DNA from: a virus
Reading direction: 5' to 3' (one strand)
Virus record (IMG/VR): IMGVR_UViG_3300045988_114451
Coordinates: 1 to 40,116 of that record
DNA: 40,116 nucleotides
Shown: positions 1-40,116 of the stretch, piece after piece
Position numbering within the stretch: position 1 is the first letter of the stretch
Layout of the letters: every line of letters begins with the position of its first letter
Notes under the pieces: model-generated
What the model was told of the DNA's origin: nothing
The model's input: only the letters and a program-made list of their open reading frames with translations
Databases searched by the model: none
Position numbers and translations under genes: made by a program

Positions 1-147
1 TAGCCCGAATTGGATGCTGCACCCTTATAGCCCGAATTGGATGCTGCACCCTTATTGCCCGAATTGGATGCTGCACCCTTATTGCCCGAATTGGATGCTG
101 CACCCTTATTGCCCGAATTGGATGCTGCACCCTTATTGCCCGAATTT
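1..147 (-). repeat. 27-nt coding tandem repeat (about 5 units), same family as 39398..40116.
   Basis: The unit cccgaattggatgctgcacc plus a 7-nt variable segment repeats with period 27. In the coding frame this reads G-A-A-S-N-S-G-x-x. Confidence 0.95.
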
Positions 148-470
148 TTCAATTCCTTTTCAATCTTAGAAAAACGGAACTCAACGCAAGCCTTTATAAT
201 CTTATCAATGCCCAACCTCGCTCCGATGGCTATTTTCTTTGCCGCGACTTTCGTGTCGTTTCTCCTTTCATTGCTCACTCCGTCAAGTTCGACTTCGTGA
301 AATTCGGAATTTGCCGGGTCATAATACTCGAATATATCGAGAGGGTCTTCGCAGGCGTGGAAACCACTTTCACAAAGTTTCACCTCTCCATCGTGTTCGT
401 ATGTCTTGCCCTCCTCAAACTGGAAGCCCCGGCAAGTCATGTCTTTATTAAATCCCTTATATGCTTTCAT
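1..470 (-). CDS. N-terminal part of a large repeat protein. A globular N-domain (resembles the family I recall as DUF7666; name from memory) is followed by 9-aa tandem repeats. The ORF runs off the left edge and continues at 40116..39181.
   Basis: ATG at comp(468..470). Manual translation gives MKAYKGFNKDMTCRGFQFEEGKTYEHDGEVKLCESGFHACEDPLDIFEYYDPANSEFHEVELDGVSNERRNDTKVAAKKIAIGARLGIDKIIKACVEFRFSKIEKELKNSGNKGAASNSGNKGAASNSG with no stop down to position 1. It is absent from the ORF track because it is open at the edge. Confidence 0.8.
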   Translation of the reverse strand, partial: MKAYKGFNKDMTCRGFQFEEGKTYEHDGEVKLCESGFHACEDPLDIFEYYDPANSEFHEVELDGVSNERRNDTKVAAKKIAIGARLGIDKIIKACVEFRFSKIEKELKNSGNKGAASNSGNKGAASNSGNKGAASNSGNKGAASNSGYKGAASNSG

Positions 471-481
471 ATCTGTTTATT

Positions 482-922
482 TTATCGTCCTGTACTACCA
501 TAGCCGCCTTTTCCCCTATCGGTCTCCGAGAATTCTTCTGCCTCCTCAAATTCAATCTCAGGATAGGGCAAGATTATCATTTGGCAAATGCGGTCTCCTG
601 AATGATAACCGCCATCATTTTGCAGAAACTCCCTTGCATCGGTAATGATGAACTTTGCCGTTACCTCTCCGCGATAGTTGCTGTCTATCACTCCCACGGA
701 GTTGTGCAGTATAAGCGGTTTGTTGGCAATCGAACTTCTCGGGAATATAAGTCCCGCGTGCCCCTCAGGTATCTCGAAGGCAATACCTGTATGACATAGG
801 AGTTCCTGCTTTGCCCAGTCTATCGAAGTCTCTGTGCAATACAGGTCAAAACCCGCGTCCGTGGCGTGCGCCCTCTTCGGCACAACCGCATTTTCGCTTA
901 ATCTTTTAATTCTTACTTTCAT
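482..922 (-). CDS. dut: dUTP diphosphatase (trimeric dUTPase).
   Basis: Motifs AGFDL, GVIDSNYRGEV and C-terminal RGKGGYGSTGR. The MKVRIKRL start at 922 abuts the stop of the upstream gene at 927. The ORF track's earlier start at 973 overlaps that gene. Confidence 0.9.
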   Translation of the reverse strand: MKVRIKRLSENAVVPKRAHATDAGFDLYCTETSIDWAKQELLCHTGIAFEIPEGHAGLIFPRSSIANKPLILHNSVGVIDSNYRGEVTAKFIITDAREFLQNDGGYHSGDRICQMIILPYPEIEFEEAEEFSETDRGKGGYGSTGR

Positions 923-926
923 AATT

Positions 927-1310
927 CTATCGTTTCTTTGTGTTTTCAAAATAAAACTTTCCGTCCCATTCATGTTCTTCCAAAATGCCGTATTTTATTG
1001 CCAATTTGGTAGCGAATGTGTGTTTGTAATCAAGTTCTTTAAGGAGTTTTTTACGGAAGCCATCAACCGTTAACATCCCTTTGTAGAAATTGCAAGCACG
1101 GCAAGATGGGTTGTAATTGTCTATAACATCCTTCCCAATGCCGCCTAAATGTTTCTCCATTCGCACCTCGTTGTTTCGGCATTTTGGAACGATGTGGTCA
1201 ACCTGCATATCTTTATAATCTATCTCACAACCGCAATATGCACAATGTCCATTATACTTGTTATAGACTTGTTGCCGTGTTTCCTTTGTCATATTATTTC
1301 TCCAGTTCAA
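927..1310 (-). CDS. HNH endonuclease.
   Basis: HCAYCG...VDHIVPK...NYNPSCRACNFYKG fits the HNH/Cys-box pattern. Confidence 0.8.
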   Translation of the reverse strand: MNWRNNMTKETRQQVYNKYNGHCAYCGCEIDYKDMQVDHIVPKCRNNEVRMEKHLGGIGKDVIDNYNPSCRACNFYKGMLTVDGFRKKLLKELDYKHTFATKLAIKYGILEEHEWDGKFYFENTKKR

Positions 1311-1383
1311 ATTTAATGTATTATTTCAGTGTGAATTTGTCCACATATTCGTCCGGAGCGACATTGACAGGCAACCACCGGAG

Positions 1384-1719
1384 CTACATAAACACCTTAT
1401 CCGCCTTCTCGGGCGTGTCGCATCTGTCCGCGTATGTAATCAGGAAGCGGAGGAACTCATTTGCATCTGCCCTGCCCTTGTCGTAGTCCCCCTTGTTTGG
1501 CAGACATTCTATCTTGCACTTGTCCAGATAGAGGTCATAACGCTTGTGGAATTCCCTCGCGGACTGCATCATCAGATTGTGGGCTTGCTTTACCTCGTGC
1601 TTGAGTTCCCCGCCCTCAATGTAATGTATCCGGTACTCTATCTCACGGAGCAGCATATCGCACGCATCCGTGAGCGCGAAATAGATGTTAATTAGAAGAT
1701 TTGTCAGATTGTGTTTCAT
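1384..1719 (-). CDS. Hypothetical protein.
   Basis: A 111-aa ORF in the same orientation as its neighbours, preceded by a promoter-like element. No motif recognised. Confidence 0.6.
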   Translation of the reverse strand: MKHNLTNLLINIYFALTDACDMLLREIEYRIHYIEGGELKHEVKQAHNLMMQSAREFHKRYDLYLDKCKIECLPNKGDYDKGRADANEFLRFLITYADRCDTPEKADKVFM

Positions 1720-1743
1720 AATTAGATTGTTGTTTTGTGCCTA

Positions 1744-1774
1744 CAAAATTAAAAACAATTTTAATAAAAACAAA
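1744..1774 (-). promoter_or_regulatory. Bacteroidota-type promoter (-33 TTTG / -7 TAnnTTTG).
   Basis: The minus strand reads TTTG (comp 1771..1774), 19 nt, then TAATTTTG (comp 1744..1751), about 25 nt upstream of the ATG at 1719. Confidence 0.55.
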
Positions 1775-1783
1775 AGATTTTTA

Positions 1784-2519
1784 TTAAAAAAGTGAACATT
1801 GTGTGAATTGTTGTGGCTTGCCGAGCAGAAAATCGCAGATGAAATTCCGCGCATAATCGGGTGAAATCATTGAACGTTCCTCGGAGCATAATCCCGCGTG
1901 CGGTGCTTTCTTTGCGCTATATACCGATTTTATCTCCTTATCCCGCTGTTCCGTCTCAATCCCCATAACAGGCTCGCAGTTCACAAACCAATAGGCAGTG
2001 GGTTTCTTGTAGTAATCCCCGCGCATTGAGCGGTCTTTATCTATCAACGATGGTGACGAAGGGAAATTGCTATACAGATATTGAGGCTGCGACCAAGGAT
2101 TTTCAATGATTAGCCTAATGCCTTTTGTTAAGCAGATGCCATACATCTTTATCAAAAGCGAATAGAAAAATTGTCTATTCTCCGACCGCTCCAAGATAGC
2201 CGCAATTTTCTGCCTGTCGTCTAATTTCCGATAGTTAAAATGGGACAGAGAAAAAAGCATCATAGAATTTTGGCAAAAATAGATGCAAGGGAAAAACGCC
2301 ATTACAAGGTCTCCTTCTTGCCCCCCCCACTATGGTATCAAAGACAGACGGACGCCAATTATAGCCTTCCTCTATCTCGTGAAACAAATCCATCTTGTGG
2401 TCTGTCTCCCCGAAGTTATCCTGTATGTCATAATCCTCCGCAGGTATGCCCAACTTGATAAATTCGTTCTTGAATGTCCCTGACTGCTCGAAGAAGCAGT
2501 GTACTTTGCTTATTTTCAT
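1784..2519 (-). pseudogene. C5-cytosine-methyltransferase-like gene split into two ORFs (2519..2235 and 2302..1784) by a frameshift at a G8 tract.
   Basis: The N-terminal ORF has FFEQSGTFKNEF (motif-I-like). The C-terminal ORF has FFPCIYFCQ (PC motif-like) and LIIENP (ENV-like). Removing one G from the run at comp(2321..2328) fuses the frames as ...FDTIVGGQEGDLVMAFFPCIYFC... Confidence 0.5.
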
Positions 2520-2722
2520 AATATCGGTGTTATTTCAGTCGCTTCCATTTCCTCGACGGCAATCTGCCGTGCCCTGGCGATGTTCTGCGAGCCTTTGTCA
2601 AAAACGATTGTAACGGTCAAAAAATTCTCATTTGCATCATATAGTAGTCCCCTCGTGTTATGTTGTAGTGCAAGCCAGTTGAACTGATGCAGCATACTGA
2701 GGCTCCCGAAACGGAAGCACAC
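2516..2722 (-). CDS. Hypothetical protein. The start may instead be the internal Met at 2695.
   Basis: The stop overlaps the next gene's ATG (2516..2519), which is typical operon packing. Confidence 0.5.
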   Translation of the reverse strand: MCFRFGSLSMLHQFNWLALQHNTRGLLYDANENFLTVTIVFDKGSQNIARARQIAVEEMEATEITPIL

Positions 2723-2796
2723 CGTCTCGAAGTAGGGGAGGGGCTTACCCAGTATGCCCTCATACTATTCTCGTATGTTATTTTCCTTTGCCATAA

Positions 2797-3606
2797 TTAT
2801 TGAAATAAATTTGGTTGAATAACCGCCAATACCTTCTCTTTAGCCAGCTTATAAAAGTCCTTCTTAATCTCAAAGCCATACGCCTTGCGCCCACAATTCG
2901 CAGCCGCCAACAATGTCGTTCCGCTGCCCGCGCAAGGGTCTATCACGACATCGCCCTTGTCCGAAAACAACTCTATCAACCGCTCCAATAATTTCACAGG
3001 CTTCTGAGTGGGATGACATTTCGGCGTATCATTATCCACAACCCAATCCATACAGTTAAATACCATTCGTCCCTCGTTGTTGAATTTAGGGAGCATGTCC
3101 CGGTAGAGTATCAATCCATATTCGCAATTCCCCACGACCTTCATATTAGCCTTCAATACCTGCGCAGAGAAGTTCTTGCGGAAAACTAAAGGGATATATC
3201 TCTCAAGTCCATATCTGCGTCCCAAATCAATGTAATAGTGCATCTGCTCGAAAGGACAGAAGAGTATCATACAGGCTGCCCCCCCCTTGCGTTTGGAGCC
3301 TGCCATAGGCACATCGCCCTCTTCCCCCGTTTCGTCCTTTTTCAACGGCTTATCCTTACGAAGCATCTGTGAACAGAAGTGCATAAACTCCGCAGGACGG
3401 AAATCCTTGTCCGTGTCAAAGAATTGCTTTCCCGCCTTGTCGCTCTCACCTTTCTTGTTGTCGCCGTCTATGTACCACGCAGGATTGCTTGCATAAGCGT
3501 TTTCTCCGAGGTTATAGGGCACATCTGCTATGATAAGCTGTGCTTTCGGTATTCCGTAACTCTTGAAGTTCTGGAAATGGTCATTAAACAACTCTATATT
3601 TTTCAT
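2797..3606 (-). CDS. DNA N6-adenine or N4-cytosine methyltransferase, beta class (motif IV precedes motif I).
   Basis: IIADVPYNLG is a DPPY-type motif IV near the N-terminus. VIDPCAGSGTTLLAA is the FxGxG SAM motif near the C-terminus. The gene contains an in-frame G8 tract at comp(3279..3286). Confidence 0.85.
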   Translation of the reverse strand: MKNIELFNDHFQNFKSYGIPKAQLIIADVPYNLGENAYASNPAWYIDGDNKKGESDKAGKQFFDTDKDFRPAEFMHFCSQMLRKDKPLKKDETGEEGDVPMAGSKRKGGAACMILFCPFEQMHYYIDLGRRYGLERYIPLVFRKNFSAQVLKANMKVVGNCEYGLILYRDMLPKFNNEGRMVFNCMDWVVDNDTPKCHPTQKPVKLLERLIELFSDKGDVVIDPCAGSGTTLLAAANCGRKAYGFEIKKDFYKLAKEKVLAVIQPNLFQ

Positions 3607-3613
3607 ATCTCTA

Positions 3614-3829
3614 CTATTCTATATCAATGTAATACTCCGCAAATCGTTTTCCGTTGTGCTCGACAAGACGCATCTTCACCGGGTATCCCTCGTTCCGGAG
3701 TTCCCATATCCGTGCGCCAAGACGGAAACATCCGAATTGATTGAGCGCGTCAATGGGTGTCAGGCTGTACCCATTCAGCAGATGACGCAAGATGCGTTTC
3801 TTCTGCGAGTCTGTTGTGTTCTTTTCCAT
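3614..3829 (-). CDS. Small winged-helix/HTH DNA-binding protein.
   Basis: LTPIDALNQFGCFRLGARIWELRNEGYPV matches the short HTH family I recall as HTH_39 (from memory). Confidence 0.5.
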   Translation of the reverse strand: MEKNTTDSQKKRILRHLLNGYSLTPIDALNQFGCFRLGARIWELRNEGYPVKMRLVEHNGKRFAEYYIDIE

Positions 3830-3854
3830 AATTCAAAAGTTAAATGAAATTTCG

Positions 3855-3980
3855 TGGGGATGGAGGGAGTCGAACCCTCCGCTCAGATACGGACATCGTT
3901 CCGTGTTCCTACATATCCGGAGCCGCTTGCCTACCGTTAAGGAACTTTGCCCATATTGTTGCCCCGCAACCTGCATCCCC
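3855..3980 (-). ncRNA. tRNA-like RNA module with a perfect 7-bp acceptor-type stem and a canonical T-arm. At about 126 nt it is too long for a standard cloverleaf.
   Basis: The minus strand reads 5' GGGGATG...GAGGG-TTCGACT-CCCTC-CATCCCC-A 3'. CGGAT/ATCTG could form an anticodon-type stem placed 4 nt before the T-stem, but it encloses 26 nt. The 5' half carries about 35 extra nt. Confidence 0.4.
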
Positions 3981-4075
3981 GATTGCCGTCTGTTCCGGCT
4001 GTCACCCCGTCTGTCCGGAGCGTCCTGCTTATATGTATTTGGTATCTCTAACCGCGCGTCCCCGCGGGATTATTG

Positions 4076-4139
4076 TGCGTACGGAGGGACTTGAACCCTC
4101 GCCTCTCAATCGCGTGCCAGCCAACCGCACCGCGTCCGC
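4076..4139 (-). ncRNA. tRNA-like module with acceptor-like stem, good D-arm and T-arm, but only 13 nt where the anticodon arm should be.
   Basis: The minus strand reads GCGGACG-CG-GTGC-GGTTGGCTG-GCAC-GCGATTGAGAGGC-GAGGG-TTCAAGT-CCCTC-CGTACGC-A. The acceptor stem has one G.A mismatch. Confidence 0.35.
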
Positions 4140-4206
4140 ATCCCCCGTCTCTCCGAGGTGTCCAGTTAAACAATTAAAAACTATAACTACGCGCATCACT
4201 GCGGGC

Positions 4207-4422
4207 TTATATCCCATCGAAATTGAAGTATTCTTCGGTCACTTGTCCGGCTCCATCGCAATCGGGACAGGTCTCCTCGTGCAGGGCATAATCCCCAAGC
4301 CGTCCATTAAAGGCGATGTCATAAGCCTCGTTAACGGTCAACTCAATATCATTGCCTTCCTCATCTTCCCCGACCCAAAGGACGCCTTCGCCCTCACATC
4401 GCGGGCATTTACTCCTTTTCAT
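4207..4422 (-). CDS. Small zinc-finger protein with two DnaJ-type CxxCxGxG motifs.
   Basis: CPRCEGEG and CPDCDGAG. Confidence 0.65.
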   Translation of the reverse strand: MKRSKCPRCEGEGVLWVGEDEEGNDIELTVNEAYDIAFNGRLGDYALHEETCPDCDGAGQVTEEYFNFDGI

Positions 4423-4634
4423 TGTTCGTCCCTCCCATATACTTTATGATACAAAGCCTGCGCAGCCACGCCCACAAGTGCAAGCACCGCGAGGGAGCCG
4501 CATTTCAGGAGCGCGAACTCGCCCCAAGTCAATGGGCAGTCCGGCACCTCGTCCCCTATCAGGAAAAAGAACGAGATAAGCCCCAACACGGCTAACATAG
4601 CCATACAGACCTTGTAAATGATATTCGTTTTCAT
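4419..4634 (-). CDS. Small membrane protein (two predicted TM helices).
   Basis: Hydrophobic stretches VCMAMLAVLGLISFFFLI and GSLAVLALVGVAAQAL. There is a 4-nt overlap with the downstream gene. Confidence 0.6.
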   Translation of the reverse strand: MKTNIIYKVCMAMLAVLGLISFFFLIGDEVPDCPLTWGEFALLKCGSLAVLALVGVAAQALYHKVYGRDEQ

Positions 4635-4644
4635 AATTCAAATT

Positions 4645-4708
4645 TTAATAAAAATAAGCCGCGAGGTTTCGTTGTCAGTGACGGCTGCACAACTACTCCC
4701 TCGCGGCT
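4645..4708 (-). terminator. GC-rich 10-bp stem with a large loop followed by a U-run. It is terminator-like and forms part of a pseudoknot-capable element.
   Basis: agccgcgagg (4657..4666) pairs with cctcgcggct (4699..4708). On the minus strand the stem is followed by TTATTTTTATT. Confidence 0.4.
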
Positions 4709-4758
4709 CTCTTTCTCTCTTTCAATATCGTGCAGGCTGCCGTCACAACCTTAATTCG

Positions 4759-4830
4759 TAGCGGGGACAGGACTTGAACCTGCGTTCCCTTGTGTATGAA
4801 ACAAGTGAGATGCCACTTCTCCACCCCGCA
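4759..4830 (-). tRNA. tRNA with anticodon CAU (Met, or Ile2 if lysidine-modified). CCA is not encoded.
   Basis: Manual cloverleaf: TGCGGGG-TG-GAGA-AGTGGCA-TCTC-A-CTTGT-TTCATAC-ACAAG-GGAAC-GCAGG-TTCAAGT-CCTGT-CCCCGCT-A. All stems pair except position 1:72, which is U.U. Confidence 0.85.
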
Positions 4831-4877
4831 TTGTGTCGGACATCCTTGTCGTAACAACTTCCGTCCGATTACGAGTA

Positions 4878-4925
4878 CAAAGGTACAAACTTTTTTAATA
4901 TCTGCAAATTATTTTTCACTTTTTT
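4878..4925 (-). promoter_or_regulatory. Early promoter copy a (-33 TTTG, 19 nt, -7 TACCTTTG) with a conserved upstream GTGAAAAATAATTTGC block.
   Basis: The minus strand reads AAAAAAGTGAAAAATAATTTGCAGATATTAAAAAAGTTTGTACCTTTG. It lies about 45 nt upstream of tRNA-Met. Confidence 0.65.
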
Positions 4926-5223
4926 CGCCTTTTTTGAAAAAAAGCGGCTTCATATACCCCAAGATAGCCATATTCTTCTTGTCTTCAAGGGTCATCTTGT
5001 CCGCCTCTTCCTTGTAGAGCTGCCGCTTGATGAAGTGCGTCGTGTTGAACCTGAGCTTGTTCAGTTCTATTGCCTGTATATTCTGCCACACGCCGCCCTT
5101 TTTCCCCTCGCACAGGGAATTACTCTCTATGGGGATAAATACGCCCCTGACGCCCTCTTTATCCATCACCTCCGCGCCCTTGTATTGCAGCAGGTCTATG
5201 CTTATCGAAAAATCACTTCTCAT
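4909..5223 (-). CDS. Hypothetical protein, paralogue of 38093..38476 but lacking the acidic SSB-type tail.
   Basis: Aligned blocks are SISIDL / FIPIE / IQAIEL / THFIKRQL / ILGYMKP here versus SLKIDL / IIPVE / LAAIEL / THLVKRSL / ILGDLKP in the paralogue. Confidence 0.75.
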   Translation of the reverse strand: MRSDFSISIDLLQYKGAEVMDKEGVRGVFIPIESNSLCEGKKGGVWQNIQAIELNKLRFNTTHFIKRQLYKEEADKMTLEDKKNMAILGYMKPLFFKKGEKSEK

Positions 5224-5240
5224 AATTGTTCCCTTTGTAG

Positions 5241-5248
5241 CAAAGGTA
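5241..5248 (-). promoter_or_regulatory. -7 box TACCTTTG about 18 nt upstream of the ATG at 5223.
   Basis: caaaggta on the plus strand. No clean -33 TTTG was seen. Confidence 0.4.
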
Positions 5249-5259
5249 CGAAAAATCGG

Positions 5260-6186
5260 TCAGAAAAGGGTGGGTTTCCAAATGTCATTCATCCATTTGC
5301 GGTGCACGAACAAACCCTCCGTAACATTCCCGTCCGCTCCGAACTGGTTTGCGAGCACATTCACGTCCCTTGCCCAGATGCGCACGAAATCATCGGGCAT
5401 CGAGTACTCGGATATGTATATCGGGAAGTCGGCATTCCGTGCCCACTCATGGAAGGCGTCGTGGTCAAATGTGCCCGTGCAGTAACCGTTTGCGGACTTG
5501 TATGGAGGGTCACAATATACTGTCGCGTCTTTGGTAATGGGTATCTCGCGGTAATCAGCCGCATACCTCTCCAAACTCTCCAACCTCTGCAAACTCTCCA
5601 AACCCTCCTTGCGTCCGCCCTTGAAGTGGCAAGATTTATACAGCGGATTGTTCATAATCATCTCCCTCGTTCCGTGCGCCTTCAGCCAAGACGTAATCGC
5701 ACGCCCTATCGCAACCCTCCGCTCGCTCCGGTCGTCAATGTCGCTCAAAACCCACCGACAGGCACCGCACACCTCCGGACAGAGTTCCCCAAGCGGCTCG
5801 AAATCATCGAACACGACGGCGTAATGCAGGGCACGCTTGTACGGCTCCATCTCACGCCCATAAAGATATGTCTTCGTGTCGTTCCCGAAACTCCAGCAGC
5901 AGCGCACATAAGCGTCAGTGTCCTTCAGCGCAACGAAGTCATCGCGGCTTATCCAGCGATTTTCGTTCCGATACTTCCCGCTAATTGCGTTGACGAACAG
6001 TTCGGGCATATCACCCTGAATGTCGTTAATGACATACCTGTCCCACCGCCCCGCGACCATTGCCGCGTGCGTCACGGCACAGCCGCCCGCGAAAAGGTCA
6101 TACAACGCGGCTCCCGAGGGAAGATGCTCCACTATGTCCGCGGCTATCCGTGACTTGCTGCCCCTGTATGGTAATCCGTACTTCAT
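5260..6186 (-). CDS. dam: DNA adenine methyltransferase, Dam-like (alpha class).
   Basis: YRGSKSRIA near the N-terminus, LYDLFAGGCAV (FxGxG), then VYCDPPYKS (DPPY). Confidence 0.85.
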   Translation of the reverse strand: MKYGLPYRGSKSRIAADIVEHLPSGAALYDLFAGGCAVTHAAMVAGRWDRYVINDIQGDMPELFVNAISGKYRNENRWISRDDFVALKDTDAYVRCCWSFGNDTKTYLYGREMEPYKRALHYAVVFDDFEPLGELCPEVCGACRWVLSDIDDRSERRVAIGRAITSWLKAHGTREMIMNNPLYKSCHFKGGRKEGLESLQRLESLERYAADYREIPITKDATVYCDPPYKSANGYCTGTFDHDAFHEWARNADFPIYISEYSMPDDFVRIWARDVNVLANQFGADGNVTEGLFVHRKWMNDIWKPTLF

Positions 6187-6467
6187 TGCCTTTCCATATA
6201 CTTGCGGAACACATCAACATTTATACGCGGGAAGGTGCTGAATTTAAGGTATTCGCAAGCCTTATCAATCAGCATATCCCACTGTATCTTCAGCTTGTGT
6301 TCCCATTCCTCGTTCAGTGCCTTCATTTTACCCGCGTCTATGTCCATCTGCTCCAACGCGCCTGCCCTATATGCGTTCCGGCACATCGTTTTCACCACAT
6401 CACCCAACTCCATCTCGCGCCCCACATAATCCTCTATCCTTTTATCCATACTGTCCATAATATCCAA
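6183..6467 (-). CDS. Hypothetical protein.
   Basis: A 94-aa ORF with a 4-nt overlap with dam. Confidence 0.6.
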   Translation of the reverse strand: MDIMDSMDKRIEDYVGREMELGDVVKTMCRNAYRAGALEQMDIDAGKMKALNEEWEHKLKIQWDMLIDKACEYLKFSTFPRINVDVFRKYMERQ

Positions 6468-6548
6468 TTGTTATTAAGTAACACTTTAGATTATAGCATA
6501 TAATGCGCTAATATACAACAATTTACACAATAAGCAAAATTTTCATGC

Positions 6549-7250
6549 TTATCTATGCATTATTATATCGTACACCGCCTGAAGGTTGCGCCTTATAAGC
6601 ATATCAAGGCACAACGCCTTCGCCCGCGTGGTCTCGTCGAACGCCGCCCAGCCGTTCCACATGTCCGGTTTCGCGGGTTTCCTCGCGTCATCCAGCGCGT
6701 CAAGCATTATGTTCCGTTCCTCGGGTTTCGTGTCCGCGAGCCGCAGTCCCCTGTCACGCAGGAAGTCATATACACGCGCAAGATTGCAGGGTATGCCCTC
6801 GCAGTGCCCGCCACTGTTCACCTGCCCGTAATACCGCGACAACAATGTCCAGATGCTTTCCGCGTTCTTTTTCGCAATCGTGCCGTCGAAGTCAACGCGC
6901 ATATTCCGGTGCTCCCTGTCCCACTTCCGCTTTTCAGCCGCACGCTCGTCCGAGAGCAGGTATATCTGCAGCCACTTGAGCACATTCTTGACGGTTATGG
7001 AGAAATTGTCCCCATAACTGCCCTTTGTCCCCTCGTCCATCACATACTCCACCTCCTTAACAGTCAATGCCCCATACTTTGCATATAGGCTGTCACATAT
7101 CTTCATTATAGTGCGGTCATGTCCCTTGTCCTCGTCACCACCGTAGTTCGTGACGGCTTCTGACGCACATTTAGTCAGTGCGTCCGTCAACTTGTCTCGT
7201 GAGGTTGCTGCTATCGTCCGCGCATCCTCCAATGCCTCGCGTATCGTCAT
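6549..7250 (-). CDS. Hypothetical protein.
   Basis: A 233-aa ORF with ordinary composition, tightly packed with the next gene. Confidence 0.7.
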   Translation of the reverse strand: MTIREALEDARTIAATSRDKLTDALTKCASEAVTNYGGDEDKGHDRTIMKICDSLYAKYGALTVKEVEYVMDEGTKGSYGDNFSITVKNVLKWLQIYLLSDERAAEKRKWDREHRNMRVDFDGTIAKKNAESIWTLLSRYYGQVNSGGHCEGIPCNLARVYDFLRDRGLRLADTKPEERNIMLDALDDARKPAKPDMWNGWAAFDETTRAKALCLDMLIRRNLQAVYDIIMHR

Positions 7251-7252
7251 AG

Positions 7253-7675
7253 TTATTCAAGCTTGAAGTCGTTTGCAAGTTCAGACAGCCCTATCAGGCG
7301 CAAGATGTGCTGCAACTCGTGGACATACCGCACACGGAAGTCGCGTATCTTACCGCAGGCACTCAGCGCAAACAGACGCGCCATACCCTCAAAGCACAAG
7401 TCCATATTTTCGATGCTTACGAGTACTTTACTCTCTTTATTGAAAGTCCATTTATTCCTCTCCTGCGTGAAGCCGTTGGCAAGCAGCATCTCCTGTCTCA
7501 ACTCCACGGGCCGCGCGGTGCCGTCCCTGAAGTCGCGGTCCTGATACTCCCACACATCGCCCTCGTTGCCCTCAAAATCGGCATAGACATAATAGGTGCC
7601 CACCGCCGTAACATACATCGGGAAGGCGTGCTCGTCCTGCAGCCAGTCCCCAATCATAAAATCTCTTGCTTTCAT
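7253..7675 (-). CDS. Hypothetical protein.
   Basis: A 140-aa ORF in the same operon context. Confidence 0.65.
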   Translation of the reverse strand: MKARDFMIGDWLQDEHAFPMYVTAVGTYYVYADFEGNEGDVWEYQDRDFRDGTARPVELRQEMLLANGFTQERNKWTFNKESKVLVSIENMDLCFEGMARLFALSACGKIRDFRVRYVHELQHILRLIGLSELANDFKLE

Positions 7676-7689
7676 ATCTTTAGATTATT

Positions 7690-8676
7690 TTAAAATGGAA
7701 AATCGTTTTCTTCCTTGTATCTTTCATATTCGGCCTTCTTGCGTTCCTCCTCCGCAATCCGGAGCCGTTCCCTGCGCTCCCATTCGGCTTTCTTGCGCTC
7801 ATAATCCTCGTGTTCCCTCTGTCGCCTTTCCTCCGCCTCCTGACGCCCTTTCTCCGCGTTCCGCTGCCGTTCCGCCTCCTGTGCCTTCCATTCGCGGGTC
7901 TTGCGCTCATCCTCGCGTTTCTCATAGTCCTTCTTCTGCTCGTAATAGGACTTTTCCGCGTCGGGGTGAATGTCCTGCCAACCCCGCGAGACGGCTCTGT
8001 CGATGAACGCGCGTGCACGCTCTATGTCCCCGCCAGACTCGCGTTTCAGCCTGTTTGCGAAAATTGAGAGCGACTTCTGACATTTGAGGGGCTTCCTGAT
8101 GTCAATCTTGTAGTCGAGCCAGTATGCAATCAGCTCCCTCCAGTCATCCTCGGGTATGGTATTGACGAAGTCATCCGCTAATTTCTTGAAATCAGCCTTC
8201 GGCTTTTTGGGGGACTCCCCCTTTAGGGGGATTATAGGGGGTAATATGTTTTTATCTGTGTTTATTATCTGTTGTTTATTATCTGTATCATATAATAATA
8301 TACATTGTCCGTTTTGGGACAATGGACTGTCCTGTTCGGGACAATGTGTTGTCCCATTTGGTAAAATGCACCTTCCCATTAGGTCGTCATTGACGGAATA
8401 CCACAGAGTGCGGTCGCGCTTGTCCTCGTTGTAGTTTCCTGTCTGTACCGCCCCTTGCTCTATAAGACTTTGAAGGATTCGGTATATCTGTTTGTTTGAC
8501 CAATACGGGAATAGCCCTGAAAACGCCTTGCGGCTATTGTAAGTCCATACGCGCCCGTCATAGATATGCTTGTTGTTCTCGTAGTTTTTCTGAAGCCAGT
8601 AAAGAATATTGGTCAATATTATAGCCTCATTGCAGCCATATTTTTGAGCGAGTTCAATATCGAAAAAATGATACAT
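7690..8676 (-). CDS. Replication organiser/initiator-like protein. It has an N-terminal winged HTH (RepA_N/DnaD-like), a long K/E/R-rich helical tail, and a C-terminal ...ENDFPF.
   Basis: NEAIILTNILYWLQ...WTYNSRKAFSGLFPYWSNKQIYRILQSLIEQGAV fits the pattern. The MYHFFDIE start at 8676 is preferred because a hairpin plus U-run occupies 8681..8733. Confidence 0.55.
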   Translation of the reverse strand: MYHFFDIELAQKYGCNEAIILTNILYWLQKNYENNKHIYDGRVWTYNSRKAFSGLFPYWSNKQIYRILQSLIEQGAVQTGNYNEDKRDRTLWYSVNDDLMGRCILPNGTTHCPEQDSPLSQNGQCILLYDTDNKQQIINTDKNILPPIIPLKGESPKKPKADFKKLADDFVNTIPEDDWRELIAYWLDYKIDIRKPLKCQKSLSIFANRLKRESGGDIERARAFIDRAVSRGWQDIHPDAEKSYYEQKKDYEKREDERKTREWKAQEAERQRNAEKGRQEAEERRQREHEDYERKKAEWERRERLRIAEEERKKAEYERYKEENDFPF

Positions 8677-8680
8677 AAGC

Positions 8681-8733
8681 AAAATAAAAAAAAGTAATTG
8701 TCCGGTGTAAGGTCGCTCTCTTACACCAGACAA
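8681..8733 (-). terminator. Hairpin plus U-run immediately upstream of the replication-organiser start (terminator or attenuator).
   Basis: ttgtccggtgtaag (8698..8711) pairs with cttacaccagacaa (8720..8733). The minus strand follows with TTACTTTTTTTTATTTT. Confidence 0.6.
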
Positions 8734-8788
8734 TCACATATAGGTTTTACAAACCTTATATTTCCCACGCAGGAGCGACACTGCATTG

Positions 8789-8821
8789 CAAATATACAAA
8801 AAATCTTTATCCCAGCTCAAA
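8789..8821 (-). promoter_or_regulatory. Promoter-like element: TTTG, 21 nt, TATATTTG.
   Basis: comp(8789..8796) is TATATTTG and comp(8818..8821) is TTTG. Confidence 0.4.
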
Positions 8822-9002
8822 AAAATCCACATTCTTCAAGACTGTCACCAAATTCCACGAACTTACGGACAGCATCGCGGGCAGCCGCGTGAATAAGTCC
8901 CAGCGCACTGTCAAAGTCCGTATCAATGTTGATTACGCCCTCAACCTCCCCGCTCTCATCGCGTACCCTCAACTGCATTGTCTCCGGCGCGATACCATAC
9001 AC
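8817..9002 (-). CDS. Hypothetical small protein.
   Basis: A 61-aa ORF. Weak support only. Confidence 0.4.
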   Translation of the reverse strand: MYGIAPETMQLRVRDESGEVEGVINIDTDFDSALGLIHAAARDAVRKFVEFGDSLEECGFF

Positions 9003-9135
9003 CGCCTTAATCGTGTTCCATTCCCTATTAGTTATAATTTTTGATTTTAAGCCGTTAAAATTTCAAAGTAATATAAGTTATCGTCCCACGCAAGAAAGTC
9101 GCTCTAAAGTCACGGAAATAGCCAAAGAATGAAAA

Positions 9136-9570
9136 TTATACAAACTTGTCGTTCCGCGCAATCTCAACTTCAACCCAATCAAGGAACTCTCCCTCGTCAG
9201 GCTCCGGCAGCACGAACTCCGCAACACGTGCGCACCACTCCTTCCACCTGTCCAGCGACAGCGACATCTCCTCCTTCGTCAGTTCGGACGAACTGCGCGT
9301 GTATTCCACCAATCCGCACAGCCTGTCCTCCCTCCTCCGGACATACAGCTCCGCATTCGCGGCACGCTTGTAATACATCTCCTTCACATAATCCGCCTCC
9401 AGTCCGAACTCGGACGCGAAGTAGCCTATAGTGAGATGCAGCCACGCATTCTGCGCTCTGCTCCGCCCCCTGCGCTCCGTCAACTCCACAATCCCGCCGA
9501 CAGAGATGCACTTCGCCACCTTTCGCTCGAAACGCACCCTGTCAATGGGATTATGAAGGTCAAAAAGCAT
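9136..9570 (-). CDS. NinB/Orf-like recombination mediator.
   Basis: RSRAQNAWLHLTIGYFASEFG and SSSELTKEEMSLSLDRWKEW resemble the lambda Orf blocks RSLDQNRKLWACL and STSRMRVGEFAELLE. It sits in a recombination module. Confidence 0.45.
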   Translation of the reverse strand: MLFDLHNPIDRVRFERKVAKCISVGGIVELTERRGRSRAQNAWLHLTIGYFASEFGLEADYVKEMYYKRAANAELYVRRREDRLCGLVEYTRSSSELTKEEMSLSLDRWKEWCARVAEFVLPEPDEGEFLDWVEVEIARNDKFV

Positions 9571-10109
9571 CAGCGCAGAGTTATATACTCTTTCTCAACG
9601 AACGCAACACCCTCAGGCATCTCCGCCTGCTCGTTGAGCACCTTGGACAATGCCGCCTTGTCAATCTTCGGAACGAGGGTGACATAGGACGGCAGCTTCA
9701 TCTCCGCAACACGCGCCTCTATGTCGTAAGGGGAGAGGAAGACATCCTCGTTTATGTCCAGCGAACGCCTGACGGAGCGCGTAATGCTTACACCGCCGTC
9801 CGCACCCTTCAGCCTGTTCCACTCGAACAGGCGCATCATCGTGAGGATGTGCTCCTTAATCCGCGTCTTGGCGTTTTCCGCCTGCTTCTTCTTCGCGGTC
9901 ATACGCTTTATCTCCTCGTCGCACCCATCTATGAAATTGTCATATTCGCGTATGATGCGGTTGTAACCCTCAACCTTTGCCGACATATCCTCCTTGTTGT
10001 CGGACAGAAGTGCCTCAATCTCGGGCGTCATCTCGCCGCCGCTCTCATAGAGCATATCTTCGAGCCGGCGTTCCTGTTCGCCCAGCTCATACAATGTCAT
10101 CTTTGCCAT
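9570..10109 (-). CDS. Siphovirus Gp157-like protein.
   Basis: The N-terminal MTLYELGEQERRLEDMLYE...EIEALL coiled-coil pattern and its position next to the annealase. Confidence 0.45.
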   Translation of the reverse strand: MAKMTLYELGEQERRLEDMLYESGGEMTPEIEALLSDNKEDMSAKVEGYNRIIREYDNFIDGCDEEIKRMTAKKKQAENAKTRIKEHILTMMRLFEWNRLKGADGGVSITRSVRRSLDINEDVFLSPYDIEARVAEMKLPSYVTLVPKIDKAALSKVLNEQAEMPEGVAFVEKEYITLR

Positions 10110-10110
10110 A

Positions 10111-10365
10111 TCAATAAAGTGTGTTTATAAATTGTTTCAAATCGGCATTCGCCCTCTTCCAGAAGGCAACTCCCTCGGGCGTGCCCTTCCAGTTGAACGC
10201 CTGCTCTATCGTGAACTCGCCCTCGTGTCCGTCACAGAACGACTGCACCAAGTCGTAGTCGTCAGGCTCATTGTAGCAGGCACAAAGATTGTCAAAATAG
10301 GCATTGTACCAATCCTGCCTGCGCAGCCATTTCGCAAGTTTCCTTGCCCTTGTCGTGTTGTCCAT
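10111..10365 (-). CDS. Hypothetical protein.
   Basis: An 84-aa ORF, tightly packed. Confidence 0.55.
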   Translation of the reverse strand: MDNTTRARKLAKWLRRQDWYNAYFDNLCACYNEPDDYDLVQSFCDGHEGEFTIEQAFNWKGTPEGVAFWKRANADLKQFINTLY

Positions 10366-10413
10366 TTCTTTTTCGATTCTTTTTCAATTCTTTTATTTTA
10401 TGCCATTCCTCAA

Positions 10414-11127
10414 TTACCTGTATTGATTAAGCACTTCTTTCTGTTCATCAGAGAGCATATAAGTCTGCTCCAGCTTGTAGATGAGGCTCTTTTCGCCCTT
10501 GTCCAGCCGCGCCATAGCCTTCTCGAAGGCGGCATCCGACAATGGTTTCTTTCCGTCCCCCGCCGTCGTCCGCGGCTGCGGCTTAGGCTTGCCGTCACCG
10601 AAACGGAAACGCTCGTTTCCATGCGCATCCACAATGACAAGACCGCTTATGTTCCGCCTGTCATCGTACTCGATGGACTTCACGCTGAAACCGCAATACG
10701 GGGACATCGCCGCCTTGCCCTGCGCATTCGTGTAATACTCCTTATCGTTCAGGGTAATCCAGATGCGCGGTGCGGAATACAGTTCACGCCCGATACCGAG
10801 ATTGAAGCAGGCTCGTTTGAACGAGTCGCTCGCCTGCCCCTTTTCCTTTTCCGTGTTGCTCTCCGTTCCCACATCCTGCTTGCTTATCCACTCACCCGTG
10901 TCGGGGTCTTTTACGGAGACGGTGCAGTAAAGACGGTCTCCGATGAGCTGGTGACTTCGCTGCCAGCAGAAGATACCGAAGGTCTCGTCCAGGATGTTCT
11001 GGTCAACCCTCGCGTCCTTGTAAAGCAGGATGCAGGCACTCACCGTGCCGTCCCGCCTTTGGGATACCTGTGCCGCGCGGCAATCAATGTCCTGCGGCTC
11101 CAAAAGTCTGAATTTGACTGTTTTCAT
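10414..11127 (-). CDS. Rad52/Sak-type single-strand annealing protein.
   Basis: KGQASDSFKRACFNLGIGRELY is the characteristic Rad52-family block. Confidence 0.7.
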   Translation of the reverse strand: MKTVKFRLLEPQDIDCRAAQVSQRRDGTVSACILLYKDARVDQNILDETFGIFCWQRSHQLIGDRLYCTVSVKDPDTGEWISKQDVGTESNTEKEKGQASDSFKRACFNLGIGRELYSAPRIWITLNDKEYYTNAQGKAAMSPYCGFSVKSIEYDDRRNISGLVIVDAHGNERFRFGDGKPKPQPRTTAGDGKKPLSDAAFEKAMARLDKGEKSLIYKLEQTYMLSDEQKEVLNQYR

Positions 11128-11147
11128 AATATAGATTGTTAATATGT

Positions 11148-11381
11148 TTACTGTTCCTCAATGCCAAGCAGGAAATCCGCGCTCACATCGAGCTTCTCGC
11201 AGCATCTCGCAAGCGCGTCGATGCTTATCTGCTTTGCCGTGCCATTGATGAGCCTGCGCACGCAGTTCTTGCTGCTCAATATAGGAGCCTTCGGGAACAT
11301 ATATTCAGCCAGCTCCGCAAGCGATACAGGCATTCCCATAGCCTGCCTTGCGCCCATAGCCTCTGAAATTCTTAATCTCAT
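11148..11381 (-). CDS. XRE/Cro-type HTH transcriptional regulator.
   Basis: SLAELAEYMF...RRLINGTAKQISIDALARCCEKLDVSADFLLG. The MRLRISEA start at 11381 lies about 30 nt downstream of the promoter's -7 box. Confidence 0.65.
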   Translation of the reverse strand: MRLRISEAMGARQAMGMPVSLAELAEYMFPKAPILSSKNCVRRLINGTAKQISIDALARCCEKLDVSADFLLGIEEQ

Positions 11382-11409
11382 AATGATTGTGTTTAGTTGT
11401 TTATGACTG

Positions 11410-11457
11410 CAAAGGTACAAACAATTTTAATAAAAGCAAATTATTTTTCACTTTTTT
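11410..11457 (-). promoter_or_regulatory. Early promoter copy b.
   Basis: The minus strand reads AAAAAAGTGAAAAATAATTTGCTTTTATTAAAATTGTTTGTACCTTTG, nearly identical to copies a and c. Confidence 0.65.
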
Positions 11458-11492
11458 ACAAAAAAAGCAGGAGTGTTTCGCAACAGTCCTGC
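11458..11492 (-). terminator. Rho-independent terminator closing the late/lysis transcription unit.
   Basis: The gcagga/tcctgc stem (11467..11472 with 11487..11492) is followed on the minus strand by TTTTTTTTG. Confidence 0.7.
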
Positions 11493-11562
11493 CTGAACTT
11501 AACAATCTAAATCATGTAGTAGATAAAAGAAACTTTTGTCGTCGCAAAGATAGCGAAAAAGG

Positions 11563-12066
11563 TCAGAATGTCAAAAAATTGTAAGATACCCCGACGCCGA
11601 TGTAGGGTGACAACAGCACCTGCCCGTCGTGCAGGGTCGCGCCATAGCCGACGTTCACGCCTATCCCCCACGGCCTGCGTTTCGTTCTTTCCGTAACGGT
11701 CTCCGTTATGGTTATAGTCTTCGGGTAAACCTCCATGTAGTCAAGTCTCGGCTCGTATCCGCTTATTATTGCCGTGTAGTTCGTGTCACGATAGGTTTTC
11801 TCCTCGCGGGGCAGGGAAACATACACCGTATCCCTCAAAACCTCCGTAACGGGGATTTTCAGCCTTATCGTGTCGGTCGTGCGTATGTATGTCGGGACGG
11901 GATTGTCCATGCGTATCGTGTCGTGCACGACGGTCGTGTCACGGATGACAACAGGCTCCGTGTCCGGATTGTGCCTTTCCGTGCATTGACGCACACCGAA
12001 AAGGGCGGCAAGTGCAAGCAGCGCACCCGCAAGCATAGAAAGCAGGCATTTAGTCATATTCTCCAT
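11563..12066 (-). CDS. Secreted or membrane-anchored beta-rich protein (possible outer-membrane or spanin-like lysis accessory).
   Basis: An N-terminal signal-like segment LLSMLAGALLALAALFG, and a C-terminal glycine/aromatic part WGIGVNVGYGA...YIGVGVSYNFLTF. Confidence 0.45.
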   Translation of the reverse strand: MENMTKCLLSMLAGALLALAALFGVRQCTERHNPDTEPVVIRDTTVVHDTIRMDNPVPTYIRTTDTIRLKIPVTEVLRDTVYVSLPREEKTYRDTNYTAIISGYEPRLDYMEVYPKTITITETVTERTKRRPWGIGVNVGYGATLHDGQVLLSPYIGVGVSYNFLTF

Positions 12067-12088
12067 AACAAAAGATTTGGATTTTTCA

Positions 12089-12847
12089 TTATACTACAAT
12101 TTGTAGTACATTACGATTTATCGGATTTTCTCGCCCAAGGTTATCTGCATACCCCCATATACAACCAGCTGACTGCTGTATCTTTCCTGTTATAGCTTTT
12201 ATTATATTACTTGGATGAGCTTTGGATATTTTGGCTGCGTCCCGAATACTTCTAAAAGTAGTATAAGTGCCATCTGAAATACTTATGCACCAAACAGGCC
12301 TTCTGATAGTATCGTGATAATGACAATTTTCCCCAATATAACTAAATGTAAATCCTTTGGCAGAACCTTTTCTGTTACGGCAGATTGTAGCTATCCAGCT
12401 CTTCTGAATGCCGGTTGAATTCGCTGCATCTGTTATACTCGGATATGTAGCTACAAAAGTTCCATCTAACATATATTGATTTACTGGCAGACTTATAGTT
12501 TTACGCCTCCTTATCATTGCTGTCCCATAATTTACATTATACTTTACGGTACACCACTCAAGATTTTTGACGTAATTATTACTTGGATTTTCATCTTTGT
12601 GATTGACAACTGTATAATTATCTGGATTAGATATAAATGCAGTTGCAACCAATCTATGCACCCATACCTTATGAGTCTTTCCTTTATGGGTTAAATGCAC
12701 AGAAACATAACCTCTATTATCTTTAAATAATAGAAGATTTTTTGTTTTACCAGTCTTTTTATAGTTCAAACTTCGAACTTCCCCAATATCACTAACTTCA
12801 TATTTGCCGCCCCAGCCGACAATTGGTTTCCAAGTAACATTCTGCAT
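12089..12847 (-). mobile_element. Free-standing HNH homing endonuclease with a NUMOD4-like N-terminus and NUMOD1/IENR-like DNA-binding repeats.
   Basis: WKPIVGWGGKYEVSDIGEVRS, then VHRLVATAFISNP...VNHKDENPSNNYVKNLEW, then two SI.DAA... helices. The segment is visibly more AT-rich than its flanks. Confidence 0.8.
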
Positions 12848-12854
12848 AATATTC

Positions 12855-13256
12855 CTATTTCATATCAGTAACACTACCTAAGTTATTTGCAAGTCGTTCT
12901 GTATAAAAGTCATAATACGAATACCTCTCTCTTATTTTTGGGATGCCATAGAGCGCAGCCCAGATGATTGACGGAAGCCCGATGATTATCAGGTACAGCC
13001 ACCCGAGATAGAGCGACTGCCTGCAATGCCCCAATTCGTGCTTCAATGTCTTGTCGGAGAAAAATTCGGGAAGGATGATGATGTTCCCCAAAGATATGCC
13101 GCCGCGCATCCTGTCCGACGATACCACAGCCACGCGATTGTATCTTCCGGTACGGTAGAACGATGTGCAGCCGCCATAATAAAAGGCAAGAATCTCACCG
13201 ATGATGTTCTGCGGCATCTGCCACAGCCAAAGGACTAACTGAATTATCTCTCTCAT
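12855..13256 (-). CDS. Membrane-associated HExxH metallopeptidase-like protein.
   Basis: HELGH motif plus hydrophobic segments. The MREIIQ start at 13256 is preferred because a terminator occupies 13281..13312. Confidence 0.5.
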   Translation of the reverse strand: MREIIQLVLWLWQMPQNIIGEILAFYYGGCTSFYRTGRYNRVAVVSSDRMRGGISLGNIIILPEFFSDKTLKHELGHCRQSLYLGWLYLIIIGLPSIIWAALYGIPKIRERYSYYDFYTERLANNLGSVTDMK

Positions 13257-13280
13257 AGCAAATTGATTTTCAGCAAAGAT

Positions 13281-13312
13281 AAGAAAAACTCCGGTACTTC
13301 GCAGCACCGGAG
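13281..13312 (-). terminator. Hairpin plus U-run.
   Basis: ctccggt (13289..13295) pairs with accggag (13306..13312). The minus strand follows with TTTTTCTT. Confidence 0.5.
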
Positions 13313-13461
13313 CGTCCATAACTAATAACCTATGACTATGGTAAAAATATTCAATGCAAAGATAGCAAAAAGTTCCGTATCTCACGACGCGGAACTCTCC
13401 CAACTTAATATCCAATTATGAAAACACAATCTTCCGCACTTTCAACGGCGGCGGAATGCCG

Positions 13462-13890
13462 CTATCTTACATCTATCGTTATCCTCCCCGAGCAGAGGGC
13501 GAGCCGACCATACAACTTCTTCAATGTCGCCAAGCTGTCCGTCAACATACCCCTGACGGTGTTCTTCCCGACAAGTATGCAGCCTTCTGTGTCCGCGGCC
13601 GTGTTGCCTCCGTGAATCAGGACGCCCTCAAACGACGGCACTCCCGACAGCCGAGGCAGGTAGCCCTTGCAGAAGTCGTACTGTTTCTTCTGACTGAAAC
13701 GCGGGGACTGGATGCGCAGGGTCACCTCGTATGTCCCCTCGGGTATCGCGGTCTTTCCGTACACCTTCGCCTCCCTCGTGAGGTCGCGCACCTTATCTTC
13801 CAACGTGTCGCAGAAATACTCCCCGTCAACATATAGCCTGCCAATCGTGTAATCCTCGCGCTTGGCAATCCTTTTCAGTTCAAGCCTCAT
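13462..13890 (-). CDS. DUF5675-like protein (name from memory), a candidate cell-wall hydrolase/endolysin.
   Basis: YTIGRLYVDGEYFCDTLED...IPEGTYEV...VLIHGGNTAADTEGCILVG. The His...Gly-Cys signature is reminiscent of the YkuD-type catalytic motif. Confidence 0.45.
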   Translation of the reverse strand: MRLELKRIAKREDYTIGRLYVDGEYFCDTLEDKVRDLTREAKVYGKTAIPEGTYEVTLRIQSPRFSQKKQYDFCKGYLPRLSGVPSFEGVLIHGGNTAADTEGCILVGKNTVRGMLTDSLATLKKLYGRLALCSGRITIDVR

Positions 13891-14344
13891 CGTGTTCTAT
13901 CATTTTGAGTTTCGCGTTCTCCTTGTATTCGTCAAGCAGTTCCTCCACCGTGTAGAAGTCAGCCCCGAAATTCATCTCGTCACAATGCTCCTTGAAGTAT
14001 GCCCTGCCGCGTCCGAGGGACGGACGGCGCAACACGCACCCCTGATGCACGCACATATAATAACCCTTTGTGGTGCACTCGCATCGCTTGTCGGCTAATT
14101 GTGTCTGCAGGTCGCCAATCTGGGCACGCAGTGTTGAGTTCTCCGATTTGAGGCTCGCAATCTCCGCGTCCTTTCCGTTGTCAATGTCCGTCATTGTGGT
14201 TATCGCATTGTTCAGTGCGGTTATTGCGGCATTGTCCGCGTCCGCGCCCGCTTTCCTGCGCGAGAATTTGAGGGTAAAGAGAGCGGTCAGTCCACCGCCC
14301 CCTATAAATCCCCCAAGTATTGAAATAATCTGTATCCAATCCAT
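13880..14344 (-). CDS. N-terminally membrane-anchored coiled-coil protein (holin or spanin candidate).
   Basis: A TM segment IQIISILGGFIGGGGLTALFTL followed by heptad-like LKSENSTLRAQIGDLQTQL. Confidence 0.4.
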   Translation of the reverse strand: MDWIQIISILGGFIGGGGLTALFTLKFSRRKAGADADNAAITALNNAITTMTDIDNGKDAEIASLKSENSTLRAQIGDLQTQLADKRCECTTKGYYMCVHQGCVLRRPSLGRGRAYFKEHCDEMNFGADFYTVEELLDEYKENAKLKMIEHDEA

Positions 14345-14355
14345 AGCAATTCCTC

Positions 14356-16320
14356 CTATTGTGCCGAGTTACTTGTGACGATTGTGCCGTCAGCGGATAA
14401 CTTTACATTGATGTTGTCAGCAGGACTGTTGATATTCTTCACCAATAAGCCATACCAATCACCATTTATCTTGTGCAGAGCGCCTGCCCAAATTTCCTTG
14501 TAGGTGCAGTGCATTACTGTTGCGTTTGGTACTTTGGAAAGAAATACTTCCAACTGAGCCTTGTTTGACAGGGCGGTGTCGGTGAAAGGAACTGCCGTGT
14601 AGGAGTACTTGATGGCATCAAGCATCTCAGTGACCTCATTGGAGGTCTTTTCGAGGAAGTAGTTGTTTTCATCAAAGGTGATAACCCCGTCAGTAGTGCT
14701 GACATTGAATGGGTAGTGATGATTTTCATTCACATCTGTAACTACTCCGGACAGTAATACTCCTGTACCGATATTCAGCATTCCGTGATACTCCTGTGAG
14801 TTGCCTGTAATTCTGACGGGAACTGAATAGCCGTTAGTAGTATCTACCTGTGCATCGGTCAGTATCTTTAGATAAGCGGTAATGGCTGCCTTGTTTGCTG
14901 CATTGTCACTTGCCTTTAATTCTATTGCACCAAAGGCTTTCACACCCTTTGCAAGGGCATTTACCTCGTTGATGGCAGCAACTATGTTTTTTGTGATAGT
15001 GTTAAGAGCATCGTCGTTCTTATCCTGTAATCTATACATATAAACATTTCCCTCGTTTGATATGTATAGATTAACTCCATTGCCATTCGCAATTTCACCT
15101 AAACCAACATAGCCCGTACCTGTTAGATTCGGGATAATAAATCCTACGAGAACTTCTTCTAATGAAGTTCTTATAGGTATCATATACCCTTTGGTCACAT
15201 CAACTCCCAATGCCGTCAGATTATCAACATACGCTTTTATTGCTGCTACGTTTGCAGCCTTAGCCGTAGTTGAGTTGGAGGTCTTGATGGTTATCGCTTC
15301 AAGATGAGAGAAGAGCGGGGTGATGGTGAGAACGCCATCTGTTGTTAATTCTGCCTTATAAGGAGTGTATCCACTTGCATACAACAGTCCTACATAATCA
15401 CCACCATCGTCATAAGAAAGAACTCCCGTTATGAATGTTCCATCATCAGGAATACTATTACGTCCAATGAACCTCGCCCCACTCAAATCATTTGCACCTG
15501 TCAATGCCTTCCAATCAGTCTTAAACTTGTCAAGTTTTGCCTTCCTATCCGCATCTGTGCCTGTGAGGTCGATTTCTTGGAGGACTCGGCAAAGAACCTC
15601 TTTGTAGAGGTAGCCTGCTTGAGTAAGAAAATACGAAAGATCAGTACTGATTTTTTCAACTATGCTACAAGTATGGGGACTATTTTTTGTTATAGTCACC
15701 TCATACCCATAAAGGTAAACATCTTTATCAGATTCTCCTTCTACATAAATACAAGTAAAATATAGGGTGTATGAAGTATTATCATCAGATTTGAATGTAA
15801 GTGTGCAAAGATTGCCGTCAACCGCCTTGAGCACCACATCCACATTATCGCTCAAGAGTTTCTGATATGTCTCTTCGTCCACTTCGGTGGTGTTTGGAGT
15901 GAGGATAATAGGCTTGCGTGCTCCTTTAACTAACATATCGGAGGTGACAATATCGGTATTGTTACCCATAAGAATTTGTTCTTCTCCATACATGCCATCG
16001 GGGTCTACCTTAAAGTACATAGGACTTGATGAGTCATCGAATATTTCTATCCCACAAATGGAGATATTGGTATCTCCATTGAGATACCCCACTCCCGAGT
16101 AGGCGTCATCTATGATGCAGGTGACCGCCATTCCGTTCACACTTGCTACCCCTGCGGCTTTTGCCTTTTCTACATAGTCAGCAATGTTCTTCACATTCTG
16201 AGCCTTGGACTCGGTAGTATTAGCCGTTGAAATGACGATTGGGGTATTCAGATTCTTGTTAGCACCCTTTATTTCTTGTATTAGGCGTTTTACGCCTGCT
16301 TCATCTAAAGTCTTTGCCAT
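14356..16320 (-). CDS. Tail fibre or receptor-binding protein built from about six divergent repeats of a 90-100-aa module.
   Basis: Recurring module starts are TESKAQNVKNIADYVEKAKAAGV, TTAKAANVAAIKAYVDNLTALGV, DNAANKAAITAYLKILTDAQV and ALSNKAQLEVFLSKV. GC is visibly lower than in neighbouring genes. Confidence 0.65.
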   Translation of the reverse strand: MAKTLDEAGVKRLIQEIKGANKNLNTPIVISTANTTESKAQNVKNIADYVEKAKAAGVASVNGMAVTCIIDDAYSGVGYLNGDTNISICGIEIFDDSSSPMYFKVDPDGMYGEEQILMGNNTDIVTSDMLVKGARKPIILTPNTTEVDEETYQKLLSDNVDVVLKAVDGNLCTLTFKSDDNTSYTLYFTCIYVEGESDKDVYLYGYEVTITKNSPHTCSIVEKISTDLSYFLTQAGYLYKEVLCRVLQEIDLTGTDADRKAKLDKFKTDWKALTGANDLSGARFIGRNSIPDDGTFITGVLSYDDGGDYVGLLYASGYTPYKAELTTDGVLTITPLFSHLEAITIKTSNSTTAKAANVAAIKAYVDNLTALGVDVTKGYMIPIRTSLEEVLVGFIIPNLTGTGYVGLGEIANGNGVNLYISNEGNVYMYRLQDKNDDALNTITKNIVAAINEVNALAKGVKAFGAIELKASDNAANKAAITAYLKILTDAQVDTTNGYSVPVRITGNSQEYHGMLNIGTGVLLSGVVTDVNENHHYPFNVSTTDGVITFDENNYFLEKTSNEVTEMLDAIKYSYTAVPFTDTALSNKAQLEVFLSKVPNATVMHCTYKEIWAGALHKINGDWYGLLVKNINSPADNINVKLSADGTIVTSNSAQ

Positions 16321-16359
16321 ATTCTATTTAATTTTAATCATTCAAAATTATGATTAACT

Positions 16360-17427
16360 TTAATTTGTTGTGTACCAAAGGTTTGCTACCTCGTCTTCGG
16401 TGAGATAGTCAACATCAATGTTCTTCCTTGCCTGTGCCTTTTGTTCTGCGGTAAGATTCTGTTCTACAAACTTTACATTATCATTGACTTTTGCTTGTAG
16501 GTCAGTGTTCAATTTGTCTATTGAAACTGCACCTGCACCAATCTTCTCCTTTGTAACAGCGCCATCCTTAATATGTGCCGTATCAATGATGTCGTTCTGT
16601 ATTTCGACATCACTCCAGTCAGTCCCATCAAACAGAACCTTTCTGATGGTGTTCCCATAGGAATACAAGCCCGAAGCAGTTTCACCATTTGTATTTGCAG
16701 GGACAAGCAAGCCGTTTGTCAGCTTTATGTATAGAGCCGTCTTGTTGTCTCTCTGTGCAAAAGATTTTATAGCGGCTGACGGGTCTTCGCCATATTGAAC
16801 TTGAACCTGCTTGAGGTAGGTGAATTGTTGGTTCATATACAACGTCAAGCCAGGACTGAACTTGTCTCCCGTAACGGAACCGTCTGCTATTTTCTCTTCC
16901 GTTATGGCACCATTTGCAATCTTCTCAGTGGTTACATTGAGATTTTCAATGCGGGAGGTTATTACAGATTTATCTGCGAGTTTATCGCGGGTAATAGCCT
17001 TGTCCGCTATCTTGGGAGTAGTTACTGCACCATCAGCGATGCGCGAGGTCGTAACGGAGCCGTCAGCCTCAAGTGCCTTCACCCGCTCCGACAACGCGCC
17101 TATCTCCGCCTCCGTGTCAACACCGAACGCCACGCCAAGCGGGAGCACGCCCCATCCGTCACCATACACGATAGCGGACAACTCAGTCACCTCAACGCCA
17201 CCGAAGTCAGCATAGACGCCCTTCTCCGTAGCAAGCCAAAAGCCACGCACATCCGCGCCGAGCGCAGGCACATCGGACGGACGCACCGCACCTCCGAACT
17301 GCCAACCCTCACCCAAATTCTCTATCAGGGCAAACAACGCATCCTGCATTATCTGCCCGGTTATCTCCTGATTGCCGTTGGGCTTCACCACATCGGCAAT
17401 GTTCCTTTTCAGTTCATCGTAATTCAT
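16360..17427 (-). CDS. Tail fibre protein with short tandem repeats.
   Basis: TTSRIADGAVTTPKIADKAITRDKLADKSVITSRIENLNVTTEKIANGAITEEKIADGSVTGDKF. Confidence 0.65.
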   Translation of the reverse strand: MNYDELKRNIADVVKPNGNQEITGQIMQDALFALIENLGEGWQFGGAVRPSDVPALGADVRGFWLATEKGVYADFGGVEVTELSAIVYGDGWGVLPLGVAFGVDTEAEIGALSERVKALEADGSVTTSRIADGAVTTPKIADKAITRDKLADKSVITSRIENLNVTTEKIANGAITEEKIADGSVTGDKFSPGLTLYMNQQFTYLKQVQVQYGEDPSAAIKSFAQRDNKTALYIKLTNGLLVPANTNGETASGLYSYGNTIRKVLFDGTDWSDVEIQNDIIDTAHIKDGAVTKEKIGAGAVSIDKLNTDLQAKVNDNVKFVEQNLTAEQKAQARKNIDVDYLTEDEVANLWYTTN

Positions 17428-17431
17428 AGCA

Positions 17432-17704
17432 CTACCACATTACAAGATACAACCATACGAAACCCTGCACCGCAAGCGCACCCAATGCCGTAGCCGTCCA
17501 GTCAAGCAGGTCAAACACCTTGTAACGACAATAGTCAACCACCTCCTTGACAAGCCCCGCCACAACACCGAACAACCAGGCATACGGAGCGACAAGCCCC
17601 CATAATGCCACAATGCCGACTATCGCACCGCCGCAGATGAAGTGCATATACTTGTCAGCTCCGAAACCAGTGAGCCAGGCCCACAACCTTTTTAACCATT
17701 CCAT
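17432..17704 (-). CDS. Small multi-pass membrane protein.
   Basis: Three hydrophobic segments. Function unknown; a holin role is possible but unsupported. Confidence 0.55.
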   Translation of the reverse strand: MEWLKRLWAWLTGFGADKYMHFICGGAIVGIVALWGLVAPYAWLFGVVAGLVKEVVDYCRYKVFDLLDWTATALGALAVQGFVWLYLVMW

Positions 17705-17716
17705 AACCCTAAACTT

Positions 17717-18883
17717 TTATATGATTTTACCCAAGTTCTTGACCACCGTGTCCGTGTGGAAGGTAATCGTGACGGAGGCATAGTTCCCCTGCTCCAGCCA
17801 CTCCACCTCCATATCCACATCGTCCACATCATACTCAACCGAAGCACCGAGCGAGGTGTCCCATATCTTCACCACATCACTCACAGGCACAAGACGCAGG
17901 GCATCACACAGATACTCGGGCGCAAAGAAAGTCATCCGATAGGACTTCCGCGAGATGCCCTTCTCCATAAAGAAGTACCCGTCGCGCTCGTCGCCCTCCT
18001 TCTCTATCTCATACTCCGGACGCCCCACAGCCGTATTCAGCCATACGCGATTGACATATCCCTGCGAATACGGTATCTTACCGTCCGGAAGGGACAAGTC
18101 CGAAATGTCGTTCCACTCAAGCCGCACATTCGGAACGGCACCATAAGTGAACATCTCCGAATAATTTTCTGTAAAACCCGATACTATGTGCAGATAATAT
18201 GTGCCGCTCGGAAGTCCGCCAAGCACAGCAGCATCCCCGCCATACCATATAACATCTATCTTGTTAACGTTATCCAAGTGGATATGAGGGATTATGGCGG
18301 TAGAAATGTCTGCCACCTCCTCACCGTCCGGAGCAAAAACTTTCACCGTGTCAATCGGGGTCGGTACATAAACAACCTTATGAAGTGTGGCGTTCTCACC
18401 ATCCTTTATGTATGATTGCAGGTATAGCTGCACCGTCCCCGCAGGCACCTCAATAACCCCCGAATATAATGTATTTCCCACATTCGGAACAAAGGCTCTG
18501 AGCACGGTACCCTCGGCATTATTACATACCACGTTCACAGTGGATGTACCCTCCACCGTAACAGGTGCGGGAAGATTCTCCACCCAGTACTCCGTAGTCG
18601 TGCCGTCCAAATCATATTCGGTGAACCCCGATGCCGTCCAACCGCTCGGCGTGTATGTGTTTCCGTCTATGTCAAGATACCCATCAAAATACGCCCCGTT
18701 CCCTATTTCTTCTCCACTCGCGGGAGAGACATATTCACCGCGCGTGAAAAAGAAAGGCAACAGCCGATTGTCGCAGCGCAGGGGGAACACATCCCCAAAT
18801 GCCCACGGCAACCGGCATTGCTGCTCCGCCACACTCCTGTAAAACGGAAGCGGTGAAAGATTATTATTTCGCGTCTGTCCCAT
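17717..18883 (-). CDS. Hypothetical tail or baseplate structural protein.
   Basis: A 388-aa ORF between the large distal tail protein and the fibres. Confidence 0.6.
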   Translation of the reverse strand: MGQTRNNNLSPLPFYRSVAEQQCRLPWAFGDVFPLRCDNRLLPFFFTRGEYVSPASGEEIGNGAYFDGYLDIDGNTYTPSGWTASGFTEYDLDGTTTEYWVENLPAPVTVEGTSTVNVVCNNAEGTVLRAFVPNVGNTLYSGVIEVPAGTVQLYLQSYIKDGENATLHKVVYVPTPIDTVKVFAPDGEEVADISTAIIPHIHLDNVNKIDVIWYGGDAAVLGGLPSGTYYLHIVSGFTENYSEMFTYGAVPNVRLEWNDISDLSLPDGKIPYSQGYVNRVWLNTAVGRPEYEIEKEGDERDGYFFMEKGISRKSYRMTFFAPEYLCDALRLVPVSDVVKIWDTSLGASVEYDVDDVDMEVEWLEQGNYASVTITFHTDTVVKNLGKII

Positions 18884-21338
18884 ATCTCAATGTAAGTTGT
18901 TGAAACAAAGATAGCAAGTTTATCGTATATGTGTTCACGAGTGCACGTCCCTTTGTTGACAAAACGCCACGATATGGGTCAAAGGTCTCCACCCACGGCA
19001 ATCCCAACTCCTGCTCCATGGACTTCTTCACCGGATACCAATCTTCCACATCGTAGGTCTGACGACTATCACCGTCCCCGAAGGCTATGTTCCGGCAAGG
19101 ATAATCCGCAATATACCACGTGCGCTCTATGTAATGGAACGACAGGCGATAATTCTGCGTTGCAACATCGTCAGATGAGGACGGAATTTCCACGCGGTCA
19201 TAACCCGATACAAGATATATTGATAACGTTTGAGCCGGATAGACGCGATACAAAATATAACTTACCGATGCCGTCCCCTTCGGCATAACAAAATAACGCC
19301 TGGTTCTCAGCGTTATAGTGGCGAGCAAGGTATTGTTCGCACTATAACACTTGACTATGATTATGACGGCCGCGCTTATAACCGCCCTTGTGTATGTATC
19401 CGTATCCGCCTCTCGTGCAAGCGAAAATTTAGCCGTTTCAACAGTCGGTTCAAGCGTCTGCTGCGGCTGATAACCATAGCCCATAAGATATTCCGGCTTC
19501 GCACCCAACAAAGCGAAACCGTCCTTGTTGAATTCCTCGGGCGACAAAAGCATATAATCCAAATCCGAAGTGAAGGCATCTATCTTTACCTTGTTCGTGG
19601 CACTCTCGTTCACGTATTTCGCAAGGCAGGTGACGGCATCCCCATCGAACCAATCCGTGCATTCGTCCTGCCAGCCGAACTCATAACGCTTGTACAGTTC
19701 CGATATGTCGAACTTGAACTGCGACTTGCCATAAGCCCAGTTCTTGCCCGTGCGCGGGTCTCTCGCGTCCCTTATGTCATAGGGAGTGCCGCCCGTGTAA
19801 GACCCGCCATTGTAAAACCAATATATGTTCTCCACACGCAGCCTGTATGTTCCGTCCGCGTTCCGCTCTATGAACCAGTAGCACCTGAACACATCGCGGA
19901 GCATATCAAGCACCTGCCCTATGGTTATGTCACCCTTCTGCGCCTTCTGCGAGTAATTCGCCGTCAACACATTCGTCTTCGGCGTAATGTATATGTTCGG
20001 CGGTGCCTGCACGATACCCGTGTTCGTGCCATAGAAAAAGCCGCTGCAAGCCTCCGTATCCTCAAACGATATGTTGTATCCGCTGTCCTTGAATATCGCG
20101 CCCAGGAGCACGGAAAGCACCGCAGCGAGCGGATAGGCATCCTTGAGCTGCACCGTGTCCCAATACACATAATCGAATATCCCCGCGGAGAAATTGAAGT
20201 ATGCCCACCACGAATACTCGCCCCACGTCGTCTTGCCGACAGGATAGAGCGGTGCACTGATGCCGAGCACGGCGGGCAATGCAGGCTTCTTGTAATAATT
20301 CGTGTTGTCGGGTGCAAGTCCCCATTCCGTAGGTTTGGCACTGTACTCGTTCGTGCTCATAAGACTGACAATCGAGGCGTCCGGAACGGTCACATAGTTG
20401 TAATTCAATGTCCGTGAGACAATATCCTCCGAAGGGAGGTCGTACTTCGGAGTGTAGTTCGCGTTATTGTGGATTATACGGCAATACATATTCGTCATAT
20501 ATGAACCATTAACCCCCGAATAATAGAAATACATTCCATTGGAGACGGTGCCGTATTCCACGGATGTCGCGTTAACGGAACTCAGCGGAGGGAGAAAGTA
20601 ATTAATCCAACCCGAAGATGTCTTGCGTGATACCGCAACCCCCTTAATGCCATATTGTCCTCCGCGGCTTATCGTCAGTCTCCAATCATCGATTCCATCG
20701 GCATAAAGACTTCCGCTCGCAAGCCCCTTGAATTTTTTTCCATTAATGACAATGACATCTTGTCCCGAATATCCGAACAACTGAGGAACTATACAACATT
20801 CGGCATTTATCGACGCGAAATAGTACTTGTTCACCAAATCGGAGTGGCTTGGCGTCTGCTTCGCGTCCATCTCGAAGTAGTCACCGCCCATTATGGCCGT
20901 GAGTTTCTTGTCACCCTGCCTGTAATACTGCCAGCAGGCACGCCTGCGATACTCGATAATATCATTCCTCGGGGCAAGGCCGACAAGATTGAAGGTGTCG
21001 TCAAGATGCGCCTTCAGCCACGAATAGGCATCATCCGCCTCAATCTCCACCGCTATCTTCCGCGCATCCTCGTCTATCTCGCAGTCCGTTATGACGAACT
21101 TGCCGAAAAACTCAATGCCGCTCCTGTTCAGGCGCACGAGTATCTCCAAGCCGCGCTCCTGCGCCATTATCCAATCATAATCGGTGTCAATGAACTTCAG
21201 CGAGCCCGACAGCTTCTGTCCGAAAGCCATCTCACCCTCATCGCGCTCGTACTCCAACGACAAATCCGAATAACGCGGATGGCACGCCCTGAACGCACCA
21301 CCACGCAAACCCATCGTAAATGTTATTTCCTCCTTCAT
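18864..21338 (-). CDS. Large distal tail or tail-tip protein.
   Basis: An 824-aa ORF immediately downstream of the tape measure gene. Confidence 0.6.
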   Translation of the reverse strand: MKEEITFTMGLRGGAFRACHPRYSDLSLEYERDEGEMAFGQKLSGSLKFIDTDYDWIMAQERGLEILVRLNRSGIEFFGKFVITDCEIDEDARKIAVEIEADDAYSWLKAHLDDTFNLVGLAPRNDIIEYRRRACWQYYRQGDKKLTAIMGGDYFEMDAKQTPSHSDLVNKYYFASINAECCIVPQLFGYSGQDVIVINGKKFKGLASGSLYADGIDDWRLTISRGGQYGIKGVAVSRKTSSGWINYFLPPLSSVNATSVEYGTVSNGMYFYYSGVNGSYMTNMYCRIIHNNANYTPKYDLPSEDIVSRTLNYNYVTVPDASIVSLMSTNEYSAKPTEWGLAPDNTNYYKKPALPAVLGISAPLYPVGKTTWGEYSWWAYFNFSAGIFDYVYWDTVQLKDAYPLAAVLSVLLGAIFKDSGYNISFEDTEACSGFFYGTNTGIVQAPPNIYITPKTNVLTANYSQKAQKGDITIGQVLDMLRDVFRCYWFIERNADGTYRLRVENIYWFYNGGSYTGGTPYDIRDARDPRTGKNWAYGKSQFKFDISELYKRYEFGWQDECTDWFDGDAVTCLAKYVNESATNKVKIDAFTSDLDYMLLSPEEFNKDGFALLGAKPEYLMGYGYQPQQTLEPTVETAKFSLAREADTDTYTRAVISAAVIIIVKCYSANNTLLATITLRTRRYFVMPKGTASVSYILYRVYPAQTLSIYLVSGYDRVEIPSSSDDVATQNYRLSFHYIERTWYIADYPCRNIAFGDGDSRQTYDVEDWYPVKKSMEQELGLPWVETFDPYRGVLSTKGRALVNTYTINLLSLFQQLTLRYGTDAK

Positions 21339-21341
21339 AGC

Positions 21342-24300
21342 CTATGACCTTATTATCTTCCTTGTATGTCCATAAGTGATGACGCGCGTGCCGTCCGCAA
21401 GCCGTGTCTCCATCTTCCGCCCCATAGCCTTCTTCATATCATCGTGAAACCGCTCTATCGCGTCCGTGGAGCCGTCCACATTCACCACAAGTCCCGCATC
21501 GCCACGGAAGGCATTGCCGTACTTCTGCTCGAACACGCCCGCATTGAGCGCGTCTATCACCGCGGGGATAACGCTCCCATACTTGCGTGAACTCCGCTTG
21601 TTGATGACGGCAAGATACTCACCGCCCTCCGCACGCCTCTCGCGTCCGTCAGGCATCGTGCCAAGCGGTATGTCGCGCCCCGACTGATGCGAGCCGCCCG
21701 AAAGCAGTTCCGTACCGCCCTCACCGTAGGTCTGTGCCGCCAACTGATTTGCCTGTACCTTTGCCGCGGCAAACGCACCGAACATCGTGGCAATAGCCGC
21801 GATAGCCAAAGGTATACCGACAACAGGGATACCTGAAAAGGACGAGAATACCTGTGCCGATGCGGTAATGAGGCTTGTAACCTGCATAATGGTATTAAGC
21901 CGTTCCTGCGCCTCCACCGCTGCCTGTTGCTCCGCAAGTGCCTGTTCGTTTATCCTTTGCTTCTCAAGATACTCCTGCTGCGCCAAGGCCACATTGTTCG
22001 CATAGCCGTTCGCGCGTGCGGCTATTTCCTGGTCAAGCGTGGATTTAGTCGCGTCCAGTTCCCTCTGCGACTGCTCCACCATAGTATTTGCCAAGTCAAC
22101 ACGCGCCTGCGCTATCGTCTGGAACTGCTCCATTACATAGTTCACCGTCTGTTGCAGTCCTTTGGATAAGTCCTTCAATCCGCGCTTGCCGAATATATCC
22201 CCAAGTTTCTTTTGCAGCTTCTCAAACCACGACAATCCATCTTCCTCTGACGCCTCTTTCTTCAGCAGCTCAATCTCGTTGCGAAGTCTCTCTATCTCCC
22301 AAGTGGTTTTTGTGGCGTCCTTCTGCCACAATTCGAGCAAGCCCTCCTTGTACTCAATCTCGGCACCGCGCAACTGCGTTTTCTGCGCGTCCTTGTCCCC
22401 GAAGGTTGCAAGCCTTATCTCGCTCTGTCTCTGCTGATATTTCAGCTGCAGAGCCTTTTCGGCGGATTTGTCACCGAACACCGTCTTGCCGAGTGACGAC
22501 TTGAGAGCCTTCCTGTCCATGTCGTCAAGTGCCTTGGCAAAGGCATCCGTCTCCGCGTCAAGCGTGCGCGTGAGGTCTCCCACCTGCGAACTCAACATCT
22601 CAAACCACGCATCCGCTATCTCCTTGTCCATGACAAGATGCAGGGACTTTATTTGATTGAGTATTGCCGTCTCGCCCGCAACGGTTATCTCGCGCTCATC
22701 CTCCTTGAGTGCCCGCTGCTCCGCAAGATATGTCCGCAAATCCTCGATGCGCCTCGTGTATTCGAGCCGTATCGCCTCCGTCTCCTTGAAGATGCTCTCC
22801 TGCGTAGCCTCAAGCGCGGCATCCTGCGCGGCGCGGATAAATTCCAAGTCACGGTTGCGGACGGATTTGCCCGAGCCGCCACCATTACCGCCCACTCCCA
22901 ACAATGTACCGAAGTCAAGTCCCAATGCCCTCTCCCTCAATCTCTCACGCAGATTTATAAGTTTCTGTGTTTCCTCGTTGTACTTCTCCAGTTCCGATGT
23001 TGCGGATGCCAGAGCCGCTTTTTCCAACCCCTCTTTCATTGAACGCTGCGCAGCAGCCCCAAGACCCGCATATCCGCCTATATTGCCCGAAACGGCTATA
23101 TCCGGGGATTTTGCGGCATTGTACGCACGTTCCGCCTCCTTAACCCTTGTAAGCAATTTTTGATACTTATCCGATGCCTCCCTTTTGGCAATCTCACCCG
23201 ATACGGCAGTTATATCGTTCAATACGCCACGCACCTCCGCCTCACGCACAAGCAACTCAATAAATCTGCCCCTTGCGCTGATAAGGCTCTGTGTGCTGTC
23301 AATCGTCAATCCGAGATATTCGATTTGCTTGCCGTACTTCTCGTTGACCAACTGCACAATCTCCGCCTGCTCCGCCTCCGTCTTGTTGCCGTTCTCCAAG
23401 ACATAGATGTATGTCTCCAGTTCCGCCGAACTCTCCGCCATCTGCCCCGAAACTTTTGACATGGTTTCATTGTACGCCTTCAGTCCCTCCGTAGCCGCGT
23501 CAAACGTCTTGCCCAAACCCAATACACTGCCCGCCCACTTGATTATCTCGTTGCCGAATTTGGATAACAATGTCAACGCAATAACCATAGCCGTCTGCCA
23601 ACTGAAAAACGATTTCAGCGTCTGCATCAGCGCAACCTTCGTGCTCCCCATCTCGTCCTTCACGCGCTTGAAGGCATCCGTGAAGATGGGGATGTTGTTC
23701 GATATGGCGAGAAAGAACTGATTGAACGACATCGCCAAGGACGGTGCCTCACGGACAATCTGCTGCGTAGCCAAGCCCAGGCCGTTCAATGCCTTCGAGT
23801 AGTTGCCCACATCGAGGGTATGACGCCCGGTAGCCGCCTGCAGAGCCTTCATCTTCTCCATGGTGGCCTCCGCCTGCTTCTGCTTGTCGAGCAGCACCTT
23901 GTTGTTGCTTATCTCCTCCTGCGAATACTTGTTCAACTCAATCTTGAGTTTCGTGTACAGAGCCGCAAGACGATTGTAACTCTCGGCCGCCTGCCGCGCG
24001 TTCTGCGAGTTCTCTAATTGCGCCTTTGCCTCCGCCTTCATCTGCTGCTGCAACTCCGCTATACGCGCCTTGTACTGCTCGATGGCCAAGTCATTCTTCC
24101 TGTACCGCTCGTTGAGTTCATCGTACTTCGCCTTGAGTTTATCCACCTCCGACGCCTGACGCGCCAGCGGGGAACTGCCGCCACCCGCACCCGAGCCGCC
24201 AACACCATTGATTGCGTCCTTCATTGTCCTGGAAGCCGCGATGATAGCCTGCACGTCCCTTTCGTAAGTCTGACGCAACTGCCCCAACTCAGAAATGAGT

Positions 24301-24353
24301 TTCTGTATCGCCCCGTCGTCTATGACGAGGTCACTGTACTTGATGCTCTCCAT
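21342..24353 (-). CDS. Tape measure protein.
   Basis: 1003 aa, long coiled-coil-type A/E/K/L/Q-rich regions, internal hydrophobic segments, and the canonical position. Confidence 0.8.
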   Translation of the reverse strand: MESIKYSDLVIDDGAIQKLISELGQLRQTYERDVQAIIAASRTMKDAINGVGGSGAGGGSSPLARQASEVDKLKAKYDELNERYRKNDLAIEQYKARIAELQQQMKAEAKAQLENSQNARQAAESYNRLAALYTKLKIELNKYSQEEISNNKVLLDKQKQAEATMEKMKALQAATGRHTLDVGNYSKALNGLGLATQQIVREAPSLAMSFNQFFLAISNNIPIFTDAFKRVKDEMGSTKVALMQTLKSFFSWQTAMVIALTLLSKFGNEIIKWAGSVLGLGKTFDAATEGLKAYNETMSKVSGQMAESSAELETYIYVLENGNKTEAEQAEIVQLVNEKYGKQIEYLGLTIDSTQSLISARGRFIELLVREAEVRGVLNDITAVSGEIAKREASDKYQKLLTRVKEAERAYNAAKSPDIAVSGNIGGYAGLGAAAQRSMKEGLEKAALASATSELEKYNEETQKLINLRERLRERALGLDFGTLLGVGGNGGGSGKSVRNRDLEFIRAAQDAALEATQESIFKETEAIRLEYTRRIEDLRTYLAEQRALKEDEREITVAGETAILNQIKSLHLVMDKEIADAWFEMLSSQVGDLTRTLDAETDAFAKALDDMDRKALKSSLGKTVFGDKSAEKALQLKYQQRQSEIRLATFGDKDAQKTQLRGAEIEYKEGLLELWQKDATKTTWEIERLRNEIELLKKEASEEDGLSWFEKLQKKLGDIFGKRGLKDLSKGLQQTVNYVMEQFQTIAQARVDLANTMVEQSQRELDATKSTLDQEIAARANGYANNVALAQQEYLEKQRINEQALAEQQAAVEAQERLNTIMQVTSLITASAQVFSSFSGIPVVGIPLAIAAIATMFGAFAAAKVQANQLAAQTYGEGGTELLSGGSHQSGRDIPLGTMPDGRERRAEGGEYLAVINKRSSRKYGSVIPAVIDALNAGVFEQKYGNAFRGDAGLVVNVDGSTDAIERFHDDMKKAMGRKMETRLADGTRVITYGHTRKIIRS

Positions 24354-24354
24354 A

Positions 24355-25122
24355 TCACCTTTTCTTTGTCCGTGTCCTTAACTTCTTCATCTCCTTTCCC
24401 CTCCTGTCCAACAATTCGTAAGCCGAATAATACTCATTCACCGTCATACGCTTCGCGTCCGCGTGCAGCTCTCCCGATATGTACAGGCACATGTCCTCAT
24501 ATTGCCTGTCGAACTTCACCTCAAACTCACCGTTCCAATAGGACTTGACCTCCTCGAACAACCACATCTCCCCCTCAATGCGCCTCACCTCATCCGACGT
24601 GTCGCGCCCCTCGATTATTCCGTCAAGTATGGCATTGCACCGCCTGCGTATCAGCGATTCGTACTCCGCCTCCATGCTGTTCCCGAACAACTTCGGGAAA
24701 TATGCCGTCAGTTCGGCGTCTATTTTTTTTTTAACGCCGACAAGCCATTGCGTCAGCCTGTCAACGCGCGTCTCCGCAAACATGTCGGCCGTCCTGCGCA
24801 GCCCCTCCTCGCTCAGGTCATCGCGCGGCTTGCCGTCCACCGACCTCACAAGCACCGCAAGCGCAAGGCTCTTTCCGTCAAACCCGTCCATCGTCATCGC
24901 TATCGACTGACGCAGATTCCGCAGTTCCGTGTCAACATCGTCGCGCTCACCCCGCGTGTTCAGTTCAATCAGCCGCCCTATGCGCCTGTCAACGGCACCC
25001 ATGTCACCGCCAAGTCCGGAATCGATGAGCATATACTTGCTGAACTTGTGAAACCGCACCACGGGCATCTCCTCCGGCGCGTCATAAAGCACTATCCTGT
25101 GTCCGTTTACCTCTATCTCCAT
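24355..25122 (-). CDS. Hypothetical protein (tail assembly chaperone position).
   Basis: Assigned by position directly upstream of the tape measure gene. No motif recognised. Confidence 0.45.
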   Translation of the reverse strand: MEIEVNGHRIVLYDAPEEMPVVRFHKFSKYMLIDSGLGGDMGAVDRRIGRLIELNTRGERDDVDTELRNLRQSIAMTMDGFDGKSLALAVLVRSVDGKPRDDLSEEGLRRTADMFAETRVDRLTQWLVGVKKKIDAELTAYFPKLFGNSMEAEYESLIRRRCNAILDGIIEGRDTSDEVRRIEGEMWLFEEVKSYWNGEFEVKFDRQYEDMCLYISGELHADAKRMTVNEYYSAYELLDRRGKEMKKLRTRTKKR

Positions 25123-25129
25123 AATAACC

Positions 25130-25480
25130 TCATTTAAGCATCCGACAAACCATTGTAGCCACGAAAGCGGACGGAATCCACTCCACTGAACCCGTAATCA
25201 GCCAGCCGAAGCCGCACATGAGCACGCACATCCACCACGAGAGGCAGAAATCACACGACGCCATCTCCGAAACCAATCCGCATCCGCGCACCTGCATCCA
25301 CTCGACAACGCCCCATTTCGACAGCAGAACAAGCGCGTAAGCCGCCATCGCGCCCGTAAGGATACACTTGTGCCACAGAGTGGTCATAAAGGGCGTAAAG
25401 CCCGCGAAAACCGCCAAAACGACAAACATGATGACGCACCGCAGAAAGCAAATCCCATATCCTTTCATCTTCTCTCCCAT
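25130..25480 (-). CDS. Four-TM membrane protein, DUF1360-like (from memory). A moron candidate inside the tail module.
   Basis: Hydrophobic segments plus the CDFCLSWW motif, and its own -7 box upstream. Confidence 0.55.
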   Translation of the reverse strand: MGEKMKGYGICFLRCVIMFVVLAVFAGFTPFMTTLWHKCILTGAMAAYALVLLSKWGVVEWMQVRGCGLVSEMASCDFCLSWWMCVLMCGFGWLITGSVEWIPSAFVATMVCRMLK

Positions 25481-25496
25481 AATACTTCATTTTTCA

Positions 25497-25548
25497 CAAA
25501 TATAGGAGATTCCGAGCCCAAAACGCCCCGAATCTCCCATATTTTACA
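25497..25548 (-). promoter_or_regulatory. Hairpin followed by a -7 box TATATTTG upstream of the membrane-protein gene.
   Basis: An 8-bp ggagattc/gaatctcc stem. comp(25497..25504) is TATATTTG, about 17 nt before the ATG at 25480. Confidence 0.45.
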
Positions 25549-25556
25549 AACATTCA

Positions 25557-26093
25557 TTACACATAAGGGTTGCAATCCGGCTCGACATACACGTCCATAG
25601 CCACACGGATGCCCGCAAACGGCTGCATGAGCGCACAGGATGCCGTCTCGTCGAAGGTGAATCCCTTATATACGCTCGCCGGACGGTCGTATATCTCCAC
25701 GACCTCAACGCCAGCAACACGCCCGAGCGCATCAAGCACCTGAGACTTCACCCGCTCCATATCGCGCAATTCCGCATCCACACGGCGCGTGTCCCACCAC
25801 ACTATCACCTGAACACGCCCGCGCATCCGTCCGTCCGCCTTCTTCTGCGGCTCGTCAAGATAACAGAAGGAAAAACTGCCCCTCATCCGGTCGGGCATAA
25901 GGTCAATATACTCGTTGCCGCCCACCCATAAGTTGGGGAGGGTAAACCTTTTCCCCTCTATCACGCGCGTAATGCGCTCCGCAAGCCCGAAGGCATAGTC
26001 CAGCCATACAAGACTGTCACCCAGTGCCCTCTGTATCCTCTGAACAACCTTATCGAACAGATAAGGATGCTCCCTCAATGGTATCCGTTCCAT
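25557..26093 (-). CDS. Hypothetical head-tail connector or neck protein.
   Basis: Position only. Confidence 0.5.
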   Translation of the reverse strand: MERIPLREHPYLFDKVVQRIQRALGDSLVWLDYAFGLAERITRVIEGKRFTLPNLWVGGNEYIDLMPDRMRGSFSFCYLDEPQKKADGRMRGRVQVIVWWDTRRVDAELRDMERVKSQVLDALGRVAGVEVVEIYDRPASVYKGFTFDETASCALMQPFAGIRVAMDVYVEPDCNPYV

Positions 26094-26096
26094 ATC

Positions 26097-26552
26097 CTAA
26101 CCTTTAACAAAATCATATAACTTCTTGGCGACAGGCTCCGCGACAATGAAAGCCGATATGTATTCCACATCCGACTCGGAGAAACCGAGCACCTCGCCAA
26201 GATAATGCTCCAGAAGGAAATCCACCTTCCCCGCATCGTGGTCATCGCTCTCCACCCAAAACTCCTCGCCGCCGAAGACGATGTGCAGGCTCGCGTGGAA
26301 ATTGCCGTAATCGTACAACGTGACCCTGTCCGTTATCCCCCCGCGCCTGCGCTTGTACGCTATGGTGTACGGCGTATAGAACGGGGATATGTCCGAGCCG
26401 TCGGGAGCCTTCCCCGACATGAGACGGTCACGGTTAAGCTGCGCTATCTCGTCCGCGGCATCCCCGCACTCGTCACGCACCCAGTCCGGAATCATTCCCT
26501 CCAGTCCCGAAAGGGCGGACGCCATTTCCTCAAGCCGAGCCGTCACGTCCAT
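26097..26552 (-). CDS. Hypothetical head-tail connector protein.
   Basis: The internal Met (MDVTARLEE) at 26552 removes the 46-nt overlap with the upstream gene. Confidence 0.5.
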   Translation of the reverse strand: MDVTARLEEMASALSGLEGMIPDWVRDECGDAADEIAQLNRDRLMSGKAPDGSDISPFYTPYTIAYKRRRGGITDRVTLYDYGNFHASLHIVFGGEEFWVESDDHDAGKVDFLLEHYLGEVLGFSESDVEYISAFIVAEPVAKKLYDFVKG

Positions 26553-26554
26553 AA

Positions 26555-27871
26555 CTACACGCTCCCATATCTCACGCCCCCCGTGTGGTTGCAGAGACAT
26601 ACGCGGTCAAGCCCCTTCGTCTCCACCTCCAAGGCATCGTAGGCACGGCGCAGGTCACGCCCCAAGCCGCCGTGTCCGTCCTGTCCGTTGAGGTCATACG
26701 CGATGTCAAGCCGGGACGCATTCGTCTGATTGCGGTTCACGCGCACATTCGGGTTGTTCATCAACAACGCAAGCACATCCGCCGCCACCTGCTTCTGCAA
26801 CACGGACGCAAACATATCGCGCTGACTTACAAGCACGTCCGTAAGGTCACAACCCACCGATACCTCAAGATTCAATCCGTAGTTCAGCGTGTTCGTGTAT
26901 GTGTTCTGCGCTATGTCCCAAATGGCGTTGTCGGCATTCAGTTCCCTGCCCTCGACGAAGAAGGGCGAATAGGCGGCATAGCGCGTCACCTCACGCCATA
27001 CCTGCACCGAACCCACATTGCACGTGCCGCACGGCTCGCGGCTCCAGTCCTTGCTCACGTTGATGCCATAGCAGCCCAACGGCAGCTCGTCCTGCCGATA
27101 GGTCACATACCACGAGCCGCCCGCGTGGTCGTCACCCAGATAAGGCAGGTACACGTCATCAAGCACGAACCAACGGAACGAGCCGTTCCCGTCATAATGC
27201 AGGGTCTTCTCATACACCGGAAAGACCTGCGACGAATGGTATATCCTTATCGTTATGTCCGCGCTTCTGGTGAACTGCAGGCCTATCCGCTCAATCTTCG
27301 TGGTCACGCCCATGGCACGCACCGGAAGCACCTCGATGCCTACAAGACGCCCCTCGTTGTCGGTACTGTTCGCAATCCGTCCCGCACCGTCGAAGAGCGT
27401 CCGGCGGCTCACGAGCGAGCGCGTCTCACGCGCCAGCTTCTTCCGCTCGATGAACGTCGTCACCACCTTCGCGATGCCGTCGTCCGTGAGCTTGCGCATA
27501 TATGCGGAGACGGGCGAGCACTTCATCCACCCTTTCGCGAAGTCGTCGTTGAAATCGTCGTTGAAGTCCGCGCCCGTGCCGGGCTCCACACCACGCTGAC
27601 GTGCAAGCGAGCACCATACCGCATCGTCATACGTCACCATCTCGCCCCTCTCGTAAGTGCGTATGGGATTGTATCGCTGAAAACCGCTTCCGTAGTTCTC
27701 CGGCATGACCGCCTCCATGTTCGCGGTCGTCACGAGCGGATGCGCACCGTTGAAGTAAAGCCCGCTCTCGCTGAACCCGAGGACAGGCGCGACGTCATCC
27801 GGCAGGGCGGTGTCCTTCTCCCACCCGACAAGACGCCGCCACGATTCACGTATTTCCCTTAATCTGTACAT
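26555..27871 (-). CDS. Hypothetical virion structural protein.
   Basis: A 438-aa ORF directly downstream of the capsid gene's terminator. Confidence 0.6.
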   Translation of the reverse strand: MYRLREIRESWRRLVGWEKDTALPDDVAPVLGFSESGLYFNGAHPLVTTANMEAVMPENYGSGFQRYNPIRTYERGEMVTYDDAVWCSLARQRGVEPGTGADFNDDFNDDFAKGWMKCSPVSAYMRKLTDDGIAKVVTTFIERKKLARETRSLVSRRTLFDGAGRIANSTDNEGRLVGIEVLPVRAMGVTTKIERIGLQFTRSADITIRIYHSSQVFPVYEKTLHYDGNGSFRWFVLDDVYLPYLGDDHAGGSWYVTYRQDELPLGCYGINVSKDWSREPCGTCNVGSVQVWREVTRYAAYSPFFVEGRELNADNAIWDIAQNTYTNTLNYGLNLEVSVGCDLTDVLVSQRDMFASVLQKQVAADVLALLMNNPNVRVNRNQTNASRLDIAYDLNGQDGHGGLGRDLRRAYDALEVETKGLDRVCLCNHTGGVRYGSV

Positions 27872-27889
27872 ATCATTATCCTTTTAACA

Positions 27890-27930
27890 TTAAAAAAGCA
27901 GAGGACGGGGACAAGCCCCGCCCCCTGCGG
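27890..27930 (-). terminator. Strong GC hairpin plus U-run downstream of the capsid gene.
   Basis: CGGGG-ACAAG-CCCCG core with extended G/C pairing (27901..27928). The minus strand follows with TGCTTTTTTAA. Confidence 0.7.
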
Positions 27931-27963
27931 CTGAAAGAGAAAAGAGGTGTCTTTCCTTATGGA

Positions 27964-29055
27964 CTATGCCTCGGTCTTCGTGCTGACAGTCCCGACAACG
28001 GTCACAGGGGTCGCATAGTTCGTGCCCTTGTCTATCGTCGCCTTGATGACAGGATTAGGGTTGCCCTCCATGTCGTTGTTGTAGGCTACCACGAAAGCCA
28101 CGTCAAGACTGAATCCGTAGAAGTCCTTGACCGCGCAGGTGAGGTCTGCGGATGCCGCGCCCGCAATCTGGCTCTGGTCGCCCACAGCCTGATAGTGGTG
28201 AAGTCCCACAGGCATTCCGAGTCCGAGGTCAACCTGAAGCCACTCGTGTCCCACCTTTGTCTGTGCCTGTCTTGCGCTCTCGCGGTCAAGACGGGTCACG
28301 ATTCCGACATTTCCTTCCTCCACCGCGTAGAGAGTGCCGTACTTGCCCTCGGCGTTGGCGATGTTGTTGGTGAAGTGGAATACCTTGTCGGCATACTCAA
28401 GCTGCCTGTTCACGTCGTTGTAGAAGCCGTGCTGCGCGAGCTTGCGCACGAGCGCGTCAACGCCGCCGTTGCCGACGATGTGCACCTGACCCTCGTAGTC
28501 GTTAGCCACCATCATCGTTGCCACATCCTCAAGGATGTCCTCACGCTGATTCCAGTCCGCCGGAATGGCGTTGCCCGCCGGGGTGTAGATGAGCGTGTCG
28601 TTGAACTTCTGTGTCTTGTTCGCCTCAAGCGCAGCCACCGCAAGCTGGTCAAGCTTGTTCGCGAGTGCCTTGGTTATCTTCGCCATCTTGCGGTTGAAGT
28701 CGGCCTCATAGCCAATCTCGTTGTTCGCATAGAGAGACGGAACGATGGTGAATCCCACCGAAAGGGTAGAGAAGGCAAGCGTGTAAAGCGCGGATGTGTT
28801 CTCGTTGTCCGCCACCACGCAGGAGCGGCTCGTCGCCACGGTCACGGTGTCGGTGTCGAACACCGGAACCTGAACTGTGTTCCCCATGGAGCCGAGTGCC
28901 TTCGCCCTCAGTTCGGGTGTGATGATTGAATCCGGAGCCTCGGTCTGTCTCACGAAAAGGTCGAGAGCACCATAACGGCTCGGACGGAGCGTGTTCTTGC
29001 TGAATCTCGGGTCAGCAATACGCCAGTTCTGTAGTCTTGTTGCAAGTAAGCTCAT
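27964..29055 (-). CDS. Major capsid protein.
   Basis: 363 aa, following the scaffold-like gene and followed by a strong terminator. Confidence 0.65.
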   Translation of the reverse strand: MSLLATRLQNWRIADPRFSKNTLRPSRYGALDLFVRQTEAPDSIITPELRAKALGSMGNTVQVPVFDTDTVTVATSRSCVVADNENTSALYTLAFSTLSVGFTIVPSLYANNEIGYEADFNRKMAKITKALANKLDQLAVAALEANKTQKFNDTLIYTPAGNAIPADWNQREDILEDVATMMVANDYEGQVHIVGNGGVDALVRKLAQHGFYNDVNRQLEYADKVFHFTNNIANAEGKYGTLYAVEEGNVGIVTRLDRESARQAQTKVGHEWLQVDLGLGMPVGLHHYQAVGDQSQIAGAASADLTCAVKDFYGFSLDVAFVVAYNNDMEGNPNPVIKATIDKGTNYATPVTVVGTVSTKTEA

Positions 29056-29118
29056 AATTACTTTAATTAAACTTGTTAAACGATTTGTCTTTAAAGGTCT
29101 TACCCTCTGACCCTTTCG

Positions 29119-30036
29119 CTATTGCATCGGCAGTGACATCACATTGTTGTCCCTCCACGCGGCGTCCCGCGCCTCGGCAAATGCCGCCGTTCCGCTCACA
29201 AGCCCCTTTGCAAGCAAATCCGCGACTATGATGTCATCCGCCTCCGTTCTTGTCTTTGCGCCGGAAAGCGACACGAGACGGCTTCCGCCCTGTCCGCCCG
29301 CATTTCCGTTGCCTCCGGCACCTCCGTTGCCCCTGTTTCCCTCGTCCAGCGCACCCAGTCCGCGCAGATGCTCGGCAAGCAGGTCCGCCGCGCCATAAGG
29401 CTTCAGCATGTCCGAAGGGTTGACGGCAATCTTGCCCTCCCTGTCACGGAAAACAAGCACGTCATCCTCGAATGCCGCCGTGTATTTTTGGCGGATGGTG
29501 TTCACCGCGTCCCTGCGGAGCACATCCACCATGTTCTGCGAGTAGTCCGAACGGAACTTCAGTCCCGCCGCCGCACGGTCGAACTCCGCATTGACGCGGT
29601 AATCAAGCATCTCCCTCTGATACTTCTTCTCCGCCTTCTGGACATTCGTCAGGCTCTCCGCAAGCGCGGCCTTGGTACTCTCAAGGTCGGTCTTGAGCTG
29701 CGCAATCTGCGCCCTCGTCTCCTCCGTGCCGCCGTCCGTGAGCATCTTCTGATACTTCGCGTCCAATTCGTCGTATCTGGCCTGCAAGTCCGCGTTCACG
29801 GTCGCCCTGGCCTTCAGTGCCTCCGCACTGCGCTTGAGATATGCGTAGGTCTTCTCCGCACCCTCGCGGGCTATGCCGGTCGATGCCGCTATGGTATTGT
29901 CCAGCTCGCGGTATATCTCGCCTATCCGCTGCCCTATGACCTGATTCTCGTCATTGCGCGACAACTCGACAATCGCGCTCACCTGTTCCTCCGAAAGTCC
30001 GGTAATGTTACCGTTTATCAATTCAGCCGTAAGCAT
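29119..30036 (-). CDS. Scaffolding protein.
   Basis: Helical, charged, A/E/K/L-rich, with a G/N-rich linker GNRGNGGAGGNGNAGGQGG. Lies between portal and capsid genes. Confidence 0.5.
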   Translation of the reverse strand: MLTAELINGNITGLSEEQVSAIVELSRNDENQVIGQRIGEIYRELDNTIAASTGIAREGAEKTYAYLKRSAEALKARATVNADLQARYDELDAKYQKMLTDGGTEETRAQIAQLKTDLESTKAALAESLTNVQKAEKKYQREMLDYRVNAEFDRAAAGLKFRSDYSQNMVDVLRRDAVNTIRQKYTAAFEDDVLVFRDREGKIAVNPSDMLKPYGAADLLAEHLRGLGALDEGNRGNGGAGGNGNAGGQGGSRLVSLSGAKTRTEADDIIVADLLAKGLVSGTAAFAEARDAAWRDNNVMSLPMQ

Positions 30037-30037
30037 A

Positions 30038-30394
30038 CTATTTCCCTCCCTTCCTTGGTTTTTCCTCTTTCACCGCCGTCACGGGCTCGTCCGCCGTAAA
30101 GTCCAGCACCTCCGCAGGCACATCCTTCACGACAGGCGCATCCTTCGGTTTTGCGGTAGGGTCGTGGAGCACCTCCACGTCATAACCGCTCTCGACAAGA
30201 TTGCGGTAAAGCCCCGCAAATCCCTTCGCGTCAAACTTCTGCACGAACGGACGGCTCAACCGCTCCCCGGTGGCACCGTCAAACAGCCTGCGCTCAAGCC
30301 TGCAGTGGTAAAAGCCCCTCTCGTTGTCCTCAACGAGGTAATTTTTCGCCGTTATTTCAGTCAACGGCAAATTCTTTCCTTCTCTCGTCAGCAT
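30038..30394 (-). CDS. Hypothetical protein.
   Basis: A 118-aa ORF that overlaps the portal 3' end by 38 nt. Confidence 0.5.
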   Translation of the reverse strand: MLTREGKNLPLTEITAKNYLVEDNERGFYHCRLERRLFDGATGERLSRPFVQKFDAKGFAGLYRNLVESGYDVEVLHDPTAKPKDAPVVKDVPAEVLDFTADEPVTAVKEEKPRKGGK

Positions 30395-32084
30395 AATTCA
30401 ATAATGTTTTACGTATTGTATCAATCTTTGTCCTGTAGTCGGACTGCGCACCGAATGCGACTATGTCCGTGTTCTCCCTCTCGAACCGCCCTATGTAGTT
30501 CGTGAAGTCAATCTTCAGCCGGAGTTCCCTCTCGTCTATAAGTCCGTCCCTGAACAACGCCTGCGCCTCCGCTATGGTCAGATGCCTGTACGGCTCCAGT
30601 TCGGCAAGCATGCGCATACGCGCCCGCATGCGCGGGTCACTGCGATAGTCGCTCTCGACTATCTGCCGCTGTATGGCATCCAGCTCGCTCTCGCTCGCGC
30701 CCGATTCCTTCGCCGACCTGTACCTCTCGCGCAGCTCCGTGCCCGAAAGGGTAAAGAAGTCCGTGCCGTAGTTTATCGACGCGCCCATGAAGGCGGAGCC
30801 GTAACGCAAGCGGCATATCGTCGAATCGACGAACGTCTGAATCCGCTCAAATCCCACCTTCACGCGACGCAGGATGACGCTCTTGCTCTCGAACTCCGCA
30901 TCTATCTGCTTGTCGTTCACCGCGCTTATCGAAAGTATCGAATCGTCCGAGCCGACAGACGCGTCTATGATGTGACGCCTCAGCCTGTCCTCCTCGTCCA
31001 CATTGAACTTCAGAGCATCCACATCCGCGTCAAGCTTCTGTATGGGATTGCGCAAATCCGCCTGCCCCTCTATCGGGACAGGCACCTCCACGAACGACCC
31101 CGCGCCCGTAATCCGCTTCGACGCGCATATAGGGCAGCGCACAAGTCCGTTTGAATCATACACATAATGGTCTGTGGCGTCAACAAGGTAGCCGTGCGAG
31201 CAATGGTGTCCGTCATTATCCTCATAGTCGCACTCCGGCTCGTAACCCGAATAGATGGGATATGCCCCGAAGAGGTCAAGCTGCTGCTTCGATATGTGAA
31301 AGAACAGCCACCAGTCCAAAGCCGACAACTGACGGCTCACGGGCGACCATTTCAGCCACGGACGCTCAAGCGACAACGGAATGTTCCAAAACCACGCGCA
31401 CGGACAGTAGCCAAGCGCGTGCCCGCGCTCCGACACAAGCACCCAATTCTCATCATAGACGCGGTATGTGCCGCCGTCTATCACGATGTTGCGCTTGCCG
31501 TCACGGAAGGCTACCCACAACACCTCACCGCGCAGTCCGTTGTCGTAGCTTATCAGCCGCTCGGGACTGACGAAATAGAAGTAAGGCTCCGGCCTGCCGT
31601 TGACGGGCGCATCCGGCATGTCCACCACCACGAGACAATCGATGTCAGTACGGAAACGCTCCCACGCGTCATCCGCCCATACGGACGGCTCGCGCAGAAC
31701 GTCTCGCCGATAAACATCCCAGTCGGCCGCATCCGCGCCGTCATTGAACTCATAGTTCAGCGCGGCATTCTTGCCGTCGAAGATACGCGAGAGCCTGTCG
31801 AAGATGACGCCGCATATCTCGTTGCTCGCCACCGGATAACGGAAGAGCGAACAGAAAAGTTTGTACTTGTCGTCCGGAATGAGATTCTTCACGAAGGCAA
31901 GGAAGTCCCTGCGTGCGGATGAGGCCACATTGTCCGTGACCTCCGTCTGCACGTGGAACCGGATGCGCTCCTGCTGCCGAATCATGTCGGCTATCTCGGA
32001 GTTCCTACCGCCCCACCTCGCCGCGTCCGCGGCCTGATATGCGTCGAATCTTACCATCGATAAACTCAAATTTCGCGTCATCAA
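30357..32084 (-). CDS. Portal protein. The start is uncertain; an internal Met at 31985 would avoid overlap with the upstream small ORF.
   Basis: Size (575 aa) and position in the packaging/head module. Confidence 0.55.
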   Translation of the reverse strand: MMTRNLSLSMVRFDAYQAADAARWGGRNSEIADMIRQQERIRFHVQTEVTDNVASSARRDFLAFVKNLIPDDKYKLFCSLFRYPVASNEICGVIFDRLSRIFDGKNAALNYEFNDGADAADWDVYRRDVLREPSVWADDAWERFRTDIDCLVVVDMPDAPVNGRPEPYFYFVSPERLISYDNGLRGEVLWVAFRDGKRNIVIDGGTYRVYDENWVLVSERGHALGYCPCAWFWNIPLSLERPWLKWSPVSRQLSALDWWLFFHISKQQLDLFGAYPIYSGYEPECDYEDNDGHHCSHGYLVDATDHYVYDSNGLVRCPICASKRITGAGSFVEVPVPIEGQADLRNPIQKLDADVDALKFNVDEEDRLRRHIIDASVGSDDSILSISAVNDKQIDAEFESKSVILRRVKVGFERIQTFVDSTICRLRYGSAFMGASINYGTDFFTLSGTELRERYRSAKESGASESELDAIQRQIVESDYRSDPRMRARMRMLAELEPYRHLTIAEAQALFRDGLIDERELRLKIDFTNYIGRFERENTDIVAFGAQSDYRTKIDTIRKTLLNYADERRKEFAVD

Positions 32085-32205
32085 TCACCCAGGCCGGATT
32101 CGGGAGGCTCAGCATGCGCTCCGCCTGCACCAGCGGGAACTCCTCCCGCCAGCCCTCGCGCGGAGCGCACATCCTGACCTTCGTTATCCTCGCCTCCATA
32201 ACCAT
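32005..32205 (-). CDS. Small hypothetical protein.
   Basis: It starts 6 nt after the stop of the upstream gene and has ordinary composition, but it overlaps the annotated portal start. Confidence 0.35.
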   Translation of the reverse strand: MVMEARITKVRMCAPREGWREEFPLVQAERMLSLPNPAWVIDDAKFEFIDGKIRRISGRGRGEVGR

Positions 32206-32210
32206 ACCCG

Positions 32211-32834
32211 CTAAAGGTCACGCGCGTCAAACTCACACGCAACCACCTTCAGGTCATCCGACCAGTTCGGACGGAACGAGAACTGAATGCCGTTGCTGTC
32301 CGGCGCGTCAAAGCCCCCGAGGGTCTTGTCGCCGATGAAAAGGCTCTCCACCGGAATGGCGGAATAGTCACCATCGGTCTCACCCGAAAGCGCACCCACC
32401 GCACCGTTCTCGTCGATGAGGTACACGCCGAGGTTATGCGCCTGCGATTCGCAGACGAGTTCCTTCATGGCCTTCACTATGCTCTGTGGAAGCCTCCTGA
32501 ACACCGCGGTGAACGGTGTAGGCTCCGCGCCCACAACCTCCTCGATGCCCCCGAGGGAATCGTTGCCTCCCCCGAAAGTCCTTGCCGCGCCCGCCTCCGC
32601 AGACGGCGCGTTGAGGAACGGAGTGACAACAATCTTCGTGTCGTCCGTTGCCGTGAGAAGCGCATCCCAAGACGCCTTCTTCGTTATCGCCTTGTCGGCG
32701 GTGAACTTGTTGACCGTTCCCGATGTACCCTTGAGCCTCTGGAACGCCAGCTTCTGAATCTGTCCGAACGATTCACCGCAGGTGAACTTCGGAATGTCGG
32801 GCAATGCCGTGCCCAGCGGACATTTGCAAATCAT
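32211..32834 (-). CDS. Hypothetical structural protein.
   Basis: A 207-aa ORF between the DUF1064-like gene and the portal. No motif recognised. Confidence 0.55.
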   Translation of the reverse strand: MICKCPLGTALPDIPKFTCGESFGQIQKLAFQRLKGTSGTVNKFTADKAITKKASWDALLTATDDTKIVVTPFLNAPSAEAGAARTFGGGNDSLGGIEEVVGAEPTPFTAVFRRLPQSIVKAMKELVCESQAHNLGVYLIDENGAVGALSGETDGDYSAIPVESLFIGDKTLGGFDAPDSNGIQFSFRPNWSDDLKVVACEFDARDL

Positions 32835-32950
32835 TTCCTTACGTTTTATTCGTTAAACTTCCTACCCTCTTTCTCCGTGGTCTCCCACAACCGCAAATAT
32901 ACATTATTCCCGGTCGGTCAGGGACGGAAAACAACCCAAGTTATCAATAA

Positions 32951-33358
32951 TCAAACCTTTTCAGCCGCCTTGTAAACCCTCCGTATGGGAAAGCCGAAAC
33001 GCCACCGGAACAATTTTTCCTTAATCACAAACTCCTTCGGGACAAGCGCGGGACATATCTTCACATCCTCAACCACCGCCACGCCGTCCGAACAGCGCAT
33101 ATACTCGAAGTCCGCACGATAGGTCACGGCCCTCTGAACGACCCTCTCCACCCTCTTGACCTTCGTCTTCAGCTGCACCTCCACCGTCTCCCTAATCTCC
33201 GGCACAAGCTCATACACCACCTGACGGCGCAGACGGATTATCTCGCCGCGCTCCTCGCAGCCGAGAAGATAGATGTACCTGTCACGCTCACGCACGGAAT
33301 CAAAGGTCTCGCCCCGAAAAGTGACCTTCCTGTTACCATATTTTGCACGCCCTTTCAT
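32951..33358 (-). CDS. DUF1064-like protein (small nuclease-fold family, from memory).
   Basis: KYGNRKVTFRGETFDSVRERDRYIYL...GEIIRLRRQV pattern. Confidence 0.55.
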   Translation of the reverse strand: MKGRAKYGNRKVTFRGETFDSVRERDRYIYLLGCEERGEIIRLRRQVVYELVPEIRETVEVQLKTKVKRVERVVQRAVTYRADFEYMRCSDGVAVVEDVKICPALVPKEFVIKEKLFRWRFGFPIRRVYKAAEKV

Positions 33359-33365
33359 ATCAATG

Positions 33366-34880
33366 TCAATTTATCCGTCTTATACCCTTGGACTTCTCCG
33401 TACCCGCCAGCTCACGCAGGTATATCTCGGAAAGCACATCCTCGATGTCATCGTGCCTGTTCGCGCGGAAATCCGAAAGGAAGTCACGCAGATGCCTGTA
33501 TGCGCTCTCCCACCGTTCCTCCCAGCCCGCGGGGAAAATAATCTGCTCGTTCACGTATGGCGCATAGGTCAGTATCTTGCTCTCCTTGTTCAGCTTCTGA
33601 TGGAAGCCGCGCAGCTCGCACCGCGTCTTGCGCATGATGTCCTTGCGGAACTGCTCGCCGCCGTTGTTGCCCTCAATCCACGCCCTCTGCGTGTTGTTCC
33701 GGTTGAGCATGTCCGGTATCAGCGTGCGCGTCACCTCCGTGCCCTTCTCCGTGTATATCATGTCCGTGACAAGCGCGTAATAGAACGGCTCCATCCGCCG
33801 CGTCCGCGCGTTGAACCGTCCGTGCGGACTCCGGTACACGTCATAGCATATCGAGCAGGTCTTGTCCTTTCCGCTGTCCGCGGGGTCGGTGTAGTTGCCG
33901 CGCCTGACGAACACGCCCCACTCGCCCTTGTCCGTGTATGTCTTGAACGGATGATACAGCATCGCCGCCGCATCGGACGGATTGCCCTGATAAAGGCAGG
34001 CGAAATTCACCGGGTCAAGCAGCCGCTCCCGCTCCATCTCCGCCTTTCCGTGACGCTCCGGCCAGAGCACCTCTCCCGGCTCGCGCGGGTCTATCGGGGT
34101 CGGCTCGCCCTCCTTGATTGCCGGGAAATTCAACACCGCCCACGCATCCGGCGGCAACCCATCCAGCTGCCCGATGTCCGTTATCACGACACACCTCTCC
34201 GACTCCCTGATGCGGCCGATGATGTCGTCCTTGTGCCACCGCGTGAACACAACCAACTCCTGCCCGCCGTTGCTCAGGCGCGACCGCAGGACGGTCGTGT
34301 ACCAGTTCCACGCCAAATCACGCACCAATGGCGAATTAGCCTCCGAATGGTCTTTATACAGGTCATCAAGGATAGCCACGTCCAACGGCAAGCCCGTAAG
34401 CGAGCCGCCGCGACCCACGGCACGCAACCCGCCGCCGCGACCGACCACCTCCGTGACCGTGGAATTGCAGGCATAGTCACACTTGCCCTCAACAGCCCTC
34501 GACTTCGCTATCTGCGTCAGGGGAAACAGCTCCGCATATTCGTCCGACGCCATTATCCTCTGCACGTCGCGGTTGAAGGTGCTCGCCAAATTCGCCGAAT
34601 AGGAACAGATGCCTATCTTCCTGTCCGGATTCAACCCCAAAATGAACGCCGGAAGTATTCGGCTCGCCCCTTCGGACTTTCCCGATTGAGGTGGGCAACT
34701 CACAATCATGCGCTTCACCTCACCCCTGGCGAACTTGTCCAGCACGGCATAATAAGTCCTGTGAAAATCCGTCATCACCGTCTGCGGCCTGACATAACGC
34801 GCGAAGCAGTCAAGCCTGCGCCTGCCCATATACACCAGCAAAGCATCCGCCATCTGCGGCGTCATACGCATATCACTCAT
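33366..34880 (-). CDS. terL: Terminase large subunit.
   Basis: Walker A-like SCPPQSGKSE and Walker B-like VAILDDLYKD, 504 aa, with a 4-nt overlap with the upstream small-subunit gene. Confidence 0.85.
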   Translation of the reverse strand: MSDMRMTPQMADALLVYMGRRRLDCFARYVRPQTVMTDFHRTYYAVLDKFARGEVKRMIVSCPPQSGKSEGASRILPAFILGLNPDRKIGICSYSANLASTFNRDVQRIMASDEYAELFPLTQIAKSRAVEGKCDYACNSTVTEVVGRGGGLRAVGRGGSLTGLPLDVAILDDLYKDHSEANSPLVRDLAWNWYTTVLRSRLSNGGQELVVFTRWHKDDIIGRIRESERCVVITDIGQLDGLPPDAWAVLNFPAIKEGEPTPIDPREPGEVLWPERHGKAEMERERLLDPVNFACLYQGNPSDAAAMLYHPFKTYTDKGEWGVFVRRGNYTDPADSGKDKTCSICYDVYRSPHGRFNARTRRMEPFYYALVTDMIYTEKGTEVTRTLIPDMLNRNNTQRAWIEGNNGGEQFRKDIMRKTRCELRGFHQKLNKESKILTYAPYVNEQIIFPAGWEERWESAYRHLRDFLSDFRANRHDDIEDVLSEIYLRELAGTEKSKGIRRIN

Positions 34881-35611
34881 AATCCCTCCCCCTCCGCGGG
34901 AGCACCATTCATACCTTCACCCTTATCCACAACGACGCCCTCGGCGGGCATCTCACGACGCGCACCCAAAAGCGCATCCGCCATCCGCGACAGCTGCTCC
35001 TCGGGTATACCGCTGAAATCATACGAACGCGACGCGCCGCCCTGACGAGCCGTGATGTCCACCTGCACCGGACTGTCCACACCCAACAACTTCGCACGAC
35101 GCTCCATTATTCGCAACAGCACGTCAAGAAACTTCGGATTGCCCACGCTGTCACGCACCGTCTCCGACACCTGTCCGTCCACCGTCTTCACCGTAACACG
35201 CTTCTCGCGGCTCCTGAGGTAGTCAAACCACGCCTCCTTCTCCAGCAAATCCAATTTCGCGCTCTCCTTCGCCACCAGCGTGTCAACCATACCGCTCTCG
35301 CGCATCTTACGCACCTCACCGTCCAGGACCCTCTGTATGTCACAACGCACACGCTCCGGACTGACACGGTACTCCAAGCCGTTGTCCGAAGCCAACCTGT
35401 TCACCTCATCCGCTATCTCCTTGTAACTCCATCCCTGCAGATACCTGCGCATCTCCACGACTCCGTCATACTCCTGCTGACGACGAGTGCGCTCACCCAC
35501 AGCCAACTTCTGAACACCACGTGGCTTCCGCTTTCTCCCCATACCAACCCTCTCACGCTCCCTTACCTCACCACGATACTTCTGCATATATCGCTCAACC
35601 GCCTTTCCCAT
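34877..35611 (-). CDS. terS: Terminase small subunit (HTH-containing).
   Basis: Position upstream of terL, and the GWSYKEIADEVNRL HTH-like segment. Confidence 0.55.
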   Translation of the reverse strand: MGKAVERYMQKYRGEVRERERVGMGRKRKPRGVQKLAVGERTRRQQEYDGVVEMRRYLQGWSYKEIADEVNRLASDNGLEYRVSPERVRCDIQRVLDGEVRKMRESGMVDTLVAKESAKLDLLEKEAWFDYLRSREKRVTVKTVDGQVSETVRDSVGNPKFLDVLLRIMERRAKLLGVDSPVQVDITARQGGASRSYDFSGIPEEQLSRMADALLGARREMPAEGVVVDKGEGMNGAPAEGEGL

Positions 35612-35642
35612 AATTACAAAAATTTTAACATTTTCCGCATAT

Positions 35643-35694
35643 ATAAATATAATATATAAAGGGTTATTTATAAGGCTTTATATATTATATTTAT
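35643..35694. promoter_or_regulatory. Perfect 19-bp inverted repeat with a 14-bp spacer in the AT-rich control region.
   Basis: ATAAATATAATATATAAAG (35643..35661) and its exact reverse complement (35676..35694). Confidence 0.8.
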
Positions 35695-35740
35695 CAATAA
35701 CACTAAACCATAACTAAAACAACAAAACCAACCCCAAACG

Positions 35741-35748
35741 CAAAGTTA
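35741..35748 (-). promoter_or_regulatory. Possible -7 box TAACTTTG for the late operon.
   Basis: caaagtta on the plus strand, about 130 nt upstream of the terS ATG. No correctly spaced -33 element. Confidence 0.3.
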
Positions 35749-36067
35749 TAAAAAATTTATCGCAAATTTTAAGGGAGACTTTTCGTGCCCCCTCCCTTTC
35801 CCTACCCCCCCCTCTCTCCACAACCCCGGAGAGGGTGAAAAATGTTCCTGAATTTCAAAGCGCACAGGGCGAAAGATAGTCTAAAGATGTGAAAGAGTGG
35901 TAAAATATAGTCCCTTTGCGGTGGTATGGTTGGTTGTTCAGGCTTGGAGAATTGGCGAAGATATGAAAAAATTATATATAAATTGTTTGTTTAGGTAAGC
36001 AGGTGTAATTGGTTGAGTTGTAGCGTATTAGTGTAGATATGGTTAAAATGTAGTGTAAAATTATTTG

Positions 36068-36117
36068 AAAAAATGTGAAAAATATTTTGCAGATATAAAA
36101 AAATATATATACCTTTG
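36068..36117 (+). promoter_or_regulatory. Early promoter copy c, the only plus-strand copy.
   Basis: AAAAAATGTGAAAAATATTTTGCAGATATAAAAAAATATATATACCTTTG, with TTTG at 36086..36089, a 20-nt gap, and TACCTTTG at 36110..36117. Confidence 0.65.
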
Positions 36118-36179
36118 CATCGTTGAAAGTTAAACAATAAGCCTGCGCTATCGAGGGGGCAATATCGGGCGAAAACATT

Positions 36180-36548
36180 ATGAAAGCATATAACTACGAA
36201 GAGGCAGTAAAAAACGATGTACGCACATGGATTGAGGATAATGTGACATTTTCAGAATGGGAGGGTGACCGCGAAGGACTGGCTGAGTATTTGGACGATG
36301 AATTAATTACATCTGACAGTGTGACCGGAAACACCTCGGGGTCTTATACTTTTAACGCTTGGGAGGCTGAAGAAAATATTTGCCATAATATGGAGTTGCT
36401 CGGGGAGGCTTTCGAGGAATTCGGAGTTGACGCCGGGCAGATGCTCAAGAAAGGCGCGGAGGCCTGCGATGTCTTAATAAGGTGCTACCTGCTCGGCTCG
36501 GCTATTGCCGCCGTGCTCGATGAGCTGGAGGAGGAAGGGCGCATCTAA
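36180..36548 (+). CDS. Highly acidic 122-aa protein of unknown function. It is the only plus-strand gene.
   Basis: The ORF has its own promoter and terminator. Acidic residues far outnumber basic ones by eye. Confidence 0.75.
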   Translation: MKAYNYEEAVKNDVRTWIEDNVTFSEWEGDREGLAEYLDDELITSDSVTGNTSGSYTFNAWEAEENICHNMELLGEAFEEFGVDAGQMLKKGAEACDVLIRCYLLGSAIAAVLDELEEEGRI

Positions 36549-36640
36549 CAAATAGCCGTCTCGGAGTGTTCCGGGCGAAAATCTGCCAGCGTTGACGACG
36601 CAGGCAACAAAACGCACCCGTTGCGAATTAATTAACATTT

Positions 36641-36677
36641 TGCCCGGCGTGGGTGATACCTGCACCGGGCATTTTTA
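36641..36677 (+). terminator. Rho-independent terminator.
   Basis: tgcccgg (36641..36647) pairs with ccgggca (36665..36671), followed by TTTTT. Confidence 0.65.
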
Positions 36678-36857
36678 TAAAAGCACGCAAGGCGGCTAAA
36701 TAGCCGTTTTCGGCTCGTTGTGGTATAGTTATATTACCGATGTGTGAAAGTGCCCGAAATGCCGCCAAAAATGCCAAATAAGGCATAACAGCAAAACAAA
36801 ACAATAGCCGCGCAATCTGCGAAAGGGTCGCACGGCTCAAAATGGGAGGATACAGGG

Positions 36858-37145
36858 CTATTTTGCGCCCTCTGTCTGGTCGTCCGGCTGGTTGCCCGCC
36901 TGGTCGCTCCGTTGCGTCCTGAATGCACGCACGGCGGCGAAATAGGCGCGGAACGCCTGAACCAACGGAACGAGCAGCAGCAGCAGCGGGGCAAATGTCC
37001 ACCCCCACGGAATTATTGACAATTTACACCCCTTCAGGACAATGAAAGGAACGCACAACAACACGGGAGGAAGAACGACGGCAGCCACACCGCGCCAAAT
37101 CATGCGGCGGCGGCGGCGGTTGATTTTGTCCAGCTGTTGCCGCAT
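36858..37145 (-). CDS. Small membrane protein with an Arg-rich N-terminus.
   Basis: The MRQQLDKINRRRRRMIW start at 37145 is followed by two hydrophobic segments. The ORF track's longer form (to 37313) reads through the iteron array, producing recurring KNS tripeptides, and is probably not translated. Confidence 0.5.
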   Translation of the reverse strand: MRQQLDKINRRRRRMIWRGVAAVVLPPVLLCVPFIVLKGCKLSIIPWGWTFAPLLLLLVPLVQAFRAYFAAVRAFRTQRSDQAGNQPDDQTEGAK

Positions 37146-37236
37146 GTCCTCGATGCTCTGCCCGGCGTCGGTGGTTGAGTCGTCCGGGCGTTCCGATGTC
37201 CGGGACTCCCGGTCGGTGGTTGCGTCCGGGGCGGTG

Positions 37237-37436
37237 CGTGAATTTTTAGCCGCGCGGGATTGACGTGAATTTTTAGGCTCCGGCGATGCCTGTGAATTTT
37301 TGGAGCGAAACATGGTACGTGAATTTTTAGCGGGCGAGCCGCCGCGTGAATTTTTGGTCGGGGCGACGCGCCGTGAATTTTTTACAAAGTGTCCGCCGCG
37401 TGAATTTTCAGCCTGTACGGACGGACGTGAATTTTC
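37237..37436. repeat. Iteron array: eight copies of (C/T)GTGAATTTT(T) at exactly 27-bp spacing with non-conserved GC-rich spacers.
   Basis: Core starts at 37237, 37264, 37291, 37318, 37345, 37372, 37399 and 37426. A ninth copy is at 37782..37792. Confidence 0.9.
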
Positions 37437-37755
37437 AGAGCCTGCGCATCTCGTCCTCTATGCCCGAGCACCGCGCCCACATGTCGCGCAGCCTCCAGTC
37501 ATAGCGCAGGTTCTCCCTGAAGCGCACGACATCATAATACACGATGCTGTAACTCCTGCGGGAAAACCGCGCTATGTCCCCGAGATGCATGTTCAGGACG
37601 GTGAACGCGAGGTAATGGAAGCAGGCACGCGCGGAGACGAGCGGGGCGGTGCGCCTCCTCTCGAAGATGTCGTCATACCCGGACGCATCTCCGACAATAC
37701 GCGCCAGCGTTTCCATCCGATATGTATCCTGAACATCCATACCGCAAATATACAC
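37435..37755 (-). CDS. DnaA C-terminal (domain IV)-like HTH DNA-binding protein with no AAA+ domain.
   Basis: DIFERRRTAPLVSARACFHYLAFTVLNMHLGDIARFSRRSYSIVYYDVVRFRENL aligns by eye with E. coli DnaA [52 protein letters not shown]. The start codon is uncertain. Confidence 0.6.
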   Translation of the reverse strand: MYICGMDVQDTYRMETLARIVGDASGYDDIFERRRTAPLVSARACFHYLAFTVLNMHLGDIARFSRRSYSIVYYDVVRFRENLRYDWRLRDMWARCSGIEDEMRRL

Positions 37756-37794
37756 ATTTTCAAAAGGATATCGCGATTGTGCGTGAATTTTTCA

Positions 37795-37902
37795 TCAGTC
37801 ATCGTCTGTGTCGCAGGACGAGACGAGGACAAGAAGTATCAGTGCCGAGCATCCCAAGGACGCCAATATGCCCAGTGCCACAAGAAGCCAAATCCACCAC
37901 AT
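37795..37902 (-). CDS. Possible 35-aa single-TM peptide.
   Basis: MWWIWLLVALGILASLGCSALILLVLVSSCDTDDD. The longer ORF-track version has an implausible N-terminus. Confidence 0.3.
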   Translation of the reverse strand: MWWIWLLVALGILASLGCSALILLVLVSSCDTDDD

Positions 37903-38092
37903 AATCAACCCTCCCTTTTCCTTGCCTTTTGGCGTGCGTATGCAGCCGCACCGCCCTTTCCCCAACGTGCAGATACCTGCTCGAAGGTATCGTTGATGTA
38001 GCAGTGGTTTTCCGTCCATTTCACACTGTGCTGCAAGTCGGCGTTGCCCGATGTCCTCGCGAATTGTCCGTCAAAGTCCATGATGCCGTGAA

Positions 38093-38476
38093 TTAGAATG
38101 GTAAATCCTCGTCTGTCGCGCCGGATGCCTCGGCTGTCGCGGCTTGAATGCCGGGTGCGTCCACATCCACCTCCACCGCATCCACGGATGCCGCTCCGAA
38201 AGGCTTGAGGTCGCCCAGTATCGGCTGTGAGTTGCGCTCCGCCTCAGTCATCCTGTCGCGCTCGTCCTTGCGGAGTGAACGCTTGACGAGGTGCGTGCCG
38301 CCGAACTTGCCCGGCTGCCTGAGCTCGATTGCGGCGAGGTCAAGATATGCCGCGCCGCTCTGTGCGCAGAAGATGCCGTTCTTCTCCACGGGGATGATGA
38401 CGCAGTTCTCACCCCTTACGCTGCCGAGGAACGCTCCGTCGAGTTTCCTCAAATCAATCTTCAATGAATAATTCAT
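38093..38476 (-). CDS. Phage protein with an SSB-type acidic C-terminal tip (...TDEDLPF). Paralogue of 4909..5223.
   Basis: The C-terminus matches the bacterial SSB tip pattern D-D-D-I-P-F, and the N-terminal 90 aa aligns with the 104-aa paralogue. Confidence 0.7.
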   Translation of the reverse strand: MNYSLKIDLRKLDGAFLGSVRGENCVIIPVEKNGIFCAQSGAAYLDLAAIELRQPGKFGGTHLVKRSLRKDERDRMTEAERNSQPILGDLKPFGAASVDAVEVDVDAPGIQAATAEASGATDEDLPF

Positions 38477-38675
38477 AACTTGAAAAATTAAATGTTAAAT
38501 AAACTGTTCCGTTGTTCCCGTGTGGACGGCCAGGCCCGCACGAGAAAAGACATATTAAAACAACGCGGCCCGCACCTCACGGCGAATGACAGTTGTTGTT
38601 AATGGGCAGGACTTGCCCCGCCTGCCCTTCGGGATATGTAAAGTTACAAATATTTTTTGAAAAATAAAACGATTT

Positions 38676-38849
38676 TCACTTTCCACAAAATGCAATTCTG
38701 TAAGGCTTGTTTTTCAGCGTCGGACGCTGTTCCTCGACGAACTTCCGGAGGTCTTGTTCGTCAAGCGGGAACAGAGGGCAGTACTCGTATGTGAGCGTGC
38801 ACTGCCACCTGTCGCCGAGCATGACATCAAACTTAATCTTCTTCATCAT
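38676..38849 (-). CDS. 57-aa hypothetical protein (below the ORF-track length cutoff).
   Basis: Manual translation gives MMKKIKFDVMLGDRWQCTLTYEYCPLFPLDEQDLRKFVEEQRPTLKNKPYRIAFCGK. Its ATG overlaps the end of the SSB reading frame. Confidence 0.5.
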   Translation of the reverse strand: MMKKIKFDVMLGDRWQCTLTYEYCPLFPLDEQDLRKFVEEQRPTLKNKPYRIAFCGK

Positions 38850-39145
38850 TGATAATCTTTGTGACGATGATTTCGGGCATTATCTTTTCAGTGTTGTATT
38901 CATCAACATATTTTCGGTATTCAAGTCGTCCGATTATGTGAACCCACGCCCCTTTTTCTATCTTCGTCAGGTCAACTTCATCTGAAGAGTATGCGTGACA
39001 GTTATGCCACGATGTTTCTGCCGTGTGACATCCGCCGCTGTTGTAAACCTGTATCGTGCAGAGTTGAAATCTTGCGTATTCCGTACCCCCCGATGACTTT
39101 CTTTAATACCCTACCTATACGCCCTGCAAATTCTATTTGATTCAT
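38833..39145 (-). pseudogene. ssb: OB-fold single-stranded DNA-binding protein gene interrupted by a 1-nt frameshift at a G6 tract. Not in the ORF track.
   Basis: ATG at 39145. Dropping one G at comp(39086..39091) gives MNQIEFAGRIGRVLKKVIGGTEYARFQLCTIQVYNSGGCHTAETSWHNCHAYSSDEVDLTKIEKGAWVHIIGRLEYRKYVDEYNTEKIMPEIIVTKIINDEED, which fits the SSB pattern (GRLG..., W-H, KG..V.I.GRL, E.IV). Confidence 0.7.
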
Positions 39146-39180
39146 ATATTCCTCTTTCATAACGGTTGATTTTTCGTTTT

Positions 39181-40116
39181 TTATTGCGGATTCTGTAAAA
39201 TTTCTACTAAAACTCCATTTACCAGCTTATACCAAGTATCTGCCTTGACCTGTTCTCCGTCCACTTTGAATGCCTTAATATCCTTTATGGGATAGCCCGC
39301 GCCATCCCATTTATCGCGCTCGGCAAGCACAATCCAAGTTCCCAATGCTCCGCGTGCTTTGCTATCATAACCCACACTCATTGCAATAGAGTGTTTGCCC
39401 GATGTTTCCGCTGCACCATTGTCGCCCGAATTGGATGCTGCACCATAATCGCCCGAATTGGATGCTGCACCATAATAGCCCGAATTGGATGCTGCACCAT
39501 AATAGCCCGAATTGGATGCTGCACCCTTATAGCCCGAATTGGATGCTGCACCCTTATAGCCCGAATTGGATGCTGCACCCTTGTCGCCCGAATTGGATGC
39601 TGCACCATAATCGCCCGAATTGGATGCTACACCATAATAGCCCGAATTGGATGCTGCACCATAATAGCCCGAATTGGATGCTACACCCCTATAGCCCGAA
39701 TTGGATGCTGCACCATAATCGCCCGAATTGGATGCTGCACCATAATCGCCCGAATTGGATGCTACACCCTTATAGCCCGAATTGGATGCTGCACCCTTAT
39801 AGCCCGAATTGGATGCTGCACCCTTATCGCCCGAATTGGATGCTGCACCATTGTCGCCCGAATTGGATGCTGCACCATAATCGCCCGAATTGGATGCTGC
39901 ACCATAATCGCCCGAATTGGATGCTGCACCCTTATAGCCCGAATTGGATGCTGCACCATAATTGCCCGAATTGGATGCTGCACCCTTATTGCCCGAATTG
40001 GATGCTGCACCATTGTCGCCCGAATTGGATGCTGCACCATTGTCGCCCGAATTGGATGCTACACCATAATAGCCCGAATTGGATGCTGCACCCTTATAGC
40101 CCGAATTGGATGCTGC
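39181..40116 (-). CDS. C-terminal part of the repeat protein begun at 470..1: about 27 nine-residue repeats plus a roughly 70-aa C-terminal domain.
   Basis: The frame of the listed 66-aa ORF (39181..39381) stays open upstream through ...NGAAETSGKHSIAMSVGYDS and reads GAASNSG[YDN][KYNR] across the whole array to the window edge. Confidence 0.8.
   Translation of the reverse strand, partial: AASNSGYKGAASNSGYYGVASNSGDNGAASNSGDNGAASNSGNKGAASNSGNYGAASNSGYKGAASNSGDYGAASNSGDYGAASNSGDNGAASNSGDKGAASNSGYKGAASNSGYKGVASNSGDYGAASNSGDYGAASNSGYRGVASNSGYYGAASNSGYYGVASNSGDYGAASNSGDKGAASNSGYKGAASNSGYKGAASNSGYYGAASNSGYYGAASNSGDYGAASNSGDNGAAETSGKHSIAMSVGYDSKARGALGTWIVLAERDKWDGAGYPIKDIKAFKVDGEQVKADTWYKLVNGVLVEILQNPQ
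39398..40116 (-). repeat. 27-nt coding tandem repeat array (about 26.6 units).
   Basis: An invariant 20-nt core cccgaattggatgctgcacc (a few units have gctacacc) alternates with a 7-nt variable segment: cttatag, cttattg, ataatcg, ataatag, attgtcg, cttgtcg, cctatag, cttatcg or ataattg. Confidence 0.95.

What the first reader, a model, noticed from the sequence alone, without database searches (positions are those of the whole stretch)
3830..4206. GC-rich non-coding island with two tRNA-like modules that do not fold into standard cloverleaves
No credible ORF lies between the Zn-finger gene and the HTH gene. The minus strand there shows two canonical T-arms, GAGGG-TTCAAGT-CCCTC and GAGGG-TTCGACT-CCCTC. 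The downstream module (3855..3980) has a perfect 7-bp acceptor pairing, GGGGATG with CATCCCC, and discriminator A, but 94 nt lie between the acceptor 5' strand and the T-stem. A CGGAT/ATCTG stem sits 4 nt before the T-stem, as an anticodon stem would, yet it encloses 26 nt. The first seven of these read A-U-G-U-A-G-G, so a GUA anticodon plus an insert is one possible reading. The upstream module (4076..4139) has an acceptor-like stem, a good D-arm (GTGC-GGTTGGCTG-GCAC) and a T-arm, but only 13 nt in place of the anticodon arm. Both modules are preceded by related sequences: GGGGATGC occurs twice (comp 4138..4145 and 3973..3980), and CTCGGAGAGACGGGG resembles CTCCGGACAGACGGGG. They could be intron- or insert-containing tRNAs, or tRNA mimics comparable in concept to bacterial and phage Y-RNA-like (YrlA) RNAs, or degenerate tRNA genes.
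Basis: partly seen in the sequence, partly recalled or inferred. Interest (0 to 1): 0.7.

Follow-up and report, generated by a model that had tools for sequence, protein, structure and literature searches.

The report
Hairpin-led phage tRNA-mimic RNA cassettes
Between two phage genes lie two small RNA genes shaped like the top half of a tRNA but with no anticodon arm, each preceded by a conserved hairpin that turns out to be common in front of tRNAs and odd tRNA-like RNAs in many phages.

Summary
On the minus strand, 4076..4139 is a 64-nt tRNA-like RNA with acceptor, D-arm and T-arm but a 13-nt linker instead of an anticodon arm. It scores 29.1 bits on Rfam tRNA (threshold 29), and ARAGORN does not call it. 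3855..3980 is a 126-nt RNA with a 7-bp acceptor, a T-arm and discriminator A. A long irregular arm stands where the anticodon arm would be, and its ends resemble the tRNA-like domain of tmRNA (23.5 bits, threshold 47).

Neither module is a decoding tRNA, an intron-containing tRNA, a tmRNA or a YrlA RNA. Module 1 recurs in five other phage contigs with compensatory stem changes and is far better conserved than its flanks. Module 2 is an internally deleted version of a 293-325-nt tRNA-ended RNA of Bacteroidales phages. In sister phages the same slot holds tRNA-Ser(GCU) or an anticodon-arm-deleted copy of it.

The "related preceding sequences" are a conserved leader hairpin, GUGACA-stem-GANAGA-stem. 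In an unbiased scan, 76 of 119 matches formed the stem, against about 2% expected by chance. The hairpin sits 3-12 nt upstream of canonical tRNAs and of 66-230-nt non-canonical tRNA-like RNAs, and also inside phage tmRNAs. It is absent from Rfam.

Most likely these are non-decoding tRNA mimics carried in mobile cassettes. Their molecular target is unknown.

The parts
4192..4203 (-). GNRA hairpin 1 (CGCA-GUGA-UGCG), just after the stop codon of the Zn-finger gene. It marks the upstream border of cassette 1.
   Evidence: Read. It is conserved with a compensatory A-U to U-A change in L001, L093 and L118 (alignment A3; counts).
4165..4191 (-). AU-rich spacer of cassette 1, a possible promoter region. 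It is the least conserved part of the unit.
   Evidence: Alignment. Spacer identity between relatives is 34-63%, against 84-95% for module 1. No sigma-70-type consensus match was found, so a promoter is inferred only.
4143..4164 (-). Leader hairpin 1 with its 5' flank: UGGACA-CCUCG-GAGAGA-CGGGG. The stem ends 3 nt before the 5' end of module 1.
   Evidence: Hairpin finder. The motif was shown to be structured and widespread.
4076..4139 (-). Module 1, a 64-nt tRNA-like RNA. Parts: acceptor 4133..4139 with 4077..4083 (G.A at 4-69), D-arm 4114..4130, 13-nt linker 4101..4113 in place of the anticodon arm, T-arm 4084..4100, discriminator A at 4076.
   Evidence: Rfam tRNA 29.1 bits against a gathering score of 29, with 6 nt in place of 15 anticodon-arm positions. 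Homologues occur in L001/L042, L093, L095, L118 and L119. 99% of cells are paired and two T-stem pairs covary. The L118 copy folds into the three-arm shape at minimum free energy.
4052..4067 (-). GNRA hairpin 2 (CGCG-GGGA-CGCG, extendable to CCGCG...CGCGG). It lies downstream of module 1 at the border of cassette 2.
   Evidence: Read. It aligns with CGCA-GUGA-UGCG in L001, L093, L104 and L117 and with GCGUA-GUGA-UACGC in L099. The terminator scan lists the stem, read on the + strand.
3985..4028 (-). Double leader hairpin of cassette 2: GGACG-CUCCG-GACAGA-CGGGG followed by UGACA-GCCG-GAACAGA-CGGC. It ends 4 nt before module 2.
   Evidence: The same double hairpin precedes tRNA-Ser in L093/L095, the truncated tRNA-Ser in L001 and the 293-325-nt RNAs in L099-L117.
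3855..3980 (-). Module 2, a 126-nt tRNA-ended RNA. Parts: acceptor 3974..3980 with 3856..3862, small hairpin GUUGC-GGG-GCAAC at 3958..3970, long arm (AUAUGGGCA/UGUCCGUAU plus GUUCC/GGAAC), T-arm 3863..3879, discriminator A at 3855.
   Evidence: Fold (-48.8 kcal/mol, z -2.05). Rfam tmRNA 23.5 bits, ends only. It shares its first 10 nt and last ~55 nt with the 293-325-nt RNAs. The small hairpin covaries: GUUGC/GCAAC, ACCGC/GCGGU and GCCGC/GCGGC.
4207..4422 (-). Upstream neighbour: a 71-aa CXXCXGXG zinc-finger protein. Context only.
   Evidence: Weak, sub-threshold Pfam DnaJ_CXXCXGXG match. It is conserved upstream of cassette 1 in L001, L093 and L095 but not in L118 or the L099-type phages.
3614..3829 (-). 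Downstream neighbour: a 71-aa winged-helix protein (HTH_39). Context only.
   Evidence: Pfam HTH_39, E 1.5e-12. Of 32 related loci, only L001 carries the cassettes upstream of it.
4758..4830 (-). Ordinary tRNA-Met(CAU), the only canonical tRNA in the window. No leader hairpin was found in front of it.
   Evidence: ARAGORN. Rfam 56.8 bits. The hairpin finder found only three hairpins in the window, all within 3985..4158.

Best explanation
The island is a tandem pair of small-RNA cassettes of a tailed phage of Bacteroidales. Each cassette has four parts:
- a GNRA hairpin;
- an AU-rich spacer, probably holding the promoter;
- one or two copies of a conserved leader hairpin, (U)GRCA + 4-5-bp stem + GANAGA loop;
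- 3-4 nt later, an RNA with the acceptor/T-arm/elbow half of a tRNA but no anticodon stem-loop.

Module 1 is a 64-nt 'top-half' tRNA mimic. Module 2 is a shortened member of a family of 293-325-nt RNAs whose ends form a tRNA-like, tmRNA-TLD-like domain.

Shown here:
- the anatomy of both modules;
- their conservation with compensatory changes;
- the exchangeability of the cargo behind the same leader (tRNA-Ser, truncated tRNA-Ser, mini RNA, long RNA);
- the hairpin is a real, widespread structured motif placed just upstream of tRNAs and aberrant tRNA-like RNAs.

Inferred:
- The precursors are cut by RNase P just after the hairpin, then trimmed and CCA-tailed like tRNAs.
- This gives stable L-shaped RNAs that cannot decode.
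- They act through the acceptor/T-arm/elbow surface. One possibility is that they are decoys for a tRNA-binding host or defence factor. The other is that they are natural tRNA scaffolds carrying a variable domain.
- The leader hairpin is a recognition or regulatory module shared by such phage RNA units.
For: Detector results: Rfam tRNA matches module 1 at threshold with the anticodon arm missing. The tmRNA model matches only the ends of module 2. ARAGORN is negative.

Module 1 conservation:
- It occurs in L001/L042, L093, L095, L118 and L119. L118 and L119 are 56-65-kb phages with different neighbouring genes.
- In the alignment, 99% of cells are paired, against 34-59% for slid controls. Two T-stem pairs and one GNRA-hairpin pair change on both sides.
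- Module identity is 84-95%, against 34-63% for the adjacent spacer.
- Substitutions fall in the linker, in T-loop position 57 or as compensatory pairs.

Independent second case: L001:2450-2515 is tRNA-Ser(GCU) of L093 with its anticodon and variable arms replaced by 12 nt. Its T-stem is compensated, GGAGG/CCUCC to GAAGG/CCUUC.

Module 2 family: 11 distinct long RNAs show compensatory changes in the acceptor (UA/CG/UG), the small hairpin and an inner stem. The window copy keeps the ends and adds three covarying pairs in the small hairpin.

Leader hairpin:
- With only GTGACA..G-GAAAGA-C fixed, 76 of 119 matches pair all four free stem positions (about 2% expected). There are 28 distinct stem pairs.
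- 15 of 73 distinct hairpins are followed within 3-12 nt by a perfect acceptor plus T-arm. Random windows give 3 of 1460, and non-hairpin matches 1 of 42.
- About half of these are canonical tRNAs. The rest are 66-230-nt tRNA-like RNAs that ARAGORN rejects, apart from L226, which it calls tRNA-???.
Against: - There are no expression data. Promoters, processing and stability are all inferred.
- The window's module 1 carries a G.A mismatch in the acceptor and folds no better than shuffled sequence (z +1.25 to +1.77).
- Module 2 is an internally deleted copy of a longer RNA and may have lost function.
- The module 1 set has only four distinct sequences, and the long-RNA set is closely related (83% mean column identity). 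Covariation therefore rests on few events.
- Module 1 plus its leader may look conserved because the cassette was transferred recently, not because of selection.
- No partner protein is evident in the 30 window ORFs scanned.
- The decoy target is unspecified.
- NCBI's pipeline annotates a similar E. coli prophage element as a pseudogenic tRNA.
Confidence: 0.55

Rival explanations
1. Decaying tRNA genes. The slot once held ordinary phage tRNAs, such as tRNA-Ser and a tRNA-Leu-like gene. Deletions removed or scrambled the anticodon region, and the remains are drifting pseudogenes with no function.
For: - Sister phages L093 and L095 hold an intact tRNA-Ser(GCU) in the module 2 slot.
- L001 has a deletion derivative of that tRNA.
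- The window's module 1 has an acceptor mismatch and a poor fold.
- Module 2 is an internally deleted copy of a longer RNA.
- PGAP labels a comparable 113-nt element in E. coli E2348/69 'pseudogenic tRNA-Gly'.
Against: - Stems are kept by compensatory changes after the anticodon arm was lost.
- Module 1 is 84-95% identical across phages whose adjacent spacers are 34-63% identical.
- The same pattern recurs independently in unrelated phages. The acceptor, D-arm and T-arm stay intact and only the anticodon domain is altered, and the leader hairpin is retained.
- Random decay should hit all arms.
Confidence: 0.2
2. Processing punctuation. The tRNA-like folds serve only as RNase P / RNase Z cleavage signals. 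They define the ends of neighbouring RNAs, that is the released hairpin leader or the downstream HTH mRNA, as with MALAT1-mascRNA or the MHV68 tRNA-miRNA units. The tRNA-like product itself has no function.
For: - The hairpin always sits 2-12 nt upstream of the acceptor 5' end, which is where RNase P cuts.
- Module 2 ends 25 nt before the HTH start codon.
- Only the acceptor/T-arm half, which is the RNase P/Z substrate determinant (established knowledge), is conserved.
Against: - A D-arm and an intact elbow are kept although RNase P/Z substrates need only the acceptor-T minihelix.
- A 270-nt conserved internal domain in the long relatives is not explained.
- Module 1 in L118 is followed by a hairpin and no nearby gene start.
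Confidence: 0.13
3. tmRNA-derived RNA. Module 2 and its long relatives are divergent phage tmRNAs or tmRNA mimics. They would enter stalled ribosomes with SmpB, either tagging proteins or blocking host trans-translation.
For: - The Rfam tmRNA model is the best hit for module 2 (23.5 bits) and hits L099 at 15.7 bits.
- The architecture resembles tmRNA: acceptor plus T-arm plus a long helix in place of the anticodon arm.
- The same leader hairpins occur inside bona fide phage tmRNAs. These score 65.9 and 63.9 bits in L109 and L110, above the gathering score, and 36.7 bits in L114. ARAGORN predicts a tag in all three.
Against: - Scores are far below the gathering score of 47.
- ARAGORN finds no tmRNA at default thresholds.
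- The 3-70 pair is G-C, not the G.U needed for alanine charging.
- No reading frame is conserved across L099, L104, L107, L112 and L117.
- Single-base indels occur in the internal region.
- The 126-nt window copy has no room for a tag and pseudoknots.
Confidence: 0.08
4. Insert- or intron-containing decoding tRNAs, the first reader's GUA-plus-insert reading. After removal of an insert the RNAs would become normal tRNAs.
For: - The CGGAU/AUCUG stem sits 4 nt before the T-stem, as an anticodon stem would.
- ARAGORN at a relaxed threshold proposes a tRNA with a 53-nt intron.
Against: - ARAGORN with the intron option finds nothing at default thresholds.
- Relaxed calls give His, Cys, His, Arg and Ser for homologous RNAs.
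- No group I intron match appeared at E<=10.
- The proposed stem is not in the minimum-energy fold.
- Module 1 has no insert at all, just a 13-nt linker.
- No splicing or ligation enzyme was found in the 30 ORFs scanned.
Confidence: 0.04

Closest known systems
Phage-encoded tRNAs and 'pseudogenic tRNAs' as annotated by genome pipelines
   Same: Acceptor stem, D-arm, T-arm with a UUCRANU loop and discriminator base. They sit in the same genomic slot as a real tRNA-Ser in sister phages. The T-arm and acceptor of module 2 are identical over 24 nt to phage tRNA-Leu(UAA) genes. PGAP calls a similar 113-nt E. coli prophage element a pseudogenic tRNA-Gly.
   Different: There is no anticodon stem-loop. 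ARAGORN does not call them. Position 8 is C, not U. The stems are kept by compensatory changes although the decoding part is gone.
tRNA-like domain of tmRNA (Rfam RF00023)
   Same: Module 2 and its long relatives have a 7-bp acceptor, a T-arm and a long helix where the anticodon arm would be. The tmRNA model is their best Rfam hit. They share the leader-hairpin module with real phage tmRNAs.
   Different: The 3-70 pair is G-C, there is no conserved tag frame, no pseudoknots were recognised, and scores are half the gathering score or less.
Eukaryotic and viral tRNA-like processing modules: mascRNA from MALAT1, and MHV68 tRNA-like/miRNA units (from established knowledge)
   Same: Short tRNA-shaped RNAs with a reduced anticodon region, recognised by tRNA-processing enzymes and not used for decoding. 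The Rfam mascRNA model gives a weak hit to module 1 (21.7 bits).
   Different: The hit is below the gathering score of 42.5. The setting is bacterial phages, with a conserved upstream hairpin, and there is no evidence yet of processing.
YrlA / bacterial Y-RNA tRNA mimics
   Same: The concept is shared: a non-decoding RNA that copies the acceptor/T/D part of a tRNA. These are also found in phages (established knowledge).
   Different: In YrlA the RNA ends form the Ro-binding stem and the acceptor is closed. Here the ends are at the acceptor. No Rfam hit appeared at E<=10, and no Ro/Rsr gene was seen in the ORFs scanned.
Engineered 'tRNA scaffold' for recombinant RNA expression, and T4 stable RNAs C and D encoded in its tRNA cluster (both from memory, not tested)
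   Same: A tRNA body with the anticodon arm replaced by another structured RNA, giving tRNA-type processing and stability. This matches the 94-325-nt relatives whose inserts vary in length on one scaffold.
   Different: The scaffold is an artificial design. For the natural phage RNAs here, no function of the inserted domain is known, and module 1 carries no insert.
boxB-type hairpins of lambdoid nut sites, and PeSL 'promoter-stem-loop' mobile regulatory cassettes of T4-type phages (from memory)
   Same: The leader hairpin has a 5-bp stem and a purine-rich GNRA-like loop (GANAGA, compare lambda nutR GAAGA). It lies in early operons of temperate phages near the repressor gene. It flanks small accessory units whose cargo is exchanged between relatives, as proposed for PeSLs.
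   Different: The sequence and the fixed GUGACA flank differ from any nut site. It occurs directly in front of tRNAs, inside tmRNAs, and in phages of many phyla. No N-like protein or recombination event has been shown.

Membership tests
Canonical tRNA (Rfam RF00005 / ARAGORN) | 7-bp acceptor stem plus discriminator base | tested here: met
   Module 2 has 7 of 7 pairs plus A. Module 1 has 6 of 7 in the window and 7 of 7 in L001, L093 and L118.
Canonical tRNA (Rfam RF00005 / ARAGORN) | T-arm: 5-bp stem with a 7-nt UUCRANU loop | tested here: met
   GAGGG-UUCAAGU-CCCUC and GAGGG-UUCGACU-CCCUC. The stem covaries in module 1 homologues.
Canonical tRNA (Rfam RF00005 / ARAGORN) | Anticodon arm: 5-bp stem with a 7-nt loop carrying an anticodon | tested here: not met
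   Module 1 has a 13-nt unpaired linker, and Rfam aligns 6 nt to 15 model positions. Module 2 has about 70 nt of other structure. ARAGORN makes no call at default thresholds and gives inconsistent anticodons when relaxed.
Canonical tRNA (Rfam RF00005 / ARAGORN) | Score at or above the curated threshold | tested here: inconclusive
   Module 1 scores 29.1 bits against a gathering score of 29, so borderline. Module 2 has no tRNA hit listed; a lower-scoring tRNA hit under the tmRNA match would have been dropped, as both belong to one clan.
tmRNA (RF00023) | tRNA-like domain formed by the 5' and 3' ends, with a long helix replacing the anticodon arm | tested here: met
   Module 2 fold. The long relatives have long-range helices GUUCAUCG/CGAUGAAC and CUCAUC/GAUGAG.
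tmRNA (RF00023) | G3.U70 alanine identity pair | tested here: not met
   The pair is G3-C70 in the window and in all 11 long relatives.
tmRNA (RF00023) | Internal tag reading frame with a resume codon and a stop | tested here: not met
   Three-frame translation of five relatives shows no conserved frame, and indels shift frames. ARAGORN reports no tmRNA at default thresholds.
tmRNA (RF00023) | Score at or above the gathering score of 47 | tested here: not met
   23.5 bits for the window and 15.7 bits for L099. The genuine phage tmRNAs L109 and L110 score 65.9 and 63.9 bits.
YrlA / Y RNA | Match to the Rfam Y-RNA/YrlA models, a Ro-binding stem formed by the RNA ends, and a nearby rsr gene | tested here: not met
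   No such hit at E<=10 in 3700..4900. The ends form the acceptor, not a Ro-binding stem. No Ro-like protein was found among the 30 ORFs scanned; this scan was partial.
tRNA interrupted by a group I intron | Group I intron core inside the anticodon loop, with exons that form one consistent tRNA | tested here: not met
   No Intron_gpI hit at E<=10. Exon and anticodon calls differ among homologues.
attP / integration-site tRNA fragment | Only the 3' part of a host tRNA or tmRNA gene, next to an integrase | tested here: not met
   Both acceptor strands and the D-arm are present. No integrase domain was found in any ORF of at least 300 aa that was scanned. Identity to a host tRNA was not tested.
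Hairpin-led phage tRNA / tRNA-like cassettes (class defined here) | Leader hairpin, (U)GRCA + 4-5-bp stem + GANAGA loop, ending 2-12 nt before the 5' acceptor strand of a tRNA-shaped RNA on the same strand | tested here: met
   Window gaps are 3 nt and 4 nt. The class is supported by 76 of 119 paired stems and 15 of 73 followed by acceptor plus T-arm, against 3 of 1460 in controls.

The most novel reading that the evidence does not exclude
The window would be one instance of a large, undescribed class of phage small-RNA units. These would be tRNA bodies whose anticodon arm has been deleted or replaced by variable structured domains of 13 to about 270 nt. All would be tagged by one universal 23-nt leader hairpin (GUGACA-stem-GANAGA-stem-A).

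The same hairpin is built into phage tmRNAs and sits in early operons and moron-like units of phages infecting Bacteroidales, enterobacteria, Pseudomonas and cyanobacteria, and in GC-rich soil contigs. The hairpin would be the recognition site of a conserved machine, for example RNA polymerase or an antitermination factor, or an RNA-processing or RNA-protecting protein.

The anticodon-less tRNA mimics would be chargeable but non-decoding. Several of the non-canonical RNAs in other phages carry tRNA-Leu-type D-arms; these, both window modules and L001's tRNA-Ser derivative have discriminator A. Leu and Ser are identities that synthetases read without the anticodon. Alternatively they would be uncleavable decoys that blunt tRNA-directed host defences.
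Probability: 0.35. Interest if true: 0.85.

Novelty: new variant of a known kind. Interest (0 to 1): 0.68.

Why it matters
Phage tRNA genes are usually read as codon-usage helpers or, more recently, as replacements for tRNAs destroyed by host defences. This locus shows that phages also keep tRNA-shaped RNAs that cannot decode. Standard tRNA finders miss them, and annotation pipelines label them pseudogenes.

The shared leader hairpin gives a simple sequence handle for finding such units and other phage small RNAs across metagenomes. It occurs in cultured phages and in a prophage of E. coli E2348/69, so the class can be tested directly.

If these RNAs are decoys or natural tRNA scaffolds, they would add a new layer to phage-host conflict over the translation machinery. 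They could also offer ready-made stable RNA scaffolds.

Tried and rejected
1. GenBank phage search with the 1.3-kb region: no match.
2. Searching the 32 loci that encode the HTH neighbour: only L001 carries the cassettes.
3. Tag-peptide search in the long RNAs: no conserved frame. Relaxed ARAGORN 'permuted tmRNA' calls were inconsistent and were discarded.
4. Intron-containing tRNA: rejected.
5. Group I intron, RNase P RNA, YrlA and other Rfam families: nothing at gathering or at E<=10 beyond the end-only tmRNA and tRNA hits.
6. The hairpin as a sigma-70 promoter, with GTGACA as a -35 box. The logo shows no -10 box or other conserved flank, and tRNAs start 4-12 nt after the hairpin. Rejected.
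7. The hairpin as HK022 put RNA. The put paper describes a 70-nt two-stem element, its text holds no such sequence, and BLAST of the mEp390 element did not hit HK022. Not supported.
8. The hairpin as the missing anticodon arm of a rearranged tRNA. Rejected because it also precedes complete tRNAs.
9. Literature searches for phage tmRNA-like RNAs, anticodon-less tRNA-like RNAs and the hairpin sequence found nothing specific. One survey lists generic 'tRNA-like' candidate RNAs in phages (PMC10690425).
Full report
**1. What is in the sequence**

Both T-arms are there. Module 2 has the perfect 7-bp acceptor GGGGAUG/CAUCCCC with discriminator A (3855..3980, 126 nt, 94 nt between the acceptor 5' strand and the T-stem). 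The CGGAU/AUCUG stem encloses 26 nt. Module 1 has the D-arm and the 13-nt linker (4076..4139, 64 nt). GGGGAUGC is duplicated, and two related 15-16-mers lie upstream. No credible ORF fills the gap between the zinc-finger gene (4207..4422) and the HTH_39 gene (3614..3829).

**2. Standard detectors**

- ARAGORN finds only tRNA-Met at 4758..4830.
- With introns allowed it finds nothing in the island at default thresholds. At relaxed thresholds it gives mutually inconsistent calls for homologous RNAs: His, Cys, His, Arg and Ser.
- Rfam at gathering thresholds reports module 1 as tRNA at 29.1 bits against a threshold of 29. The anticodon arm is collapsed to 6 nt.
- A permissive Rfam search adds a tmRNA hit to module 2 (23.5 bits, threshold 47) that aligns only the acceptor and T-arm. 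It also adds a weak mascRNA hit to module 1 (21.7 bits, threshold 42.5). There is no Y-RNA/YrlA or group I intron hit at E<=10.
- Module 2 folds into acceptor, a small hairpin GUUGC-GGG-GCAAC, a long arm and a T-arm (-48.8 kcal/mol, z -2.05).
- The window's module 1 does not fold better than shuffled sequence. It has a G.A mismatch at acceptor pair 4-69.

**3. Module 1 elsewhere**

The same RNA occurs in L001/L042, L093 and L095 (40-kb relatives of the window phage). It also occurs in L118 and L119, which are 56-65-kb phages with different neighbouring genes.

- In all of these the acceptor is perfect (GCGGACG/CGUCCGC).
- The T-stem switches between GAGGG/CCCUC and GGAGG/CCUCC, so two pairs change on both sides.
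- 99% of cells are paired, against 34-59% when the partners are slid.
- The L118 copy folds at minimum free energy into exactly the three-arm shape.
- Module 1 is 84-95% identical between phages, while the AU-rich spacer a few bases upstream is 34-63% identical.
- Variable positions lie in the 13-nt linker, in T-loop position 57, or are compensatory.

**4. The module 2 slot**

Behind the same double leader, L093 and L095 carry an ordinary tRNA-Ser(GCU). L001 carries that tRNA-Ser with the anticodon and variable arms replaced by 12 nt, and its T-stem is re-paired (GGAGG/CCUCC to GAAGG/CCUUC). This is a second, independent anticodon-arm-less tRNA-like RNA. The slot therefore accepts different cargos.

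**5. The family of module 2**

A 24-nt pattern from the 3' end of module 2 found ordinary phage tRNA-Leu(UAA) genes (L101, L103, L106). It also found a set of 293-319-nt RNAs that start GGGGAUGCAG and end like module 2 (L099, L100, L102, L104, L105). More copies came from metagenomes and from a Bacteroidales MAG of Hadza gut, the longest 325 nt (L107, L108, L112, L115-L117). This points to a Bacteroidales host.

- They match no Rfam family at gathering thresholds, and ARAGORN does not call them.
- RNAalifold on 11 distinct copies gives 85 pairs. These include long-range helices GUUCAUCG/CGAUGAAC and CUCAUC/GAUGAG. Compensatory changes occur in the acceptor (U-A, C-G, U-G), the small 5' hairpin and an inner stem.
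- No reading frame is conserved, and the 3-70 pair is G-C. They are therefore not tmRNAs in the functional sense.
- The window's 126-nt RNA keeps the first 10 nt, the covarying small hairpin (GUUGC/GCAAC against ACCGC/GCGGU and GCCGC/GCGGC), the last ~55 nt and scraps of the interior. It is an internally deleted, miniaturised member.

**6. The 'related preceding sequences' are a conserved leader hairpin**

Each module is preceded by (U)GRCA + 4-5-bp stem + GANAGA (or a 7-nt variant) + stem. Module 1 has one copy and module 2 has two. The last stem ends 3-4 nt before the acceptor. The same double hairpin precedes tRNA-Ser in L093 and the long RNAs.

Most of the apparently random viral hits to CTCCGGANAGACGGGG also carried the GUGACA-type flank. 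Several lay 4-8 nt upstream of a tRNA.

An unbiased test fixed only GTGACA, the closing G and C, and the loop GAAAGA:
- 76 of 119 matches pair all four unconstrained stem positions, against about 2% expected. There are 28 distinct stem sequence pairs.
- The logo shows a self-contained 23-nt motif ending in A, with no conserved flanks and hence no promoter boxes.
- 15 of 73 distinct hairpins are followed within 3-12 nt by a perfect 7-bp acceptor plus T-arm. Random windows give 3 of 1460, and matches without a stem 1 of 42.
- About half of these are canonical tRNAs (Met, Gly, Cys, Leu, Asn, Thr; ARAGORN adds Trp and Gln from hairpins the strict filter missed). The others are 66-230-nt tRNA-like RNAs with altered anticodon regions that ARAGORN rejects, apart from L226, which it calls tRNA-??? 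(L138, L153, L160, L177, L198, L226, L229, L233). L054 holds a further 157-nt example from the earlier set.
- One acceptor (AGUCAGG/CCUGACU) appears on RNAs of 66, 94 and 126 nt with covarying T-stems. This mirrors the mini/long pair seen here.

**7. The hairpin in other settings**

- In GC-rich soil contigs, two or three copies lie inside phage tmRNAs between the tag stop and the 3' tRNA-like domain. L109 and L110 score 65.9 and 63.9 bits on Rfam, and ARAGORN predicts a tag ATDTVAAEAADGIAALERMLADEALVLA*. L114 scores 36.7 bits, below the gathering score, but ARAGORN also calls it a tmRNA with a tag.
- The hairpin is present but unannotated in cultured phages. In Pseudomonas phage Medea1 and lambdoid mEp390 it lies in the early region next to the repressor gene. 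In epsilon15-like phages (phiV10, SPN1S, Tyrion) it lies in a small opposite-strand unit between the terminase and portal genes.
- In the E. coli E2348/69 prophage it lies 73 nt upstream of a 113-nt element that PGAP calls 'pseudogenic tRNA-Gly'. That element has normal acceptor, D and T arms and a ~57-nt anticodon region.
- No Rfam family covers the hairpin or the RNAs behind it.

**8. Context in the window**

The window is a siphovirus-like genome. It encodes dUTPase, two DNA methylases, a Gp157-like protein, a Rad52-like protein, an HNH-NUMOD homing endonuclease, a tape measure protein, portal, major head protein and large terminase. Thirty ORFs were scanned, and no integrase, RNA ligase, SmpB-like or Ro-like protein was seen. 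An attP remnant or a dedicated partner enzyme is therefore not supported. Each cassette is bordered by a GNRA hairpin that also covaries: CGCA-GUGA-UGCG, CGCG-GGGA-CGCG, CGCU-GUGA-AGCG and GCGUA-GUGA-UACGC.

**9. Interpretation**

Shown:
- two tRNA-shaped, anticodon-less RNA genes;
- stems maintained by compensatory change;
- cargo that is exchangeable behind a conserved structured leader;
- membership in a widespread class of hairpin-led tRNA/tRNA-like units.

Inferred:
- transcription from the AU-rich spacer;
- RNase P cleavage just after the hairpin, then 3' trimming and CCA addition;
- a function that depends on the acceptor/T-arm/elbow surface and not on decoding. That function would be either a decoy for a tRNA-binding factor or a natural tRNA scaffold.

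I put 0.55 on this reading. The main rival is plain decay of tRNA genes (0.20). It fits the window's own slightly damaged copies but not the selective loss of only the anticodon domain, the compensatory changes, or the recurrence in unrelated phages. Further rivals are processing punctuation (0.13), a tmRNA-like ribosome role (0.08) and an insert-containing decoding tRNA (0.04).

**10. Comparison with known systems, and novelty**

These RNAs work like known tRNA mimics (mascRNA, MHV68 tRNA-like RNAs, YrlA, the tmRNA tRNA-like domain) but fail the defining tests of each family (see the membership table). Literature searches found no description of anticodon-less phage tRNA-like RNAs or of the hairpin. 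A large survey mentions generic 'tRNA-like' candidate RNAs in phages without detail (PMC10690425).

I therefore file the locus as a new variant of a known kind.

**11. Limits**

- There are no expression data.
- The module 1 alignment is small (four distinct sequences).
- The long RNAs are closely related to one another.
- The hairpin's partner and the mimics' target are unknown.

Noticed in passing
Viral-contig loci L120-L238 (for example L126:7983-8000, L169:9511-9528, L185:3124-3141); also window 3985..4028 and 4143..4164 (-): There is a self-contained 23-nt hairpin motif, GUGACA + 5-bp stem + GAAAGA (also GAGAGA, GACAGA or 7-nt loops) + stem + A. With only the flank and loop fixed, 76 of 119 matches have fully paired stems, with 28 distinct stem pairs. 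It is not in Rfam and is not annotated in any record inspected. Its function is unknown.
   Followed up: partly
L109:71-420(+), L110:2501-2850(-), L114:972-1327(+): These GC-rich soil phage-like contigs encode tmRNAs with unusually long 28-residue tags (ATDTVAAEAADGIAALERMLADEALVLA*). The gene lies just upstream of a prohead-protease-like ORF. L109 and L110 score 65.9 and 63.9 bits on Rfam; L114 scores 36.7, below the gathering score, but ARAGORN calls it. Two or three copies of the leader hairpin stand where pseudoknots 2-4 normally are.
   Followed up: partly
L243 (E. coli E2348/69, NC_011601.1 2836949-2837169): hairpin at 3001-3036, tRNA-like at 3109-3221: An epsilon15-like prophage of a model EPEC strain has the leader hairpin. 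73 nt downstream lies a 113-nt 'pseudogenic tRNA-Gly' with intact acceptor, D and T arms and a ~57-nt anticodon region. This gives an experimentally tractable member of the class.
   Followed up: partly
L239 (phage mEp390): 2786-2812 and 3000-3023: Two leader hairpins lie about 210 nt apart, downstream of the cI-like repressor in the leftward early operon. Each is followed by a further stem-loop. The first lies inside the annotated 80-aa CDS gp36, which may therefore be a mis-call. The position recalls nut/put sites, but no sequence relation to them was found.
   Followed up: partly
L240 (Pseudomonas phage Medea1): 2501-2547 to about 2790, and about 2782-2860: The hairpin opens a ~270-nt unannotated intergenic stretch that ends in a typical hairpin plus U-tract terminator. 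A tRNA(CAU)-like sequence ending in CCA follows. Neither is annotated in the record.
   Followed up: no
L054(-) just downstream of the hairpin at 11770-11785; L153(-), L138(+), L177(-), L198(+), L229(-): Unrelated phages carry hairpin-led RNAs of 100-230 nt with a perfect acceptor and T-arm. Several have a tRNA-Leu-type D-arm (UGGCGGAAUGGCAAACGC), and the discriminator is A. ARAGORN does not call them. They may be chargeable without an anticodon.
   Followed up: partly
L082:5304-5381(-): A hairpin-led tRNA scores 46.8 bits on Rfam tRNA, but ARAGORN does not call it. Its anticodon region looks irregular.
   Followed up: no
window 12089..12847 (-): An HNH endonuclease with NUMOD1 and NUMOD4 domains (homing-endonuclease type) is encoded among the phage genes. 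This fits a genome that exchanges small cassettes.
   Followed up: no
window 34877..35611 (-): The ORF directly upstream of the large terminase matches PHROG 645, labelled 'Rnase E' (E 2.9e-15). Its position suggests a small terminase subunit, so the label may mislead.
   Followed up: no
L001:2540-3000(+): In L001 an extra ~150-aa ORF lies between the truncated tRNA-Ser and the HTH gene. It starts MKHLITIIAAVLITATAFGQ, which looks like a signal peptide. The window lacks it, which is another sign that this junction is a hot spot for accessory insertions.
   Followed up: no

Follow-up and report, generated by a model that had tools for sequence, protein, structure and literature searches.

A stand-alone DnaA domain IV fold and a 27-bp-phased site array in a phage genome: a candidate autoregulatory operator array at a membrane-protein gene

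Introduction

DnaA, the universal bacterial initiator, reads its boxes through domain IV, as seen in structures 1J1V and 3PVP. The phage locus described here resembles this system in that the domain IV fold matches an entire phage protein (TM 0.63-0.79), in which the basic-loop and backbone arginines are conserved. In both the DnaA box TTATNCACA and the repeated phage site, moreover, the 5' part is A/T-rich and leads into a CAC core. In contrast, the phage protein is without domains I-III, carries RSYSIV..Y where DnaA has RDHTTV..H and scores below the Pfam threshold, and the phage site differs from the box at stringent positions.

Other described systems resemble the locus in its layout. In the iteron replicons of P1 (incC-repA-incA) and F (ori2-repE-incC), direct repeats flank the binder gene, as they do here with the gene of a predicted binder, with an upstream set at the promoter and a larger downstream set that is dispensable in some relatives. 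However, the phage binder is not a winged-helix Rep, the spacing is 27 bp instead of ~21-22 bp, the locus has no AT-rich element, DnaA boxes or plasmid homologues, and the phage appears to have a separate origin. Sites embedded in coding sequence are shared with lambda O and ori-lambda; the lambda arrangement itself is found elsewhere in our genome, at 8240-8371 within a DnaD-like gene, with ~22-bp spacing and an AT-rich tract. The omega heptads of pSM19035, ParR-parC, TubR-tubC and the P2 Cox boxes combine a ~100-aa protein, head-to-tail sites by its own gene and autoregulation, which is also what we propose here. Nevertheless, their sites adjoin one another or recur at about one helical turn, whereas the phage sites are 27 bp apart with informationless spacers. 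Their proteins are dimers of the RHH or winged-helix type that usually work with an NTPase, whereas no such partner was found here in the ORFs scanned. Finally, phi29 p6 is also a protein of ~100 aa with a fixed periodicity (~24 bp) of non-integral helical turns, and it controls transcription and replication; unlike the phage protein, it reads DNA bendability and not sequence, has a different fold and acts at genome ends. A full-text literature search found no description of a module such as the one reported here.

Results

Nine copies of one site surround a small phage gene

The window, by which we mean the whole stretch of DNA analysed (40,116 nucleotides; IMG/VR record IMGVR_UViG_3300045988_114451), is a ~40-kb siphovirus-type genome with nearly all genes on the minus strand. 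The portal protein shares ~50% identity with its counterparts in Alistipes, Bacteroides and Parabacteroides phages belonging to the B124-14 group, no GenBank phage matches the window at the DNA level, and the promoter-like TAnnTTTG boxes suggest a Bacteroidota host for this gut-type phage. On the minus strand the order is Erf, Gam, NinB, a DnaD-like initiator (7690..8733), methyltransferases, dUTPase and small genes; then the first gene of the cassette studied here, which we call DnaA-IV-like, the site array, a membrane-protein gene, one plus-strand gene and a 570-bp AT-rich gap; and then a TerS-like gene, TerL, and the genes for head and tail. Running from promoter and regulator gene through array and membrane gene to terminator, the cassette would form an accessory unit where the early and late parts of the genome meet, and its features are the following:

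37782..37792, minus strand: single upstream site copy, AAAAATTCACG on the minus strand (from the sequence and relatives)
37745..37752, minus strand: candidate -7 promoter element, TATATTTG followed by CGG (match to TAnnTTTG)
37435..37740, minus strand: DnaA-IV-like gene, product of ~93-101 aa (fold and sequence match; the longest ORF extends to 37755)
37237..37438, minus strand: array of eight direct site copies with unrelated, GC-rich 16-bp spacers (from the sequence and relatives)
37314..37434, minus strand: non-coding leader with five sites (no KNS-frame start codon upstream of 37313)
36858..37313, minus strand: membrane-protein gene, 151 aa, two predicted membrane helices (the KNS ORF, ATG at 37313)
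36793..36837, minus strand: hairpin of -16.1 kcal/mol, then a U-rich run, 3' of the membrane gene (conserved in relatives)

The motif GTGAATTTT matches the window nine times, on the plus strand only, with starts at 37238, 37265, 37292, 37319, 37346, 37373, 37400, 37427 and 37783. The chance expectation is 0.54, and the highest count in 100 shuffles of the window was 3. An 11-mer search allowing up to one mismatch returned the same nine sites and two unrelated single-mismatch matches (1.13 expected). Eight of the nine are exactly 27 bp apart from start to start and the ninth is upstream of the DnaA-IV-like gene, which confirms what the first-pass annotation of this DNA had reported. Its description of the spacers as GC-rich and mutually unrelated was also correct: the 16-bp array spacers average 69% GC (range 50-88%), with a mean pairwise identity of 0.31. 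Because the spacers differ, Tandem Repeats Finder detected 2.4 copies in the array. Read on the minus (gene) strand, the site is C-T-A-AAAATTCAC-G, with the information confined to these ~13 bp, and its 13-bp consensus is CTAAAAATTCACG. The 27-bp spacing corresponds to ~2.6 helical turns and places adjacent sites 92 A apart on nearly opposite faces of the helix. The first copy of the array overlaps the TGA stop codon of the DnaA-IV-like gene, and the upstream copy ends 29 nt 5' of the putative -7 box.

An RNA-level element was considered and rejected, as shuffled sequences fold at least as well as the array RNA (z +0.77), and an Rfam scan of the window returned tRNAs only. On the minus strand, these are a tRNA-Met gene (4758-4830) and another, weak tRNA-like hit scoring at the Rfam threshold (4076-4139). 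DnaA-box-like 9-mers (TTATCCACA, up to one mismatch) occur 16 times in the window, where 8.3 are expected, and are scattered: there are matches at 3032-3040 and 34923-34931 and 14 more with one mismatch, none of them near the array.

The window also holds another 27-bp array, consisting of ~31 near-perfect repeats (39410-40116 and 3-146, minus strand) that run off both window ends. These repeats encode a nine-residue unit, GAASNSGxx, with the last two codons variable, and the frame continues into a conserved domain (39181..39381; phrog_27197/4433). Thus, this array is a repeat-protein gene and not a DNA array, and we rejected a link between it and the site array, to which its sequence is unrelated. 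Probably, the window represents a circular or permuted assembly whose break falls within this repeat. A different 27-bp array, of 18 copies, is present in the related contig L016 (9708-10205).

The small gene encodes a predicted stand-alone DnaA domain IV

The true start of the DnaA-IV-like gene is probably 37740 or 37716, as the MYICG codons that open the longest ORF overlap the conserved, promoter-like TAnnTTTGCGG motif. Depending on the start chosen, the protein has 93-106 residues, and family members have 93-139. Its sequence similarity in PDB, Pfam and NCBIfam is to DnaA only. The HMM comparison suggested by the first-pass annotation succeeded in part: Pfam Bac_DnaA_C (PF08299) matched at E 8e-5, but with 23 bits the match did not reach the gathering score of 31.5. 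A weak precomputed match to PF08299 also exists for the relative P0007. The NCBIfam DnaA models gave E values of 0.015-0.05, and in a comparison of the family profile with PDB sequences the aligned region matched DnaA chains only, at a marginal E of 0.075-0.11.

The AF2 model of the protein has a pLDDT of 91.5 and a pTM of 0.86. In a Foldseek search of the PDB, ranks 1 to 12 were all DnaA domain IV, with probabilities of 0.91-1.00 (1.00 for ranks 1-8), and the match to 3pvp had a TM of 0.72-0.79 and an rmsd of 2.2 A over 94 columns. Domains I-III, including the AAA+ module, are absent from the protein, and no other domain was found in it. On the basis of the model, we are confident that the protein adopts a stand-alone DnaA domain IV fold, in agreement with the earlier proposal of a domain IV protein without an AAA+ module.

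Next to this shared fold, the residues that read the DnaA box differ. R35 and R43 are invariant and align with the basic-loop arginine R399 and the backbone arginine R407 of DnaA. Where DnaA has the box-reading motif RDHTTV..H, the protein has an invariant RSYSIV..Y, and the HMM alignment to the Aquifex and Thermotoga DnaA proteins places S-Y-S-I-V-Y-Y opposite D-H-T-T-V-I-H. In E. coli DnaA, we take D433-H434-T435 and H439 to be the base-contact residues of the published 1J1V complex. All relatives, including those with only 51% identity, have the same recognition-helix residues, S-Y-S-I-x-Y-Y-D. Since the box-reading residues are changed, the repeated site would be the protein's own target.

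The family is rare: at E <=0.001, only 14 clusters (50% identity) were found among 1.8 billion representatives, and none of the 14 contains a full-length DnaA. Among GenBank phage proteins, the sole match is a hypothetical protein of Cellulophaga phage Nekkels, and the 72,556 plasmids of PLSDB contain no homologues. The DnaA-IV-like gene adjoins dUTPase and SSB-type genes. The upstream gene at 38093..38476 (minus strand) encodes a conserved 127-aa protein (phrog_36980) ending in DEDLPF, which resembles the SSB tail DDDIPF, and in relatives a Pfam SSB gene adjoins the gene for this protein. The AF2 model of the 127-aa protein has a pLDDT of 48.6, too low for an OB fold to be assessed.

The repeat is conserved as a DNA site

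Five of the eight array sites precede the only start codon of the membrane gene, and the other three fall within its codons 1-30. We compared 66 unique downstream sites (from 79 in ten loci), and none varies synonymously in the core AAA-AAT-TCA, while the positions flanking the core change the amino acid (K/E, R/Q/P). The variable positions of the leader number 7, 2 and 1 at the first, second and third codon position, with no third-position bias, and the upstream copies are non-coding. Taken together, the lack of synonymous core variation, the non-coding upstream copies and the unbiased leader establish the repeat as a DNA-level site: selection acts on the sites at the DNA level and not at the peptide level. 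That the last three copies are translated is incidental: the N-terminal tail of the membrane protein that they encode is tolerant and disordered. A frameshift fusion of the DnaA-IV-like and membrane proteins was rejected, because the two genes stand in a different relative frame in L003.

In related phages, the site tracks the regulator gene and the array tracks the membrane gene

We compared 15 related contigs, whose DnaA-IV-like proteins are 53-97% identical to that of the window. In all 15 loci, one to five site copies lie just upstream of the TAnnTTTGCGG box, ending ~30 nt before it. These upstream copies are 21-29 bp apart, and in the L001-type lineage a distal copy is 51-53 bp off, across a terminator hairpin. 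A downstream array of 6-9 copies, running from the stop codon on, is present in 12 of the 15 loci. The co-occurrence of protein and sites, for which the first-pass annotation had suggested a search of related genomes, was found.

Among the downstream sites of the relatives (n=94), all intervals are 27 bp except for a gap of 81 bp (3x27) in L010. The spacers diverge freely but are without any indel (~80 spacers), and the 27n register is kept even across the 81-bp gap. In L080, the first site has degenerated by substitution with the register retained (383 = 356 + 27). The site core is invariant in both L010 and L080, whose DnaA-IV-like proteins are 53% and 63% identical to that of the window. 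The 81-bp gap of L010 lies between downstream sites 1 and 2 and is exactly filled, with the register preserved, by an inverted repeat (2929-2990; GTTCC x3 / GGAAC x3, -28 kcal/mol, z -4.9).

The three loci without the array, L002, L015 and L016, keep the protein and three upstream sites and are missing both the array and the membrane gene. Their mosaic breakpoint is exactly at the stop codon of the DnaA-IV-like gene (e.g. L016 5283-7635), and past it come a DUF1064-like gene and genes for a TerS-like protein of 151 aa and a TerL of 452 aa. Our scan of IMG/VR for phased sites found no array elsewhere in the 34.9-kb L002 contig. With a minimum of three phased sites, arrays with diverged spacers were found solely in the two gene-carrying contigs; two additional hits, L076 and L079, were discarded as an unrelated perfect tandem repeat and an unrelated coding repeat. 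Across these loci, the site goes with the DnaA-IV-like gene and the array with the membrane gene. The sites are also accompanied by the neighbouring small genes.

More distant DnaA-IV-only genes are located within replication modules, and no similar arrays were found at 36 loci with distant DnaA-IV-only genes. The distant proteins without arrays carry an HHATV helix. In the distant relatives L064 (2670/2695) and L069 (2965/2990), two AGATTAAA copies lie 25 bp apart directly upstream of the DnaA-IV-only gene, a spacing that echoes the ~25-bp upstream spacing at window-type loci.

A candidate two-gene operon with the array inside

TAnnTTTG is the -7 promoter element of Bacteroidota (Bacteroides consensus). 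The -7-like box at 37745..37752 is kept as TAnnTTTGCGG in all relatives and is the putative promoter of the DnaA-IV-like gene. A scan with sigma-70 promoter and terminator models carries no weight for Bacteroidota.

The first-pass annotation had regarded the ORFs across the array as translation artefacts. This holds for the plus-strand 'REF' ORF but not for the 'KNS' ORF (36858..37313), which is a real gene. The membrane gene is co-transcribed with the DnaA-IV-like gene, and the array is its leader plus its first ~30 codons: the ATG sits within the array in every relative, and codons 1-30 (KNSQ..KNSR..KNSR) contain the last three array sites. The hairpin at 36793..36837 is a possible terminator ending the two-gene operon. 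At the other side of the cassette, the preceding gene ends, in relatives, in an intrinsic terminator whose arms are the first two upstream sites (z -5.3, -2.7).

The membrane protein occurs in >135 metagenome clusters (90% identity), mostly on contigs of 1-6 kb, while the DnaA-IV-like protein occurs in 7. The length of its N-terminal tail varies, and the variant P0066 has a shortened repeat unit. The non-coding DNA at 36700-36857 is conserved with L001, L003 and L004 (GAGCCGTGCGACCCTTTCGCAGATTGCGCGGCT...) and matches no Rfam family.

A probable replication origin lies elsewhere in the genome

One further feature of the window bears on the function of the array:

8240-8371, minus strand: candidate lytic origin within the DnaD-like initiator gene 7690..8733 (iterons and an AT-rich repeat)

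This region contains three TGTCCnnTTnGGGACAATG repeats with 22-bp spacing (8306-8371) and, adjoining them, an AT-rich 14-bp repeat, TGTTTATTATCTGT, in three copies (8247-8286). At the same position, relatives have five other repeats (GTGGAAAAAAATTTCC-like), 20-23 bp apart and followed by an AT-rich tract, and they share only the C-terminal 190 residues of the DnaD-like initiator, with a different N-terminal domain. The iterons co-vary with the N-terminal DNA-binding domain of the initiator, and 8240-8371 is probably the lytic replication origin, of the lambda-O type. GC skew is uninformative for mapping the origin, since transcription runs almost entirely in one direction.

The site array resembles an iteron origin in being a direct-repeat cluster beside the gene of its predicted binding protein. 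However, its spacing is 27 bp and not the ~21-23 bp that falls near whole helical turns, and it has no adjacent AT-rich unwinding element: there is no AT-rich tract between 36860 and 37800, the nearest being at 35620-36180. The earlier suggestion that the array is a replication origin with a minimal DnaA-like initiator is therefore not supported, given the canonical origin elsewhere, the missing AT-rich element, the spacing of 2.6 turns and the relatives that do without the array.

Discussion

We propose, with a probability of about 0.45, that this locus encodes an autoregulated DNA-binding protein together with a multi-site operator, roadblock or decoy array that gates the membrane gene. In our model, the ~95-aa protein would be a descendant of DnaA domain IV retargeted to the 13-bp site CTAAAAATTCACG. 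By binding the one to five sites that precede its promoter it would regulate itself, and it would also load the 27-bp-phased array over the leader and first 30 codons of the membrane gene. The loaded array could be a roadblock to transcription entering that gene, and it could also soak up free regulator in cis, as a decoy, giving a threshold response. We assign the DnaA-IV-like protein as the presumed binder from its fold and its co-occurrence with the sites; the direction of regulation and the roadblock or decoy mechanism are likewise put forward as hypotheses. The autoregulatory role, one of three offered by the first-pass annotation, fits because the sites lie just upstream of the gene's own promoter in 15 of 15 loci. 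As in operators of this kind, the protein's predicted sites are at its own promoter and are conserved in relatives.

Several points count against this model. The nearest upstream site is at about -45, outside the core promoter, a position that suits activation or repression alike. A monomeric domain of ~95 aa has no obvious route to cooperative binding. Independent operators would not need an exact 27-bp register, even across an 81-bp gap, and this strict 27n register, which they leave unexplained, keeps a structural or tethering role alive. In addition, the dUTPase and SSB-type neighbours and the replication modules of the distant relatives hint at a replication-linked role.

A repurposed DnaA domain IV could instead be a sequence-specific architectural protein that assembles on the phased sites into a fixed-geometry structure, which would either tether the genome to the membrane by way of the co-encoded membrane protein or serve as an incA-like control locus or secondary origin. 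We consider this broader possibility unlikely, although not negligible. We know of no description of either an architectural or an incA-like/secondary-origin module for phages or for DnaA-derived domains.

In its structural form, which on its own is unlikely, the array would carry a nucleoprotein complex with three sites per 81 bp that organises or tethers phage DNA. The forms considered jointly under this judgement are membrane anchoring like that of phi29 p16.7, a p6-like superhelical wrap and a centromere-like site. The exact 27n register argues for a fixed geometry over independent operators, and the array and membrane gene always occur together, but this co-occurrence is also explained by their physical overlap, and the N-terminal tail of the membrane protein evolves almost neutrally. 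Oligomerisation of the DnaA-IV-like protein, or its contact with the membrane protein, remains conjecture. Moreover, no partition NTPase was found in the ORFs scanned: ParA, ParM and TubZ gave no match in PHROG, Pfam and NCBIfam searches of the neighbouring ORFs and most minus-strand ORFs of >=100 aa.

It is equally unlikely that the locus is a second, plasmid-like replicon or copy-control locus, in which the upstream sites would be origin and operator and the array a dispensable control or handcuffing locus. Twelve loci have the sites-gene-sites layout of P1 (incC-repA-incA) or F, and the array-less relatives resemble incA deletions. No integrase was seen among the ORFs scanned, distant family members lie in replication modules, and the binder derives from a replication initiator. 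Against this, the DnaD-like initiator gene contains a canonical origin whose iterons co-vary with the initiator, and neither site cluster has an AT-rich unwinding element or a host DnaA box nearby. The window has a single upstream site, the spacing is 2.6 and not ~2 helical turns, and the protein has no domain beyond its HTH to melt DNA or recruit a helicase. Finally, the 72,556 plasmids yielded 0 homologues, and ParA, ParB and a repressor were not found in the ORFs scanned.

It is improbable that the array is the packaging recognition (pac) site of the terminase module downstream of it. The array precedes the TerS-like gene by 1.6 kb, and relatives whose TerS/TerL differ have exchanged the array along with the entire right-hand module. 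However, genomes of the other terminase type also carry the site 5' of the DnaA-IV-like gene, which means that the site follows this gene and not the terminase, and the separate AT-rich region directly upstream of TerS is a better pac candidate. In relatives, this AT-rich gap contains an 11-bp tandem repeat, GACTACATTAC, of ~5 copies (L001 7182-7234, L003 7101-7154, L012 6637-6689), which is degenerate in the window (~36000-36070) and is possibly a pac or late-promoter element.

A datA-like sink that titrates host DnaA, another of the earlier suggestions, is very improbable. The core ATTCAC resembles the DnaA-box variant TTATTCACA and one copy ends in CACA, but the site departs from TTATNCACA at the stringent positions 1 and 2, and usually at 9, the box-reading residues are exactly those changed in the co-encoded protein, and the DnaA-box-like 9-mers of the window are not near the array. 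Least credible of all is a mere coding nine-residue repeat (KNSR...) without DNA-level function: 27 bp make nine codons, no stop codon interrupts the KNS frame within the array in any relative and the window's other 27-bp array is a coding repeat, yet the only start codon comes after five of the eight copies, the copies 5' of the promoter are non-coding, the core shows no synonymous variation and leader variation is not third-position biased.

Our results indicate that phages can carry the DNA-reading domain of DnaA, the universal initiator of bacteria, on its own. Here it is predicted to have been retargeted to a new 13-bp site, with a conserved, strict 27-bp lattice. To our knowledge, phage regulation in Bacteroidota is almost unstudied, and if the roadblock or decoy mechanism is true, this locus would be a compact natural threshold control of a possibly toxic membrane protein in this group. 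If the architectural or replicative reading is true instead, it would represent a new use of a DnaA module. In addition, the protein-site pair is small and, on sequence grounds, orthogonal to host DnaA boxes, which makes it a candidate genetic part for Bacteroidales.

Follow-up and report, generated by a model that had tools for sequence, protein, structure and literature searches.

In bacteria, the C-terminal tip of SSB serves as the chief docking handle for genome maintenance, and it sets which phage recombinases work in which host. In bacterial and phage SSBs (PF00436), an OB core is followed by a disordered linker and then by the tip, D-D-D-[IL]-P-F. SSB paralogues that have no tail are found as well (e.g., SsbB of Bacillus subtilis and PriB of E. 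coli). In phage T7, two replication proteins, the SSB gp2.5 and the helicase-primase gp4, have acidic tails that end in Phe. A structure of the T7 polymerase contains a bound DTDF peptide as a mimic of the gp4 tail, and the tail of gp2.5 has been modelled onto it (PMC12339929). In phage HK620, the SSB gene is a neighbor of the Sak4 annealing gene, and stimulation requires the last six residues of the SSB (PMC5928155). The C-tail of E. coli SSB is bound by Redbeta and YbcN, and Orf-family proteins bind SSB, with YbcN requiring the C-tail (PMC6393309). The function of the SSAPs depends on the C-terminal 7 residues of the host SSB (PMC13490951).

The stretch of gut phage DNA analyzed here, called the window, is 40,116 nucleotides long (IMG/VR record IMGVR_UViG_3300045988_114451) and has a GC content of 51%. 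A megablast of 22 kb of it against cultured phages returned no match. Among its open reading frames (ORFs), only two real genes have an acidic-[LF]-P-F ending, one coding for a 127-aa protein and the other for a replication initiator. The reading we favor, at a probability of roughly 60%, is that the 127-aa protein is an SSB analogue with a different kind of core, and that the initiator has the same plug at the end of a segment rich in Glu, Arg, and Lys (E/R/K). In the literature, text searches for proteins other than SSBs with an SSB tip brought up neither the 127-aa family nor a tip-ended initiator. To our knowledge, no initiator of this kind has been described that has a long E/R/K helix with an SSB tip at its end.

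An SSB-like layout on an apparently different core

The 127-aa protein (38093..38476, minus strand) belongs to the phage family PHROG 36980, whose profile matches residues 2-127 against positions 3-124 of 124 (E 4.5e-21), and it has an SSB-like layout of three parts. The first is a basic core of 95 residues (38192..38476, minus strand) with a pI of 9.1, compared to a family median of about 8.8. In the AlphaFold2 model made from a 144-sequence alignment, residues 1-90 have a pLDDT of 93-97 (core about 96). The second part is a disordered acidic linker, residues 96-121 (38114..38191, minus strand), for which AlphaFold2 gives a pLDDT of 53-70. The third is the tip D-E-D-L-P-F, residues 122-127 (38096..38113, minus strand), followed by the stop codon at 38093-38095. 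The ending ATDEDLPF, given in a preliminary description of the window, was confirmed from the translation of the ORF. Its claimed likeness to the bacterial SSB tip is also borne out, since the motif lies at the extreme C-terminus behind an acidic run and consists of a terminal Phe with a free carboxylate, a preceding Pro, a hydrophobic residue, and 2-4 acidic residues. A disordered linker plus an acidic tip ending in [IL]-P-F is the layout of a canonical SSB, and the 127-aa protein has it.

In the favored reading, the basic core of about 95 residues would bind DNA, most likely single-stranded, and the flexible acidic linker behind it would present the host-type tip to the pockets that normally take the C-terminus of the host SSB. 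Its likely partners would be host genome-maintenance enzymes and two recombination proteins of the phage itself, Erf and NinB/Orf. For DNA binding and the oligomeric state there are indirect hints, which are the basic core and a natural tandem protein with two family cores (P0190).

What the core is made of is less easily said. By sequence or profile, the protein does not fall into the canonical SSB family (PF00436). Searches of Pfam, NCBIfam, and PDB sequences had no match for either the protein or the 144-member alignment, the SSB HMM did not match family members, and hhalign of the family against an OB-SSB alignment gave a probability of 0.6%. DUF3127 (PF11325) matched 0 of the 144 members at E below 0.1. 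Two structural models of the protein had no Foldseek match in the PDB below E 1, and for the model from the 144-sequence alignment the best match was at E 2.2, in a type of search that small beta-barrels can escape. Matches at this noise level include domain I of RuvA. In the BFVD, Foldseek matched only uncharacterised phage proteins. An internal duplication of the core (cradle-loop or AbrB-like), considered on account of noise-level matches to VapB/MazE, was rejected because hhalign of the two halves gave only a trivial overlap. The earlier statement that the scaffold is not that of an SSB agrees with these results, as the core is not recognisably an OB fold by Pfam, Foldseek, or hhalign. The order of strands and helix in the AlphaFold2 model resembles that of the OB fold, and the core could possibly be a very divergent small beta-barrel or OB-like fold.

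A genomic slot exchanged with canonical SSB

The window phage has its own recombination genes. An Erf-type single-strand annealing protein is encoded at 10414..11127 on the minus strand (phrog_14970, E 3e-78; phrog_1097, Erf-like; Pfam Rad52_Rad22) and would be a candidate phage-encoded client of the tip. A second candidate client is a recombination mediator of the NinB/Orf type (9136..9570, minus strand; phrog_72, E 7.7e-12). The 127-aa gene is not adjacent to erf in this phage. Elsewhere, members of the family are found next to or near such genes. For example, the family member directly adjoins erf in Vibrio phages, and in Flavobacterium phages it adjoins ERF and a 5'-3' exonuclease. In Pseudoalteromonas phage H6/1 it is near a Rad52-like gene, RusA, and NinB. 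In one related locus (L007), the order is Erf, a RecE-like exonuclease, the family member, NinB, a Holliday-junction resolvase, and an initiator; in another (L012), the family member is six genes downstream of RecT.

This slot is also where canonical SSBs are placed, and in a pair of near-identical Vibrio phages the two are exchanged. The Erf proteins of Vibrio phages 1.266.O and 1.176.O are 96.7% identical, and the flanking DNA is 85-97% identical. Their DNA homology stops at the end of erf, which is followed by the gene of a family member in one of the phages and of a Pfam-SSB protein in the other. The tails of these two proteins are homologous (74% identity over 27 residues). The family member in this exchange comes from a short-form branch that is remote from the window protein (tblastn E 6e-4) and has HMM scores of 17-25 bits, spanning the C-terminal two thirds of the core. 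Among 80 Erf loci, a tipped SSB lies downstream in 56, a family member in 1, and both in 0. No canonical SSB was found by HMM in the 15 member-bearing loci outside the window lineage, which include the 34.8-kb genome of phage 1.266.O. Outside the window lineage, therefore, the family member and the canonical SSB appear to be mutually exclusive.

These observations bear on a different reading of the protein, in which it does not bind DNA at all and acts as a competitor. It would titrate the host enzymes that bind SSB, such as nucleases, helicases, and restart factors, and in this way shield the phage DNA or stop host repair. A conserved host-type tip that is freely exposed on a disordered tail would suit such a decoy, and the window lineage, with an OB-fold SSB of its own, has no obvious need of a second DNA binder. 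Interference with the host SbcB has been proposed for a phage SSB-like protein that has the tip FDDDIPF (bioRxiv 10.64898/2026.04.29.721553). However, a decoy would have no use for a conserved basic core, in which H62, K65, G88, and P29 are near-invariant, and it would not be expected in a slot that is interchangeable with a true SSB, with the exclusion of canonical SSB seen in other phages. The SSB layout, the SSB-like slot, the exclusion, and the Vibrio exchange together make an SSB analogue more likely than a decoy, which we consider unlikely. The preliminary description had taken both proteins to be SSB-tip mimics on non-SSB scaffolds, which could recruit or compete for host SSB-interacting proteins. 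This fits the initiator better than the 127-aa protein, which has the full SSB layout and an SSB-like slot. Recruitment and competition by the tips are not mutually exclusive.

Two further proteins of the window phage consist of a core alone. The first is a 104-aa protein encoded at 4909..5223 on the minus strand, previously described as a tail-less paralogue of the 127-aa protein. BLASTP bears this out (36% identity, E 2e-19), both proteins match phrog_36980 (E 2.8e-14 for the paralogue), and the sequence of the paralogue stops directly behind the core. It is kept in relatives of the phage (L013, 3452..3766; P0064). The second is an OB-fold SSB without a tip, whose gene of 313 nt (38833..39145, minus strand) is frameshifted in the window. 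The frameshift is a 1-nt insertion in a homopolymer, a C-run at 39086-39091 on the plus strand with six C in the window versus five in three close relatives, and may be either a sequencing error or a true null allele. After repair, the 103-aa OB protein matches Pfam SSB (PF00436) at E 2.6e-11, and intact tip-less OB proteins of 103-106 aa are encoded in six related loci (L002-4 and L013-15). The preliminary description was correct that this SSB, which ends in NDEED, lacks a tip, as do the intact relatives, but the gene is not an intact ORF here.

A tip-less OB protein and a tailed protein are encoded in the same early operon in all of the window-lineage loci examined (7/7: L002-4, L013-15, and the window), so the two are not simple alternatives in this lineage. 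Such a pairing would be expected if the SSB were split in two, with the 127-aa protein binding the tip-less OB SSB as an adaptor and adding the linker and tip in trans. This cannot be the general role of the family, as no OB SSB was detected in the 15 loci of other lineages that have a member, and in the window itself the OB gene is frameshifted; a split SSB thus seems quite unlikely.

Conservation of the tip and its second carrier

The preliminary description had named conservation of the terminal P-F in homologues as a check. It is conserved in the homologues of both proteins, while the sequence before it varies freely. The 127-aa protein has 807 relatives among cluster representatives at 50% identity, and one of them, 40% identical, is encoded on a contig of a Sangeribacter (Muribaculaceae) MAG; this contig and the GC content of the window are the only clues to the host. 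In every full-length close homologue, the tip is invariant. In 115 of 144 diverse family members, the last residues are P-F or P-W behind a hydrophobic residue; all 115 have the Pro and 113 the Phe. The consensus is D-D-L-P-F (logo [ED][DN][DE]-D-D-L-P-F). The motif is kept over hundreds of clusters at 30-45% identity, whereas the neighboring linker is hypervariable in length and sequence and cannot be aligned, being of low complexity and rich in A, S, Q, P, T, and N. The tail as a whole has a median length of 26 aa and a pI of about 4.05.

The second carrier of the tip is a protein of 328 aa, a replication initiator or DnaD-like loader (7690..8676, minus strand; phrog_11233, E 2e-33; phrog_6493, E 7e-22; phrog_428, E 9e-16). 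The start at ATG 8676 proposed earlier was upheld, as homologues begin there with MYHFFD; the longest ORF starts from TTG 8733. The N-terminal domain, residues 1-136 (8269..8676, minus strand), is of the origin-binding type. In the 347-aa ORF that starts from TTG, its PHROG matches extend over residues 22-156 (about 3-137 of the 328-aa form), and these initiator profiles place it with winged-helix type domains. A central domain follows at residues 137-239 (7960..8268, minus strand), and phrog_18589 matches residues 174-285 of the 347-aa ORF, or about 155-266 in the 328-aa numbering. A Pfam scan of the initiator had no match, DnaD/DnaB_2 (PF07261) included. A distant homologue, P0057, carries PF07261. 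Residues 240-322 (7711..7959, minus strand) form a segment of about 83 residues in which E, R, and K make up 55-70% of each 20-residue window, and judging by this composition it is probably one long charged helix. The protein ends in the tip N-D-F-P-F (7693..7707, minus strand; stop codon 7690-7692). The ending KEENDFPF noted previously is present in the ORF, and its last residues, E-E-N-D-F-P-F, have all the elements of the SSB C-terminal motif.

Here too the tip is kept. The C-terminal module is present in 26 initiator homologues, all of which end in [LF]PF in spite of differences in the residues before it (ADGLPF in P0039, TDELPF in P0046), and 11 more distant relatives that lack the module have no tip. 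The N-terminal domain is swapped in some homologues, and the central domain is always linked to the helix and tip. For example, P0043 has only residues 137-328 in common with the initiator (91% identity), with an unrelated N-terminus, so that the tip goes with the C-terminal half. On the evidence of these alignments, the tips of the 127-aa family and of the initiator are under selection. The early-region proteins that were scanned include a dUTPase, methyltransferases, the initiator, NinB, a Gam-like/Gp157 protein, Erf, and an HNH endonuclease, and there is no helicase, primase, or polymerase among them. For this reason, the initiator tip may serve to bring a host replication factor that binds SSB to the origin, e.g., PriA, primase, or a clamp-loader subunit.

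Host SSBs of both Bacteroidota and Gammaproteobacteria carry tips of this kind. In phages of Bacteroidota hosts, the family tip is LPF (one with an extra terminal Asn). In those of Gammaproteobacteria, it is IPF, VPF, or PPF, with FDD upstream in two of three. The tip is conserved among homologues and apparently matched to the SSB tip of the host, and over six host genera it appears to follow the host phylum; the tips with known hosts come from the short-form branch, which is only remotely related to the window protein. The host SSB tips used in this comparison are those generally known, in part from the literature (PMC13490951, PMC5872125).

This pattern weighs against a role of the ending in protein turnover, in which a C-terminal L-P-F would act as a degron for ClpXP and give both proteins a short life. 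For SsbA of Streptococcus mutans, the three terminal residues, LPF, suffice for degradation by ClpXP, but the recognition is reported to be strain dependent and not seen in other bacteria (PMC5143411). Three residues also fail to explain the conserved acidic positions -4 to -6, a tip that tracks the SSB tip of the host phylum, or a tail in common with canonical SSB, and a degron is very unlikely.

Motifs that bind the sliding clamp are likewise short, hydrophobic, and often C-terminal, and their consensus, Q-L-[SD]-L-F, has Gln in the first position and hydrophobic residues in the second, fourth, and fifth. In one locus (L010), the gene of a phage beta clamp is two genes away from the family member, as would suit a peptide that docks on the clamp instead of on SSB partners. 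However, set against this general consensus, the tip has acidic residues at those positions, Pro at -2 in 115/115, and no Gln, leaving the clamp hardly credible as its receptor.

A chance resemblance without function, conceivable for a motif of only 4-6 residues, has a practically negligible probability given its conservation over hundreds of clusters and a survey of 5,676 ORFs of at least 60 aa in about 100 related loci, in which 83 ended in the pattern (74 SSBs or family members, 4 with the initiator C-terminal module, 2 other tip-bearing proteins downstream of erf, and 3 apparently spurious), leaving 3 such endings among about 5,600 unrelated ORFs.

Comparison with described systems

A more far-reaching version of the favored reading can be put forward tentatively. 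The family would then be an unrecognised and widespread class of phage ssDNA-binding proteins with a non-OB fold, which replaces SSB gene for gene, and the tail of linker and tip would be portable between unrelated DNA-binding cores and onto an initiator, where, at the end of a rigid charged helix, it would recruit a host SSB client at the origin without SSB-coated DNA. If true, a large family with the handle on a different core would constitute an SSB-like hub of a new type and account for the apparent absence of SSB from many phage genomes. It could also provide new recombineering parts for Bacteroidota and other hosts that are hard to engineer. The tip-bearing initiator, for its part, points to a simple means by which a phage that lacks replisome genes could capture a host factor at the origin.

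Compared to bacterial and phage SSBs, the 127-aa family has the same three-part layout, tip consensus, and C-terminal position. In both, an acidic tail is attached to a basic core, the gene is placed beside those of annealing proteins, and in the Vibrio phages the tails are homologous. The difference lies in the core, for which neither sequence, profile, nor Foldseek comparisons show a similarity to OB-fold SSBs. SsbB and PriB offer a parallel for a core-only protein beside a tailed one, as seen here with the 104-aa paralogue and, separately, with the tip-less 103-aa OB protein, except that the 104-aa paralogue is of another fold family. Bas52_0087, the phage SSB-like DRT10 trigger that ends in FDDDIPF, also has a host-type tip as a proposed interface with SSB partners such as SbcB (bioRxiv 10.64898/2026.04.29.721553), but it has two predicted OB folds and the 127-aa protein has none that can be detected.

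The HK620, Redbeta, and Orf systems follow the same module logic as the Erf, NinB, and tip protein of the window phage, with the tip there residing on an OB-fold SSB. DUF3127 (PF11325) is another small tip protein, encoded downstream of erf in related viral contigs (L032, ending in NDGLPF). The nearest precedent for two replication proteins with the same terminal plug is T7, with its gp2.5 and gp4. In T7, the receptor is the phage's own polymerase, the tail is D-x-D-F with no Pro, and the second carrier is a helicase; the phage described here, for which the scan of early-region proteins showed no polymerase, helicase, or primase, uses an initiator as the second carrier and a tip of the host SSB type. 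Finally, initiators of the lambda O type and DnaD-like type likewise have an N-terminal DNA-binding domain that is swapped and a C-terminal half that is kept as the recruitment end.

An SSB-type tail on a core without a known fold

The 127-aa protein (38093..38476, minus strand) ends in ATDEDLPF, as the preliminary description had read it, and the terminal PF motif is kept in homologues. All full-length close homologues end in [DE][DE]D[LM]PF; residues 96-120, unlike the tip, vary among them in length and sequence. A profile search of 1.84 billion representatives returned 807 relatives, and 115 of 144 diverse aligned ones carry a hydrophobic residue and then P-F/W at the C-terminal end. The family logo of the tip is [ED][DN][DE]-D-D-L-P-F, with Pro in all 115 tip-bearing members. 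PHROG 36980, which has no function assigned, matches the protein end to end, and searches with Pfam and NCBIfam found no family for it or for its relatives.

AlphaFold2, run on the 144-sequence alignment, gives a confident core (residues 1-90, pLDDT 93-97) and a disordered tail. With the core model, Foldseek found no PDB match better than E 2.2, and in BFVD it matched only uncharacterised phage proteins; one of these, at 175 residues, is equal in length to the Marinomonas phage member and may be that protein. Profile comparison of the family with OB-fold SSBs was negative, and the family HMM gave no score against OB-fold SSB controls. The median core is basic (pI 8.8) and the median tail acidic (pI about 4.05), with a median of 26 residues rich in A, S, Q, P, T and N. 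The 127-aa protein has the layout of a bacterial SSB on a core that these searches assign to no known fold and that may be a very divergent small barrel. A profile test for internal duplication of the core was negative. A 210-aa family member (P0190) has two tandem cores and no tip, a layout that recalls SSB chains bearing two OB folds each and hints that the core acts as a dimer or in a larger assembly.

The 104-aa ORF at 4909..5223, which had been proposed as a tail-less paralogue, is a true one (36% identity, E 2e-19) and ends just past the conserved core. Both in the window and in the related locus L013, it lies directly downstream of the third of three early-region DNA methyltransferase genes (1784..2302, 2797..3606 and 5260..6186, all minus strand; phrog_757, phrog_67 and phrog_56).

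In the window, acidic-[LF]-P-F ends only two real genes, those of the 127-aa protein and the replication initiator. About 100 related loci gave 5,676 ORFs with a length of 60 aa or more, of which 83 have the pattern at the C-terminal end. Canonical SSBs and the 127-aa family account for 74 of these, the C-terminal module of the initiator for 4, and other tip-bearing proteins from the same genomic slot for 2; the remaining 3 look spurious. The stronger argument against chance is conservation rather than these counts. Tips on phage proteins other than the OB-fold SSB are real, and broader than could be seen from the window by itself.

Genomic setting and exchange with canonical SSB

In the loci examined, every family member is found within a replication or recombination module. 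For example, one related locus (L007) has the order Erf, RecE-like exonuclease, family member, NinB/Orf, Holliday-junction resolvase and initiator, and neighbours elsewhere include dUTPase, small DnaA-domain-IV-like proteins, DUF1064, and RecT or a phage beta clamp. A short-form branch of the family, remote from the window protein (tblastn E 6e-4; HMM 17-25 bits over the C-terminal two thirds of the core), directly follows erf in cultured Vibrio phages, adjoins ERF and a 5'-3' exonuclease in Flavobacterium phages, and in Pseudoalteromonas phage H6/1 lies near a Rad52-like gene, RusA and NinB.

The Erf proteins of Vibrio phages 1.266.O and 1.176.O are 96.7% identical and the flanking DNA is 85-97% identical, but the DNA homology ends at the end of erf and returns only past the next gene. 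In 1.266.O that gene encodes a family member of 106 aa, ending ...PEDDFGDTEIPF; in 1.176.O it encodes a Pfam-SSB protein of 150 aa, with ...PEDDFGDMDEIPF and 14 further residues. Their tails share 74% identity over 27 residues: this is a clean gene-for-gene replacement with the tail in common. The annotated 1.176.O SSB (2674..3126 of locus L018) runs 14 residues beyond ...DEIPF (IDPYHRNNKLTHCM), so that its tip is non-terminal if the annotation is right; the extension may have been left behind by the cassette exchange.

Wider surveys point the same way. In 80 viral loci picked out by their Erf homologue, a tipped canonical SSB lies downstream on the same strand in 56 and a family member in one, and the two never occur together. 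By HMM, no canonical SSB was found in 15 member-holding loci outside the window's lineage, among them phage 1.266.O with its 34.8-kb genome. In two other loci, tip-bearing proteins with Q/P/A-rich linkers occupy the slot downstream of erf: one (L032, 7624..8109, ...NDGLPF) is DUF3127-like, with an E of 1.2e-5 that falls slightly short of the cut-off, and the second (L034, 7570..8130, ...EKDLPF) is unassigned. Counting these two, the same tail is found in the erf slot on at least three or four distinct cores.

The window's own lineage also has an OB-fold protein. The gene at 38833..39145 (minus strand), taken earlier for a canonical SSB lacking a tip, does encode a tip-less OB fold once repaired, but its 313 nt are not an intact ORF: the plus strand has C6 at 39086-39091 where three close relatives have five C, and this 1-nt insertion breaks the frame, either as a sequencing or assembly error or as a real null allele. 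The repaired 103-aa protein matches Pfam SSB (2.6e-11), and both it and the intact versions in relatives have an acidic C-terminal end and no hydrophobic-Pro-Phe tip. In locus L003 of this lineage, a second short tip-less OB-fold protein (6568..6843, 91 aa, SSB HMM 4e-29) lies 530 bp downstream of the first. Tailed and tip-less proteins co-occur in seven of seven loci examined from the lineage, which fits a split SSB in which the 127-aa protein serves the tip-less one, but this cannot be general given the 15 loci of other lineages. It is also possible that the 127-aa protein is a pure decoy that titrates host enzymes, as recently proposed for another phage SSB-like protein (bioRxiv 10.64898/2026.04.29.721553), though this leaves both the conserved basic core and the exchange with a real SSB unexplained.

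The family tip appears to follow the host, in a small sample with host SSB tips taken from papers and general knowledge. Bacteroidota SSBs end in LPF, and phages of these hosts carry HDDLPFN (Flavobacterium), DDDGLPF (Polaribacter) and SDDLPF (Tenacibaculum). Phages of Gammaproteobacteria carry DTEIPF (Vibrio), FDDFDDVPF (Marinomonas) and FDDELPPF (Pseudoalteromonas), in agreement with the IPF type of proteobacterial SSB tips (PMC13490951; PMC5872125). LPF-type tips are found outside the Bacteroidota too, as in SsbA of the Firmicute S. mutans (PMC5143411). The window's host is probably a gut Bacteroidales, a reading that comes from one Muribaculaceae MAG contig and a GC of 51%. LPF could also be read as a ClpXP degron, a role documented in one streptococcal species, where recognition reportedly varies with the strain and is absent in other bacteria (PMC5143411); the degron does not explain the acidic residues of the tip or its tracking of the host. 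A clamp-binding motif does not fit the tip sequence.

The replication initiator and a candidate origin

The initiator (7690..8676, minus strand, 328 aa) ends in KEENDFPF, as described before, and the start assigned to it at ATG 8676 holds, since homologues begin MYHFFD (the longest ORF starts at TTG 8733). Its tip is kept as [LF]PF in 26 of 26 homologues with the C-terminal module, even where the residues just upstream differ (ADGLPF, TDELPF), and is absent from 11 more distant relatives, which are without that module. In the 347-aa ORF that begins at TTG, residues 22-156 (about 3-137 in 328-aa numbering) match phage initiator and DnaD-like loader profiles. Some homologues join an unrelated N-terminal domain to C-terminal 192 residues that are 91% identical, a domain swap that would suit a protein whose N-terminus recognises the origin and whose C-terminal half serves to recruit other proteins. 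Glu, Arg and Lys make up 55-70% of residues 240-322, and from this composition the segment is taken as a long charged helix, with N-D-F-P-F directly after.

A candidate iteron array, perhaps an origin or operator, lies a short way downstream of the 127-aa gene. It has eight CGTGAATTTT(T) copies at 37236-37438, spaced by 27 or 54 bp (multiples of 27), with more at 37776-37792 and 38084-38094. The repeat is absent from the rest of the window, and the array is kept with identical phasing in relatives L002-4, L013-15 and L104. Abutting it is a small conserved DnaA domain IV-like ORF (37435..37755, minus strand, 106 aa; Pfam Bac_DnaA_C at E 8e-5, short of the curated cut-off). Similar small genes adjoin family members in the related loci L010 and L012. 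In L010, a 154-aa Bac_DnaA_C-like protein (2035..2499) between a phage-encoded beta clamp and the family member ends ...SDKMPF and may, as a single case, be a further tip carrier. A separate 27-bp tandem repeat (unit GCTGCACCATTATAGCCCGAATTGGAT) spans the window ends, with 26 copies at 39410-40116 and 5 at 3-146; it reads as repetitive ORFs (MVQHPIRA...) and is absent from relatives' loci, where the dUTPase-SSB distance is only about 95 bp.

Proposed mechanism and precedents

The early-region proteins scanned comprise dUTPase, methyltransferases, the initiator, NinB, a Gam-like/Gp157 protein, Erf and an HNH endonuclease, and the scan revealed no helicase, primase or polymerase. If the phage does lack these, it must capture replication proteins of the host. 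From the observed motifs, layout, slot and exchangeability, we infer how both tipped proteins could act. The core of the 127-aa protein would bind DNA, probably single-stranded, while its tail would tether the usual docking partners of host SSB, among them Erf and NinB of the phage itself. The initiator tip would bring a host SSB client to the origin, with PriA, primase and a clamp-loader subunit as candidates.

The SSB tip as a docking handle, and phage SSBs that bear it, are already well known. What is new is a large unannotated family with a full SSB tail on a core without detectable OB-fold relation, comparative evidence suggesting that this family substitutes for SSB, and a replication initiator that bears the same tip on a putative long charged helix. 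Published work on SSB tails supports the logic of the mechanism. In phage T7, the tails of gp4 and gp2.5 are both acidic and Phe-terminated. A T7 polymerase structure contains a DTDF peptide that mimics the gp4 tail, and the tail of the gp2.5 SSB has been modelled onto it (PMC12339929). The last six residues of the HK620 phage SSB are needed by the neighbouring annealing protein (PMC5928155), and the SSB C-tail is bound by Redbeta and by the Orf homologue YbcN (PMC6393309). Likewise, the portability of annealing proteins hangs on the last seven residues of the host SSB C-terminus (PMC13490951).

Follow-up and report, generated by a model that had tools for sequence, protein, structure and literature searches.

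A DUF7666 phage protein with a nine-residue repeat array that varies chiefly at two positions per unit

A single gene for a repeat protein spans the linearisation point of the circular or permuted, ~40-kb phage genome in the window, i.e., the whole 40,116-nt stretch of IMG/VR record IMGVR_UViG_3300045988_114451 analysed here. Its product is laid out as a DUF7666 head, a helix, at least 29 G-A-A-S-N-S-G-x-x units, three degenerate units, and a small C-terminal beta domain. The repeats are uniform at the nucleotide level and vary almost exclusively at the two x positions, and the same design recurs in a large phage family. Architecture and evolutionary mode, taken jointly, are regarded as highly probable, and the functional class of the protein is put forward tentatively.

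The TAL effector code was arrived at through a signature of this kind: repeats that are uniform in nucleotide sequence but variable at exactly two residues. Here, such a signature marks a probably early phage protein, sited where lambdoid phages keep counter-defence and exclusion genes. Signature and position together make the family a tractable candidate for an arms-race interface, and phages ES18, SEN22, and YA3 are culturable.

Extent and contiguity of the gene

The minus-strand frame 40116..39184 is open for 311 sense codons up to the stop at 39181-39183. At the other end of the window, the ATG at 470 on the minus strand, with an in-frame stop three codons upstream, starts a 156-codon frame that leaves the window at its left edge. 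Prefix and suffix of the window are identical for exactly 20 and 47 nt, and joins through either terminal overlap are in frame, yielding 461 and 452 aa, respectively. This agrees with the first-pass annotation, which had proposed one edge-spanning ORF of about 450-460 aa and had taken the ORFs over the array for wrong frames; those listed there (MVQHPIRAI..., MPELDAAPL...) are indeed other frames. The GAASNSG frame alone links the DUF7666 domain with the C-terminal domain, and the joined protein of at least 452 aa has no hydrophobic leader. Gene and neighbours comprise the following features:

482..973, minus strand: dUTPase gene, directly upstream (Pfam dUTPase, E=1e-25)
192..470, minus strand: start codon (470-468) and DUF7666 N-terminal domain, residues 1-93 (Pfam PF24703, E=8.9e-37)
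132..191, minus strand: linker between N-domain and array, residues 94-113, helix then ...KELKNSGNK (model of relative P0006)
1..131, minus strand: left-edge part of the array, 4 full units (NK NK NK YK) plus 23 nt, running off the edge
39418..40116, minus strand: right-edge part of the array, 24 nt plus 25 full units G-A/V-A-S-N-S-G-x-x
39506..39532, minus strand: site of the 100-N gap in scaffold L006, one unit long (comparison with ENA scaffold_680)
39184..39417, minus strand: three degenerate units, then C-terminal beta domain (phrog_27197, E=1.9e-46)
39181..39183, minus strand: stop codon TAA (sequence reading)
38850..39160, minus strand: SSB gene, directly downstream (Pfam SSB, E=2.5e-11 on the repaired product)

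The degenerate units read GAAETSGKH, SIAMSVGYD, and SKARGALGT, and the C-terminal beta domain carries ...WIVLAERDKWDG...DTWYKLVNGVLVEILQNPQ.

That the two halves are contiguous, as assumed from the outset, was confirmed by the related scaffolds L008 and L009 (94 and 72 kb), which have 3 differences from the window in 330 nt of N-domain. In both, the gene is internal and intact, with the dUTPase directly before it and, after it, the small ORF that also follows it in the window. ENA scaffold_680 (L006), a separately assembled version of this phage, matches the window down to 39506 before its gap and from 39532 onward after it, with 2 mismatches in 3352 nt in the latter part. Unit order and number at 39506..39532 are provisional. 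Breaks or gaps fall within the array in three assemblies of this phage, so the copy number, suspected early on to be unreliable, is a lower bound. Almost half of the GTDB loci (16 of 33) likewise end inside the array.

The repeat unit and its variation across the family

Tandem Repeats Finder returned a period of 27 nt, with 26.2 copies at 39410-40116 and 5.3 copies at 3-146, and the joined array contains 29 full units of this length. The 21-nt core GGTGCAGCATCCAATTCGGGC occurred 30 times at up to one mismatch, always on the minus strand and never outside the array, compared with 0.00 matches expected in shuffled sequence. No exact match to it was found in IMG/VR. The core is uniform at all seven third positions, and its sole exception is one C/T site in column 5, which changes A to V in 4 of 29 units (GVASNSG). 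Across the joined units, 21 of 27 columns are invariant; the variable columns are 5, 22, 24, 25, 26, and 27, five of which fall within one 6-nt block (P=4e-4). The core described in the first-pass annotation as 20 nt long is thus uniform, synonymous sites included, at a length of 21 nt, and nearly all variation is confined to codons 8 and 9 as it had claimed, the GVASNSG units being the exception. The dipeptides at x-x are NK, YK, YY, DN, NY, DY, DK, and YR. By composition, 85% of the array is G, S, A, N, and Y, and no Pro occurs in its 261 residues. A 2- or 3-unit super-period in dipeptide order, sought as a clue to turn length, was not found in the array.

The same columns (22, 25-27) vary in the arrays of five cultured phages. 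Pseudomonas phages YA3 and phi2 have the core SAASNTG with NR, YQ, and DY at x-x, while the core SAATNTG is combined with NW, DQ, and YQ in Salmonella phage ES18 and with YC, DC, DR, DW, NR, NW, and NL in Salmonella phage SEN22. Blautia phage Montmirail has GASSNTG with DR, DW, YR, YW, NC, and NW. These four columns alone vary, save for a synonymous site in the ES18 core (column 6), with per-array probabilities for the clustering of variation between 8.5e-4 and 0.025. N-domain, 9-residue units, C-domain, early position, and variable columns are all common to the window protein and its named relatives (ES18 gp53, YA3 QDB70960, Montmirail WAK79228, and SEN22_35), whereas the window core, GAASNSG, differs from SAASNTG, SAATNTG, and GASSNTG.

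Among 86 family representatives at below 50% identity to one another, the within-array modal fraction was 0.76-1.0 at unit positions 1-7 and fell to 0.46 and 0.48 at positions 8 and 9, respectively. Across the family, position 8 is mostly D, Y, or N and position 9 mostly R, K, Q, Y, W, C, or S. As the same columns vary in five cultured phages and in 86 divergent members, two-residue variation is a property of the family and not an assembly artefact. Frame breaks, a concern raised for the array, were absent from homologous arrays in the five finished cultured-phage genomes, of which that of ES18 was Sanger-sequenced, and in a Eubacterium album isolate. The shared N-domain/repeat/C-domain layout that had been anticipated was present in Pseudomonas, Salmonella, and Blautia phages, in Actinobacteria, and in many metagenome-assembled genomes. 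Some lineages have 8-residue units, and the peptide motif is kept across phyla although the nucleotide cores differ.

With at least 29 units, the window array is among the longest; most metagenomic relatives have about 197 aa with 2-3 units, and ES18 gp53 has 282 aa. The family numbers 4,903 clusters (50% identity) at E<1e-3 and 1,105 at E<=1e-10, counts that include some compositional collagen matches. Its members occur in phages of Proteobacteria, Firmicutes, Bacteroidota, and Actinobacteria, and in many prophages. Searches for closer relatives gave no match for 12 kb of the window by megablast against cultured phages, no close relative among GTDB representative genomes (best 63-66% identity), and no match for the ES18 N-domain DNA in complete E. 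coli genomes.

Within each phage, a 21-nt core of its own stays invariant and variation falls in the same four columns, which fits the concerted evolution or slippage suggested earlier, and unit number and order differ between near-identical phages. L008 shares the core of the window yet uses DC and NC, both missing from the window; ES18 and SEN22 share a core and flanks that are 92-94% identical, yet NW is their sole common dipeptide. A uniform core with shifting unit number and order is the product that would be expected of in-register 27-nt slippage or unequal recombination. An in-frame deletion of 54 bp (2 x 27) was reported for the prophage gene 'ydhT_1' during laboratory evolution of Serratia (PMC12505973). 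Changes at x-x exceed synonymous changes in the core, an excess that points to a binding surface at which diversity is selected or mutation is locally biased. Homogenisation at the nucleotide level could partly explain it, rather than positive selection.

Domains, structure models and gene position

The N-terminus matched Pfam DUF7666 (PF24703) with 125.9 bits against a cutoff of 27, residues 1-93 aligning to positions 1-94 of the 95-position profile, so the family name given in the first-pass annotation was correct. Over its whole length the protein matched phrog_4433 (E=8e-142) and phrog_27197, two PHROGs without a functional annotation, and no publication was found under DUF7666 or PF24703. 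The window protein has the three-part layout of these PHROGs, defined as the N-domain, tandem 8- or 9-residue units ending in [ST]-G-x-x, and a beta C-domain ending in ...DTWY.L..G..VE. The DUF7666 head holds a conserved Cys3-His cluster, as C13, C33, H38, and C40 are invariant or nearly so among 79 homologues. The family-invariant residues K5, G6, F7, C13, G21, Y24, C33, G36, F37, H38, A39, P43, and Y50 are all present in the window protein, as is the nearly invariant C40.

The AlphaFold2 model of the close relative P0006, which is based on an alignment, has an N-domain with pLDDT ~95, a helix at residues 88-102, and low pLDDT at 105-115. Its strands VAET, IAIS, and KARG begin at residues 124, 133, and 142, i.e., at 9-residue spacing (pLDDT 84-94), and correspond to the three degenerate units that open the C-domain, while the two true units are modelled with pLDDT 45-54. 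AlphaFold2 without an alignment gave a mean pLDDT of 34 for the joined 452-aa protein, the N-domain included among the low values, and is uninformative on the repeat fold. A solenoid, earlier called probable, is therefore supported indirectly by the strands of the degenerate units, and the 'per turn' part of that claim is conjectural. Foldseek of the model against PDB returned no match below E=0.6, and profile and sequence searches of PDB sequences returned chance or compositional matches only (CyRPA, E=0.35; Spt5 C-terminal repeat). Diverged arrays have V or I at unit position 2. Each unit would form a short strand (A-A-S-N) followed by a turn (S-G-x-x-G), and the array as a whole a repetitive, length-adjustable beta rod on whose surface the x-x pairs make up a ladder.

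The dUTPase gene stops 11 nt before the ATG at 470 and is also the neighbour in L008, L009, and L046. On the other side, the SSB gene is split in the window assembly, where a six-G run carries a frameshift, and its repaired product matched Pfam SSB over positions 1-101 of 104. A terminator scan between the repeat gene and the SSB gene gave 0 sites, and the repeat gene lies far from the terminase-to-tape-measure block. In ES18 and SEN22, the homologue is part of the early-left (PL) operon, where it is flanked by N and cIII; in YA3 and phi2 it lies downstream of the repressor, and in Montmirail among replication genes. Judged from these positions, the gene is probably early and non-virion.

Proposed function, rival readings and known systems

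The preferred explanation is a strand-turn rod with a fast-evolving binding surface that would serve host takeover or counter-defence, and it is given about an even chance. Early accessory positions of the gene point to an early cytoplasmic binder, whose target would be a component of the host or of its defences and whose head and tail domains would serve as constant modules. Gene position gives a weak hint of function in this respect.

The array could instead be a disordered, low-complexity 'sticker and spacer' linker with Y/W/R/K as stickers and G/A/S/N as spacers, acting as a flexible spacer or in self-association or condensates, in which x-x varies because it is unconstrained. This is considered rather unlikely. 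Its restricted composition, the low pLDDT of the true units, the unit length of either 8 or 9 residues, and a resemblance to the disordered Spt5 C-terminal nonapeptide repeat TPAWNSGSK would suit a linker, but position 8 does not vary freely, being restricted to D, Y, or N in 71% of the 86 divergent arrays, and changes at x-x outnumber synonymous ones. The confident strands of the degenerate units and the alternating hydrophobic, strand-like pattern of diverged arrays and of YdhT also argue for a fold. Somewhat less probable again is a (pro)phage exclusion or abortive-infection sensor of the same architecture, whose variable surface would recognise proteins of competing phages. The SEN22 gene adjoins sieB, within the N-to-cIII interval that houses exclusion genes in lambdoid phages, and the family is found in many prophages; against this, PADLOC models matched the window protein in 0 families, a Pfam scan detected no effector-type domain in it, and the ES18 gene, as it follows the PL promoter and nutL, should not be expressed in a lysogen.

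A virion fibre or collagen-like adhesin is very improbable. The Pfam Collagen match (62.5 bits against a cutoff of 27.2), weak matches of the repeats to tail-fibre PHROGs and Scl/Lcl NCBIfam models, and database records that call some relatives 'collagen-like' point that way, but the NCBIfam scores are far under their cutoffs, Pro is absent, and Gly stands at 2 of 3 triplet-initial positions here and at 1 of 3 in SAASNTG and SAATNTG homologues. The gene is, moreover, always found in early or replication regions, apart from the structural module. Hardly credible is an assembly artefact or a non-coding repeat such as a CRISPR-like array or iterons. Both window ends lie inside the repeat, other assemblies gap or break there, and a Vibrio phage record labels a homologous array as CRISPR spacers; still, finished genomes, including Sanger-sequenced ES18, hold such arrays in frame between two conserved domains, the core has no copy outside the array, and one peptide motif is encoded by differing nucleotide cores in several phyla.

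A further, improbable reading is that the x-x dipeptides form a recognition code, each unit contacting one unit of a linear ligand (ssDNA, RNA, or a repetitive host polymer). The D/N/Y/H plus R/K/Q/Y/W alphabet would match residues that bond base edges and stack on bases, specificity might be re-programmed by slippage and point changes at four nucleotides per unit, and the position beside SSB and recombination genes would fit a nucleic-acid ligand. Such a code would be a beta-strand analogue of the TAL effector, PUF, or PPR codes. TAL effector units are helical hairpins of 33-35 residues that read one DNA base per repeat. The window array shares with them near-identical nucleotide repeats, variation in two adjacent residues drawn from a small alphabet, reshuffling of arrays by recombination, and breaks in short-read assemblies. 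In contrast, its units have 9 residues and are probably strand-turn; there is no homology, and the variation pattern alone is common.

The RTX nonapeptide beta-roll (consensus GGxGxDxUx, with a calcium-binding Asp) has a 9-residue period, is Gly-rich, and alternates strand and turn, features that the window array would share by analogy. However, the window array lacks a conserved calcium Asp and a secretion signal, and its protein is probably cytoplasmic and phage-early. An RTX beta-roll was rejected by inspection, as no register of GAASNSGxx places G1, G2, G4, and D6 correctly. A collagen triple helix (PF01391) was rejected as well, Ser occupying one of three triplet-initial positions and Pro being absent, so that the score reflects composition. 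The bacterial collagen-like proteins Scl1/Scl2 and Lcl are, like the array, Gly-rich with a 3-residue sub-period and HMM cross-matches, whereas in the window protein Gly does not recur at every third residue, Pro is absent, neither an LPXTG anchor nor a signal peptide is present, and the context is non-structural. A diversity-generating retroelement target was discarded because no core copy lies outside the array and the substitutions include C/T and G/T/C classes at columns 25-27, which are not adenine-specific; a scan of 29 window ORFs brought up no reverse transcriptase.

Through their repeat and C-domain parts, ES18 gp53 (E=3e-13, 49.8 bits) and the YA3 protein (E=3e-19, 69.5 bits) matched the last 160 residues of the YdhT model (NF007410), far below its equivalog cutoff of 300 bits, and the window protein gave no match to this model at E<0.01. 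E. coli YdhT resembles the family repeat in its at least 13 diverged 9-residue units ending in G ('SRIAxxG') but differs in having no DUF7666 match, I or V in its units, and a place in the chromosomal ydhYVWXUT operon. The P0006 model matched several RIIB-annotated proteins (Foldseek E=8e-5 to 7e-4, TM ~0.4), and a C-x2-G-[FL]-H-x-C motif occurs in both the DUF7666 family and the T4 rIIB C-terminal domain (PF26926). With hhalign, only the 17 columns of the motif region were aligned to T4 rIIB (E=0.05, probability 1%). T4 rIIB is an early phage protein like those of the family but has no repeat array, and any homology would be tentative.

As to annotation, the array can yield false 'direct terminal repeats', which are then used to call phage genomes complete. 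It also truncates or splits gene calls and is mislabelled as collagen-like, C-type lectin, flagellar hook-length protein, or CRISPR spacers.

A repeat gene at both ends of the window

The repeat gene is encoded on the minus strand in two halves at opposite ends of the window:

40116-39184, minus, 311 open codons
39181-39183, minus, TAA stop
470, minus, ATG of a 156-codon frame continuing past the left edge

The ATG lies 3 codons past an in-frame stop and 11 nt past the dUTPase stop. The start and end of the window are identical over exactly 20 or 47 nt, and both joins are in frame, resulting in 461 or 452 residues. This 20- or 47-nt "terminal repeat" is itself array sequence. Two related scaffolds, L008 of 94 kb and L009 of 72 kb, have N-domains with 3 differences from that of the window in 330 nt; in both, the gene is internal and directly follows the dUTPase, with the small ORF MKKIKFDVMLGDRWQC... 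next, as in the window. The two halves thus form one contiguous gene, as the first-pass annotation had proposed, and the intact copies with the same neighbours argue that the window is a circular or permuted genome cut within its DUF7666 repeat gene. The ORFs listed over the array are, as also stated there, other frames, and the product of the 66-aa ORF in the gene's frame is encoded on other assemblies too.

Tandem Repeats Finder identified a 27-nt period, 26.2 copies of which lie at 39410-40116 and 5.3 at 3-146. The 21-nt core GGTGCAGCATCCAATTCGGGC occurred 30 times with at most 1 mismatch (0.00 expected by chance), on the minus strand only and always within the array. Using the 47-nt join, 29 full units of the form G-A-A-S-N-S-G-x-x were counted, x-x being the residues at positions 8 and 9 after the invariant Gly. 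Invariant columns made up 21 of 27, including all seven core third-codon positions, while columns 5, 22, 24, 25, 26, and 27 varied. The dipeptides were YK (6), DY (6), YY (5), NK (4), DN (4), DK (2), NY, and YR (one each). The earlier description of the repeat was correct overall, except that the core measures 21 nt, not 20, and that column 5 (C or T) changes Ala to Val at position 2 in four units.

The copy number in the window is a lower bound only. It had been suspected to be unreliable, and three assemblies of the window phage disagree within the array. The nearly identical L006 (ENA scaffold_680, 40,225 nt), which mismatches the window at 2 of 3352 nt downstream of the array, has a 100-N gap within the array, matching window 39506-39532. 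L046 (39,686 nt, from a different sample) also ends in the array, and its unit order differs from that of the window (NK NK NK YK DY DY YR YY YY DY). The third assembly, L007, has three YY units versus two at the same place in the window. The array dynamics are in register. The arrays of L008 and L009 contain N gaps, a contig end falls inside the array in 16 of 33 GTDB loci encoding the N-domain (L013-L045), and several cultured-phage records (H26-H37 of the tblastn matches) begin or end in it.

Variation across the family

Arrays were compared from five finished cultured-phage genomes, and the core peptide was uniform within the array in 5/5.

Arrays of five cultured phages (phage; units; core; dipeptides)
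Pseudomonas YA3; 27; SAASNTG; NR, YQ, DY, NQ
Pseudomonas phi2; 15; SAASNTG; NR, YQ, DY
Salmonella ES18 (Sanger); 10; SAATNTG; NW, DQ, YQ
Salmonella SEN22; 21; SAATNTG; YC, DC, DR, DW, NR, NW, NL
Blautia Montmirail; 15; GASSNTG; DR, DW, YR, YW, NC, NW

Apart from one synonymous core site in ES18, nucleotide variation in these phages was limited to columns 22, 25, 26, and 27. Given the 6-nt block delimited in the window, such clustering would arise by chance with a probability of 8.5e-4 for YA3, 8.5e-4 for SEN22, 0.025 for ES18, and 6.8e-3 for Montmirail. Among 86 representative proteins (<50% identity, at least 5 units each), the mean within-array share of the modal residue was 0.94, 0.76, 0.92, 0.82, 0.93, 0.94, and 1.0 at positions 1-7, and 0.46 and 0.48 at positions 8 and 9, respectively. 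Position 8 was occupied by D (36%), Y (21%), and N (14%), and position 9 by R (27%), Y (18%), and Q (16%), followed by S, W, C, H, and N. Variation falls at the same two residues in the 5 cultured phages and the 86 proteins as had been claimed for the window, and is a property of the family.

The x-x sites also turn over fast. L008 is identical to the window in the core and to 99% in N-domain nucleotides, yet carries DC and NC dipeptides, which are absent from the window; ES18 and SEN22 have the same core and flanks 92-94% identical, with one dipeptide in common. The nine x-x hexamer types of the window array need at least about 7-9 substitutions, with 0 changes at roughly 200 synonymous core sites. 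This points to diversity selection or local mutational bias at x-x, which would act on top of rapid homogenisation. In a laboratory evolution study of Serratia symbiotica CWBI-GFP, a 54-bp (2 x 27) in-frame deletion was found in the 1413-nt prophage gene 'ydhT_1', at chromosome position 782,372 inside a mitomycin-inducible prophage region (PMC12505973, Table 2). The deletion is compatible with unit slippage, and 'ydhT_1' probably belongs to the family and lost two units here.

A diversity-generating retroelement is unlikely to be at work: the core has no template copy elsewhere in the window, substitutions are not confined to adenine, and the window ORFs scanned included no reverse transcriptase. 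Units of 8 residues (GAATAGxx, GAANAGxx, SALTGGxx) occur in some GTDB lineages. The isolate Eubacterium album LFL-14 (L034) encodes an intact copy of 451 aa and 29 units or more, and the family is also present in actinobacterial isolates (Sinomonas, Microbacterium).

Domains, gene position, and proposed role

The protein has a three-part architecture. Residues 1-93 match Pfam DUF7666 (PF24703; E=8.9e-37), the domain that the first-pass annotation had named; the repeat follows, and the C-terminal 96 residues match phrog_27197 (E=1.9e-46). The protein as such matches phrog_4433 (E=8e-142), and neither PHROG family carries a functional annotation. The window protein belongs to a catalogued, uncharacterised family (DUF7666, PHROG 4433). 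No mention of DUF7666 or PF24703 was found in the literature searched, and the family-wide "repeat-variable diresidue" pattern, the assembly breakage, and the resulting mis-annotations appear undescribed. A homologous array in Vibrio phage 1.185.O (MG592551.1, 28018-28674) is annotated as CRISPR spacers, and members of the family appear in other records as "c-type lectin precursor", "flagellar hook-length control protein", or "collagen-like protein". The family's repeat also follows N-domains below the DUF7666 threshold (P0141, P0199, P0259, and P0134). C13, C33, H38, and C40 show little or no variation across homologues, which suggests a putative metal site.

AlphaFold2 modelling of the close relative P0006 (196 aa, two units, 79-sequence alignment) reached a mean pLDDT of 87; a single-sequence model of the full protein gave no usable fold. 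Its head (residues 1-102) was predicted as all-beta with one helix at a pLDDT of about 95. After the units, strands VAET, IAIS, KARG, and WIVLAER start at 124, 133, 142, and 150, the first three with exact 9-residue spacing at unit positions 2-5 of three degenerate units. In diverged arrays such as that of P0135, unit position 2 is V or I. E. coli YdhT, which contains at least 13 diverged 9-residue units (xxSRIAxxG), is weakly matched by the repeat and C-domain parts of ES18 gp53 and of the YA3 protein. Together these fit, as indirect evidence, a predicted short strand and turn per unit, with x-x in the turn. No 2- or 3-unit periodicity appeared in the dipeptide order. The P0135 array resembles the fission-yeast Spt5 C-terminal nonapeptide TPAWNSGSK (PDB 8qsz_Y, E=6e-7), a similarity that is probably compositional.

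Foldseek against the PDB retrieved no similar solved structure for the P0006 model (best E=0.68). Among predicted viral structures, the head was found in other DUF7666 proteins, in ankyrin-repeat fusions of giant viruses, and in a Rheinheimera phage protein labelled "Pentapeptide", a BFVD entry which suggests pairing of the head with a different repeat type. Rheinheimera phages account for 115 of 177 cultured-phage records matched by tblastn. RIIB-annotated proteins also matched the head (E=8e-5 to 7e-4, TM about 0.4), and T4 rIIB has a C-x2-G-L-H-x-C motif as in the DUF7666 head. The rIIB link stays a lead, since the profile-profile alignment covers 17 motif residues only (E=0.05).

The minus-strand gene order of the window runs from terminase, portal, capsid, tape-measure protein, and tail genes to the replication initiator, three DNA methyltransferases, HNH, dUTPase, the repeat gene, SSB, and small ORFs:

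34880-33366, minus, terminase
24353-21342, minus, tape-measure protein
8733-7690, minus, replication initiator

A window scan found no terminator-like site after the repeat gene. ES18 gp53 is encoded in the early-left (PL) operon, flanked by an N-like antiterminator and cIII/kil, and the SEN22 homologue between N/sieB and cIII. The YA3 and phi2 homologues follow the repressor on its own strand, and that of Montmirail is among replication genes. From these positions, the repeat gene is an early, non-structural gene.

We hold the architecture and evolutionary mode with high confidence. The array would form a strand-turn rod of adjustable length, along which the x-x ladder would present a putative binding surface under diversifying pressure. 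Tentatively, the protein would act on a host or defence component early in infection. A disordered low-complexity linker, in line with the pLDDT of 45-54 of the two true P0006 units, is unlikely, and an exclusion or defence sensor slightly more so. PADLOC gave no match and NCBIfam sub-threshold matches only.

By analogy with TAL effectors, the array could be a coded repeat reading a linear polymer; the x-x alphabet is one often met at nucleic-acid contacts, and SSB and recombination genes lie next to the gene, but this reading is improbable. Even less probable is a virion fibre or collagen-like protein: tail-fibre PHROG and collagen matches exist but reflect composition, Pro is absent, Gly occupies 2/3 of triplet-initial positions in the window array and 1/3 in several homologues, and the gene position is early and non-structural. 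An artefact or non-coding repeat is scarcely credible.

Other features of the genome

The SSB gene just downstream (38850-39160, minus) is in two frames, split at a six-G run "atcggggggtacgg" near 39100. Joined, the frames match Pfam SSB (E=2.5e-11, positions 1-101/104), and the split reflects either a sequencing error at the homopolymer or a true frameshift. ORFs for three DNA methyltransferases and two HNH endonucleases occupy 927-1310, 1784-2302, 2797-3606, 5260-6186, and 12089-12847; one HNH overlaps the dUTPase start and the other is a NUMOD/HNH_3 homing-type enzyme. Within the replication-initiator ORF (7690-8733), 8247-8354 holds three 14-nt direct repeats (TGTTTATTATCTGT) and two TTGTCC-N6-GGGACAA palindromes, a layout resembling a lambda-type origin embedded in its initiator gene. 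At 37318-37382, intergenic and upstream of ORF 36858-37313, CGTGAATTTTT occurs three times with GC-rich spacers of about 16 nt and may be an operator or regulatory array.
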